Shown: positions 1-64,000 of the stretch, piece by piece | Numbering within the stretch: the stretch's first letter is position 1 | How the letters are laid out: each line of letters begins with the position of its first letter | Assembly: GCF_009914755.1 (NCBI RefSeq) | Contig: NC_060927.1 | Source: the human T2T-CHM13v2.0 reference genome, Homo sapiens | DNA: 64,000 bases | Strand: one strand, 5' to 3' | Position numbers and translations under genes: made by a program | Notes under the pieces: generated by a model | Database searches by the model: none | What the model saw: only the letters and a program-made list of their open reading frames with translations | Told to the model about the DNA's origin: nothing

Positions 1-2140
1 CATTACTGGAAAAAAAAATTCCCAGAGAAATTAAAATGAAGGGCATATGTTTAAAATTACAATGTTCTCTGTCACTGTAAAACTTAAAGCTACTCAGTGG
101 CTACCACACCTTGGCTTTCTATTGGTTTTCTTTATTTGGTTAATAAATGAGATTACATTGTCCTCACCCCATTCTATCATAAAGCGTTTGGTTTTAGAAT
201 GCTTCCTGGAGATTTTGCTTCTTATAAATAACTTAGAAAAAAACTACAAACATTTCCTAGATGGCATTTATTGCTATAAACAGACTCTTAAGTTGTCTAT
301 TATTAAATATATCTACTGTGATAGACTTTCTAAAAACTTTGAATTATGCAGATGATTCCCACTATTAACCATCTTTACTCCCTACTTGCTTATAAAGTTT
401 AGAGTTTTGCAGATTGTTCTGTTATTTTGTATTTTTCTTAATGCCTTGCTTCCACCTGTGAAAGAGATATTTTTAAGCCATTTTGGAAGTAGAAACCTAA
501 TATGTAATCTTGACCCAACAGGATACCGCCCTTGGTGAGGCTTTCCTGCTAGGATTACTCACAGTGATTCTGGAATGCCATTTCACTGTTACAGGCATTC
601 CTCATGGCTTAAAACAGGCACCTTAGTATTAGGACAATGAGCTTTATTGTCTGTGATAAAAAGGTCAACAGTTGTTTTATTAGTTGATAAGATATTTCAT
701 GTAAGATGACAATTAAAGAGCTAAATGTCAAAGCTTGGAAGAGCTGCTTACCTTTGTCCTAACAAACCTGAGGTACTAAATGCTGAATCGTTGAATCACT
801 TTAGAAAGCTACAAAGTAAAGAATAAAGAATATAAATATGAATAAAGCATACAGAATATGACATGATGGATGGCTTCTTAAATGTATTATCAGGATTGTC
901 AAATAAATTTAGTGAACCTAGTAAAATATACTCAACTTAATGGGTTTTTTGGGGGGTTAATTTGAAGATTTTTTTTAATAATTAGTGACAAATATTCAAT
1001 AATTTACTCAACTGGGCTGCTGTTTTCAATTTTCATTTGTGAAACTGTATAATTATTGACTTGCTGATCCAAAAAAATTACTTCTTTTTCAAAAAGGGAT
1101 AATTTAAATAAATAATACATTCATACTGACATATAGTATATATAGAAAAATTGGTCTCTACCAGGTGATATCCAGGATAACTAACCAGAAATTCTAGAAA
1201 GAAGAAGCTATTTGTAATTCACTCCATTCTCTTCTTGAAGAATAAACAGTCACATTTTGACTGTGTGTGTGATCTACAATATTGCCTTCTTCCCTGGCCA
1301 TCTGTCATAGCTCCATTCAGGAGTGTAACTATGCACTCTCTCACTTGTTTCTTGACTTTCTTATTTCTTGCCGATGAACCAATTTTTCCATGAAATAATT
1401 TTATGAATGGTGGCCAGTGTCCTGTTTTAGGGAGTGTCTTAGATGCTATATAGCAAGAAGGTCTATAGGACAAAGAGAGGAAATAGTGCACTAACACAAA
1501 AGTGAAGCATCAATTAATTTAATACTGAGTGTGTAGTTTTAAAATATTTTATGGCTCCCCAAAGTGATGTGCCCTTGCTTTTCCAACTTGTGTTGAGAAG
1601 GAAATACATAAGCATGAATGCTCATTTGCAGGTAACCCTAGCAGCAAGACCCAACAGTATGCCTAGAGATTCAAGAGGCTTTTGCAGATGTCCTCACCTG
1701 GAAGATGGGAGAGAATATTGTGCTTGTAATAACCATAGCATCATGCCCAAGAGATCCCGAGGAAGATGCCACAAGTCTTCTGTCAGTTCTAGTTCTCTGT
1801 TATGCTGAACTTTCTCTATAACCTTGGAGAAGTCATCTCAATCTCTATATACCACACCTTTCTTATCTGTGTAATCTCTTAGTTCTTTTAGCTTCAAAAG
1901 GATATGAATTGGCCAACTGAAGTTGGTTTGTCTCAACTCTCCTGAGAGCCTAACTGCCAAGGATGGCATCATGTGGGAAAAACACATCAGAGCTCCAAGC
2001 GTGCAGTTGCAGGGATGCTTTTAAAATCTACATGGGCGTGGAGACTGTGAGACCCTAGACCTGTGGATGGTTTACAAGTCAAGTTGGGAAATTCTAGAAC
2101 TGAGGTGTGAATAATCCATTTCTGTATTGATTAATCGCAG

Positions 2141-2284
2141 ACCCCAGAGGGTATAAGTGAAGAACAGAGATCTCAGGAGTTGGCTGCAATGGAAGAAACC
2201 CGGATAGTCATTCTGAACAACCTCGAGGAACTTAAGCAAAAAATCAAAGACATAAATGATCAGATGGATGAGTCTTTCAGAGAG
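2141..2284 (+). CDS. PHLDB2: PHLDB2 internal coding exon (TPEGISEEQR...DESFRE), coiled coil, phase 0-0
   Basis: ttaatcgcAG acceptor at 2139-2140; 144 nt open frame; donor GAG|GTAAAC at 2285; peptide matches recalled LL5-beta. Confidence 0.93.
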
Positions 2285-3355
2285 GTAAACTTTTTACCCT
2301 CTTCCCTTTTTTCTTTCTTTCCTTCAGCTTAAAAATATTGCTACTTATTCAGGCATAGGCTTTGGAGGCCAGATACATAGACGTCAACACAAGCAAACAT
2401 TTATTCAGTGGGTTCCCTGTGTAGAGTGAAAATACCCTTTTTCTACATTCCTTTTTTCTTTCTTTTTTTTTTCCAACCAGATGAGATAAACATATTAAGC
2501 CCTCTTTAATGTACTTTATGAATCTCCAACCAACTTTGTTTAAACTAGTACGTGCTTTCTGACCTGACCTAACAGAGGATCTATCAGCTGAGGTGCTCTG
2601 TATTTAGATTTCAAGGTCAAATCCAGCAAATGTTTTCTGAACGTGCTTTACTATGAGTTGGATATCACATTGGCACCATGATGAAATTCACACACGGATC
2701 AAAAATCGATCCAGGTTTCTAGAGGTTTGGAAACCAGGGGGAAGCAGAGAGAACACATATTGCATAACCACAATAGAAGACAGTGGCATTTTTATGTTAC
2801 CCCCATGGCATGAGAAGGGGCACGTAATTCTGCCTAGGGAAGATCTGTGTGTCTGTCCTTACAGATGATACCAATAGGCCCTTAAGTGGTTAGGGGACTG
2901 CTCACCTGTTGTCTTGCGTAGAGACGCTGGAAGCCCCTCCTGCTAGCATTGCGAGGAATGCAGAGCTCACATGCTGGGCTTGGGTAACTTTCTCTTCCCA
3001 TGCTCTAGGGACAAAGAAAGAAAGACGTGGCTGCTCCCATGGTGGTTTGTGCTTGATCTTGAGCTGAAGCAAATAGGCAAAATATCCTTGAGAAGTGAGC
3101 AGAAGAGGGGTTATAGTAGAAAAGTTAAGTGATAAGATAGCTAGTTTTTTTAGTGAATATATTCTAGGCTCTCTAGCTTGCTTATATGGGAATCTTGCTT
3201 TCACATGGGCTCTCTGGAGTGTTCTCAGGCACCCGATCTGGCTGCTACAGTATTACTTTTGGAAATTTGTAGCTGTTGCAAATGTATCTCTAGGGTGGTC
3301 AGTTGAGAATATCCCCAAAGGTGAAACACTTCTGAGCTTTGGTTTGTGTCCTTAG

Positions 3356-3493
3356 TTGGATATGGAATGTGCTCTTTTGGATGGAGAACAGAAATCTGAA
3401 ACAACTGAACTTATGAAGGAGAAGGAGATTTTGGATCATCTAAACCGGAAAATAGCTGAACTGGAAAAGAACATTGTTGGTGAAAAGACCAAG
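3356..3493 (+). CDS. PHLDB2: PHLDB2 coding exon (LDMECALLDG...VGEKTK), phase 0-0
   Basis: ccttAG acceptor; 138 nt; donor AAG|GTAAAA; overlaps ORF 3356..3568. Confidence 0.95.
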
Positions 3494-4678
3494 GTAAAAG
3501 AAAATTATATTTCAATGCAGTTTTTATGGGCAAAGTGGTGGTCCCAGTTGATTGAATTTAAATGTTGAATGCATTACTGTGGTTTTGGATTTGTGTGTCA
3601 TGTTCCTGGAGGCAGTGGCACTAGAGAAAAATCCTAAGATCATACATTGTCAGAAACCAAGAACTGCCAGGTACTGGGCAGCTGATGCTGAGAGAGCAGA
3701 GTTCATATAATTTGTGAGCCGATATTCCTGGCAGCTTTATCCTACTTGAGATGAGTGCGTTGTTTGTTTGCTTTTTTTCATTGGCCTTTCTGCTTTTCTG
3801 ATTCCATTGTGTTTTTTAAGTAATTTCTTTAGTATACTGAAGTTCTTTACCACTGCTGCCCTGTAGGGATGGCTTAAGCAAATTCAAATAGGTTTGCCTC
3901 ATTTCTTTTATTTCTTTTCATTTTTCTGTTTATTAAACAGATGAATGAGAACCACTCATCTCACCTGCTTTGCCTTGCTATTGTTTTCAATGCAAGTGCA
4001 CTGCTTTTTGACAAATGTATTGGAGTTTCTAAAATTTTCTTCTTGGGGTAGTCCTCACACACTGCCAAGAGAAAGCTATCTGTGAAACACAGTTGACACT
4101 TATCTTGGAAAAGGTTCTGTGTATACATTTTGGATCACAACCTGAATGGTGGCTGATATCTATTAGGGAAAGTATGAAAAATCACTTGCAAATTTTAGAA
4201 TTCAGGATGGTAGTTGGGTTTGTCTGTTTATGTGTTTTTTTCCTCTGGGAAATATACATTACTCTCCTCTCCCATTCTGAGTTAGTTAGAGCAGAACTAA
4301 AAATAAAATTCCAATAAAACTGAAAATAAAATTCCAATTTGAGAAAGAAAAAGCAAATAAGCTTTAACACATTCTTCCTTACTCAACATGTTCTCCACTA
4401 AGCTGAGAAAAAGAAAAAATTTTTAGTTTGAGTAAGTTCTAGTGGTAATGTGTAGAAAGAATTTCTGCTGAACGTGACTTCCTTTTTAGGCTCTTATTTG
4501 TTTAAGACTTATAAATAAGGGCATTTGATCTTGGTGCCAGAGAATGAGCTCAAAATGGTAGTCAGAAATAAAGTCAAATTAAATGCTACACATCAATTTC
4601 TTGGTTACCAGCATGTCAGAATTAAACTGCACAGGCTTTTCATATTAAATTTTATGTACGTTCATTCTGCCCCCAGAC

Positions 4679-4976
4679 TTTTTTTTTTTTTTTTTTGAAA
4701 CGGAGTCTCACTCTGTCGCCCAGGCTGGAGTGCAGTGGCGCAATCTCAGCTCACTGCAAGCTCCGCCTCGCAGGTTCAGGCATTCTCCTGCCTCAGCCTC
4801 CCAAGTAGCTGGGACTACAGGCACCCGCCACCACACCCGGCTAATTTTTTGTATTTTCAGTAGAGACGGGGTTTCACCATGTTAGCCAGGATGGTCTCGA
4901 TCTCCTGACCTCGTGATCCGCCCACCTCAGCCTCCCAAAGTGCTGGGATTACAGGCGTGAGCCGCCGCGCCCGGCC
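4679..4976 (-). mobile_element. AluY-like SINE, full length
   Basis: polyT then reverse-complement Alu; AluY-type GCAAGCTCCGCC and GTTAGCCAGGATGGTCTCGATCTCCTGACCTCGTG; many CpGs retained. Confidence 0.95.
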
Positions 4977-5849
4977 CAAACTTTTAAGTAGTATTTGGGT
5001 AGTGGGTGTATTTTTCCTAAAAGGCCAAAATGAAGTCAAAGAGTTGACTGTCTAAGTCTGCAGTACTGAAGGATTCAGTTAATGGCTATGCTTTTCAAAG
5101 ATTCTGCAAGAAGCCTTCATTGGAGGCATCAGATGTCTTGTGTTAATATTTTATTATCAAGTAAATATTAATTAAATTAAGTAATAGTAGAGTAGTTTTA
5201 TTGCTATGTATGTCATATTGGAAAACTCGTGCAACATAGGAATTGGGTATCATGTTCCCTGTGAACCCTCCTGCCATCCTAATCCATGTAGTTATTTATT
5301 TTGTGTATCTCACATATGGCATGGCCTGCAAATTCTATTTGTGTATTTCTCATTAATATCAGATTCTACACAAAAGTGAAGCAAGTTGAGCCAATGTTAA
5401 ATCTCACTTCCCAGGGAAAGTTATCTTATGTTTTCAAGGTGGAATTCTCAGGTGGAATTCTAGGAACACGGGCAGAAACAAGCAAGGAAGCTACCTCCAT
5501 CCTTCCTAATATTGTTTTGATGGCTTGACAGAGGCTATGCACTGGAGAGGGGACTACAGGGGCTTGACGCATAGGACCAGCTCATACAGCTATGAGGGAA
5601 TTAGTTGGTCTTAGAAGGTAGGATTATTCTCTGTCATTACATCATGTGAAAAATGGCAGAAACTGGCTTGGGGTGAGGAACTCCAGAAGAGGATGTGGGA
5701 AGTGGAAACAAAGACTGGTCTAGATGATGTTACTATGTATTCTTGACAACTAAACTCAAATAGAGACTCAACACAGCTTGGCAAAAACATTATTAGGTTT
5801 CTCAAATAAATTTATTCCACCATTTAATGACACAGCTATTTCATACACT

Positions 5850-7500
5850 CTGTTCATACTCCTGGCCAACTTTCATCCCTCTGGCTCAGAGATCATCTTA
5901 CCATAGAGAAATTAGAAGCATCCCATCTTCTCACAATGAAGGCGGGGTTCCCTCCTTCCATCAAACACCACTCCCTTTGGATGTGCTCTGGGTGTCATCC
6001 TATCCCACCTTCTTGAGGTCTTCAGTCTTTCTGCACCCTCACCCCCTGGGGTCAGTTTCTCTCTCTTTACTGTCAGCATGCCAATATTATTATTTTAAAA
6101 ATAAATTACTACTTTATCGATTAACGATAAGCTACTACCTTATCTCTCTTCTCTTCATCATAGCTAAACTTATTAAACAATTTTCTGGGTATACTGTGTC
6201 TCCTTTTCTTCATTTTCCAATTAAACATTCTTCCCACTCCAGTTGGCTTAGACCTCTACTCCTCCATCAGATTCTCTCCTGTTAAGACTACTAAAGACCT
6301 CAGTGGTGCCCAGCCTGCTGGGTGCTTTTCAGTCCCCTCATGATCAGACTCCTGAGCAGCATTCAGTACAGGGGACAGCTCTTTTCTTGGTGCTTCTTCA
6401 CTGTCTCCCTTTTGTTTGCCTCTGTGTACCACAATCTTCTGGTTTTCCATCTATTTCTCTTACCTCTTTCTCACTCTTTATCTCTCATCTGAACTCAGTT
6501 CTCTTGTACCTTCATGTCCTTCTATAGCTATGGCTTCAAATAACTTGTATATGCTGGTGACTATCATAGGGATTTCTCTAGTTCATAACCCTTTTTGGAA
6601 TTCTGACTCATATCCTGTGCCTACCTGACATCCCCACTTGGATATTTCATGGGTATTTCCAATTGAACACACCCATAACTGAACTCTTGATCTTATCTTT
6701 TCCCTTGCCTTCCACCCTCCACCCTCCATCCTCTAGTTTTTCCAACCAGGAGATTGCATCTCTATTCACCTATATGTTCAACAGAAACCTGGAAATTGAT
6801 CTTGACACATCTTTCCTTATCATCCCTACATTCAGTTGATTACCAGCTTGTTTCTTGATTGCTTCAACATCTCTGCATCTCCACTAACAGCATTCTCTTC
6901 TCTATTATGAAAATCTCTTATTTAGTCTACTTCCACTTGCTTTCCTTCAATCCATTCTCTTCACAGCAGCCAATGTGATTAAAAAGAAGAAATTAGACCA
7001 TATTACTGTGGTTTGCATCACACTGTACTTGACTATGCATCCAAATTCCTTAGTGTGATCTGTCACCAGCCTTTCTGTCACCACCCTCCCATTCTTCACA
7101 GCACTCTCAGAGTCACCTTCCTTTCTATCTTTCTGTTTGTTAAAAGATTCATCCTCCCCCAACCCCAGTCCTTTGCAGATACTGTTTTCCCCTACCTGGA
7201 ATTCCCTTCCTCATATTCCATGCCTCATTGGTTCTGTCTTTCAGGGCTCAAGATCAGTGTTAGTTTTTCAGAAAAGCCCTCCTAGACCTTTCCAGTTCGG
7301 GTTAGATTTTCCCTGTTGTTCTTTTTACAGATAAACATTTTATAATTTATGTTTGTTTTGAGCCTACTAGACATTTATATCCCACTCTAGCCTGTGAAAT
7401 AGAGGAGGGCACTAGGGCACTGTGATCCACTGTTTATCCAGCCCGTAGCATGTGCCAGGCAGGATACTGCCCAGTGTGCTTACGAATATTGTTGTTGGAT
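5850..7500 (+). mobile_element. Ancient L2 LINE 3' fragment (boundaries approximate)
   Basis: Long C/T-rich tract with L2-like motifs (ATCCCCACTTGGATATTTCA, CCATTCTCTTCACAGCAGCCA) and an L2-like 3' end near 7440-7500. Confidence 0.65.
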
Positions 7501-7874
7501 TTTCCTGCTAATGGCTGGTCCAGGCTGGGCCTTAGCAAAACACTGAGCCAAACACCTGCCAAAGAGTGCAGCCAAGTTTCAGGACAGCTGGGCTGGGCTG
7601 CCCGTGTGCACATGCCAGGAGGCCTGTAGTCACACGGCCCATCATGCCAAAGCGTAAGACAGAAGGAGGAAGTGGCCTTTCCCCTTAGGGATCGTGTTTC
7701 CTTTTCCATACACCTGTTGCTGTGGTCAGATATAAACCATGGAATGAGAAAAGCAAAACCTGAAAAGATATCTCTGTTGGGCAAGCTCCGATTCAGATGT
7801 TAATAGTACATCCTGTAAGCCTGGCTCTAGAATTTTGGAGACAAGGCCGGAGCCATAGGAAAAAGGTTTAATAA

Positions 7875-8219
<345 letters not shown>

Positions 8220-10321
8220 TGATATGAAATTACTGATGTTATTTTTTTGGCTCTGAAGATTGGTCTTTAGTGTTACTTCTTTTAGCTGATTTAGGAATGC
8301 ATTTTATTTTGCACATTCGTTACCCTATAAAATATAAACCATAGGCATACTTCTATAGAAAACATAAAATATAGTCAGTTTGTTCTACTGTGTATTTATT
8401 GAACATTTTTGCAGCAGTTTCCTGCACTGGCCTTTTATTACCCTTAGGGGTACCACTGTTACGAACATCAATAACCCTGTTTCCATCTGACCTTGAGATA
8501 CATGCCACCTGCCGGTTGTGTTCTCGGATAGTAGCCACATCACAGATGGAGCCACTATGAACATTGATAAAGCTTAAACAAGGATCTAACTCAGACATAA
8601 ATCTGGAGGGTATATTTACTTGGTGAAGCAGTAAGCAAAGAGACCATCACATTTTCTTATAGCAAGTGAAAGAAGATTGGGACCTCTGGTCTAGCAAACT
8701 GTTTTCATTTAATGGGCCTGGTGACAGAGTAGGGAAACCGCTAGCACCATGAAGCCCAGCTTGGGCAAAGGCCTGACTGTGGAACTGGCTTCCTTCCCTT
8801 CTACTCCCCATCCCCATTCCAAGGCAGAGCCTGATCTCAGGCAATGGCTAAGAAGATACGGATGTGTGCATCTGTTTGCGTAGGTTTTCTGTCTCTATTT
8901 CTAGCTGTGTTAAAAATTTGAAACTAAAAATATTTTTCAATTTCTTCTATTTATGGATTATCTGTTTTATCTGTGCTTCTTTTTAGCGCACAAAAATCAA
9001 GTCAGTTGTACCAAAATTAAATAAAATGGTTAAGAAAAGCTTCTGATTCAGTAGACGTGCTGAGGGGTCTTCCCATGACCCAGATGATAAACATATATCT
9101 CAAACTATCCTTTTGTTTAAGGACAAATATTGTGTGTCTTCACACAGATGCATTGTTATATTTTGTAGCCATCCTAGCCTGCACTCTTAAACACATGAAA
9201 CACACTTAAAGTTTTGAACTGAAGCTTAAATCATTCTGTGCCATACAACATGTACCTGAATGAAATCTTAAATTCTTTGACTTCCTAATGTTTCTACAGT
9301 AAGCATATATCATTGCATGTTAAATGGTTAAATCTTTTTTCCCACGATTTTCTGGCCAAAGTACCTGTTACTTCCTCCCCATCCTTCCTTTGGAGCCAGA
9401 GAAAGACAGTGAGCCTAGCCCAGAATTCTTCAGCAAAGTGTTAATACCTCTTGAGTGCAGAACAGGTGCCAAGTCACAGTCAGTGTGCAGCAGGGACCCA
9501 GCCCTTCCCGTGCCTCTTTCTTACATTTCAAAGTTGGCTCCCTGGTCAGAGGAAGTGGAACTGTATAATGGGATTTGGGGATTAAATCAATAGGATTCCA
9601 GCTTGAGGCTATTTTTTTTCTCGTAGTTGTTTGATTACATAAGTCCTGAGTTTCTGACTTTCTAGTTTTTTTTTTTCTATGCTAAACATTCATCAATTGT
9701 GTAATTAAAATGTCAAAGCCAAAGGAAAAAAATCTAAGAAAGAAAGAATTATAGGATGTTCCTCTTCAGAGGCAGAGAATGGTTGGTTACTCAACAATCA
9801 TTATTTGTTGACACAGGTCTATAATCTTTCCTCTGCAGTTCCAAAATCTGAAAAGTTTCATGGGGAAAAAAAGTAATTTTGTAAGGTTGAATATTCATAA
9901 ATGTAGCTACAGAAATAGTAACATGTTTGATTAGAGGGTACTGCTCCAAATCTCACTGGAAATGTCATATAATATACGCTATATAATCTGTGTTACCTCT
10001 ATGAAATTTCAGAATATTCCGATATCCAAAATACTTCCTGACTTATATAGTATCATGGACGTATGCATATGTCCAGACTCATCAAAAGGAATGCTTAAAC
10101 ATGGGCCATGTTTTTGCCTATGAATTCTACTTCAATAAAGCTGTTAAAAGAAAAACGAATTTCACATAAATGATTATGGGCCTAAAATAGTTGCCTAATC
10201 TATGAACCTATAAGGATGCCTGCCTCCCAAACAAAGCCACAGGGTTTAGGAACAGGAAGGAAAGGGATTTTTAGGATACATAGATAGGACTTTGAATGGA
10301 CCTCCCTTAAAAATGACGACT

Positions 10322-10471
10322 GGCCAGGCGTGGAGACTCACACCTGTAATCCCAGCACTTTGAGAGGCTGAGGCAAGAGGATCACTTGAGCTCAGGAGTT
10401 CAAGACCAGTGTAGGTAACACAGTGAGACCTCATCTCTGTCAAATAAATAAATAAATAAACAAATAAATAA
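10322..10471 (+). mobile_element. Alu left monomer/FLAM with (AAAT)n tail
   Basis: GGCCAGGCGTGG start, ~120 nt monomer, then AAAT repeats. Confidence 0.85.
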
Positions 10472-10641
10472 ATGAAGGCTTAGAGACTATAAATTTTGAC
10501 ATATCACTGCGTCAATTCCAAACCTGACCGCATATCTAATGAAATGTGGCCCGCGTGCCTAGAGTGCTGGGTTCTGTGCTAAACAGTTTGGAAATTACAA
10601 AAGTGGATTTTAATTTTTAGGAAAATCTTTATCATGCTAAC

Positions 10642-10828
10642 AGGGTTGTCAGAACTAGCAAACAGAAATACAAGAACCTCAGGTACATTTGCATTTCCGA
10701 CAAACAGAATCATTTTGTATTGTAATTATGTCCCGTGCAATAATTGGGACATACTTAACATTAAAGTCATTTGTTGTTCATCTGAAATTCAGTGTAGCTG
10801 AATGTCTTCTGTTTTATCTGGCAGCCCT
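10642..10828. mobile_element. MER53 palindromic DNA transposon (MITE-like)
   Basis: Inverted ends AGGGTTGTCAGA / TCTGGCAGCCCT; central TATGTCCC-N-GGGACATA palindrome; ~190 bp. Confidence 0.8.
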
Positions 10829-12056
10829 ACAGGTTAATAAATTTGTAACCTTGAACCATCTGTTTATCAAGTATTGCACACTTAAATATGATAAAATGAT
10901 TTTTTAATTGGTATCCTAGAATATTCTGTGTAGTATTGAAACTCCAGAGAGTTAGCAAATTAAATTTGCTTATTCCTTCAGTAATACAACTTAGAAGAGA
11001 GACAATTTATGTTATTGTCTTTTAACCATCTAGCAGAATAAGTAGTCTTTTGACAAGCCTTGCGTTTTTAAGATCATTCAAGATTATTGGCAACTCGTGT
11101 GCAAGTTCAAATTCTTTAGTGTAAACTTTTAACAATCCTGATCATTTTTATGGTTAGACGATAAATATTTCACCTCTGAATTTGAAATGTATCATCCCTG
11201 TCTGTACGAATATTGCATACTGCAATCTGTCACAGTTTTTGTTTGGTTTACTTGAGACATTTAATTTAAATGTAAAAAATTTACAATTGGGATATTATTT
11301 GTAAGAGAGGACTTTTATACTGTGAAGTAAAGGCATTAGGACCAAATATTTTAAGAATAGTTTTTGGTGGATCCTGTATTAATGTTCTATATATTCATTA
11401 GAAAAATCAAATTGTAGTTAATTGCTTTTGCCTCTCTCATAACCCTGGGTGGCTAAGTCAATGGGTCTCAACCTGGCTGCATATCAGAAAACCTGGAGAG
11501 ATTTTAAAATGCTTGTTACTAAGCCTTCTATCCCTGGATTTGTAACCAAATTGGGGCCTGGGAAATAGTATATTTAAAAGCTCTTCCACATTGTTCTAAT
11601 GGGTTAACTGGACTGTGCTACATGAGGACAGGATCAATTGCTCTCTTTTCTTTCCTCTCCTCTAGTTTTCTTTCAATTGTTATTGAGCAAATGAACAAAC
11701 AACTCACTATGGAAGCAAATATAGGCCCAATTTTATAAACTGATTTCTACCTTAATTTACCCATGGGTAATTTATCTTTGTCTATATATGAATGTGGAAC
11801 TCTAGAAACGTCAGTTTTAAATATACAAAATAGGTCAAAACTGGCATGAATTTGTGACCCAACTGGATTTTGCTCGTACATCAAGAGAAGACAAGTCAAA
11901 GTGAGAACAGTGCTGTCTCTAGGAAAGTCCCATTCTGTTTGTGGTTTTATAAATGCCCTCTTGTACATCTGGATTTTCCTGGAGTGTTCCAATTCCTTCT
12001 AATCTTAATTTTTTCAATAAAGTGAAATGTGATAAATTTATTAAAAATGCATTTTA

Positions 12057-12336
12057 GGCTAGGTGCAGTGGCTCATGCCTATAATCCCAGCACTTTAGGA
12101 GGCCGAAGTGGGAAAATCTCTTGAGCCCATGAGTTCAAGACCACCCTGGGAAACATAATGAGACCCCCATCTCTTCAGATAAAAAATAAAAAATTAATCT
12201 GGTATGGTTGTGCACACCTGTAGTCCCAGCTACTTGGGAGGCTAAGATGGGAGAATCACTTGATCCTAAGAGTTAAAGGCTGCAGTGAACTGTGATCATA
12301 CCACTCCAATCCAGCCTGGATGACAGAGTGAGACAC
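12057..12336 (+). mobile_element. AluJ-like SINE
   Basis: Diverged dimeric Alu with little A-tail. Confidence 0.9.
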
Positions 12337-12985
12337 TATTTTAAAAATTTTTTTAATTCATTTTTTTTCCTGAAAGTACATTTATGAATATTTTTTAAAA
12401 AGTTATATTCTCTCTCAGTTTGGTGTTTGGAAAATATTATTGTGCCTATTGCAGTTAGAATAGGTGAGTTTACCAATTTAAATATGGTGGAAGAGAAAAA
12501 CCTCAATCTTAATATTTTACATTTAAAAAGCAAGAATCCCTAAACCCTCAAATGCCATCTATTTTACATTCACTGTAGAAGGTGAAACTTTCAGCTCTAA
12601 TTAACTGCTTGCCTAGAGCTAATTTTCCTTTAACAACTTCCTGGACAATAAATAGAATAGAGGAATATTAATTTCTTTCTGGCTCAAAGTTGGTCTACTT
12701 CTGGCACTCACAGGAGTTATATCACCTCTGCCGTCCTCTGTGATTTATAGCCAGGCCCACCTGCCACTGGTCTTCTTTCATCCTTTCCCTTTACTTCCTT
12801 TGCCCTAGCTTTGGCCCCACTGAGCTTTTGCTCTGGGACCCAGGTAGTGGTCACAGCATTACTGATAAACAGAGAAGCTGCAAAAAGTTCTAATGGTGCC
12901 TGCTTGCATATTCTTCTAGATGCCCCCTTGTATGAATTGCAAAACCTTTTGAGCACCTCGGAAGTAAGGCACTATTTAAATATAA

Positions 12986-13270
<285 letters not shown>

Positions 13271-15347
13271 AAGATTTTTTTTTATTAGTTGTTGATTTGA
13301 GTTTATTATTAACAATACAAACATTTGAGAGCATCAGGAGTACTTTTGTTATTTCTTCAGATTTGAGACCTGTGTTTTAGGCCAGTGGCTTTCTGTATTA
13401 TCAAATATCATATCAGTGTTTTCTGTCAAAGATAACTTTAAATTTTAGGGCTTTATACATGTGCTATTAAATTATAATGAGTAGTCTTCTTCTTTTTTAA
13501 ATTACTTTTTAGCTTTCCATTTGGAGGTAGAGTTGCTGCAAACTCTGGTGATGCAGTACCTAGAAATAGAACTCTTGGGATAAAATTATTTTGCTGTGTA
13601 AATAGGGCAATCTTTGATGCACACACATAGGAGAGAACACCTTTTCTTAGCCAGAGGACAACAGATATTCTGTATGGCTGGTTTTATTAAGGAAAAAAAA
13701 AATTCTGAAACTAAAGACTAAATCTAACGGTGCTAGTATATTCAGTTTAACTATGGATTAGCACACGTGGGCATCCTTTGTTCTGTTAATAATGCCATTG
13801 CTTTCTCCAACTCTTGCACAATTGGTGTGTACAGTGAGCAAACTTACCATTGAAGATCGAAGAAATTTTCGTTGTTGTCTGTTAAACTTTTAAGTTGTTA
13901 CAGAACCATGTTAGATTGGTATGTGAAGTAGGGGTCTCAGGTTTATGATTTCTGAATTTAATTATTTTAAGAAAATTACATTTCTAAAGCCAAATATACA
14001 TTTCTAAATTTAAGTGAAAAATGGAGACTCAAGTGAACTGGTATTGATATCATGTAGTTTTAGATTTGAACCATAACATCTTTTATACGGAATCTATGTG
14101 TTTATGTAGGAAATCATGGCCATTTTGATAAAATGTAGTAAGGATAATGTCATAGGACTATTTCAGAGGAAAATCCTTAAAAAGAGTCCTTCTGTGATGT
14201 GCTTAGAAGCTAGTTTTGTTCCTGCCAGTTTATATAAAAGGAATATAAGGAAGGGAAGGTGGTGGTCATTTCACTTACCGAAGGTCAAATTGTCAAAGTG
14301 CTTCATAAAGTGCTTTTGTTTAGGCTGATGGTGTTACACAAGAAGACACATCTAAAATTTGTTTCAATTGTTCAGAGCATCATAAAAAGAACACAAGTTG
14401 GGAAGACTGGCACCAAAAAACTGAAGTTTTGTTTCTTAATTTAAGAGGTAGCATTGTAAAGCCGTGTAATCACTGTATTAGAGTATTTGCCTATTAAATC
14501 CTAGAGAATGTCCAGGGTCTCATTGGCACGTGTGACTTGGAAGGGATTTAGTATTCTCTTCCTTCTCCTTTCTTCTCTGACTCTTTTCTTTTTTTCACAG
14601 TCCGTGTTTCAGTTTATTTTTATGTCAGTCGTTGTGGGAAAGTCTGTATTTCCGCAGTCCCCGTCACATTTTTGGTGTGTCTGAGCTGCCTATGCCTTCC
14701 CTTCACTGCTTTGTCTGTCTTGCATTTTTACTAGCTCTCTCTCAGTCCTTGAATAATCTCTCTGGATTAAGATTTTCTAACTCTGTAAGTTCTGAAGTTT
14801 TCCAGATAGCTAGAACTGTTTCAGATGACGGGGATGTCAATTAATACACCTAGAATTCCTCTAACCTGAGAACAAAACCAGTTAATTCCAAAACTTGCCA
14901 TACAAAGGCCTTGAGCGAGTTAGGCTATGACAGTCCTTGAGGTAAATGCCCCCTTTCCTTTGTCTGTTTCTCTGACAGGTGACTCTTAGCAAGGCTTGCT
15001 TATGAATTTGGTTGGCATTTCTTTGATTGTTGGCCAATGACCAACACTCAACATGACCATTGCTTCCCCTGCTTTTGTAACATGGTGGCAGGAAGAAGGG
15101 AGGGAAGGAAAGTGGGAGTCACTGCCATGAAGTGGACTGTGCTTTGAGAATGCAGAAACCCAGTCCCTTTGTCTTAACTTCCACTTATATCCCTTTATCC
15201 TAGCCACTAACAAGATACGTTTCTACATTCATAGATTGTCCAGAGTTTGTGTATGTTTGTTTATGTTATCCTTGAGAAATGTTCACTAGCACCTGCTTGG
15301 GGGTGTGAAGGTAATTTCTATTCTATTTTCTGGTTTCTGAACTTCAG

Positions 15348-15476
15348 GAGAAGGTAAAGCTTGATGCTGAAAGGGAAAAACTAGAGAGGCTTCAGGAGCT
15401 TTACTCCGAGCAGAAGACCCAGCTGGACAATTGTCCTGAGTCCATGAGGGAACAGTTACAACAACAACTGAAGAGG
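15348..15476 (+). CDS. PHLDB2: PHLDB2 coding exon (EKVKLDAERE...QQQLKR), 43 aa, phase 0-0, skippable in frame
   Basis: acttcAG acceptor; 129 nt; donor AGG|GTCAGT; E/K/Q/L-rich coiled-coil sequence. Confidence 0.93.
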
Positions 15477-18172
15477 GTCAGTAGCAAACAGGAATGCACC
15501 AGTTATTTTGCTTTTCGTTTTTGTTTTTCACTTAAGTGCCACTTACCTGTGACTTACGACTTCATATAGCATAAGTTTGCATAAGTTCTAGTCATTAGAT
15601 ACGTTTAAATGGAAATATGCATGCTAACAGTATATATTATTCCATGCTAATCAGTTTTTAAAATTCCTTGTTAGAATCCTTCACATAATTTCTAATGCAA
15701 AACCATTTCTGGAGTCATTTTTTTTTGTGACAAAAGAAGCTATTTCTGATTTGTAACCAACATCAACATTATAGCATTTGTATTAACTGATCTCTTCCCC
15801 TGCATTCTCTGCTGCATCATGAATCCTATTTACCCTTGAATGTTTTGTTCTTTAGCTTGATTTTAGACTCTTGTCCCCAGATTATCCTATTTTCTGATTT
15901 GCTCCCCACCAGCAGCTATTCTTTTGTGTTTCCTTTTCTTTCTGCTGGTTAGTGACATTGAACTAATTAGCCCAATCCCAACAATTAAACACCAAGACCC
16001 AAGATGCAGGGCATTACAAATGCCCTCAACATCTCATGTGAGCTTCATAATTTCTAAGAACTTAATGCAGCATAGACTTTCTAGTTAAGCTTTATCAAGT
16101 TATTCTTTGATCCTTAAGGTTGGCAGCGTTTAACACAACCACACTGGTTATCTTCTGAAAGCAAGACTTCCTAGGTGGATAGTTTCACAAACACTGGCAC
16201 AGCCACTTAATATTTCATAGCCTCTTGGCAACTGGGTCATTTCCTTTGAACAGCAGCCCCAGTAAACTGCTTCCTTCTGGGGAAGCAGTCGTTAACAGTC
16301 TTGGATATCTGAAAGAGTCACGTAATAGTAATTTGTCTTGAGTGATTAACAATTTATGATTCTACCTGAGTATAACAAGCTAGTTTCATCCATGTTATTA
16401 TGTTTGTACCTTCTTGGGAATGGGGAGGTTGAAAAATTTGTTGAGATAGCACATCCTTAAACGTTCTTAAGATGACCTTTAATACAAAAATATTTGCTAC
16501 CTCTGAGAACGTCACTAGGTGAAAAAATAACAGTTAAAGCTTTTCAATGTATTGCAGAAGTTGAGAGCATCTTAATAATGAGAATCCAATGCAGCTGTTT
16601 AAACTGCAGCATAATAGTTTTAGTATTTATTTCTTACAATGTTGGAGCAAAGAAAGTTTTAACCATATGTCTTCCCTTTACTCTTTTTATTGTATGCAGC
16701 TGAATTTGTTGTAAGAAGATAAAACTTCCTGCCTCTCAGTCACAATTCTCTGAAAATTTTATGATAAAAATGATTGGAAGAAAACTAGTATTTGTAAAGT
16801 AATTTCAGTTTGTAATTTGCTTGTGTTTATGCTAGTTAACAAAAGAGATGGGAAAACTGATTTTTTTTACATTTGCTTACATTTTAACTCTCCTTATCAC
16901 TAAAGATTTTACACAGTCATTGGAATTCCTTATTTACAGTCAGCAGCATAGTTGTATATTTTGTCCTTCCCTTCCTCTGGTTATCCATTTATTGTGTTCT
17001 TTATAAACATTGCTTTACATAAAAATTTATAGACTCTATTCACAACTTGGATTATGATTAACATAAATACTGTTTAGCTTAATCTAGATTCTGTAGGATA
17101 ACTCATAATATCAGTTATATGTTCCAAAGATTCTGACTACAAAAGAGGAAAGGAAATGATGCAGACAGTCTTTTCCATTAATTGAAGGCAGAGACTTCTT
17201 CCCTTTCCTCTCCAGAGTGTAAAATTCTTATAAAACCTCTTTCCTTAGGAGAGATAACTGGCTTGTGATGGCTGCAGTTCACCTTATATTAAGAGGTCTA
17301 CTAATTCTGTTTTTCAAGGATGACGACCAGTATAACTCTTCACCAATGCCTTGGCTTAATCAGTAAAAAGTTCACTTACTTCATGAGAAGTAAGTCCTAA
17401 AGTTCACTTTAGGACCTTTCTGTGTTATCACAGCTTATCTCCCTTTAGACTTCAAACACTTCAAAATATGACTTCACTACAAAGCTTTCCCTTGGGCATT
17501 TAAACTAGATTTAATAAAGTTTGTTTTATTATAAATAGCTTCATTAGGTGGTAAGTCACACAAAGTAAAAAATAAAAGAATAAGAAGAAAGTTATTTTAT
17601 TAAACTGCATATTGAATACTTCAGCTGAAATTGTAGAATGATTTTGTGCATGCAGCATAATGACTTGTGGCTGGTCTTCCTACCTTTAAACATGATGTTA
17701 GAGTCTGAATATTATTTTCATCTGATATTGGTTTTGTGGCCTGTGGTTGGTATGTTGTTAACATGGCCTTACCAATCTGGTAGTTGATATGGGCACAGCA
17801 ATCCCTGGGTTACTAATAGTGTAGAAAAGAAAACTGATGTTAAATGAAAATGAGTCATTTAACTCATCTCATGTGGAAAAAGATAATAGAAATAATCTCA
17901 TCCTACCTTCTCATTTCATATATGAGGATATTTAGGCCCATAGAGTTGGAATGGGTTGTCCAAGACTAATGGATAAAATGATTTTAGAGCCAGTGATAGA
18001 AAAAAGGTCTACTAATTGTAGATATCACTGGATAAATTTTTTTAATCAAGACCAAAATCAAACTTTTATTTGAGTAAATAATCAAAAGCACAAGAAAACT
18101 GTCCCAGCCAGGTAACTGTCTTCTTGTGCTTTTGATATTTACTCAAATGAATGGTTGATTTTGGTATCTTGA

Positions 18173-18372
18173 TTTTTTTTTTTTTTTTTTTTTTTTGAGA
18201 CAGAGTCTTGCTCTGTCACCCAGGCTGGAGGGTAGTAGTGCGATCTCGGCTCACTGCAAGCTCCACCTCCCAGGTTCACGCCATTCTGCTGCTTCAGCCT
18301 CCTGAGCAGCTGGGACTACAGGCACCTGCCACCATGCCTGGCTCATTTTTCATATTTTTAGTAGAGTCGGGG
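18173..18372 (-). mobile_element. 5'-truncated AluY-like (right monomer)
   Basis: Long polyT, right arm only; TSD GTATCTTGAT on both flanks. Confidence 0.9.
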
Positions 18373-18524
18373 AGTATCTTGATGTTTTAAAAAAATTTTA
18401 TTCAGTGATCTACAATTAAAAGACCTTTTTACTGTCACTGGCTATAAAATTAGTTTATCCATTAGTCTTGGACAAGTCATTCAACTTCTATGGGCTGCAA
18501 TATCCTCATATATGAAATAAGGAG

Positions 18525-18578
18525 TGTATTAGTCAGGGTTCTCTAGAGGGACAGAACTAATATGATATATGTGTATAT

Positions 18579-18626
<48 letters not shown>

Positions 18627-19027
18627 AGGGGAGTTCATTAAGTATTAACTCCCAAAATCACAAGGTCCCACAACAGGCTGTCTGGAAGCTGAGGAGCAAG
18701 GAGAGCCAGTCCAAGTCTCAAAACTGAAGTACTTGGAGTCCAGTGTTCAAGGGCAGGAAGTATCTAGCACAGGAGAAAGATGCAGGTTGGGAGGCTAGGC
18801 CAGTCTAGTCTTTTCACGTTGTTTCTTGTTTTGTTTTGTTTCTGCCTGCTTTATATTCTAGCCACTCTGGCAGCTGATTAGATGGTGCTCACCCAGATTA
18901 AGGGTGGGTCTGCCTTTCCCAGCCCACCGACTCAAATGTTAATCTTTGGCAAGATCCTCCCAGACACACCCAGGATCAATACTTTGCATCCTTCAATCCA
19001 ATCAGGTTGACAGTATTAATCACCTCA
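18525..19027 (-). mobile_element. MLT2A-type (ERVL) solo LTR inserted into a MIR
   Basis: TG...CA ends, 5-bp TSD AGGAG (18520-18524, 19028-19032); reverse complement matches recalled MLT2A1 start (…GTCAACCTGATTGGATTGAAGGATGCAAAGTATTGATCCTGGGTGTGTC). Confidence 0.85.
18581..18624 (+). repeat. (GATA)11 tetranucleotide microsatellite
   Basis: Eleven perfect GATA units inside the LTR. Confidence 0.97.
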
Positions 19028-20571
19028 AGGAGGTTGGACTAGATTATTTCAACTGTCTTTTTCCATATTCCAAAAGTATGTAGTTAAAGTGTAAAAGTTA
19101 ACAAAACCCTGAGCCCCATTTAAATTTGCTTCTGGAGTTGGCCATGAGCTGTTATTACTGCAATTTCTCCTGGTCATACCACATCTATTCTCTTCTTCCT
19201 GTCCCTCCATCAGGCAAAGAAAACATAAAGAACTGCATGTAAACTTCTGCCATATACATTATTTAAAAAGTTACTGGAAAGAAAAAAGAAATTGCACAGA
19301 ATTTCCTTTAGTGCAGCTGTTTTAGGTCCTTCATGCCTGGCCTTTGAGCTTGCCATCCAGTAGAGATATGTAATGCTCTTTTAGTGAGTGAAGTATAGTT
19401 AAAATTTTCATTCAATTAGTCATACATACTTCACTTTGAACTTCCTGTGTATATTATTCTGTGCTCAATTAAACTATTCCTTCCCCCAAATTCCATTCCC
19501 AGACTTCTTATTCATACATAAAATCTTGTAAAAGTTTTTATTCCTCTCCCTAATAGTTTTTTGTTTAAGATGTAAGTTTATATACACACATTTTGATGGT
19601 TTAGATAACTTGATCAGATGATTACGTCAGTGGAGTCTGAGTGCTGAGCTTAGCCTAATTTTCAACTTTCTTACTTAGTATGCCATTATTTTCATGCAGT
19701 GGTTTAAGTATTTACTACAAATAAATGAATGATTCTTTGACTTTCATGCAGGGTTAAAATAACACATATTGCATATTAGCCAGATGTGGAGTAAGCAACT
19801 GACTAGCAAAGTGTATATATTCTGAGTCATATGGCCACTTTGAATGAAGATTACTTATAAGCCAGAAAAAGGGCTTATTCCTTTTTTTTAAATCTCAGTA
19901 ATCTTTGAACACAAATCAAGCTTAATTGGAAGACCTTATAAACTTGAGTGTATGTGCTTATTATGTCAGCCAGTGTATTATTTCAAAACAGAAGATATTG
20001 TTTTAAGCCATAACACTTGAGTTAGTTCTTAATTCCTTAATTCTTTTAACTCATTAATTCTTTTAGAAGTTATAAATTTGAAATGTCTGATTAACTTGAA
20101 ATGTCAACCAAACACTTGAAATTGAGCACATATTTTTTTGGAGCCAAATAAAATGTAAAGAAGTGTTAAGAAATGTTGAATATGTTTTTCAAATTGTGTT
20201 TTTCCTGTTCTTAAGCTTTGAGAATTGTCTGTGTTGACATGATAGTCTTGTTGCTAATTACTCAGTAGCTAATAGCTCTTCTATGAATCATCCCTAGAGT
20301 AAAAGTCATTGCAGAAGATAGAAATACATTTCATTTTATCAAAAAGCTTGCTTTATCATTAATATAAAAACCAGAGTGGGGATGGGGTTGAATATCGATA
20401 TAGAAATAACTTAGCATATAATTATTTATCCAACTCTCTTTGATGATTTGATTGAAGAACAACCAAAAAATGCTTTGGTTATGTTAGCTATGTAGAGCTG
20501 TGAGCCACAGAGCCCAGCTGCCTCTTCCTTTTGGATGTAGATTATGTGTAGGTTATATTTATAAAAAATCT

Positions 20572-20895
20572 GGCTGGGTGTGGTGGCTTACACCTATAGT
20601 CCCAGGTAAGTGGATCCATGTGAGTAGAGGCTGAGGTGAGTGGATTGCTTGAGTTTGAGACCAGCCTGGGCAATATGGCAAAACCCCATTCTACAAAAAA
20701 GTACAAAAATTAGCCAGGCATGGTGGTGTGCACCTGTAGTCCCAGCTACTTGGGAGGTTGAGGCAGGAAGATTGCTTGATCCTGGGAGGTCGAGGGTGCA
20801 GTAAGCTGTGTTGTGCCATGGCACTCCAGCCTGAGTGACAAAGCAAGACCCTGTCTTCTAAAAAAAAAAATTAAAAAAAAAAAAGGAAAAGAAAA
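20572..20895 (+). mobile_element. AluJ-like SINE
   Basis: Dimeric Alu with A-rich tail. Confidence 0.9.
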
Positions 20896-21269
20896 AGAAA
20901 TTTCCTAAACATACGCGATTTATAAATAATGTTAAAGACTCCAAAAATAAGAGGGTGTTTAAACAAAAAGTATATTAGAGAATAATCTATACAACATGCA
21001 TCAATCTCTGCATGAATGCAGATGCATAAATATATTCCTGTCTTCAAGTACCTCATAGGTTAGAGAATGCTTTTTCTAGACCATCTGATTTTCATAATTT
21101 CTGATCTTCCTTAAATGTCCTCAAGATTATTCTGAGAGTGGTGGTGTTTAACCTTTTGAGTCACCCTTTGTGCCTCATAAAAGCTTTGTTTACACTTTCC
21201 AGTAAAAAGGTGTGTACATATTTTTAATGGGCTCATAGAACCCTGGCTTTAAAACCTCACTTTTCAATT

Positions 21270-21470
21270 TTTTAAAAAAAGACTTTATTTTTTAGAGCAG
21301 TTTTATATTTTCAGCAAAACCCAGCAGAACTTACAGACATTTGCCATATTCCTTCTGCCCCTGCACATGCGTAGGCTCCCCTCATTATCAACATTCTCCA
21401 CCAGAGCAGTACAATTGTTACAATTGCTAAACCTCCACCGACACATCGTCATCACCTAGAGCCCATGTCC
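21270..21470 (-). mobile_element. Old L1M 3' end fragment
   Basis: TTTTTAGAGCAGTTTTA...CATTCTCCACCAGAG...CATCGTCATCACC pattern typical of antisense L1M 3'UTR. Confidence 0.6.
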
Positions 21471-21889
21471 AAAAGTTTTTTGATTGCTTATCCCTTTAAT
21501 AAAATTATTAGAGCATGCATTTCCTTTGTAGATATATGATATATAATCCATATTATTATAAATATATATAGTGTGCATGCCCAAAGAATGTATATATTTA
21601 AAATCGTGTATACATACTATGCTACTTGTGTATACATTAGAAAACATATGTTGAGAAACTGAAAAAGAAAATAAACAATTAAAAACGAGTATGAAAGGGG
21701 TCTAATTTTTTTCTGCACAGTCCAGCAGATTGTGTTGTGTACCATCTGGGATACATGTATCCCTATTAGACACCTCTGGTCTGTACGTGTGCCAACTTTT
21801 GACTCTTTAATCTCCACATTAGTCTTGTTTTCTATGAAAAATTGAAGAAAAGAAGAGCTTCCTTTCCTTTCCTTTCCTTTCTTTCTTTT

Positions 21890-22194
21890 TTTATTTTTAT
21901 CTTTATTTTTATTTTTTGACAGAGTTTCACCCTTGTCGCCCAGGGTGGAGTGCAATGGCACAATCTCGGCTCACTGCAACCTCCATCTCAAGCAATTCTC
22001 CTGTCTCAGCCTCCCAAGTAGCTGGGACTACAGGTGCCCACCACCACGCCCAGCTAACTTTTGTATTTTTAGTAGAGACGGGGTTTCACCATGTTGGCCA
22101 GGCTGGTCTCAAACTCCTGACCTCAGGTGATCCCCCCTCCTCAGCCTCCCAAAGTGCTGGGATTACATGCATGAGCCACCCACCACGCCTGGCC
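21890..22194 (-). mobile_element. AluS-like SINE
   Basis: T-rich tail plus reverse Alu. Confidence 0.93.
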
Positions 22195-22555
22195 AAGAAG
22201 AATTTTCTTGTAACGCTATGTTACACCTTTGGACTGCAGATTATGTTTAGGTTATTTACTGAGTTGTTTTTGTACTTCCTTCTCCATTTTAAAGCCACCC
22301 AGTGGGTTTAACGCAAGAATTCTTACCTCCACAGAGAAGTCTAAAACTGAGGGTGAAATAAATGCTGCCTTTTCGATTCCCTCTAACAGTCACGTTCTGG
22401 GATTTAACTCCAAAAGATAGTGTTATGTTCTAACCCTGGTCAATATTGTAACTGGAAAGATATCTTGGACCAACTGCTTTTAATAAATGTTTCTTCACAT
22501 TAAGAAGGTGGTAGTTATCTCAGGGTGTCTTGTTTTCATTCACTTTTCTCCAAAG

Positions 22556-22711
22556 GATGCTGACCTGTTGGATGTTGAAAGCAAACACTTTGAAGACCTG
22601 GAGTTCCAGCAGCTTGAACATGAGAGCCGTCTAGATGAAGAAAAGGAGAACTTGACTCAACAGCTCCTGCGTGAAGTTGCTGAATATCAACGGAACATCG
22701 TTTCTAGAAAG
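22556..22711 (+). CDS. PHLDB2: PHLDB2 coding exon (DADLLDVESK...NIVSRK), phase 0-0
   Basis: ttttctccaaAG acceptor; 156 nt; donor AAG|GTACTT; lies within ORF 22487..22765. Confidence 0.95.
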
Positions 22712-23615
22712 GTACTTTTGCCAGGTGTCATTCAATGTGAAAAATCAAAATATATTTCTGCTTAACATAGCTATGACATATGTCTGTCTGAATATCACAT
22801 TTGACAGATTACGTAGTCTGCCATGTATGTGGCAAATGGTGTTCCAAATTAGACAAATTGAGACATATTACAGTTGTTACATAATGCTGTAGATGCATTT
22901 ATGAATAGTACCTAATTGTTTCATTCACGTGAAAACCAAGGCATAGAAAATCAGGAATTCAGATATTGGTTTTAAACTATTTCTTTTTGCAATCATAGTA
23001 ACTGGGTTCAGAATAATTCTATGAACAAAGTCTATTTTGGATTTTTCTCTGTTTTCATTGCTCAGTAGTTCTCAAAACTGGCTGATAGCTTATTACCATT
23101 AGAAGTAGAATGCCATGTGGATTACTACTGACTCCACCCAACCCCTAGCACTTAGATATCCAGCCCAGAATTCAACTTTGTTCCAGAATTTAGAATCATA
23201 CCCAGGGCTCTGTACTAAACCAATAAAATTGAGGAAAGGAAAGACAAGAGAAGGTGTTTTCTTAAACTCTCAGTTTAAATAAGAAATTCCATTGTTTTTT
23301 TCTCATGAGGCGTACCCAAGATGTTGTAAAAAATTCATCGATAGCCTAAAACTAGATTTCCTGTTGACTTCTGGGTTCTTCAAGATAGGTTTTTAATCAG
23401 TCGATCTATATTAGCCTTCAGTAAAGAAAGTATTGAGGCTGACAGGTCAAAGAAATGCCTCACAGTCTCTTGGTAATAATCACTGCCCACCATCAACTAA
23501 AATGTAGTCACTGTTATTCCAGTGGTGAAAATTTTTTTCTCCCTTTTCTAGGACAGACTAGCAAACCTTTGAGTGTCTAATGTACATCTTCCTATGATCA
23601 TCTCTTTTCCCCCAG

Positions 23616-23726
23616 GAAAAAATTTCTGCATTGAAAAAGCAAGCCAATCACATTGTTCAGCAGGCTCAGAGAGAGCAAGATCATTTTGTGAAAGAAAAGA
23701 ATAATTTAATAATGATGTTGCAAAGA
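23616..23726 (+). CDS. PHLDB2: PHLDB2 coding exon (EKISALKKQA...IMMLQR), phase 0-0
   Basis: tcttttcccccAG acceptor; 111 nt; donor AGA|GTAAGT. Confidence 0.94.
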
Positions 23727-24605
23727 GTAAGTATTTCCTTTTCAGCACTGGCTACAGTAAAACATAGGTTCCAAATTCAGGGAAATTGCCCCCTTTAAAG
23801 TAAACACCTTTTAATAGTGAATGTCTATACAATTTAAGGAAGATTTTTATATACTTTTTTATTTAATCCTCCACATTCATAAGCTGATACTCTGAACTAT
23901 TAACTAGCATTCAGAAAATAAGCAAGGATGTTTTCTTCATGCTTTTTTCACATTGTAAAAATCTTAACGATGGAAAGTCTGTATTTTTAAATGATTGTTT
24001 TCCTCTTTTTTAAAAAAGTCATACCATTCATCAAATAGTTAAAATGCATTCTAACACCAATTTAGGGTGGACTTAAGGAAAAATGTCCTTTTTACTACTG
24101 TCAAATATTTTGGCCCAGCTGATCTGGTGTTTTGAACTCTAGTTATTTGTTCATGGGTCTTTCTAGCAAATGTCACATTGCATTTAGTTTGAATTAATTG
24201 GGTAGGTAGAAACTCCATATGGTATGGTCAAGGGGTGGCAAGATCATCCTCACCAAAGAGACTATGTCCTCTTCTGGTCCAACACCTAAAGTGACTACCT
24301 GTAAAGGGATTTCTTTGCCCAAAGACATTGAAAAGCAAGCCGTAGCCTAACTCTCTGACATGACCCCGGTATCATTTCAGCAATAAGACACCAAACATTA
24401 AAGTTAATGGGGCTAGTCTCAGATCTGAACCCTGCATTTATGCCACTGCATTAGCAATATGACACTTGGGACCATGAGAATGGCATGCAGAGAAAGACCA
24501 AATCCAGAAGGAAGTATTAAAGGATGAAGCTGTACCATAGTCCCACCTAAAATAAATGAGTATTCATTCCCTTCTTAGCTATTTTAGGTTAAGAGGAAAG
24601 GGGAA

Positions 24606-24888
24606 GGCCTGACACCATGGCTCATGCCTACAATCCCAGCATTTTGGGAGGTTGAAGCAGGCAGATCACTTGAGGCCAGGAGTTCAAGACCAGTCTGGCC
24701 AACATGGAAAAACTCTATGTCTACCAAAAATACAAAAAATTAGCTGGGCATGGTAGCACACACCTTGATCCCAGCTACTCAGAAGGCTGAGGCAGGAGAA
24801 TCACTTGAATCTGGGAGGCAGAGGTTTCAGTAAGCCAAGATCATGCCACTGCACTCCAGCCTGAGCAACAGAGTGAGACCCTGTCTCA

Positions 24889-24918
<30 letters not shown>
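24606..24918 (+). mobile_element. AluS/J-like SINE with (AAAAC)n tail
   Basis: Dimeric Alu. Confidence 0.92.
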
Positions 24919-24919
<1 letters not shown>

Positions 24920-25199
24920 GGAGAAGAGAGAGGAAATAGATCCTTCACATAGAATTATAAGCCCATTTGGGGTGCCCCAGCAGCCCGCACATATTTCTGA
25001 CAACTTCCATCTTCCTCTTTTTCCCACCTCGAAGTCTCTGAATGGAGTTGTATTTTCCCTCTCTATCCCTTGCTCTGGGGATGAAATCTGTTTCCATTAG
25101 CATCCTCACTACTATTTTACCTTTGGAACACAATATTCAAAGTCACAGGTTAACTTAGATAGTGTAATATGTAGTATTTAATATTTAAAATTTTAGCCA

Positions 25200-27470
25200 A
25201 AATAGAGAAAAACTCCCAGTGATAGATTTTATAAAATGGGTAAGCACAATCACAGATATAATATTTTCCTATTAAAATATATAAGATACAATTAGATTGT
25301 AAAAATCGTGGTCTATAAGTATTAAGATTTTTATTTTTCTAAACTGATCTATAGATACATTTTAATCCCAATCAAAATCCCAACAGACTTTTTTCTAGAA
25401 ATTGACAAGTTGATGCTAAAATTTACAGTTGATCTTCATTATTCAGGGATTCTATGTTTGTGATTATGTCTACTTGCTAAAATGTATTTGTAACCTCTAA
25501 ATTGATACTTGTGGCACTTTTGCAGTCATTCACAGAAATACCTGGAGTGGTGAAAATTTTGAGTTGGCCAATATGCACATTCCCAGCTGAGGTTGAACAA
25601 GGGAGCATCCCGCCTTCTTGTTTTCTCTCTCATACTGTAAATGAGTGTTATTTTTGTGGATTATTTAATGCCATGTTTTTACGTTTTTGTTTTTTGTTGG
25701 TGATTTGCTGCATAAAATGCCTCCCAAGCATAGTGACTAAGTGCAGTGAAGTGCTTCTAAATGCAAGAAGGCTGTGAAGGGCCTTATGGAGAAAATACGT
25801 GTCTTAGATGAACTTCATTCACGCTGTTATAGTGTTGCTGACTGTCAGTTCAAGGTTAATGAATCAGCAATATATATCTTAATATACAAATAATAATATA
25901 TAGTATAATATGTTAATATTAATATATAATGGTATATAATATGTAATATTAAGTAAGTGTCTTCAAACGGAAACACACATGAAACAAAGTTCAGTATTGA
26001 TCAGTTGATGAAAATATTGTGACTAGAGGCTTGCAGGAACCCAACCCTGTATTGTTTTAGGGGCAGTGGTTCAGTATTCACTAATTTCAGTGTTCGTGGC
26101 AAAATTATATAACATAGTTACCACCAATAATCAACTGCATATGAAAATGCAAAGAGCCTAGAACAGCCAAAACAACTTTGAACGCGAACAAAGTTGGAGG
26201 ATTTGTACTCTTATTTCAAGGTTTACTCTGGAGCCGTTTAAGGCAGGGTGGTACTGCCATACAAATACATGTATATTAAATAGATCAATGAAACTGAACT
26301 ATAAGTCCAAAAATGGACCCATACATATATACTGTCTTTTGATTTTTGACAAAGGCACCAAAACAATTCTTTCAAAGAAATGATGCTGGATCAACTGAGT
26401 CAACATGGAAAAAAAAGTAAACCTCAATATTGTCATATGATATATGTAAATTCATTCAAGATATATCAGAGACCTCAATATAAAAATTAAAATGATAAAG
26501 CTTCCAGAACAAAATATAAGAGTGAAAGTTTACTTTTATAGCCTTGAGTAAGCAAAAATTTTTAAAAGAAATGACAAAAGACTTGTATCCACAACATATT
26601 AAGAACCTGTACACATCAATAATAATAGCAATACATCAATAAATTTTTTTAAAAAACAGGCAAAAGTCTTGAATAAAGATTTTACCAAAGAACGTATATG
26701 AAGAACCGAAAAGTTACATGGGAAAATACTCATCATTAGTCATCAAGGCAATATGAATTAGAACAACAATTTAATTCCATCTCATAAACTAAAATGACTA
26801 AAGAAGTGAAAATCTCAAATGTTGACAAGAATATGAAGCAACTAGAACTTTCATACATTGCTGACTTGAGTGTAAAATATACAGTCCTTTCACAGAACTT
26901 TATAGAAGTTTATTTTAACATCCATCTATGACCCAGCAACTCCACTTCTAGATATTTACACAATATAAATGAAAACATGTCTTCATATAAAACTTCTTCA
27001 AGACTGTTTAAAGTAGTTTTTTCCATAATAGTAAACAAAACAAAACAAAACTAGAAAACCTAAATATCCATCAATAGGAGCATGGATAAGCAAATTGTTA
27101 GGTATATTTATATAATACAGGACTCCTCAACAATAAAAAACAGTGAACTACTGATGCCTGTAACATGGAGTGAAAGAGGGCTGACACAAAAGAATGCATA
27201 TTGTATGATTCCATTTATATAAAGTGGTTACATTTTATAAGTAGGCAAACACTTTATAACACAGGCAAAACTAGTGTTAAGGCCGTGGAAATCAGAACAA
27301 TGCTTGCTCATAAGGGTGGAAGTTGACAGGTAGGGGCATGAGGAAATGATTGGGGTGACAGAAATGCTCTTTATCTTGTCTAGGATATTATTCCATTTGT
27401 TCAAACTCATAAATTTATATACTTAAGATCTATGCATTTCACTGAATGCACTTTTTTTTTTTAATTAAAA
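25200..27470 (+). mobile_element. Degenerate L1M (ORF2 end and 3'UTR) interrupted by MER82
   Basis: AATCCCAATCAAAATCCCAACAG...ATTGACAAG before 25425; resumes ATGAAAATGCAAAGAGCCTAGAACAGCCAAAAC after 26137; TATGACCCAGCAACTCCACTTCTAG near 26930. Confidence 0.8.
25426..26137 (-). mobile_element. MER82 (TcMar-Tigger) DNA transposon
   Basis: Inverted termini CAGTTGAT...ATCAACTG, preceded by TA; right end matches reverse complement of recalled MER82 start. Confidence 0.75.
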
Positions 27471-27743
27471 ATATTTTAGCCCCAGCCATGGCAAGGACAC
27501 ATATACAAATTATAGCACAATAAAAAAGTGACCCATAAATGTTGCTTAATACCAAATTAATTCAAGATGAATCATAGACAAATGTAAAAGCTAACACCAT
27601 AAAGTTCCCAAAAGAAAATATATCACTGGGTTGTGATATTACATCATCAGATATTATGTCATCAACAACATCATGTGATATTACATCATCAACAATTATG
27701 TGTTATTTGGAAGGATTAAAAGAAAAAGACATTAGAAAATAAT

Positions 27744-28052
27744 TTTTGTTGGTTTTTTTTTGTTTGTTTTGTTTTTTCTTAGACAGAATCTTGCTCTGTC
27801 TCCCAGGCTGCAGTGCAGTGGCGCGATCTCGGCTCACTGCAACCTCCGCCTCATGCCATTCTCCTGCCTCAGCCTCCTGAGTAGCTGGGACTACAGGTGC
27901 CTGCCACCACGCCTGGCTAATTTTTTTGTATTTTTAGTAGAGACAAGGTTTCACCATGTTAGCCAGGATGGTCTCGATCTCGACCTCATGATCTGCCCGC
28001 CTCAGCCTCCCAAAGTGCTGGGGATTACAGGCGTGAGCCATCACACCTGGCT
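27744..28052 (-). mobile_element. AluSc/Y-like SINE
   Basis: T-rich tail plus reverse Alu. Confidence 0.93.
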
Positions 28053-28348
28053 GAAAATAATGTTTTTAAAATTTTATTTTAAACACATTTTTAAATGACT
28101 CTATAAAATTTATTAGGAATTAAAGGTTATATTGCTAAGTATGTTTGGAAACAACTCATGCCGCATATCAGCTAGCAGAAGATGACCTCTAGTATACAGA
28201 TTTGAAATTTTGACTGAGTATGATGAGAGGAAATAGAAATGGGGGAAATATGTGAGAATCTGATGTTAGTCTCTAATGCAAAGTCACCATGCTTCTCAGT
28301 TGCATCGAAGGTTGACTTTTAAGTTTAATAGGTTTTGTATTCCTTCAG

Positions 28349-28438
28349 GAAAAGGAGAATCTTTGTAATTTGGAAAAGAAATACTCCAGCCTCTCTGGGG
28401 GGAAAGGGTTTCCCGTTAACCCCAATACTTTAAAAGAG
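28349..28438 (+). CDS. PHLDB2: PHLDB2 coding exon (EKENLCNLEK...PNTLKE), phase 0-0
   Basis: tccttcAG acceptor; 90 nt; donor GAG|GTAAGC. Confidence 0.93.
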
Positions 28439-28641
28439 GTAAGCTATGATTTTACATGTCGCTTTATGTTGCCTTAGAAATCAGGAGATGTATTTCAGCT
28501 TTATTTGATTAGCTGAATAATAAAAATATTAACTCAAAGGACCTGTGAAAGCACTCAATGCTTGGATGGTTTCCCTGCCTTTCATTATGTATGCTTTGAG
28601 GATTTCAGAGATTATCCTTGTGTCTAATGCAGATGCACATT

Positions 28642-28681
28642 GTGTGTGTGTATGTGTATGTGTGTGTTTGTGTGTGTGTGT
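28642..28681 (+). repeat. Imperfect (TG)n microsatellite
   Basis: Direct reading. Confidence 0.85.
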
Positions 28682-29037
28682 CTACTTTGCTGGGTGGTGA
28701 CATTGTGGGTTAATCTGGGGTTTCAAAAACTTGAAGATCCAGACCAAGATGAGTCTTAAATTCTCCTTTTTCCTTCCTGAGTCTCCTTTCTCCCTCCCCT
28801 CTCTTATTTTGCTTCTCCTTCTCCTGAGTCTTACAGAACATGAAAATGCCTGCAAACATTTTAGAAGGTGGTCTGGTTTCTTTCTTTTCCCTATTTCCCC
28901 ACCCCCGCAACTGTTGTTTCTGCCATTTTCCCCTCTAAACTGGAAAGTCCTATTTACAGTAAACTGTACATACTCTTTATCTCCAATATCCACCTTTCCC
29001 CAGTCCCCATCACCACTTTGCCCACCAGATATCTTAA

Positions 29038-29412
<375 letters not shown>

Positions 29413-29739
29413 TATATTTATATTCCTTATACTTATTGTTTTTCTAAAAAGCTAAAAGAAAAGCTTGCTTCTACTTACGTGTTTGCACAATCAAAAAAAA
29501 CCCTTTAGACAGTGGAGTTTGGACTCTTACATAGAAAATATTTTTGTGTGTGTAAGTATATGAAACAAAATGCTCATCACAATATTAAGTGTGACTATAT
29601 GTGTACCTCAGAAGCATTTTGTGAAATATTTCTTCCAAAGCTTTATTAGATCATTCAGTTTCATAGTTTCTTTTCATTATTCGGAACGTGGAACTGTCAG
29701 GTTCAATGAACAAAGCGTGGTTGTGAATGGAATGTCATG

Positions 29740-30280
29740 GCCTAAGACAATGTTAGCAAGGTGGGTAAGGGTGCAGGTCTTGTGAGTCTGTTAAAGAAAT
29801 ATGGTCTACTGCATGTGTGATGGGAGGCCTTTAAGTGGTTTTAAGCAGGGAGGTGACATTTGCTATCCATTTGTTAAAGATCACTCTGGGCTGCTCTGTG
29901 ACTACTGGATCATAAAAAGTAAGAGAGGGAGATGCAGGGAAATTGTTGTGGAGATTACTGCAGTAGCATAGGCTAGAGATGCTGGTGGCTTGAATTGGAG
30001 GATGGCAGAGAGATAGAAGGAGTTAGCTGGATTAGCAGGTATTTTGGAGGTAGAGTTGACAGTTCACAGTTCTTGCTGATAGATTGGATGTTGGGATGAA
30101 GTAAATAAAGGAAGGTGTCCGGAATCATGCCATTATTCCAGTTTGAATAATGAAGTAGATGGCAAGCACCTTTTAGTGAGATAGGGAAAACTGGGGAAGG
30201 AATTGTTTAAGAGGGAAGATTTGGAGTTGACTCTGGACATACAGAGTTTGAAGAGCTTGTGGCATCCAGATGAATTGGAT
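29740..30280 (-). mobile_element. L2 fragment
   Basis: Purine-rich antisense L2 motifs (GGTTTTAAGCAGGGAGGTGACAT, AAAGATCACTCTGG, ATTTTGGAGGTAGAGTTGACAG). Confidence 0.7.
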
Positions 30281-32022
30281 GGGCTCTAAAGTCTTTTCGT
30301 CTCCTAATAGAAGAATGAAGTCTTTCCTTTTCTGTTAATGAGTTGCTCTTTATTTCCTGCAGACATTCTGATGTCAAAAGCACATTTAGTTTGTTTTACT
30401 ATTGTTGTGTATCTGCAACTCTTCTGCTTGTTGAGTACAACAATGAGTTGCTATGAGAACACATGGCAATTCTTGTGCTGTGTGTTCACTTTCCTGTACA
30501 AAGCAGACTTGACTCACAAGATGTTTTTCTTTTTTTCTTCTGCTCTCTCTTTCATTCTCTCTCCTTTTTCTTTTTTAAAGGGGTGATTGATTTATAACCT
30601 CTTTTAAAGACCTCCCAGGTTTTAAAGCAGTTTACATTTTTGAAGCAATTAATTAAATTGTATGGTTTATGACTCATATAAATAATTAAAACTTGGCTTC
30701 AAAACAGTCGACTATTAACTGAGCAAAAGAAAAACTCAAAATTGTTCATTTTCTTTCTGATTCAGTATTACATATTGAATGAACTTGACCTAGTTGACTA
30801 CTTCTTTTCTTCAGTTTAACATTATAAAACTTTACGTGATATCTATCCTGCCTTCTGAAGTGCAAGTCTCTGACACATCCAATTTATAAACAATCAACTC
30901 TAGCATTCTCCACTTTGTTATCAACCCTTTCAAGGTTTTTACCAAAAATCAAGGTTTTTTATTTTTCAGCCTAAAATTTGTAAAAGGATTGATGGAGGCA
31001 TGGAAGAATCTTTATGTCAAATTTAACTCAATTTCAGCTTTAAAAGAGAGGTGTTATTTTATATAGCTTTTTCACACTGTTTTATTGGGGTGGTGAAAAT
31101 CATGATTGGTCTGTATAATTACTTTCCATGAAAATTGACAAGTGCCTTTTCCACAGATTCGGGAGTTCTGCTTCTCAGATATTTTGATCCGTGGGTATTT
31201 TCTCTAAGCTGAAGCCAGAACTGAATTATTGAGTTCAAAAGTAACTGGAAATTCTCTGTCCTATGGGTAGAGATGGGGGTTAGGGAGGCTGCCTTGAATT
31301 GAAACATACCCTGGTTGCAACTCTACCTTAGGACTCCGTGTGTGTGTGTGTGTGTGCATGTGTGTCTGTGTGTTTGTGCATGCACACATTTGTTTTGTTA
31401 GGGAAGACTCACCTGCATGAAAGGACAGTGTTATTTTTATTCTCATTTGGTTGAGATGCCCAAAAGCTAGAACCCACTGTAAATAATTACTGTTTTAAAA
31501 ATGTTTTCTTAGTGTAAAACCCAGTAGCCCTCAGCCCATTTTCCTCACACTTTAATTCATCAGGAAACAGAAACGGTGAAAATCTAAGAATGAAGATTTG
31601 TCGGAAAGGCTCTTTAATTAGGGAATGAGTGATTGCATTGTCAATTTTACATCTTGGTGTACTATTACATCTTGGTGTGCTATTACTTTAAATGTATATG
31701 TTGTTGACAACCTTAATCCATCAACAGAATGAATGCTGATACTTCTGGATATTTTAAAATAGAAGATTTTGGGTTATTTATACTACAGTTATCTTGATTT
31801 CATCAGAAAAATTATGTTTAATACTTAGAATGCCAATTTTCAAGATTAAGCAATGTAAATCCATTTTAATTGCTGATTATTCCTTTAATGAAACATTTGA
31901 TAATACCACAGATATCTGGCTGTGCCGCTCTAAGCTAACTTCATTGTACTGGGAACATTAATACTCTCGCATGCCTCAGCTTTTGCTTTCTTTGTGTTTA
32001 ACTTCTGAATTCCTCCTTTTAG

Positions 32023-32166
32023 GGCTATATCAGTGTAAATGAGATTAATGAGCCGTGTGGCAATTCCACGAATCTATCCCCTTCCACTCAGTTTCCTGCT
32101 GATGCTGATGCTGTTGCCACTGAGCCTGCCACAGCTGTGCTGGCGAGCCAGCCACAGAGTAAAGAG
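32023..32166 (+). CDS. PHLDB2: PHLDB2 coding exon (GYISVNEINE...QPQSKE), low-complexity linker, phase 0-0
   Basis: cctccttttAG acceptor; 144 nt open; donor GAG|GTGTGT. Confidence 0.9.
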
Positions 32167-32792
32167 GTGTGTAGGCATGACGTTTCATTCATTCACTGCT
32201 TTTCTTCATGTCAGAAATTAACCCACGGCCAACTGAAAATGAGGTCCACGAGAACGTGCATGACAAATGTATATCTGTTTGGCCAGAGGGGTAGGGTAAG
32301 GCTGAGTTTATAAAGTATACCAATTTGGGGGTAATGCTCTGCCAATAAAAAATTCTAGAAACCATGAAATTTATGCTACGGAGTGGAGTACTAGGAGAAG
32401 TAAGTCAAAGAAATATGTTCTATGTCTTAGCACTCTAACTCAACTTAGTTTTCTTATAAATTAAAAAGCCTTTCTAAAATTGTTGATTTGAGTTGCCTTT
32501 TCAGTTTGACTTTGTTTTCGATTTTGTTTTGTAACATGGATGCTTTTAAATATTAGGCCTTTTAAAAGCCTTCTAGGGGAGGGGTCAATAATAATAAATT
32601 AAAATACCTTCAGTGATCCAAGTCGCTTACAGTGTGGGATTTTAATAAGAGGCTAAATTGAAAGATATTGCCCATCAATTGTAACTTCTTAATTAAAATA
32701 TAACAAAACAGAACAAACTATCAATTTCATTTCTATGTCTTATTCTTTCATTTCATGTGGACACATATATACCTTTTCTTTCTCCTATAAAG

Positions 32793-32981
32793 CAAAGATC
32801 ACCTGTCTATTCTGGATTTGTGTTTCCTTCCGCTCTTTCTCCTCATCCTATCACTCAACATACATCAGCCCCATGGCCTGAATTCATGGCTACATCTGTC
32901 GATCCTTTACCTTTAAATGACACACCTCCTCCTTTACCAGCTAAGAAACACAGAAGGCAGCAGCAGCAGCAGGAGCAACAG
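32793..32981 (+). CDS. PHLDB2: Putative alternative PHLDB2 cassette exon (QRSPVYSGFV...TPPPLPAKKHRRQQQQQEQQ), 63 aa, phase 0-0
   Basis: Pyrimidine tract plus ataaAG acceptor; 189 nt, no stop, in frame with both neighbours; donor CAG|GTAATT; not in the canonical protein as recalled. Confidence 0.75.
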
Positions 32982-33479
32982 GTAATTAGGAACTGGAATT
33001 TAGAGTTTGGGAATGTTATTTTGACAACGAAATTACTTATGTGAAATCTTTTCTTCTACTTTCCCAAAGGCATTTTTAAAAAGGCAAGTTGCATACTTCT
33101 CTGATTTTTTTTTTCCTCTTAAGAACATTTAGTGTGTTCTAAGAGTGTTAGAATTGTTGTAAGGTTTTGATACCTTGAGTGTTCCCTACTGGCTTTTATA
33201 TGTTTGAGCACTTTTTATACCCTCATCCTTCAGTTACCATTCAACCAAAATATTGCAACTTATCTCAGATAGTTCTCAAAATACTAGCAAGCATTTCTAT
33301 AAAATCCATAGTATAAAGAGTTATCTTATCAACACAAAATATTTTTATTATACATAGTTGAAACCATAATAGACATCATTCCCTTGTTACTGTGTCAGAA
33401 TTTGTTAAACGTTTTACTCCCTTAATCAGAGTACCTTTGTTTTAATCTGTTTTATAAATTTGTGTATCTCTTTACATCC

Positions 33480-33615
33480 TTCTAATGATCCCATGAAGTA
33501 AAAATTATCTCCATATTAAAGTTTTGGGAACTGAGGCTCAGTGAGGTTAAGTAGCTTGTCCAAGGTCACACCACAAATAGTGCATTTGGTCCATAAATCT
33601 AGTTTTTATTCACCA
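33480..33615 (-). mobile_element. MIR fragment
   Basis: GAACTGAGGCTCAGTGAGGTTAAGTAGCTTGTCCAAGGTCACAC core. Confidence 0.8.
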
Positions 33616-34289
33616 GATTTTTAAATAAATAATTTTTTATTCTAAGTGTTGCCTTCCTTTTAGAACACTCAGAGTACATTGATGCTTGGGTATTCAAAAA
33701 AAAAATTTGTTTTGAGACTTCCTTTCGATTATAATCAAATACCTACAGGAATTTGGTGCCAAAAGATCCTAAGGAGTCATTGCACTGATGTAGGCGAGCT
33801 CTGGTTGGTCATGCTTAGCCCTTATGTTTCTTGAAGGTACCTTTACCATCAATTACCATTTGTTAAAGGACTATGTCTCTCACTGCCTTAAGGTTACTGC
33901 CACCTGGGCTGATATGAAAGGATATTGGTGAAAGGTGGATGAAGTAAGTTATGTATACAAGGAAGAAACAAGGAGAATGGAAGACCTAAATGCCTTCAAT
34001 TTTGATGTTAGGTTTATTTCTTTAACAACTTCATTCAAGAAATCTCTAGTAGCAAAACAATCACAGTTTACAAACCTGCTGTTTTCTGTCAAATTTCAGT
34101 TAGACTGTGTTTTCATTGGGGTTTCTTTTCTATTTTATTAAGCTATCATTATGGAATGTTGGAAAGTTATGAATTTCAGAATTTATAATATTTGGTCATA
34201 GTGGGAGCTAGATTGAAGTGTTCTGATGTCATTTTACTATCTACAAGGAGCATTAATCAGCCAAACTGCAAAGTATTATTATCATCTTA

Positions 34290-34500
34290 GTATGGACTAC
34301 CTGGCCATGAATTCTAGCTCTGCCGCTGTCCAGCTACATGACTTTGGCCAAGTTTATTTCACCTCTCTGCACCCTAGATTTCTCATCTGTAATATAGAGA
34401 TAGTAATAGTACCTACCTCACAGGATTATTATAATAATTTAATGAGATAACGTATATAAACCATCATACCTGGCACATAGCTCTTAATTAATTGATTAGC
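34290..34500 (+). mobile_element. MIR
   Basis: TGACTTTGGCCAAGT...CTCATCTGTAA...GTACCTACCTCACAGG. Confidence 0.8.
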
Positions 34501-35662
34501 TAGTATAAACAGTTAATTATAAAGTTAAAATGCAGATTTTTATGATTGGCATATTTGAAGACTGTTTATAAATTTGCTAATTCAAATTTGCATTAATTTT
34601 TGTGCATTTCAAAAGCATGAGCTTTTAAAATGACTTCAAAATAATCAGACCTAAAAAATCTTTAATTAAGAAATCACTTTACTATATATATTTATGTTTT
34701 ATTTCTTTAAAAAAATAAAGCAATGTTAAGATTTTGTGAAGCTGAGTGGTGGGAATATGAATATCTCTTAAATTATCCTCTATTCTTATCTATATGTTTC
34801 AAATATATTTCAGCAAAAATTTTTTTGAGCTCATTTTTGTGTTTTTTCTTTCTTTTTTTATTTTCATAGTTTTGGGGGGAACAGGTAGGGTTTGGTTACG
34901 TGGATAAGTTCTCTAGTGGTGATTTCTGAGATTTTGGTGCACCCATCACTTGAACAGGAAATCGTTTTACTGTTAAAGACATTTCTAGGGTGAGGCCAAG
35001 AAAAATTTGAGTAAGTTTCAAGTGGACAAAAATCTTGCTTTAGAAATCTGAAAAAAATTAAATAGTCCATTAGAGGATTTTTAAATATGAGAGATTACTG
35101 TAGGGGCTCCTTGGCCAAGATCTTTTTAAAAAGTAACCTAGAATGATGCCTTTTAGGGAAACTTTATGTGGATTTGGAGTGTGTTTATGTGACTGAAATA
35201 TTATTACAACTTTCAAACAACTTCCCTGTTTACTCGCTTTTTCTCTTTTTCTCCTTTTCCCCCTTTCTTGTCCTCTTCTCACTGGTATCTGTGTCATCAC
35301 ACAGAACTGCCCGGAAGGGGAGAAAGTGCTTACGTGCTTTGTCCACTGGCTGTTCTGCCATCCACATGGCGACCATCATAATAATTTGTAAGTTGTCCTG
35401 AGGCCCCAAGGCCGCAGGCACTACAGAAGTGAAAGGTGGAATTTTTTAAAGATTTCTAGGTTCAGCATAAATTCCTACAGTGTTTAGTATCTAATCAAAT
35501 ACTAGCTCAAATCTATCAGTGAACACAGTATATGTTGAATAACTTTAAGAAAAATTCTGTTAAAATTCCAGTTTTTTTTGTAAGTGCATAATTCTTCATT
35601 TCTTCAGTCACCTATTACAGTTAGTCAAGTTTTGCTATTTTGCTTTGCATTTGCATTTAAAG

Positions 35663-35803
35663 CACTTTAGAAGTCTGGAAGAAAGGAAAAAACAGCATAA
35701 AGAAGGCCTCTATCTGAGTGATACTTTGCCTCGAAAGAAAACCACATCTTCCATCTCCCCACATTTCAGCAGTGCTACTATGGGGAGAAGCATCACCCCA
35801 AAG
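35663..35803 (+). CDS. PHLDB2: PHLDB2 coding exon (HFRSLEERKK...RSITPK), phase 0-0
   Basis: ttgcatttaaAG acceptor; 141 nt; donor AAG|GTAGGA. Confidence 0.94.
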
Positions 35804-36139
35804 GTAGGACCTGGGAGAAACCACGGGCTTCCCATTCCATGAGTCTTCTTGTCATTATATTCACTGATGTGTAAAGGCCTTTAAAGAAAAGTGCTAAATA
35901 ATAAATCATTACATTTACTTGTTAGGCAGACATCAGGACTAAATCTCATTTTCTACCTGTTCAGAGGACATCTGAAACTGTATGCTCTGGGGCCAAAGAA
36001 CATGCTTCAGGGTATTTTCTACCAGCACAACCCAGGCGATGAGTGGCATTCACTTACATGATGGACTTCCGTGGCTGCATCCCACATCTGGAGATAAGAT
36101 AGGATGTAGCCTCTGTGTTCCAGGAATAACAGCAACAAA

Positions 36140-36370
36140 TATTTATTCAGACATTTTCATGTAGCTGACGCTGGGTTGAGCCTTTTATGTGGATTGCTTC
36201 ATTTGAAAATCCAGCAGCACTGGGTAGTAGACTACTGATTATTATTCCAGTTGTATATATGGATAAACTGAGGTGTATAAGGCTAAGTGACTAACCAAGG
36301 AGCCCTCAGCTGGTATGTAGTGGAGTGGAATGTGAACCTATGCGACCTGATGCCCGCCCAAGCTCTCCCT
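36140..36370 (-). mobile_element. MIR
   Basis: AAACTGAGGTGTATAAGGCTAAGTGACT...CAGCTGGTATGTAGTGGAG. Confidence 0.65.
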
Positions 36371-37020
36371 CAGGTTCTGCCGACATGCCTGAGGGGATCA
36401 TTGTGGCAAGAGAAGAGGCAGGTGTGAAGGAGGTTCTGAATGAGACAGACTTTTGAGCCCTTCCCCTGCCCTTAATCAGAGTAACTTTGTTTTAATCTGT
36501 TTTATAAATTTGTGTTTCAAGTACATTTTATCTACATGAAGGATTTTGCTATTTTTAAAAAATGCTAAAACCATTAGGGTGTTAATAGATTTCTTCAGTT
36601 TCAACCCACCGCATAACAGGGGATAAATAAAAATGGGTGCATTTGTAACAAGAGTAGCTCTTCCCTGTTCTTTTGCATGGTGCGCATGCATTCTTGGCCC
36701 TGCATCTGCCCTCTGCTCCTTATGCATGAAGAACTTTCAGCCATTCTTTCAGGTGATTTTGGACAGTGTCTTCCCCAGCTGTCTTCACTTTTGGAATTGC
36801 TGCTGTTGGAGGAAGTGCTTTGATATTGCGACTACCCTGGAACTTCTCGGGAGGGCCAGTAACTGGCCTTTACCACTTAGCATCAACAAATGAAATGCAA
36901 AGACTTACCTTCTCTGCCCTGTACACTTAGATAGGAGCTTTGGAAACAGGGATGTGGCCATTTCCTAAAGGTCCATTCAGCCTGCAGCTTGCCTGAAGTA
37001 CTCCCTCCTGCTTCCCGCAG

Positions 37021-37120
37021 GCCCATCTGCCCCTAGGACAGAGTAACAGCTGTGGAAGTGTGCTCCCTCCCTCACTGGCAGCCATGGCCAAAGACTCAGA
37101 ATCTCGGAGGATGCTCAGAG
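37021..37120 (+). CDS. PHLDB2: PHLDB2 coding exon (AHLPLGQSNS...RRMLR-G), phase 0-1
   Basis: cttcccgcAG acceptor; 100 nt; donor GAG|GTACGT. Confidence 0.93.
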
Positions 37121-38556
37121 GTACGTACCTTTTAAATCAAGTGTCATGGCCTTTTGTTAAGCATTAGAATTCTTCAGGGGGAGGAAGTGAGAACAGGGGT
37201 AGGGATGATTAGAGGAGGGATCAACCAAAGGCCTAATTTTACTCTTAATGTGTTCTCTTTCGGGAGGGATATATAACTTTTCCTATTTATACATATAGCT
37301 GGTATATTTTAAACATTCCCGTTGTACTTTATAGATTTGATAGAACTCTGAAACCAGAAAGACCCCTAGAGAATTACTAACCTTCCCATTTGATTAATAG
37401 AAAGAAAAGAGAGACCAGTGAGATCCAAGGAGATTACCAGGGCACTTAACCAAGATCACTCACCTGGGTTGTGTCTGAGCCACTATGTCGAATGAACCTT
37501 GTGCTAAAGAATCATTGAGCTGACACAGCAAATATAGCATTAGTGGCCCAGAACAGAATTCTTATAGGCCTTTTAATGTAGATTTGAGCTTTTATACTTC
37601 ATAGTTGTTATGTTTCAGGTAGACTTTGACTCTCAGCATTTTTTTTTGTAGTAATACATTACATTTATAATGGGATTCTCAGATAGTCTTCATGGGGCTA
37701 GAAGAAATTACTGTAATGTAGTTCCAGGGCTAAGCTTCCTGTTGAGAGGATTAGATTTCTTGTGTTAACACAATAGTTTAAGTCAACAAGTTACATTGCC
37801 CTAACTTTTGAGCAGGCACGATGCTAGGTGCCAAGAATGCAAATGAATGATAGGAAGCTTGCCTTTGAAATGTTTATAGACTATTGAGGAAGAAAGACAC
37901 AGAACAGATGATTTCAATAAAATGTGGTAAATGAAATAATGGCGGTATGCCCAGGATATAAATGGAAATGCTTTGGGGATGGCAGGCATTTGGCCTTCAA
38001 ATACATTCATGCAGTGATGGGATTCAAATCCTCCCCTCTAAGCAGGCTGGAATTCGATTCTAGCTCTTTGGCCTCTCTGCCAATGGTACTGAGAGATAAC
38101 ACTGGTTTTCCATCAGGGGAAAATATATATATACACACACACACACACGCACATATATGTAATACATATATGCTACATATACATACATAAATTTATATAT
38201 ATGTGCACATAATGTGTATTGTGTATGTATATATGATATATATATATATATATATCTCACTGGAACGAGGTTTTCAAATCATTACTAAAGGCGATTTAAA
38301 AATTAGAGGGTATAGTATTCATAATAGGTTTATAATGTGTAAGAGACATTTGCAGTGGTAATATTTGAATCAAATAAACTGATTGAACTATTTTATTTTC
38401 TTTGCCATAATTTCTTAATAAGCTAAACATATTCTTTTGATGTTTATAAATAATAAACATAAATCCATCTATTTTGGCTCTCATTTATCACTGTTAAGTT
38501 GTGGGTCAAGTCTATTTGCTGTTGAAACATTTTTCTGTAATATTTACATATAAATA

Positions 38557-38827
38557 TTTGAGACAAGGTCTCACTCTGTTGTCCAGGCTGGAATGCAGTG
38601 GTGTGTGATTATAGCTCACTGCAAACTCTGCCACCTGGGTTCAAGTGATCCTCCCACCTCAGCCTCTCGAGTAAGCTGGAACTATAGGTGTGTGCTACCA
38701 CACCTGGCTGATTTTTGTATTTTTTGGCAGAGATGGGTTTTTGTCATGTTTCCCAGGATGGTCTCGACCTCCTGGGCTCCAGTGATCTCCCACCTTGGCC
38801 TCCCAAAGTGCTGGGATTACAGGCATG
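38557..38827 (-). mobile_element. AluJ-like SINE
   Basis: Diverged reverse Alu. Confidence 0.9.
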
Positions 38828-39011
38828 TATTAGACTTCTTTTTAAATATATTTTTCCCACCGTCGGAAGACATCAAAGCTTAGATTGGCCACAACACCAA
38901 CAAAGACCATTAAGCATTTTCATGTACTTCAGGTGTTTAATTGAAAGAGCAAGCATTTGGGAAAGAGGGTGGGATCACAAATTACTATACTCCATGTTAA
39001 AAGCATTTTCT

Positions 39012-39308
39012 TGCCAGGTGTGGTGGCTCATGCCTCTACTCTCAGCACCTTGGGAGGCTGAGGAGGGAAGATTGCTTAAGAATTTGAGACCAGCCTGGGC
39101 AACATAGTGAGATCCCATCTCTACAAGTAATTTAAAAATTAGCCAGGCATGGTGGCATGCACCTGTGGTCCCCACCACTCAGGAGGCTGAGGTAGGAGGA
39201 TCGCTTGAGCCTGGGAGTCAAGGCTGTAGTGAGCTGCCATCATGCCACTACACTACAGCCTAGGCAACAGAGCAAGACCCTGTCTCAAAAAATAAATTAA
39301 TAAATAAA
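39012..39308 (+). mobile_element. AluJ-like SINE
   Basis: Diverged dimeric Alu. Confidence 0.9.
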
Positions 39309-41367
39309 AGTATTTTCTCAAAGAGTAAGAAAAACTAGAACTTTATAGTAAATAAATAGATTAGCAAAACTCAAGAGCCATTAACATTACCATTTAAGAG
39401 GATTTTGTGAGAATATGGTGAAACCGAGGGAAGGTTTGATCTCAGTTATTCTAATCTGTTTTCCCCTGAAGTAATGGGAATCCCATGCCAGTTTCATAGA
39501 GGAAAACTGAGCTAATTCCCTTAGGCCACATTACTGATGTTCCCGTTGCAAAATCAAATCTGTCTTTGATTTATCTTTAGTGCTCTTGTTCTTTATTGAT
39601 ACGTCCTTTATGCAGCTCAGAAGACTGCAACTTCAGTCTTTCTCTGCTGTAACTGTGAAGTGCTCTTCCTCTTGAAGAGTTTCATGTAATTCTGATGGGG
39701 CAGCTTCTGAGGAAATAAAGAACCATTATATGCGTGTTGGTCCAAGGAGATGTGTTCTGAAAAGACAGCCTGCTGCCTTTGGCTCCCCTACCCAGAGGAG
39801 GAGAAGTCAGGGTCTATAGTTCTTAGAACCCCAGCAGACTGTAAAACTGGCAGGATTTTCTACACAGCCCAAACTGGTGGTTCACAAAAAACCCAGGAGG
39901 GATGGATCATAATTTCATTTAGAATTGTTTGACTAGCACTTGTTAACTTTATTAAAATAGCAAATACAAGTAAAATTCTATGGATTTGAAAAAAATTATA
40001 CCTGGCATATTTTCACTAACTCACATTTAGTAGACTTTAATCATCTTTTAAACTTACACAATTAACTTAAATACACCTTTTTTTGCTGCTATTCGTAATG
40101 GATACATCAAGGATGATGGTGTAAGTATAAGCCTTAATCAGCACTGTTAATAGAACTGACAGCGTGAGTCGTGCAAAGAACTTTGAGAGGAGAGTTTAAA
40201 ACAGAGAGCTGAGAAACTCAGCTTCTGAAGTTGGAATGGTTATTGGCTTTTGAACAACTTGTGAACTATTCCTTTGTCAGCTTTAGAATGAATGAAATCT
40301 TTGTCCTTTTGTTTTTTGTTAAATACAGGAAAGTCCAAGAAAGGTATGACAACCTCCTTGTGTGGTGTTTTTGTTTCCAGCAAATATTGAAAGGTCATTG
40401 TCAAGTCATGTTTAAGAAATGATCAGATTTAACACTGTGCAGTGGTGGATTTTTAGTCTAATGATTATTTCTTTTACACAATAGAGAAAAATTGTTGCAC
40501 ATTTGCAAGAAACACAATGCTGGGTGCAGCTGCTGTTCATTCACTGGCAGCTGCATGACCCTCTTTGTTTTGGCTTTTAATCGCAAGGTCAGACCCTGCA
40601 GGAAACATGAGTGCTGTGGAAGCATTGTTTTGTAAGATTCAGGATCTATATAAAGAGAATAGAGGGTATTGTGATGTATATGAGCTAAGTGTAAACCATG
40701 ATTCTCCTTTAAAAAGGACATGTATAAATAAGTCAGGCTACAGTCAAAGGATGAAAGGATTTAGGAAGCTCCTACTTATTCATTTCATTGGAGCCTGTTT
40801 TCTAAGAAAGACTTAGTGGAGAGTGAAGTATAGTTTAAATGATTGGCTTGAATAAGTAAGATGGTTATTTCCTGTGGCTAGGTGGTAGAGATGTAGGATG
40901 TTAGACGATGTGTTATAAAACTTGATGAACTGTGCTTCAAATAATTGAATGGCATTTTACAAACTTGAGCTCTTAAAAACTATTTGCTATTGTCTGTTTG
41001 GAAAAAGAATTGTTTGATAGATATAATCTGTTTTTATTCTTCCTATTTTCTGGTTGATGAATATGTGTGAAAGATTTATTTGTCTTGTAACAGTCTTTTT
41101 TGACTATGCATGTATCAATTTTTTTTAAGGTTTCTTGAGTTTTTCTCTGTAAACTTGGATTTAATCTGAAACTGTGAACATCATACCTTGTTAATTTGCT
41201 ATTGTAACTAACACCATCAATGAGTGCATGTTGGAAGTGTTGTATGTTTTTCCTGCCCCCTTGTCATCCTTTTTGATCTTGTATCTTTTTCCCTTTCTAC
41301 AATCATTCTCCCTCTTCATTCCTGACTTGTCCTGTGCCCTCTTCTTCTGGCTGTGGACTGTCATTAG

Positions 41368-41388
41368 GAAGAATGAATTCCTCAGCAG
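41368..41388 (+). CDS. PHLDB2: Putative 21-nt PHLDB2 microexon (adds GRMNSSA), phase 1-1
   Basis: tcattAG|GAAGAATGAATTCCTCAGCAG|GTGAGC; AG-free pyrimidine-rich tract 41238-41365; frame-preserving and stop-free in the phase-1 intron. Confidence 0.65.
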
Positions 41389-44143
41389 GTGAGCTATGAC
41401 AGGCTGAATTGTTAGAAATACTGGTTAATTTTATCCTCTTAACCCCAGGTTATACTTTAAGTCATCTTACTTTCTATATTACAGCCCAGATAGCCATGTA
41501 AAAGTATATACCACATATTGGGAATGTATTGGCAGGACTCTACACATTGTGTAATCGTTAACTCACAAGAGACTTTTCAGGTCCAATTAGCCAGAATTAA
41601 TAGAGACTGGCATTAAAAATAATAATAATAAATGGGCCTTGCACATTTGGTCCCTTGGCTGTCCCAGGCAGTGAAGAGCTGAACTGGTTTGGGTTCCTTG
41701 TGTGGCTATGATTAGAAACAAGCCTCAATTAGGTCTTGCTTTATACACCTTATAAACTACCCCTTCAAACAACTATTTCTCTCTGGATAGGAAGGATTTA
41801 GAGCATTTTCAAGGCCCTTTTTACTGTTTTAGTTGCTTTCCCACTGATTAATGTTATTCTTGCTACATAATTAAAAAACAGAAACCAAATAGTCTCAGGG
41901 GTTGGGAAAGTCTCATTTTTCCCAATCTTGTTTCTTTGCTCCCCCTCAAAAAGTAGATGCATTCCACTTCCTTATTTGACTATTTATATAGAATATATAG
42001 ATGAAAAGATAAATTCATTCAGTGACTGTTTATCTTATGACATCCACATGCCAAATAAATGGAGGTAAACTGTGGTGCACAGGACATCTGCATCCCCTTT
42101 CCTGATAAAGCTTCAATGAGAGTGGAGGCCTAGGCCAGTTTACTGCCATTCTAGTGTTCCTTCACTGCACCAGCATCTCTCCTTGGGCCTCCTACCAGGT
42201 TACCCAGCCCCGTCCCCTGATCTTCTATGACATTTCCTCTGTTTAAAATATCTATGCCTTTGGATGGCCAGGCCAGAGCCTGAATCCCAAAATGAGCTCT
42301 TTGGAATCACACTGGTTCAATTGCAGGATCACAGGAGAGGGGCCCATGCCCGTATTGATAATTGCAGGGGTTACCTGTTTTTGGGGGATTTGTTCAGCAG
42401 GGAGGAAGCTAGGCCAGGTGACAGTGGGGTTCACTGAGGTCAGTAAAGTGTTGCCAGTAGGCAGAAATGAGTAGCTCCATGAGGTGAACTTTTCCACTCA
42501 CTTTGGATTCATGGGAAATAAAAATCATGGGTTGGGAAAAAGATGCTTATTATTGGCCTCATGCTTTTTCGTTTAAGTTGCCATGAAAATGTAAAATGCT
42601 TATCCTACCACCAGAATGACTGGGAGATTCAGTCGTAGAGTCAAACCTCAACAACTTGTGAGTTGGTCTGGGGAATTAATATTCACAACCCTTAGCACAG
42701 TACAAATTGTAATGTAGCTGGCCCTTCTACATTCACCTGAAACATCTGAGTCATTTTAGTTTACTATCTCCTTCACCTGTAAGTTCTATTTTGTTATTCT
42801 GTGTTACTTTTGGAAAAGTAGCCGAAAAACAACAACAACAAAAAACACAACCTTGGAAGATCTGAGGAGCAAGACATACAGTTCCCTTAAGAAACATGCT
42901 CACCTTCTTTCCTGCTTTTCCAAGATGGTGGTAATTGCTTCATATGGGTTGGTTTTTCCTCAATGTGAAAACTCAGGGAGAGGAAGAGGTTGTGGCAATG
43001 TCACTCATTGCCAGAGAGATAATTCTTGTATGTTTTAAATTACATGGCTGTCCTTTAGGGATTTGTTTTTCATACTACAAGGAAATATCGTCCATGTAGT
43101 TGGTGCCAATGTGAAACTTTTCTATGCCACAAGCCTTTTTTTGAAATCATAAGAAAATATACGTGTGTGAGCTTTTCAAATAATTTCTGTTGTTTTTTTG
43201 TCATTTGCATAATAAATAATTGGAAACAACTTAAAAGGAGCAATTAGTAATTCCAAAAGTTCAAGTATCAAAGGTAAATATTTGAGTAATGAATTATTTC
43301 GCCTTCCTTAAAAAAAGACGCAGCTTCACGCATGTGACTATACCAGCTTCATTTAATGCTGTGTGGATTGATCATTATAATTCATGACATTCTATTTAGT
43401 CTTGTGGTGTGCTTTTATGTTTTCCATCTTCCCTTAGCTAAATGCTATATGGCTTTAAAAAATACATATGTATTTATAATTTATAATGGCAGATTATATT
43501 AAAGTAACTTATTTTCCCAGAAATGTCTGAATCTGAAATAACCTATTTTCACTTAAATATCTAAAACCACTCCAAATACTAATGGTGTGAATACTCTGCA
43601 TGAAACTAAAACCATTTTACAGAAATTTTGACATACAATGCTTTGTTAAGGCATCATGGATGTGGCTTCTATTTTTAAATGGAAATGTTTAATCAATAGC
43701 TGAGAAAGCCATTGAGAATTACTTCTCTTCTTTCATCCTCTTGCCTACTATTGACCATTTCATTATTACTAAAACTTTCATTGAAAGGTAGGTAGAGCAC
43801 ACAAAAAAGAGGAAATTCAAATGGTCCAGTTGTGAACTCTGAATAGCTCTGGTAATAACTCCCTGGGTAATGGAAACTATTCGAGTAGACATTCTCTTAT
43901 CAGGGAGAAAGAGATTACAAACTCTAGTACTGGCTAGAGAAAAGTTTTTTAATGAATGGAGGAATTTGTTAATCAATATGATGCCTGCTTCTGAGTCTAT
44001 GATAAATAGAGAATTGAAAAGAAAATTTGACTTGTAATGCCCTAAATCAGCGATCAGAGAGCAAGCCATAGCAGTAACACAAGGTAAAGCCAGTAACCTA
44101 AAGTGCCAGGTGACCGAGCACCAGGGTAAAGAAAAGACCTCTT

Positions 44144-44455
<312 letters not shown>

Positions 44456-45200
44456 TTATGGTGCTTTTCGTCCTACTGATGCCTACATTTTCAAATGGTT
44501 GTTATCAACAGCTTGTGGAAGGCTGATTGTTATGATGGGAAAAGAAGAGAGCTAGGGTAATTACGAGGAGCACAGTCATTGGAAGGAATGTTGACTCTGA
44601 ATTAAATAAGTAATTGACAGACAAGAACAACTGAAAAAGAGAGAGAGAGAAAATGGGAAAAATGTGTAGTTTGGATCTTAACAAGATTAAAAGTGTCAGT
44701 GATGATATGAGATACGAGTTTCTGAAATCCTACACTTGAAAGATTCCACCTGCTTTTTTATGACCAGACTGAGTGCTCCTTAAGTTGAATACCATTGAAG
44801 AAGTGCCTGCCCTAAAACCCTGGTTTTGCTTGTCACTAGGAGGCATCTTATTTTCACTTGAACACAGCTATTTCTAGAGGATTCAGGGCCTTTGATTGTG
44901 TTTCTGTTTGGTTTCTTTTGTGTTTGTGTGTTGCTGGTTGTGCTGAGATGTAGGAATGCCATAGGAAAGTGTCAAGTGATCCTGCTGAGGGGTAAGAGAC
45001 TCAGCAGACCACTTCATTCAAACTGTTGCTTGCACTGAGCACGGTGCTCTTTCTTTGATCTTCTTGGCTTCAAAACAAATTAGACCAAGGCCCAAGCTTC
45101 ATAGGCAGATGTTTCTGGTTGCTGGCTTGTGTCTGTAGATGTTTAAGATTCAAAGACTGAAAAATGAGGCAAACTAACATATTTATGGCTCCTTCCTTAG

Positions 45201-45405
45201 GTTATAATCACCAACAGATGAGTGAAGGACACAGGCAGAAATCTGAATTTTATAACCGCACAGCATCTGAATCAAATGTCTACTTGAATAGTTTCCATTA
45301 TCCAGATCACAGCTACAAGGACCAGGCCTTTGATACTCTGAGCCTCGATAGCTCTGATAGCATGGAGACCAGCATCTCTGCTTGCTCACCAGACAACATC
45401 TCTAG
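45201..45405 (+). CDS. PHLDB2: PHLDB2 coding exon (G-YNHQQMSEG...SPDNIS-S), phase 1-2
   Basis: ccttccttAG acceptor; 205 nt; donor TAG|GTAAGA; contains DTLSLDSSDSMETSIS motif of the PHLDB family. Confidence 0.95.
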
Positions 45406-45738
45406 GTAAGATTTATTTATGGGTAAGGTTTCTGGTTTGGAAAAGAGCCTACTGCTCACAAAAAGTAAAGCCATCAATTTGGGAACTGTATATGCACAAG
45501 CCCAAATTTTTGAGACATAAAGGGTCTGTAATGCAGAAGAGGGTTGGTATCATGATGGCCTTTGAAAGTAGTTTCTCTTACCTTGTGTAACTTAGCTAGT
45601 CAGGCATCATATAATCTGTTTCCACCTTTATCCTGTTTTTCTCCACTTGAGCTCAAATTTACACTGTGCTTTAAAATTGATTTCCTTCTGTTGGTTAGCT
45701 CTAAGCTTCACTTACACTGCTTTTGATTTAAAAAAGAG

Positions 45739-46060
<322 letters not shown>

Positions 46061-47406
46061 AGGAATGATTTCCAACAGCAGTCAGAACTTTGGAGGATTT
46101 CTTACCCTTGTATTTGTTAAAAGGAAGCTTTTTGCTATTCTGTATGTTAAAATTTTTGTAAGGATTTAAGTGTTCACGTTTGTATTTATACTTTGAGACA
46201 AGCAAAGGTGGTCTTAACATATAAATCTGGCCATGGTGCTCCTCCTTTTCTAAAGTTTTGATGTCCCACTACCTACTGTCAGATCCCGGAACCTGGCACT
46301 CTAGGTCCAGCCCAACTCCCGTTCATTCTCCCGATAAACCTCACAGAGCTTAATGATTGAGAGGATGAAGAACTCTCCCATCTCTGTGCCTTTGACTGTA
46401 CTGGTTCTTAACATTTTCTCAAAGGATAGGCACAAAGTCAGGGCTTAGTAAGTTAATAATGATAATAGTAATAATAAGTATCTGTGTAGGTAGTATTCAG
46501 AATACTCTTCTATAAGCCAGTTTAATAATTTTAGCAGAATGGAGATTGTATGCAGAATTAACTCTCAATTGTCTGTTTTCTGTGACCCAAGACCTATTTT
46601 CTGAGCATTATGTTTGTCTACACTGTAAATAATGATATTGAAAGAGCAAAAACATTGTCTGACTCATGTAACTTTCTGGTAGTCATAAAGTGATGTCTCA
46701 ACAAAAAGTGAAGGGCAAATGTACCCACAACTCTGAGTAATCCTATCATCCTACAAATATTTTTTTGTGACATAATAAACCACGAGACCAAGTTTGTGTG
46801 ACTAGAATTTCAGCATGGAATTACCTCATTAATAGGCTTATAATTTGGGAATATTTTAGTACATAAGTTAAAAACAAATCTTAAGCAGAAAAGATTTTTT
46901 AGTTTTTTACTCTTCTTTCTACCAATGTTCAAAAAATTTCCAATTAAGGATGCTTTATCAAAATACACATTCCAAACATTGGTTCCTCATTACCTGCTTC
47001 CCTGATGTTTATCACTTATTTTCCATCATAATAATGGGTAAGAGCTTATCTTAGAGTATCATAAATTTTGTTTTAAAGTTGATGGTAGTACAGAAGAGAA
47101 ATGCCTGTTTTTCTCTCCCCTTTGCACTCCACCTTTTACAGGCATCTTCTACTTTGGCTCCAATTTTTTGACATTCAGAAGATCTCATAAGACAATGACA
47201 TTAAATACTATTAGTAGTTTCTGACCATGGGGATTAGTTATCTGCAGTTGCCAGCACCACAGAGTCAGTTTTGTGTAAAGCAACTGTGGAAAATGATCAT
47301 GGCCACACGTAACTACTTGTCAGGAATTACCATCCTGCAATAGTGCTATCATAGAATTAAGGGACAAATGTGTCTCACCACACACACACACACACACAAA
47401 AGGTAA

Positions 47407-47729
<323 letters not shown>

Positions 47730-49593
47730 TAGCTTGATTGTAGTAATCATTGCACAATGTATGCATACATCAAAACATCATGTTATATACCATAAATATA
47801 TGCAAATTTAATTTGTCAAGTATATGTATGCTCAATAAATCTCATGGTGGGGGCAGGAGGGAAGACATGTAAGCAAAGAAAATGGTAAACAGTGAAATCT
47901 AAATAAACATTGACTATATGAAAAAAAGGGATAAATGGGGATTAGGCTATTGGTGAGTTTGTTTTGACTAACTGGCGAGTTTTCAAGACCTGAAACTTAG
48001 TGAAATTCAAATTATTTTCAAATTAATGAGAGATATAAAACATACATATTTGATGTCACAAACTACACTATAGAATATAAATATAATTTTATGCCCTTAT
48101 ACGTCCTGCATGCCTGTCTTTGGCTTTCTCAGTTGGGGCAATGAAGTTTATCCCTTTCCACCCATGAAGTCAGGTATTCACAATGAAGGAGAATAAGAAT
48201 TCCTGTACAAAAATTAAAAGATTTCTTTCCCTTGGATTCTTGCTAGCTGAAGAGAACAGAACTTACTCTTTTGTATCTCCTCACTGGCTAATGGAAATAA
48301 TGAGAAGATACTGCCATGTTCTTCTCTTTCATGTGGGAGAAAACACCTGGCTAAAAAGTGGTTCAAGGTTACTCTGCAAAGTGCAGCCTAATTGTTAAGC
48401 TTATAAGGATCCGGTATTCCTAAGACAGTTCACTCCTTAATGGATGTGTTTTGTAATGGGGCTGTCAGTACTGATTATAGAATAAACTGTATGCCCTGTG
48501 TTCTCTTCAACAGAACTCTTAGCCCTAGATTTAAACCATCCTAGGTTTGATTTACAAAAATATAATTTGAGAATACTATATTAATAAGTATCTATAACCA
48601 AGAGGTCTCTGATTCTTCATTTTTATATGAATTTTTAATGAATTTATTTTTATATGAATGTGTCTAACAAACATGTATCCCTACTCTATGCCAGGTTCTA
48701 TGCTACAGGGATACAGGCACGAAAGTCTGTCTGTATGTCCTCAAGAGAGTCTAGTAAAGAAGGCAGGTACTTAAATGAGTACAAAAGTACACATGCATTA
48801 CAAATAGCATATGGTTTCCATAGCTGAAACAGCAAAGTAAATAAGTTTTGACCTAGGTTATAGTCTCTCTTTTCCAGAACAGTCAAATAGAATGTAAGCG
48901 GTGGAAAATAAAATTTCCTGTTTTGTGTTAAACATTTTCAAGTTTTCACTTTGTCTGTTAGTTACCCTGACTGTTCTTGCACCTTTCACTCCCTTTGGTT
49001 TCATCTTTCACTTGAGTGATGTCTTTTCCATCATTTCTTTTGAAGCTCTTAAATCTCTTTATACAGTTTTCTCATTGGTATCATGAGGGGGTACTCTTCA
49101 CAAAACTGGCCACTATCCATCCATTGCACCTATAGGAGAAGTCATGTTTTAATTGGCATCATGATTTAATAAATAAAGTGTCCACACATATAAAGGGACA
49201 ACAAAAAGTAGCTCATAATACATATTCCACAACTGAATAAAGTGACTCCAAACATTAGGTGTCATTTATATAGAACGTTGGTGATAGTCTTGTTGGTCTG
49301 ATATCTTTAAGTCATTAAACTAATGGGAAGGACTCTCATGGGTCATTATTTTTAGACTTTGGAGGAAGCATTTAGAAGTCACACTTTGTAAGATTTGGTT
49401 TTGGTTTATTTACCTATGAGTAAAGCATTAGCATTATTTTGCTTGCCTATATTTTGTCTTCTAAACTGAGGTAAGTCAGTGTCACCTACAATTCTCAGAG
49501 TTGAATTGATTTGCCTCTTCGGTCCAATGACTCGTAAGTAACATTCTTTAAATTATATATGCTTGGATTTTGTCATGCACCTCCCTTGACCCC

Positions 49594-49640
49594 GTGTGTG
49601 TGTGTGTGTGTGTGTCTGGGGTGTGTGTGTGTGTGTGTGT
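49594..49640 (+). repeat. Compound (TG)n microsatellite ~65 nt upstream of a PHLDB2 acceptor
   Basis: Two TG runs separated by CTGGG. Confidence 0.92.
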
Positions 49641-49703
49641 ATGTATTAGAGAGACTTCTCAGTCTAAACCAATATTCTCAAAAGGCTTTGGTGTTTCATT
49701 CAG

Positions 49704-49794
49704 TGCCAGCACTTCAAATATTGCTAGAATAGAAGAAATGGAGAGACTTTTGAAGCAGGCTCATGCAGAAAAGACGCGGCTGCTCGAATCCAGG
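49704..49794 (+). CDS. PHLDB2: PHLDB2 coding exon (S-ASTSNIARIEEMERLLKQAHAEKTRLLESR), phase 2-0
   Basis: ttcattcAG acceptor; 91 nt; donor AGG|GTAAGC. Confidence 0.95.
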
Positions 49795-50768
49795 GTAAGC
49801 TTCATATTTTCATGCCGGAGGTCTGTGATACCGTGGTGCAGGAGCCCTGCGCTTGGCATCAGACAATACTCCTCCTTAAGGAGCCGTGTGTTCCTGGAAT
49901 AAATCACTCAACCTTTCTCAGTCTCATTTTCTTATCTGAAAAATAAAGGTGTTAGATGATTTCTAAGGCTCTCTACTGCAGTGGATTTTCCATAACTTGA
50001 AATATATATATAGTATTGACATAGACCGAAATGAACACTTTGTGTTTTTTTGTGTGTGGTTTTTTTTTGTTTTTTGTTTTTGTTTTTTGTCTTTTGATGG
50101 CTGTTTTGTGTTCCTGCCAAGGAGCAGGGAGGAATGTCATGTCTTTATGCATTATTTCTTCCTTCCCAGCTTGTGCTAACTGCACTATTTTAATATTTAA
50201 AATCCCACGTTTTTATGACTGTATTTCAAGTCAGAATCTGACTTCCTTAGGAATCCCCCAAAATGCCTTTGCATCCTGCCCTGAAGGGCACCTCCTTTCC
50301 TTTTCTAACTTCCCCATGTGCTTCCTCTGTGACCTTCAGCCAGGAAACTACAGAGCAACAACAGGAATTAGAGGGACCATGGCCTTCAGTTAGAAGACAG
50401 TAGTCAAAAGACAGGCTAAATCACGTGATAAGTGCTAAAGTACAGTTTGTGAGGCTTTTTATTTAAAATGGGAGAGTTGCTGGTTGATATGAAATGATGA
50501 AATGACTGAATATATTAACAAGCTGGATTTTCACTGAAGACCACAATTTAATTGTTAATTAAATTTAGTGGTTGCATTTCTGCAGATGATGATTTTGGAA
50601 GCTATACCAGGCATGGTTATGAGTTGTTTTCTTGTAGGTTATGTATTATAAGAGACTAGTCTACAAACCAAGATTTGTCTAGTAAGAATTGTCTTTTTTA
50701 TATTGATTGGAACCATTCAAGTATAACCAGTATGTTTTAAAATAATCATTGTTATGCATAATGTTTAG

Positions 50769-50915
50769 GAACGGGAAATGGAAGCCAAAAAACGAGCCCT
50801 GGAAGAAGAAAAACGACGCCGGGAAATCCTGGAAAAACGATTACAGGAAGAAACTAGCCAGAGGCAGAAGTTAATAGAAAAGGAAGTAAAAATAAGGGAG
50901 AGACAAAGGGCACAG
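50769..50915 (+). CDS. PHLDB2: PHLDB2 coding exon (EREMEAKKRA...RQRAQ), charged coiled coil, phase 0-0
   Basis: atgtttAG acceptor; 147 nt; donor CAG|GTTGGT. Confidence 0.94.
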
Positions 50916-52780
50916 GTTGGTCGGTCAATCTGAATGCATATGGGCAGGTTGCCCCCTGGTGGCAGTTCCTAGAAGACAGCTATTCTGTGTCTGAGGATGC
51001 TTTCCTGGGCACTGAGCATTAGCACTTGACATGTAAGGGTTAAGAGAAGAGTGTGCATTCCTGTGCAAAAAAAAAAAAAAAAAAAAAAAATGTGAGTTCA
51101 TTTCAAAACTCTTAGGGAACCACCAACCAAATGACACTTTTCTTTAGTCATGCATGGAACGTTTTGCCAGGAGCAGCACTTTTTCTTCCACCCATTCCTT
51201 GGAGTACATTTTAAAAAGAGAATCTTTTTTGAGCAGCTTTTAAAAATGCACCTGGATTTGCTGGTGAAAACAAATACAACATTTGAACTGAAACCTTTGC
51301 TTGGGGAATGGAAGAGGTCCTACTAAGCCATCTTTTACAAGCAAACAGTCTAGAGCAGTGTAATTTTTCACCAAGTCCAGTGTCTTTGTCATGGTGGTAG
51401 TGTTTTGTCTTTTTTCTGAGCACTGTATTGTCACATGTGTTCCCTTTGCTACAGTAGTCCTCAACACCTGTGCACAAGCTTGTTGTATTCAAGCAAAGTT
51501 TGGAGAAACCACACATTTTATTTAATGTCTTATCTTGGTCATCATAGAATTTGAATCTCTGTTCTTGTCACTATAGCTGCTTACATAATATGTTTTCTGA
51601 GCAACTAACATAAAGTTTTGTTAAGTACTATGTAATTTAAAGCTGAACTCTATCTTATCAAGATTCACTAGACTCAAAGGCAAAAGATACCATTACTTTT
51701 ATTCTTTGTGGTTGCTGGCCATTTGATAGTATAGCAGTTAGAGACTATCTTTAAGACTTTGTATGCTTTGAGGTATCAGTAAGCCTGCAGCATCTGTTAC
51801 AACCAAAGTACCACATAATCAAACGTTAAGTATTGAAGGAAAAGTAGAAAGTAAAATTTGTTTATTTTATTTCATCATGCCCAACCCTCTGCCAAATTTT
51901 GACTTGCAGTGAAAGTCATCCATGCGTGTTTACTATCTGAAGCCAAACCAAAAAGCACAATTCTATTTTAATCCTGATTATAAGTGTTGCCTCCAAGTAC
52001 ATAATTAGGTCATTTCCCCGAGGCAAAGAGGTGGGGTTATTTAACAGCATAAAATAAGACACCATTTTAGAACTATCACCCATGGTGATATATGCTTCCT
52101 AGATTGGACGGGCTTTCATACCAGCCATCAGTAACATAAAAGACATCTAAATACATCCCTTTGGCATCTGGTCCTGGACAGTTCATTACATTAGGTCCAG
52201 TTTTGATTCCACTTCTGTCTTTATGTTAGCTTTACTTTTCAAAATATAAATCTCTGCCTTCAATTTCTATCGGAATATATGTAAACTGACAAGTACAGCT
52301 TTGTGGGATCCTGTGGGGGCCGTACTTACTAAATAGTGTTCAATCAATCATGTCATGCTTGAGATTACTTGAGAATGATTGTTAAGCTGTGGCAGGGACA
52401 ACTTCTGGAAACTTAACAGTGGAGCAGTCCTCATCTGCAAGGAGCAGCCCAGAAAACTTCATGCTTCATTACAAGAGCAAAGTACATCTTTTAAACTAAG
52501 ATAAATGACCATTTTTCATTTTCTCAACTGCCCATCTTAAGGAATAGAATAAATTGTCCTGAGTTTATCTGCCTCTCCCCTACATATTACAGCATCTTTC
52601 TGAAAATACTATCCACTTTTTAGACTCCAAATCATAAGTGCTTTGTTTATCTTAAGCTCTTTTAATCATATAGGCATTTTAAAGCTTAGGTTTTACAGTT
52701 AATTTCTGCTTCTAAACATCTGTGACCTAAAACAAAACAAATAATTAGCTATAGATGCAATGGGTTTTGCACTTTTCCAG

Positions 52781-53000
52781 GCTCGTCCTTTGACACGCTA
52801 CCTGCCTGTCCGGAAGGAAGACTTTGATTTGCGGAGCCATGTAGAGACTGCTGGCCACAATATTGACACCTGTTACCATGTATCAATCACAGAGAAGACC
52901 TGCCGAGGATTCCTCATCAAAATGGGTGGGAAAATTAAAACGTGGAAAAAACGTTGGTTTGTTTTTGATCGGAACAAGCGAACATTCTCTTATTATGCAG
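52781..53000 (+). CDS. PHLDB2: PHLDB2 coding exon, start of PH domain (ARPLTRYLP...KMGGKIKTWKKRWFVFDR...YYA), phase 0-1
   Basis: acttttccAG acceptor; 220 nt; donor CAG|GTGGGT; K-x(n)-K-x-R beta1/beta2 signature typical of phosphoinositide-binding PH domains. Confidence 0.97.
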
Positions 53001-56000
53001 GTGGGTGATAAAAACAATTTAAGCCATATACTCAAATCAAGAACCCCCTGTTAAAGAGCAAAGGCAATTGAAATTCAGTGTAAATAGGTAGGTTGATACA
53101 TAACAGAATTAATGGCAATATTAGATTTGTAGGTGTACATTATTTTATATTTAGATTATATAGTCCATATGATATGAATTTCCTTTCTAGAAATAATAAA
53201 CTTTATATGTTACTTTAAAAAGTGGGAAGTGGTCTATGTTACTTCTGAAGTAAACTCAGGTCCCAATAAATATTAAGTAAAATTTATTCTTTAGATCAAA
53301 ATATTTCCTTTTATTTGTTTTTCTGTTTTAATCCATTCTTTATTTAGGTAACAAATTGTTTATGTTCACTGTATTTTATGAAACATCACAATATCATACT
53401 AGAAATACTATCATTATAGGGTGGGATCAGAAAAAATATTGCCTTTCAAACCACCACACCAGAAAAAAAAGGGGGTGGGGAGAGGTTTGTGATTGATTGA
53501 TTGTCATACGTCCCATTTAAGTCACACACAATGAGGCAGCCGTAGCTGAAAATCATTCAACTATAGTTCATAAACTAGAATGATCTTTTAAGCACAGAGA
53601 GTAAAGCTCATTGGTAAACTAGTGATCAGTACTATTTATTAAGTGACTGAAATATTTTTGGATTCTTAAATGTTGGCTGACAAGAAACATACCCTACCAA
53701 ATCTTATATAAGTGCAGGAATATTAGTGTAACTGGCATACTTATTAAGAACCTCTTATTTCCTCTTGGATCACATACGAAACATGTCTATTTTTAGTACA
53801 AGTATAGCTCTACTTTCTTTGCAGCTGCTAAAAAAGAGTGGTGTCATACCAGATATTATGAAAAAAACCCTGTTTTGGGGTGACTGTCAGTATTTATGAG
53901 CATCACCAGGAATAGTAAAATGTATCGATGCAATAAAATATAAATAACAGTCTAGTCATTTAATCAATCCAGTGAGGTCAGGTTATGTTTATAAGGAGAA
54001 GTGTGAGAAACCAAGCAGCCTGTGGAAGAAAGGAAAGAGTGGCTCAGGAGCCCCAGAATTTGGGTGAGGAGCTGGTAGGGGAATGCCTGCCTTTCACCGA
54101 GGAGCTCTTTGGGTGAGGTTCCAGTTACTGGAGAAATTAGTGGCCTGAAGCCGATGGCCTGCCGGTCCTAGGTCCCCTGCTTTGCCTCTCTAAGGCTTTT
54201 TGTCATTGAGTTTTATAAACATCCAGAGCAGCTTTCTTCAGTTAATACAATTTGATGTCTGCACACTGCATAAACAAAACTGTATGATGTGGTATTGTCT
54301 TCAGAAAACCTCACCCAGAATTTTCCAAAAATACAACTTTAAAGAACTTCACACAAAACTGCTTCACTCTTCTTCTGTGCTCCTGTTCTCTGTGAGCCTT
54401 ATTTCATTCTCTCATCTATCGGCCAGGTGAGTGGTTTCATGACCTGGCCAACTGCTTCAAACCTAAGCTCCAAGCTTCAGACCCATGTAAATGTGTCTTT
54501 GCAAACCAAAACTTCTGGTGACTGATTTCAATTTTAAAAAAATACCAAAAACCTTCTTGGTATATGAAAAATTACCCAGAACCCTAATTTAAAAAAACAG
54601 ACAAAAATTACATTTCATTTGCTTTTTAATATGTATTTATGATATAACTGGCTGGTGAGACCTAGTTGGACAAACGCTGCTCGTTCGGTTCTGTTTACGG
54701 CCATCACCTATCAGCTTTGTCCACTCCTACCCCCACCCCTGCTTCTCATACACAACAAGCACAGGAATAGACCAGTCCGCAGGCAGTCATCCAGATCGCA
54801 ATTTACGCTGTACTTAACCCTACAGGAGTCATGTCCCTTCTGTCTGTCAGTGAGGGAAATGGCCGTGTACTTGTGAAGGAGCTGCAAATGTGAACACTGA
54901 GTGGCAAAGTCCCAGGACTCTGTGTTATTCATGGCCCTGGCCTTTGTCCTTGGCCTCCTGCATATTAACTGGGATCTTTAGGAGAGTCTCTAAAGAAAAC
55001 CGAGGCCTAGAAGATATGTCTGCAAATTGATGGCATAATACTGAGAGAGACAGAATGTGCAGCGTTATCTCATCAATTTACAATAGCATCATTGCTTCTC
55101 TTCGCTCATAATGTGGCTGTGAGGCTTATATTTTTCAGAGTTCTTTCTCATATATGAAGTGCCCTGCAAACCAAAGTTTCCTTCTGCTTGCTTGAAACAC
55201 TGGCAAGATTTGCTTTTATCTCCAGATTTTATTTTACATTTGCTTTCAGAAAACAAAGTATTATTGTATTCTCATGAATTACTGCAATATCATTTCCAGC
55301 AAATGTTTGAGAGATACATTGACCTTGTCTTTCACAGAAACTGACTGAAACTTAACTGAACATGGTATGAGTTAAAACAGTGTTTCACAAGGAAGAGGAA
55401 AAACAAAGAAAAAAATATGGTCAATGGGCAAATAGGTTAGGATATTCTGGATTAAATGCAATTAAATAGTTTTACTCTCTGCTGAACTTTTCAGGGCCAT
55501 TATTTTTTAGACTAGCTTTTTGTAGTTAAAAAGGGACATTCACCTAGTAAAAAATTCAAAATATAACAAAAATTTGTATGATGAAAGTAAGTCTCTTTAT
55601 CATTACAAAAGTTCTGATCTCTCGTTTTTAAGCCTTAAATATTTCAGATTTTCTCTATTCACTTCTATATATGTTTCAGTATGTATATATTTTCTTTTTT
55701 CCTCTTATACATTTGGGACTAAATTATTCATTCTATTCGTACCCTATTTCATATAATAGTATTTCAAGGGTTTTTTCCTTAGGAGCAGATACAGATCTAC
55801 CTCCATCATTTCAGTAACTTTGTAGATTTCATTGTATGACTGGTCTATAATTGAATCAGTCTCCTATTAAAGCTCAAGCAGATCTTTTGCAACCTTGTGC
55901 CACAACAAACACAAATCCATGTACATTTATTTGCACACACACGAGATCTTATACAGTAAGTGGAATTGCCTAGTAAGAGGATTTTTGTGTTTTTAATTGT

Positions 56001-56805
56001 GTTTGTTTTACCTACTGTCTTCCAAAAGAGGCTGTCTTATTTGCACTTCCACTACTAGGGTATGATAGAGTCTCTTTCCCTGCCTCCTCATTCATGCTTT
56101 TAAAATTCTTTAATATGCTGACACGCACTGTGATCCTTGCAGAGTTTAAGTTACAAAATATTTCAAGAACTTAGTAGATCACAGAGTGGTGCTATATGTT
56201 TGAGTCATGTTTTGGTTGTTTTTGTTTTGCTTTGTTTTTATGGTAAATGTGATGAAATCTTTGAAAACAGTTTGGAAATTGTTGCATTGAAAGGACAATA
56301 AATTATTTGCTTGTAGCTCTGTTGAAAACGGGGGAAAAAATCAAGCACCCTGAATAAGAAATTTGATAGGAAATAAATATGGGTAGAAAATTATTTTAAA
56401 TAACAAGTCAAAAAACACTTTGTAAAAATTTTATTACAACAGATCTACATATTAATATTTTCATTACAAAGACGGTCTTGGAAAATGTGGAGAAATCATT
56501 TGTATTGGTGCTGTTAGAGTTTACACTTTCCATGCTAACCTGAAAGTCAGTATGTTGGGTTATCTTTTGACTGCTAATCTGCTGGAGAGCCTTAGGCAAA
56601 GTCATCTCGTTCTTCGGTTTGCAGCTAGTAATTTTATGGCTTTTCTTTTTTTATTTTTCCAGTATAGATAGAAGGGGCCTCATGCACTAGCCCAAGTTCT
56701 CTGAATTAATCTTAGATAAATTAAATACTTTGTAAATATTTTAATGATTATAATTGTAATAAAATTATTATTTTTTCTGTTCCTCAGTGGCGATAAAGTA
56801 TTTAA

Positions 56806-56949
<144 letters not shown>

Positions 56950-57515
56950 TAATTAAGAAGGGAAAAATATTTTTGGAGTCTAAGAAGTTTGAAATTGATG
57001 TTCTGATGTAACAGATAGATATGATCAGAATGGTGCTGGAAAAGTAAACATGAAGTAAGTGGGATGGCCGTTCTTTTTGAGGAAAAAAAATATCATAGCA
57101 AATTGAGGAAATATTCTGGACATAATGGTTTGGGAAACCCTGCGAAACGACTCTGCCAGGGTTCTAAAAAGAAGCTACCATATAGTTAAGAGGGGGATCG
57201 TGAGCAAGTCCTAGTAGGGCTAAGAATAACAGCTACTATTTATTAAACTCCTACTCTCAGCTAGGTACCCTGCTAGAGCTTTACAAACTAGCTGCTGAAA
57301 TAATTTATGAGTTCTGTCTGAGATTTCCTGTTCAGAAAAATGGTCAATCCTGAAAAAGGCTCTGGGACAGGTGTGTGAGTTATAGTAGAGCAAAAGTAAC
57401 GCCTTTGTAAATTTAATAAATTGAAAATTTTGAAGAAGTCATCACATGTCTGTGTTATTTAATGTTGTATTTTAAGATGTTTATTTTACATTCTTTTTCC
57501 TTTTTTGAATTTTAG

Positions 57516-57656
<141 letters not shown>

Positions 57657-59380
57657 TGAACTGAGGCAACAGTCCACTTCAGGGCAGACGGCAATAATCT
57701 CTTACAAGAATGAAGCCATATTCAACCCCAGATGAGAAAACCCAACAGATCCATCCCTTGAGCTGTAAACACTCAGAACTCCTTTCATATCAAGACAAGT
57801 TATTTGTAAAAAATAAAGAAGGGGTTTTAATACAAACCTTCATAATAAATAGCAAAATAATTGAAGCTTCCATGAGAAAGAAAACACTATTTTGATAAAT
57901 TGGATCACTTATAGGAACATTTCTTATAAACTGTTTTTAATCAGTTGTCGGATTTGGTGAAATAAACTAAACAGGTTACAGAATATCTGTATGTACTTGG
58001 AAATACAGAATAACTTTATCACCCACATCATTGGCATTGACATTATTGGTAATCAACTGGCTTTTTTTTAAAAAGGTAGCATTTTGTTGACAGTTATTTT
58101 GTAAACATAAGCAAATAAGGGCTTGGAGGGAAATACATTTTAGGAGGAGTTTTGCCTTAATTTTTTAAGTACTGCACCAAAACCAAAGAGCTGACCTGAC
58201 TTCTGTGGAACAGTAGTAACTGCAAGTGATGAACTGCATTTCGTATTGTTCTGTATATTTCAAAATGGTATTTTGATGCCATCAAATGCCCAGGAAATTG
58301 ACTTTGCAGTGTCACCACTGGTGTAAGCTACTATATATATATATATATATGTAGTAAACCACTTTTTGTAAAAGAAGAAAGAGCAAAAAGCTGTGCGTTT
58401 TAGAAAAAAAAGCCATGTTACACAACAGACATTCTGTCATGTTGAACAATTTTAAATAAAGAGAATATCTGGTGTTAGGAGCTTGTTTTGCTGAAGATTT
58501 CTCCATTCCTGGTGCTGAGAATAAAGGCAACCAGTAGCCAATGTCCTTTAGATTGTCTGATTTCTTTTTGTTGTGGAGCACACCTGCTAACTGCTCCCTC
58601 GACATAACTATGAAATCATAGCTCTGTTTTCACCAAAGAACAGACCAATTAACATACTTATTTGCAGAAGTGGTGTAGTTCTACAAAACGGCAAATGAAG
58701 TTCAACTTAATATTCTCTATAATGTATTATTTTATTTTATTTTTTACAATTAGCCTTTTTTTTAGTTAATTTTTGTCAAATGAAACGACTTCAGGCAAGT
58801 CTCTTTTATAATGGTTTTTCAAGTGCCATTTATTCTAGTTTATCATGTTTTGCATGTTTGAAAGTATGAATGTGCTCTTTCCTAAAACATGGCAAATGAA
58901 TAGATGTAGAGAATAACAATATTACTTACAAGATGAAATGATTAGATTAGAAGTGTCCCTTTATTAAACTTTGTCAGCCTGACTGGGTACAATTCTTTTG
59001 TTAATTTGCAGTGTGGTTTGTATACACATATACGTGTTATCAATAATAAGATTTTGCAACTGGATGACACAAGATTTTACTTGAACAGTGAAGGACAAAA
59101 ATCATGATTGTGGAAGATATTTTTAAAATCTGATTTTGCAGCGATCACTTTTAAACCCTGTAGTGATGTAAGACTAAAATATAATTGCTAAGATTTTGTT
59201 GGTTAATGTAAAGATATGACTTTTCTGCACTGTACTCTCTTCATAGGATTGTAAAGGTGTTCTAATCCAATTGCATGATGTAGTAAGCCTCTTAAATATG
59301 TGTGTTAAATATATTGAGTTTGGATTAAAATGTTGACATGATTTCACATTTGAAAATAAACTCATCTCTCATTTTGAAGT
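57657..59380 (+). other. PHLDB2: PHLDB2 3'UTR (end approximate)
   Basis: AT-rich, no recognisable interspersed repeats; AATAAA at 57812, 57844, 57961, 58455, 58520 and 59355. Confidence 0.75.
59355..59360 (+). terminator. Likely distal polyadenylation signal of PHLDB2
   Basis: Last AATAAA of the repeat-free AT-rich stretch, with TG-rich sequence downstream. Confidence 0.6.
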
Positions 59381-60112
59381 TACCTATCTGTAGTATGATG
59401 GAGGATGAATTAATCGCAAATGACAGTTGTAGAAACTATGTAAAGTTTGTTGTGTGCTAACATTATGATTTGTAGTGTATAAACTGAAGTATTCCAATAG
59501 AAGTATCTCTGGTTACATCCTATTGCTTACAAAATGAAATGAACCCTGAAAAACTCTGACGTCATATTGTTGTCTGTTTACACAGATACATTTATTGCTG
59601 GGGATTGCAAGGAGTGTGTTTACTTATCCTTATCTTACACGAAAAAAAAATCATGTAAATGTGATATAAAGCTTTATTTGGTGGGGCATCTCATTTGTCT
59701 CCCTGAACTAAGGCAGCAGATTTCAGAGAGAGAAGCTTCCCTCAGCAGTTTGTCCCTTTGCCCCCTTTATATATTGATGAAGTCAACATTGACAATAGGT
59801 ACCCAGAGTGGAAACAAATTTGTCTACTTCAAGCTCATCACTGTCCGTAAAAGCATCTGTACTTGCTACTGGCCATAATTTTTTCTAATTTGTTAGACAA
59901 CAAGAGTGAATACAGAAAACAATCCATGGGTTTCTCTGCTTTTCTGTGCAGTGATTTTCCCACTATGACCAGTCAGATTTTTCATCTTACTGCAAGTAAA
60001 ATGCAAGAAGACTTGCAAAAATAAAGGGGAAGAAAAGGGAGAGAAGTGATTGAGAATATTTGCAATTATCCAAAACATGCAGAGAGAAGTGTTTGTTAAG
60101 ATATAAGGGATG

Positions 60113-60469
<357 letters not shown>

Positions 60470-61779
60470 TCAGGCATCACCTTAGTGATTTAGTCCCTTA
60501 GAGTCTACAACAGGTCTAATGGAGAACGGGCAACATAGCTCAGCATCTTTTGGAGTATGTCCTGAAATCAAGTTGCTGTCCTTAACTATATGTCCTTAGT
60601 AGAGAGAGGCATCCCACCTCTCAAGAAAGAGATCTATTCAGTCTTTATTTATCTAACTGTTCCAGACTGTTCCAACAGTCCAGGTTCTCACGACTCCAAA
60701 GACATGCTGGATTCACTATATCCAAACTTTGCCTTTAATTCTGGTACCAATTACTGCCCCCCAAATTTATAACCAGGATAATAAAAGTTACTTTACTATC
60801 TTATATATACTCAAAGTATTACACAAGCCACCATAACTTTTAAATAGGAAACTACTACGTAAAACTCCATGGTTGATGCTTGAGGCCCCCAGGAATTAGT
60901 TTGAAAGGTATTTAGAGCTGGAGTCCGGAAACCCTTGTACTACAATTTATTCAACTATTTTTCTATTGTTAGCCATTCCCATTTTTTTCCTTCTCTTTGC
61001 CTCTAAAAACGGTGTAGTAGACAATATGCAGTCTTAAGAACTAGTGTTGTTTTCTATAGGATAATCACAAATTGGTGCCACTGCGTTAAAAGGCACTGGA
61101 ATGGATGCATATTTTAAAATTGTAATAGATGTGGCCATATTACTTGACAACAAATTTTAGTAATTCACCTTCCTAGAAATCATACATAAGTGCTAGTGTC
61201 TAGCATCCTTGCCAATTATTTTTCTTTTTTGCCAACTGAATGGGGGGAAAAAGGCATTATTTTTTTAATTCCAGTTTTTCATTTAGTGAGTTTGAGCATC
61301 ATGTTTCCTTATATGGGCTGCCTATTTATAGCTGTTGGCCAATTTTATTTGAATTATATTTCTTATTTATAGGAGCAGGCTGAATAGAAGTATTAATGTA
61401 TCTATGCTACAAAATCCATTTTTCTACGCTCTTAACTTGAGGTGTCTTTTGCCATTCAAAAAGTTTAAATTCGTATACAAATATATTTTTTATTTATGAT
61501 GTTGGGGTTTTGAAATCTTGGTTAAGAAAGTCCCTTCTGTCCCCGGATTATATAATATTCTCCTAAAATTTATTTAATCCTCTCAGTTGTATTCTTCCGT
61601 TGAAATCTTTTTTTACTGAAATTTATTTTCGCATATAGCACGAGGAGGGGGCCAAGATAATTCAGTATTTCGTTAATCAGGCATATAGATCTAGGGCGGG
61701 GAATGTCCGATACCATTCCAGGTTATACAGGCGAGATTAATGTCAGATCTTGGGAGCATTTCCAGTACAGGTTAAAACT

Positions 61780-62540
61780 GTCACGCGGTCGGCGGGATTG
61801 CAGGTGATGCAGCAAGCCTGGTGTCCTCGACAGGAGACGTTTCCCATCTAGGACCGTTGAATAGGGTTCCTTTCTGAGCTTCCAGCTCTGTAGTATCTAT
61901 CAGCCCGCTGATAGGGCAGCCTCCCGACGCCACTCAAAACATCTTAAAGGCCCCAAGCCAAACCCCGCTACTAGTAGAACCAACAGTCTAAACCAAAGAG
62001 CCACGACGCTCTGCGCATGTGCGCTCTTCGCAAGCTGAAAATCTTGCGGGGAGCTCTTTAGCAAGTTCCGCCTTCCAGCCTGAAGCGCATGCGCAGCCTC
62101 GGTTCCGTTGCGTAGCGTGCCCCTCAGTGGGACACTGCAGGGTGCGGGGACAACTACGAAGATGGCGGTTGCGCGCTTGGCAGCTGTGGCGGCCTGGGTA
62201 CCTTGTCGGAGCTGGGGCTGGGCAGCCGTCCCCTTCGGTCCCCACCGTGGCCTCAGCGTGCTGCTTGCACGGATACCTCAGCGGGCGCCACGGTGGCTCC
62301 CAGGTCAGTGTCCGAAAGGCGGGAGTAGGATGCGTTCTTTCGAACGCCTCGGGTTCCGTCAGTTACCGTGCCTGTGCAGTGCGTCTTTGGCGCCCGGTTC
62401 AAAAATGCTCCTCCCCCTTTCTCAACACCCCAGTTCTAGGCGCTTTGTAGACTTCTGGTGAAGGCTGTGAGGAGAGCTCTGCCGCGGCCCTGCGGCATTC
62501 TGGGCACCCCGGGCCCTCGCTGGCGTTTTACACTGTGCAG
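61780..62540 (+). promoter_or_regulatory. ABHD10: CpG-rich promoter/island of ABHD10 with NRF1 and YY1 motifs
   Basis: Abrupt CpG enrichment; TGCGCATGTGCG at 62012-62023; GCGCATGCGCA at 62085-62095; AAGATGGCGG at 62159-62168. Confidence 0.85.
62162..62303 (+). CDS. ABHD10: ABHD10 first coding exon; mitochondrial transit peptide (MAVARLAAVAAWVPCRSWGW...APRWLP), phase 1 donor
   Basis: AAGATGG Kozak context; Arg/Ala/Leu-rich peptide without acidic residues; donor CAG|GTCAGT at 62304; sequence recognised as ABHD10 N-terminus. Confidence 0.92.
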
Positions 62541-64000
62541 TTTAAAGAGCTCCTGCTCCTTACCTGCCTCCCCTGCATTAAAGGCCAACACTAGAAAAAA
62601 TTAAAATGTGCGTTTAATGCATTATTATTAGTTACTTCTAGGAATTTGTAGATTGTGACTCCTAAAATGCTTAGACTGACTCTCCTTTGAGTTTAGGGAA
62701 CCTAACAATGCGAGGCATGTTCTTTGTAAAAGTGTAGACGCCCTCATAAGCCTAATTTCTAGTTCTGCTTTCTTGCTGCACCCACTCAGTGAAAGAACCA
62801 TAATCATTATTGCACAAAGGAAACTAGAATTTGGGCTAAAAATCAGAGAACCTCTTATATGTATATATAGTCTTTGAATTAGATCCTTTTATTTTTTGGC
62901 TTTGTGTGTGGTTCACACCATTGCCACGTAGCTGTCAGATGATGCATGGTGCTTGGAGTGGTAATTAATGTCACGGCAGAGATCTTTTGTATGGAGATTT
63001 TTGTATCCAGTTTTTAAACTTTTATAATCAGATTAACTTGCATTTAATTGTGCGCAACCAAAAGGCATGTTACACATGCAAATACTCCTAGTAAAATGTA
63101 GTATGTCAATTCATTAACCAGAGTATAATATTATTTCATCTAGTTAGCATTTATTCATTGAGCACTTATGCACCAGGCTTTGAATTAATCCTTATGTTCA
63201 AAGATGATTTATGAATATAATTATATGAATCTGTCTACTTAGAACTTACATTAAATAAATTATAATCATCTCGGGGAAATTATGTTTTAAGAGGTGATTT
63301 CTGGAAGAGGATAGTAAGAATTTTTTTTAGTGCTCAGCTGAGTAGATGGGAAATGAACATGAGTGGATCAGCATAACTGGTCCTTACCAAAAGTTTTAAA
63401 TTTGGCATATTTCTCTATACTTTGAAACAAGCTTTTATGTAAAAAGGATAACTTTAAGGCCTTCAGTTACATCTTTAAAAAATCAACTTCTTAATTACAA
63501 AATGGGGAAAACTTTAGCAGCACACATGGATTCTCTTCTCAAGACTGAGAAGTTTTCAAAGTGGAGGACGGCTTCATTTAATATAAAAAAAGAAAATGTA
63601 TTAGTCCAAAGACTCTAAGGAAGTACACAAAACTAGTGTCTTTGGAAAGAAGAGGTGGGATTATAAATGACTCTTTTAAAAAAATATCTACTTGTTTCTT
63701 AAGAGCAAGTATAGATTTTATAATGGGGGAAAATTTGAAAAAGATGAAGTAGGATAATCTTATGAAGTTCACCAATTGTACTGTTGTACTTAAATTACAC
63801 TAAAATCTCTGTGTACCATTTACAGAAAGCCAAACCAACAAAACGCAAAGTGATTGCATAGGTCTATAAGAAATCTCTTTCCAAAAACGATACTATCATA
63901 TGTTGTTTTTAAAGAAACTGCTCATTGAACCCACCTCAGCTGACAATAAAATTATGAGTTGTTACCATGGCTCATGATTTCTTGGTTGAGGTAGGCGGAT

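What the first reader, a model, noticed from the sequence alone, without database searches (positions are those of the whole stretch)
41100..41394. Hidden 21-nt frame-preserving microexon in PHLDB2 with a neural/muscle-type splicing code
Seen: deep in an 8-kb phase-1 intron, tcattAG|GAAGAATGAATTCCTCAGCAG|GTGAGC. The donor is near-consensus. There is no AG dinucleotide from 41238 to 41365 (128 nt, pyrimidine-rich), a CTGAC branch-like motif at 41322, TGCATG at 41107 and 41225, and ACTAAC at 41207. Inclusion changes ...RMLR-G-YNHQ to ...RMLR-GRMNSSA-G-YNHQ with no stop. Established: 3n microexons with long AG-exclusion zones and RBFOX (UGCAUG), QKI (ACUAAY) or SRRM4 (UGC) elements are typical of neuron- or muscle-specific programmes. 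Inference: a tissue-specific LL5-beta isoform, adding an R-x-x-S potential phosphosite in the disordered region before the last coiled coil. It is not in the canonical protein as I recall it.
Basis: partly seen in the sequence, partly recalled or inferred. Interest (0 to 1): 0.8.

Follow-up and report, generated by a model that had tools for sequence, protein, structure and literature searches.

The report
Known 21-nt PHLDB2 cassette microexon
The flagged 21-base stretch is a genuine, frame-preserving alternative microexon of PHLDB2 that is conserved across placental mammals, but it was already reported from human RNA-seq in 2015 and is modelled in many other mammals, so it is real but not new.

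Summary
Window 41368-41388 is a 21-nt AG/GT-flanked, phase-1 open exon. It lies behind a 128-nt AG-free, 77% pyrimidine tract and has a CAG|GTGAGC donor. In 53 kb of intron it is the only 3n candidate that combines such a donor with a long AG-free zone.

It is a real exon. The peptide GRMNSSA, or a 7-codon variant of it, sits exactly between RMLR and GYNHQ in 138 of the 225 PHLDB2 proteins retrieved. These come from about 39 placental species. A 21-nt PHLDB2 exon at the matching hg19 place is listed among the "predicted novel micro-exons" of Li et al. 2015, found in GTEx brain, muscle and nerve RNA-seq.

It is the middle one of three phase-1 microexons in this intron (15, 21 and 36 nt). The outer two are also present in shark and ray models; the 21-nt one is not.

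The proposed neural/muscle code is not shown:
- Both UGCAUG motifs and the ACUAAC lie upstream, and no GCAUG lies within 300 nt downstream.
- The exon is not in Li's list of brain-specific microexons.
- The R-x-x-S site is present in only 36 of 105 proteins.

Verdict: already known, low interest. Its regulator and function remain open.

The parts
37021..37120 (+). Upstream constitutive PHLDB2 exon. It ends ...CTC AGA G|gtacgt in phase 1 (...RMLR-G).
   Evidence: Hub annotation
40329..40343 (+). Sibling microexon A, 15 nt (GAAAGTCCAAGAAAG, encodes KSKK plus the junction Gly). Acceptor ...aaatacAG, donor AAG|gtatga.
   Evidence: Present in primate and other mammalian models and, as KS[RK]K/KTRK, in 6 of 11 shark/ray models
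41107..41112 (+). TGCATG, 261 nt upstream of exon B
41207..41212 (+). ACTAAC, 161 nt upstream. It lies outside the AG-free zone, with AGs at 41223 and 41236 between it and the exon, so it is unlikely to be the branch point in use.
   Evidence: branch-point reasoning is inference
41225..41230 (+). TGCATG, 143 nt upstream of exon B
41238..41365 (+). AG-exclusion zone and extended polypyrimidine tract: 128 nt, 77% pyrimidine, 12 UCUU/CUCU/UCUC/UUCU tetramers. It contains the candidate branch point CTGAC at 41322-41326.
41368..41388 (+). Microexon B, 21 nt, phase 1-1. It encodes RMNSSA plus the junction Gly and starts with the purine-rich GAAGAA.
   Evidence: Li et al. 2015 Supplemental File 1
41389..41394 (+). 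5' splice site: CAG|GTGAGC, 8 of 9 matches to CAG|GTRAGT
43238..43273 (+). Sibling microexon C, 36 nt (encodes AISNSKSSSIK plus the junction Gly). The acceptor is weak (35% pyrimidine in the last 20 nt); donor AAG|gtaaat.
   Evidence: An 11-residue insert at the same place in 10 of 11 shark/ray models
45201..45405 (+). Downstream constitutive exon. It starts GT TAT AAT... (G-YNHQQM...).
   Evidence: Hub annotation

Best explanation
Window 41368-41388 is a genuine, evolutionarily conserved, alternatively spliced 21-nt cassette microexon of PHLDB2 (LL5-beta). It is the same exon that Li et al. 2015 listed as a predicted novel micro-exon from human brain, muscle and nerve RNA-seq.

Shown:
- It is one of three consecutive phase-1 microexons (15, 21 and 36 nt) in the 8-kb intron.
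- Each begins with GA and ends with G, so every combination stays in frame and keeps a Gly codon at each junction.
- Together they build a variable basic, Ser-rich linker: R-G-[KSKK-G]-[RMNSSA-G]-[AISNSKSSSIK-G]-YNHQ.
- The linker lies in a stretch predicted to be disordered, about 70 residues before the last long helix and the C-terminal PH domain.

Inferred (recognition): the tiny exon is probably defined by its near-consensus 5' splice site, a distal branch point inside a 128-nt AG-free pyrimidine tract, and a GAAGAA purine-rich element at the start of the exon.

Inferred (regulation, about 35%): the weak proximal acceptor combined with a long UCUU-rich tract suggests repression by PTBP-type pyrimidine-tract binders, rather than activation by RBFOX, QKI or SRRM4.

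The function of the 7-residue insert is untested. The most likely effect is to tune the charge, length or phosphorylation of a flexible linker.
For: Sequence anatomy.

Protein models:
- 33 of the 120 listed PHLDB2 proteins (3079 hits in all) carry GRMNSSA exactly at the RMLR|GYNHQ junction.
- A second search, aimed at the insert, listed 120 of 311 hits. All 105 that were new carry a 7-codon insert at the same place: RMNSSA, RMNFSA, RINSLA, RMSFSA, RMNVSA, RMNFPA or RMNFST.
- In total, 138 of 225 proteins carry it.
- The species named span Primates, Dermoptera, Rodentia, Perissodactyla, Artiodactyla including Cetacea, Carnivora, Chiroptera and Pholidota.
- The residues differ between clades while the length stays at 21 nt. 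The exon therefore has to be open and spliceable in each genome.

Human transcript evidence:
- Li et al. 2015 Supplemental File 1 ('Predicted novel micro-exons') lists chr3 111677121-111677142, + strand, 21 nt, PHLDB2.
- Their criteria were canonical splice sites and at least 5% PSI in at least 15% of samples.

Coordinate bridge from hg19 to the window:
- VastDB hg19 rows for two other PHLDB2 exons give offsets of 111,635,768 (at window 15348) and 111,635,756 (at window 32166 and 35663).
- With the second offset, the VastDB 189-nt event lands on an AG/GT-flanked open exon at 32793-32981.
- With the same offset, Li's interval lands at 41366-41386, which is 2 nt from the exon.
- The nearest other AG-N21-GT arrangements are at 41225 and 41403.

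Protein context:
- AlphaFold2 model of the colugo isoform P0011 (603 aa, 39-sequence alignment). The insert (residues 301-308) lies within 180-378, where pLDDT is below 50 and there is no secondary structure. A helix follows at 379-455 with pLDDT of about 80-91.
- The PH domain is at residues 1153-1249 of the 1260-aa macaque isoform.

Pyrimidine-tract reading:
- 12 PTB-like tetramers against an intronic mean of 3.55 (top 2.8%), and pyrimidine content in the top 0.06%.
- Li et al. report higher PTBP1 CLIP density immediately upstream of alternatively spliced micro-exons, and weaker splice sites in micro-exons repressed by PTBP1.
Against: - No junction reads were counted here. The human expression evidence is one line in a supplementary list, which gives no tissue or PSI for this exon.
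- The hg19-to-window match is inferred to within 2 nt, not read from an alignment.
- Many of the protein models are NCBI predictions. Such models can lean on cross-species protein alignments, so they are not independent proofs of expression.
- The second search was aimed at the insert, so '105 of 105' says nothing about inclusion frequency.
- The exon was not found in three other sets of supplementary tables: MicroExonator mouse development (Phldb2 in 0 of 7 files), Tapial 2017 (0 matches to the coordinates), and a lung-cancer rMATS table (0 matches to the approximate hg38 coordinates).
- The PTBP reading rests on motif density alone. A long pyrimidine tract is also simply what a distal branch point needs.
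- The AlphaFold model is poor overall (mean pLDDT 57.9, pTM 0.35). Low confidence is only a proxy for disorder.
Confidence: 0.9

Rival explanations
1. One reading: a neuron- or muscle-specific microexon switched on by RBFOX (UGCAUG), QKI (ACUAAY) and/or SRRM4 (UGC). Inclusion would add a functional R-x-x-S phosphosite.
For: - The motifs are present, and their joint occurrence is uncommon (0.4% of intronic 300-nt windows).
- The exon was discovered in a set made only of brain, muscle and nerve samples.
- Li et al. say that many alternatively spliced micro-exons are used in brain, heart and muscle, and that RBFOX promotes them.
- In primates and some rodents, the junction with the upstream exon reads R-G-R-M-N-S.
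Against: - All three motifs lie 143-261 nt upstream. No GCATG lies within 300 nt downstream, and Li et al. cite downstream binding as the enhancing position.
- ACTAAC lies outside the AG-free zone.
- The nearest TGC is at -33.
- PHLDB2 is not in the file listing the 145 brain-specific micro-exons.
- The discovery set contained no other tissues, so detection there does not show specificity.
- Ser at the R-x-x-S position is present in 36 of 105 proteins. It is Phe or Val in all Laurasiatherian models, and some bats have no Ser in the insert at all (RMNFPA).
- Full-text searches pairing PHLDB2 with Rbfox, Qki or SRRM4 found no paper on this exon.
Confidence: 0.15
2. Splicing noise. On this view it is a fortuitous pseudo-exon, used at trace level and without function, and carried into predicted models by annotation pipelines.
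For: - It is absent from the selected human RefSeq transcript (hub annotation).
- It is absent from three other supplementary sets searched.
- The proximal acceptor is weak.
- Predicted models can propagate between species.
Against: - The 21-nt length, the open frame and the RMN core are kept in about 39 species of 8 orders, with clade-specific substitutions.
- Li et al. required at least 5% PSI in at least 15% of samples.
- The combination of signals is unique within 53 kb of intron.
Confidence: 0.05
3. The exon is real but is mainly included together with its two neighbours, as one co-regulated block. The functional unit would then be the 24-residue insert KSKKGRMNSSAGAISNSKSSSIKG, not the 7-residue one.
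For: - In the unbiased list, the isoform classes are: none 86, B only 15, B+C 7, A+B+C 8, A+B 3. One further protein has a different N-terminus.
- A or C never appear without B among those 120.
- A+B+C models exist in most mammals listed.
Against: - B-only is the commonest inclusion class (15 of 33).
- Combinations in predicted models are not measured abundances.
- Sharks and rays use A+C, or C alone, without any B.
Confidence: 0.3

Closest known systems
The 21-nt PHLDB2 entry in Li, Sanchez-Pulido, Haerty & Ponting 2015, Genome Res 25:1 (PMC4317164), Supplemental File 1 'Predicted novel micro-exons'
   Same: Same gene, strand and length. The hg19 interval maps to within 2 nt of window 41368-41388. 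I take it to be the same exon.
   Different: The paper gives no tissue profile, regulator or function for it. It is not discussed in the main text ('PHLDB2' was found only in that supplement).
NCBI/UniRef predicted PHLDB2 isoforms of other mammals, for example macaque isoform X12 (1260 aa, P0097) and colugo isoform X2 (P0011)
   Same: They carry the identical insertion GRMNSSA at the identical junction.
   Different: They are models in other species. The one human transcript in the hub row (the selected one of 4) lacks the exon. The other three were not visible to me.
Alternatively spliced micro-exons with extended upstream pyrimidine tracts that PTBP1 represses. Li et al. cite the 12-nt KDM1A micro-exon as an example.
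   Same: A short 3n exon, a weak proximal acceptor, and a pyrimidine-rich tract further upstream. Li et al. describe lower thymine content immediately upstream, and higher content beyond 20 nt, for alternatively spliced micro-exons.
   Different: No PTBP1 binding or knock-down response was tested for this exon. Membership is a hypothesis.
Sibling PHLDB2 microexons A (15 nt, 40329-40343) and C (36 nt, 43238-43273)
   Same: Same intron and same phase 1-1. All three start with GA and end with G, all encode basic, Ser-rich linker residues, and they are used combinatorially.
   Different: A and C have counterparts in shark and ray PHLDB2 models (KSRK; ASSNSKGIRRK). No B-like insert appears in 0 of 11 of those models, nor in the non-mammalian representatives aligned across the junction. 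B also has much the longest AG-free zone: 128 nt against 40 and 64.

Membership tests
Alternatively spliced symmetric (3n) cassette micro-exon, 51 nt or shorter as defined by Li et al. 2015 | Internal exon of 3-51 nt, a multiple of 3, flanked by canonical AG and GT | tested here: met
   21 nt, AG at 41366-7, GT at 41389-90
Alternatively spliced symmetric (3n) cassette micro-exon, 51 nt or shorter as defined by Li et al. 2015 | Inclusion keeps the reading frame without a stop | tested here: met
   RMLR-G-RMNSSA-G-YNHQ
Alternatively spliced symmetric (3n) cassette micro-exon, 51 nt or shorter as defined by Li et al. 2015 | Transcript evidence for both inclusion and skipping | tested here: met
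   Listed in Li et al. Supplemental File 1. Models with and without the exon exist in the same species. Reads were not recounted here.
Alternatively spliced symmetric (3n) cassette micro-exon, 51 nt or shorter as defined by Li et al. 2015 | Conservation of length and coding sense across species | tested here: met
   A 7-codon insert in all 105 new proteins, from 8 placental orders. Seen at protein level only; no genome alignments were available.
RBFOX-activated exon | (U)GCAUG in the downstream intron near the exon | tested here: not met
   0 GCATG within 300 nt downstream; two TGCATG upstream at -261 and -143. The position rule is as stated by Li et al..
RBFOX-activated exon | Inclusion falls on RBFOX loss, or CLIP signal is present | not testable with these tools
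   No RNA-seq or CLIP data were accessible
SRRM4-dependent neural microexon | UGC element close to the 3' splice site, between the pyrimidine tract and the AG (feature recalled, not taken from any call) | tested here: inconclusive
   The nearest TGC is at 41335, 33 nt upstream of the exon; none is closer
SRRM4-dependent neural microexon | Neural-specific inclusion | tested here: not met
   PHLDB2 is absent from Li et al.'s file of 145 brain-specific micro-exons. This is one data set only.
QKI-regulated exon | ACUAAY element(s) near the exon, and a response to QKI loss | tested here: inconclusive
   One ACTAAC at -161 and none downstream. A lung-cancer study links QKI statistically to a PHLDB2 skipped-exon event (SE-32992). 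Its tables contain no numbers near the approximate hg38 positions that I extrapolated for the three microexons, so the identity of SE-32992 remains unknown.
PTBP1-repressed exon | UCUU/CUCUCU-rich tract upstream of a weak 3' splice site | tested here: met
   12 PTB-like tetramers in 128 nt (top 2.8% of intronic windows); 77% pyrimidine (top 0.06%); last 20 nt only 60% pyrimidine
PTBP1-repressed exon | Increased inclusion on PTBP1/2 depletion; CLIP binding | not testable with these tools
   No data accessible. The full-text search PHLDB2 + PTBP1 found nothing relevant among the 10 papers listed.

The most novel reading that the evidence does not exclude
Exon B may be a placental-mammal innovation, present at least since Boreoeutheria. 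It was inserted between two microexons (A and C) that date back to the common ancestor of sharks and mammals.

In primates and some rodents, joining it to the upstream exon creates an R-x-R-x-x-S motif (RGRMNS). This resembles a basophilic, AGC-kinase-type site; that resemblance is recalled, not taken from any call. The site could put the LL5-beta linker next to the PIP3-binding PH domain under kinase control.

Inclusion would be governed by PTBP-type repression acting through the 128-nt pyrimidine tract.
Probability: 0.12. Interest if true: 0.4.

Novelty: already known. Interest (0 to 1): 0.15.

Why it matters
The exon itself is already in print (a 2015 supplementary list) and in gene models of many mammals.

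What remains open is modest. Which tissues include it? What controls the three-microexon module? Do 7 to 24 extra basic, Ser-rich residues change how LL5-beta works at the cell cortex (its CLASP/ELKS/filamin partners and its role at the neuromuscular junction are recalled, not from any call)?

The selected human RefSeq transcript lacks all three microexons. Variant interpretation and proteomics searches that use only that transcript would therefore miss them.

Tried and rejected
- Literature, main text. I searched PHLDB2 with microexon, micro-exon, alternative splicing + exon inclusion, Rbfox, Ptbp1, skipped exon, Qki and SRRM4, and LL5beta with isoforms. None of the listed papers deals with this exon. 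The TOGA2 preprint mentions PHLDB2 only for PLCXD2-PHLDB2 fusion transcripts.
- Supplements.
  - MicroExonator (mouse): no Phldb2 in 7 files.
  - Tapial 2017 (VastDB): PHLDB2 occurs 5 times in one file, and I saw 2 of the rows (the 129-nt and 189-nt exons). None of the coordinates of the three microexons is present.
  - Lung-cancer rMATS tables: no numbers near the approximate hg38 positions that I extrapolated for the three microexons.
  - Bhate 2015: the ESRP2-regulated Phldb2 exon is the 144-nt exon, not a microexon.
  - Irimia 2014 (Cell) is not held.
  - Li's supplementary figures PDF and index page could not be read. The per-tissue heat maps, which might show this exon, were therefore not seen.
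- Repeat origin. No notable direct or inverted repeats in 40000-44000. The 401-nt region matches only itself in the window's own genome. I therefore dropped exonisation of a high-copy element, with the caveat that the DNA search skips very common words.
- ACTAAC as the branch point: rejected by reasoning, because two AGs (41223, 41236) lie between it and the acceptor.
- No formal MaxEnt or SpliceAI score could be computed. Consensus-match counts were used instead.
- No vertebrate genome alignments are available, so conservation of the intronic motifs could not be tested.


Full report
**1. The observation**

The sequence is as described. It reads tcattAG|GAAGAATGAATTCCTCAGCAG|GTGAGC, with the exon at 41368-41388. 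The previous AG is at 41236. The AG-free stretch 41238-41365 is therefore 128 nt long, and it is 77% pyrimidine. TGCATG sits at 41107 and 41225, ACTAAC at 41207 and CTGAC at 41322.

The flanking annotated exons end and start as ...AGA G|gtacgt (37120) and ag|GT TAT AAT (45201). A script that joined the exons by coordinates confirms that inclusion reads ...RMLR-G-RMNSSA-G-YNHQ... without a stop.

The signal is not what chance gives.
- In the 53,473 intronic bases of PHLDB2 in the window, 3 of 3428 AGs have an AG-free run of 128 nt or more.
- There are 26 AG...GT candidates of 3-51 nt (3n) with a donor matching at least 8 of 9 positions of CAGGTRAGT. Only one of them also has an AG-free zone of 100 nt or more, and it is the flagged exon. 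The minus strand of the whole window gives 15 and 0.
- The pyrimidine content of the tract is reached by 0.06% of intronic 128-nt windows.

One qualifier: the last 20 nt before the AG are only 60% pyrimidine. That is at the low end of the 14 annotated acceptors in the window.

**2. Is it an exon? Protein models**

I translated the downstream exon (window:45203-45405) and searched the large protein collection for longer proteins. There were 3079 hits, of which 120 were listed; all named rows were primate or colugo PHLDB2. Grouped by what lies between ...SESRRMLR and GYNHQQM:

| Class | Proteins |
|---|---|
| Nothing inserted | 86 |
| GRMNSSA alone | 15 |
| GRMNSSA + GAISNSKSSS[V/I]K | 7 |
| GKSKK + GRMNSSA + GAISNSKSSS[V/I]K | 8 |
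| GKSKK + GRMNSSA | 3 |
| Different N-terminus | 1 |

So 33 of 120 carry exactly the predicted peptide at exactly the predicted junction. An example is the 1260-aa macaque isoform X12, which is 1253 + 7 residues.

The two extra inserts map to the same intron. One is a 15-nt exon at 40329-40343 (acAG|GAAAGTCCAAGAAAG|gtatga). The other is a 36-nt exon at 43238-43273 (aaAG|GAGCAATT...ATCAAAG|gtaaat). All three are phase 1-1, start with GA and end with G. Every combination therefore stays in frame, with Gly at each junction.

A second search was aimed at the insert region of P0006 (residues 898-945). It gave 311 hits, of which 120 were listed. All 105 proteins that were new carry a 7-codon insert at that place.
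- RMNSSA: primates, grey squirrel, deer mouse.
- RINSLA: marmot, ground squirrel.
- RMNFSA: rhinoceros, zebra, cats, fox, mustelids, sea lion, ruminants, pangolin, a horseshoe bat.
- RMSFSA: camels.
- RMNFST: pig.
- RMNVSA: pygmy sperm whale, baiji.
- RMNFPA: two phyllostomid bats.

Together, 138 of 225 proteins carry the insert. That search was biased towards carriers, so it measures phylogenetic breadth, not inclusion frequency. The residues change by clade while the length stays at 21 nt. The exon must therefore be open and splice-competent in each genome, which argues against simple copying of a model from species to species.

**3. Is it an exon? Human RNA**

Li et al. 2015 (Genome Res, PMC4317164) list 'chr3 111677121 111677142 + 21 PHLDB2' in their Supplemental File 1, headed 'Predicted novel micro-exons'. 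I read that file's first part, the passage with the PHLDB2 row, the legends file, and passages of the main text.

Their discovery set was 307 brain, 74 muscle and 47 nerve GTEx samples. They mapped to Ensembl release 70 cDNAs and required canonical splice sites and at least 5% PSI in at least 15% of samples. The PHLDB2 row carries no asterisk. I did not find the meaning of the asterisk stated. The text says that 30 of the 310 exons were already in GENCODE v19, UCSC or RefSeq.

To tie hg19 to the window I used VastDB rows in a supplement of Tapial et al. 2017.
- The 129-nt exon chr3:111651116-111651244 is window 15348-15476, giving an offset of 111,635,768.
- The flanks of event HsaEX0047178 (111667922 and 111671419) are window 32166 and 35663, giving an offset of 111,635,756.
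- With the second offset, that 189-nt event lands at 32793-32981. This is AG/GT-flanked and open in frame, so the bridge works.
- Li's interval then lands at 41366-41386, 2 nt from the exon. The offset had already drifted by 12 nt over the preceding 17 kb.
- The nearest other AG-N21-GT arrangements are at 41225 and 41403.

I therefore take the two to be the same exon. This is an inference to within 2 nt. My recollection that PHLDB2 ends at hg19 111,695,364 gives an exact match (18,222 nt from the exon end to the gene end in both), but that number comes from no call.

**4. Age**

A profile-free search of the 50%-identity representatives with P0025 gave unnamed vertebrate relatives. Seventeen of them aligned to the query segment, and about 11 of these span the junction. 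One of the 11 (P0229) reads ...RRLQGHK-G-KSRK-G-ASSNSKGIRRK-G-GRQHR.

My third named search showed that P0229 is a catshark protein. It returned 11 shark and ray PHLDB2 models.
- 6 have the 4-residue and the 11-residue inserts.
- 4 have only the 11-residue insert.
- 1 has none.
- 0 of 11 has a 6-residue insert between them.

None of the other non-mammalian representatives shows a B-like insert. The outer two microexons are therefore as old as jawed vertebrates. The flagged one is documented only in Boreoeutherian placentals. Its absence elsewhere is weak evidence, because few isoforms per species were seen and no Afrotherian, Xenarthran, marsupial or sauropsid rows were identified.

**5. How it is probably recognised and regulated (inference)**

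The donor matches 8 of 9 consensus positions. The acceptor has a weak proximal tract but a very long pyrimidine-rich AG-free zone. This implies a distal branch point; CTGAC at 41322 lies 41 nt from the AG. ACTAAC at 41207 is unlikely to be the branch point, because two AGs lie between it and the acceptor. The exon opens with GAAGAA, a purine-rich element of the kind known as an exonic enhancer (recalled).

The tract holds 12 UCUU/CUCU/UCUC/UUCU tetramers against an intronic mean of 3.55 (top 2.8%). Li et al. describe just this layout for alternatively spliced micro-exons: less thymine immediately upstream and more beyond 20 nt. They also report PTBP1 CLIP enrichment immediately upstream, and weaker splice sites in micro-exons repressed by PTBP1. 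I therefore rank PTBP-type repression as the most likely control (about 35%), but nothing here tests it.

- Both UGCAUG and the ACUAAC are upstream (-261, -143, -161), and no GCAUG lies within 300 nt downstream. Li et al. cite downstream binding as the enhancing position.
- The nearest UGC is at -33.
- PHLDB2 occurs in only one of Li's files, so it is not among the 145 brain-specific micro-exons of their Supplemental File 2.
- Because the discovery set held only brain, muscle and nerve, detection there does not show specificity.

**6. The protein**

I modelled the 603-aa colugo isoform that carries B alone, using a 39-row alignment (AlphaFold2, mean pLDDT 57.9). The insert (residues 301-308) lies inside 180-378, where pLDDT is below 50 and no secondary structure is predicted. 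A long helix follows at 379-455 with pLDDT of about 80-91. Pfam places the PH domain at 1153-1249 of the 1260-aa macaque isoform.

The R-x-x-S site is not conserved. Ser at that position is found in 36 of 105 proteins, Phe in 63 and Val in 6. The neighbouring Ser is also lost in marmots (L) and in phyllostomid bats (P).

**7. Comparison and verdict**

This is an ordinary member of the class of symmetric alternative micro-exons. It is already listed in print for human and is modelled in about 39 other mammals. No paper in the searchable library discusses it in its main text (and the other searches listed under Tried and rejected). Its regulator, tissue profile and function are therefore still open. 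I could not see whether current GENCODE, VastDB or the other three human RefSeq transcripts carry it.

Novelty: already known. Interest: low. The only mildly new angle is the three-exon module with two ancient members and one younger one.

Noticed in passing
window 40329-40343 and 43238-43273: Two further phase-1 cassette microexons in the same intron: 15 nt (KSKK) and 36 nt (AISNSKSSSIK). Both are absent from the selected transcript and present in many mammalian models. Same-length counterparts exist in shark and ray PHLDB2 models (KSRK in 6 of 11; ASSNSKGIRRK-like in 10 of 11). The 36-nt exon has a very weak acceptor (35% pyrimidine in the last 20 nt).
   Followed up: partly
window 32793-32981: A 189-nt AG/GT-flanked exon, open in frame (63 aa, ending in a Gln-rich run) and not in the selected transcript. 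It corresponds to VastDB event HsaEX0047178, labelled 'SwitchAS' in the Tapial 2017 supplement. It is present in 33 of the 225 retrieved proteins, 30 of which also carry microexon B.
   Followed up: partly
window 32023-32166: This 144-nt exon matches, by eye, the second (unlabelled) 144-nt sequence printed in the Phldb2 row of Bhate et al. 2015, which I take to be the human orthologue. The mouse exon in that row is a developmentally regulated, ESRP2-dependent cassette exon in liver. The human entry is labelled constitutive there.
   Followed up: partly
window 15348-15476: The annotated 129-nt exon (43 aa, EKVKLDAEREK...) is listed as a 'PanAS' event (HsaEX0047185), meaning it is alternatively spliced across many tissues. 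Skipping it would account for 1210-aa isoforms (1253 minus 43), a length seen among the primate models.
   Followed up: no
P0227 (unnamed representative), residues about 875-900: A non-mammalian PHLDB2 relative reads ...RIQK-G-YS-G-AVRHSRGSRKK-A-RNAQQL. This looks like a C-like 11-residue insert preceded by an extra 'YSG' (9 nt). It could be a still smaller microexon or an alternative donor. The taxon is unknown.
   Followed up: no
window 40575-40869: The RefSeq 'silencer' element in the hub table lies between microexons A and B. Nothing I saw links it to splicing.
   Followed up: no
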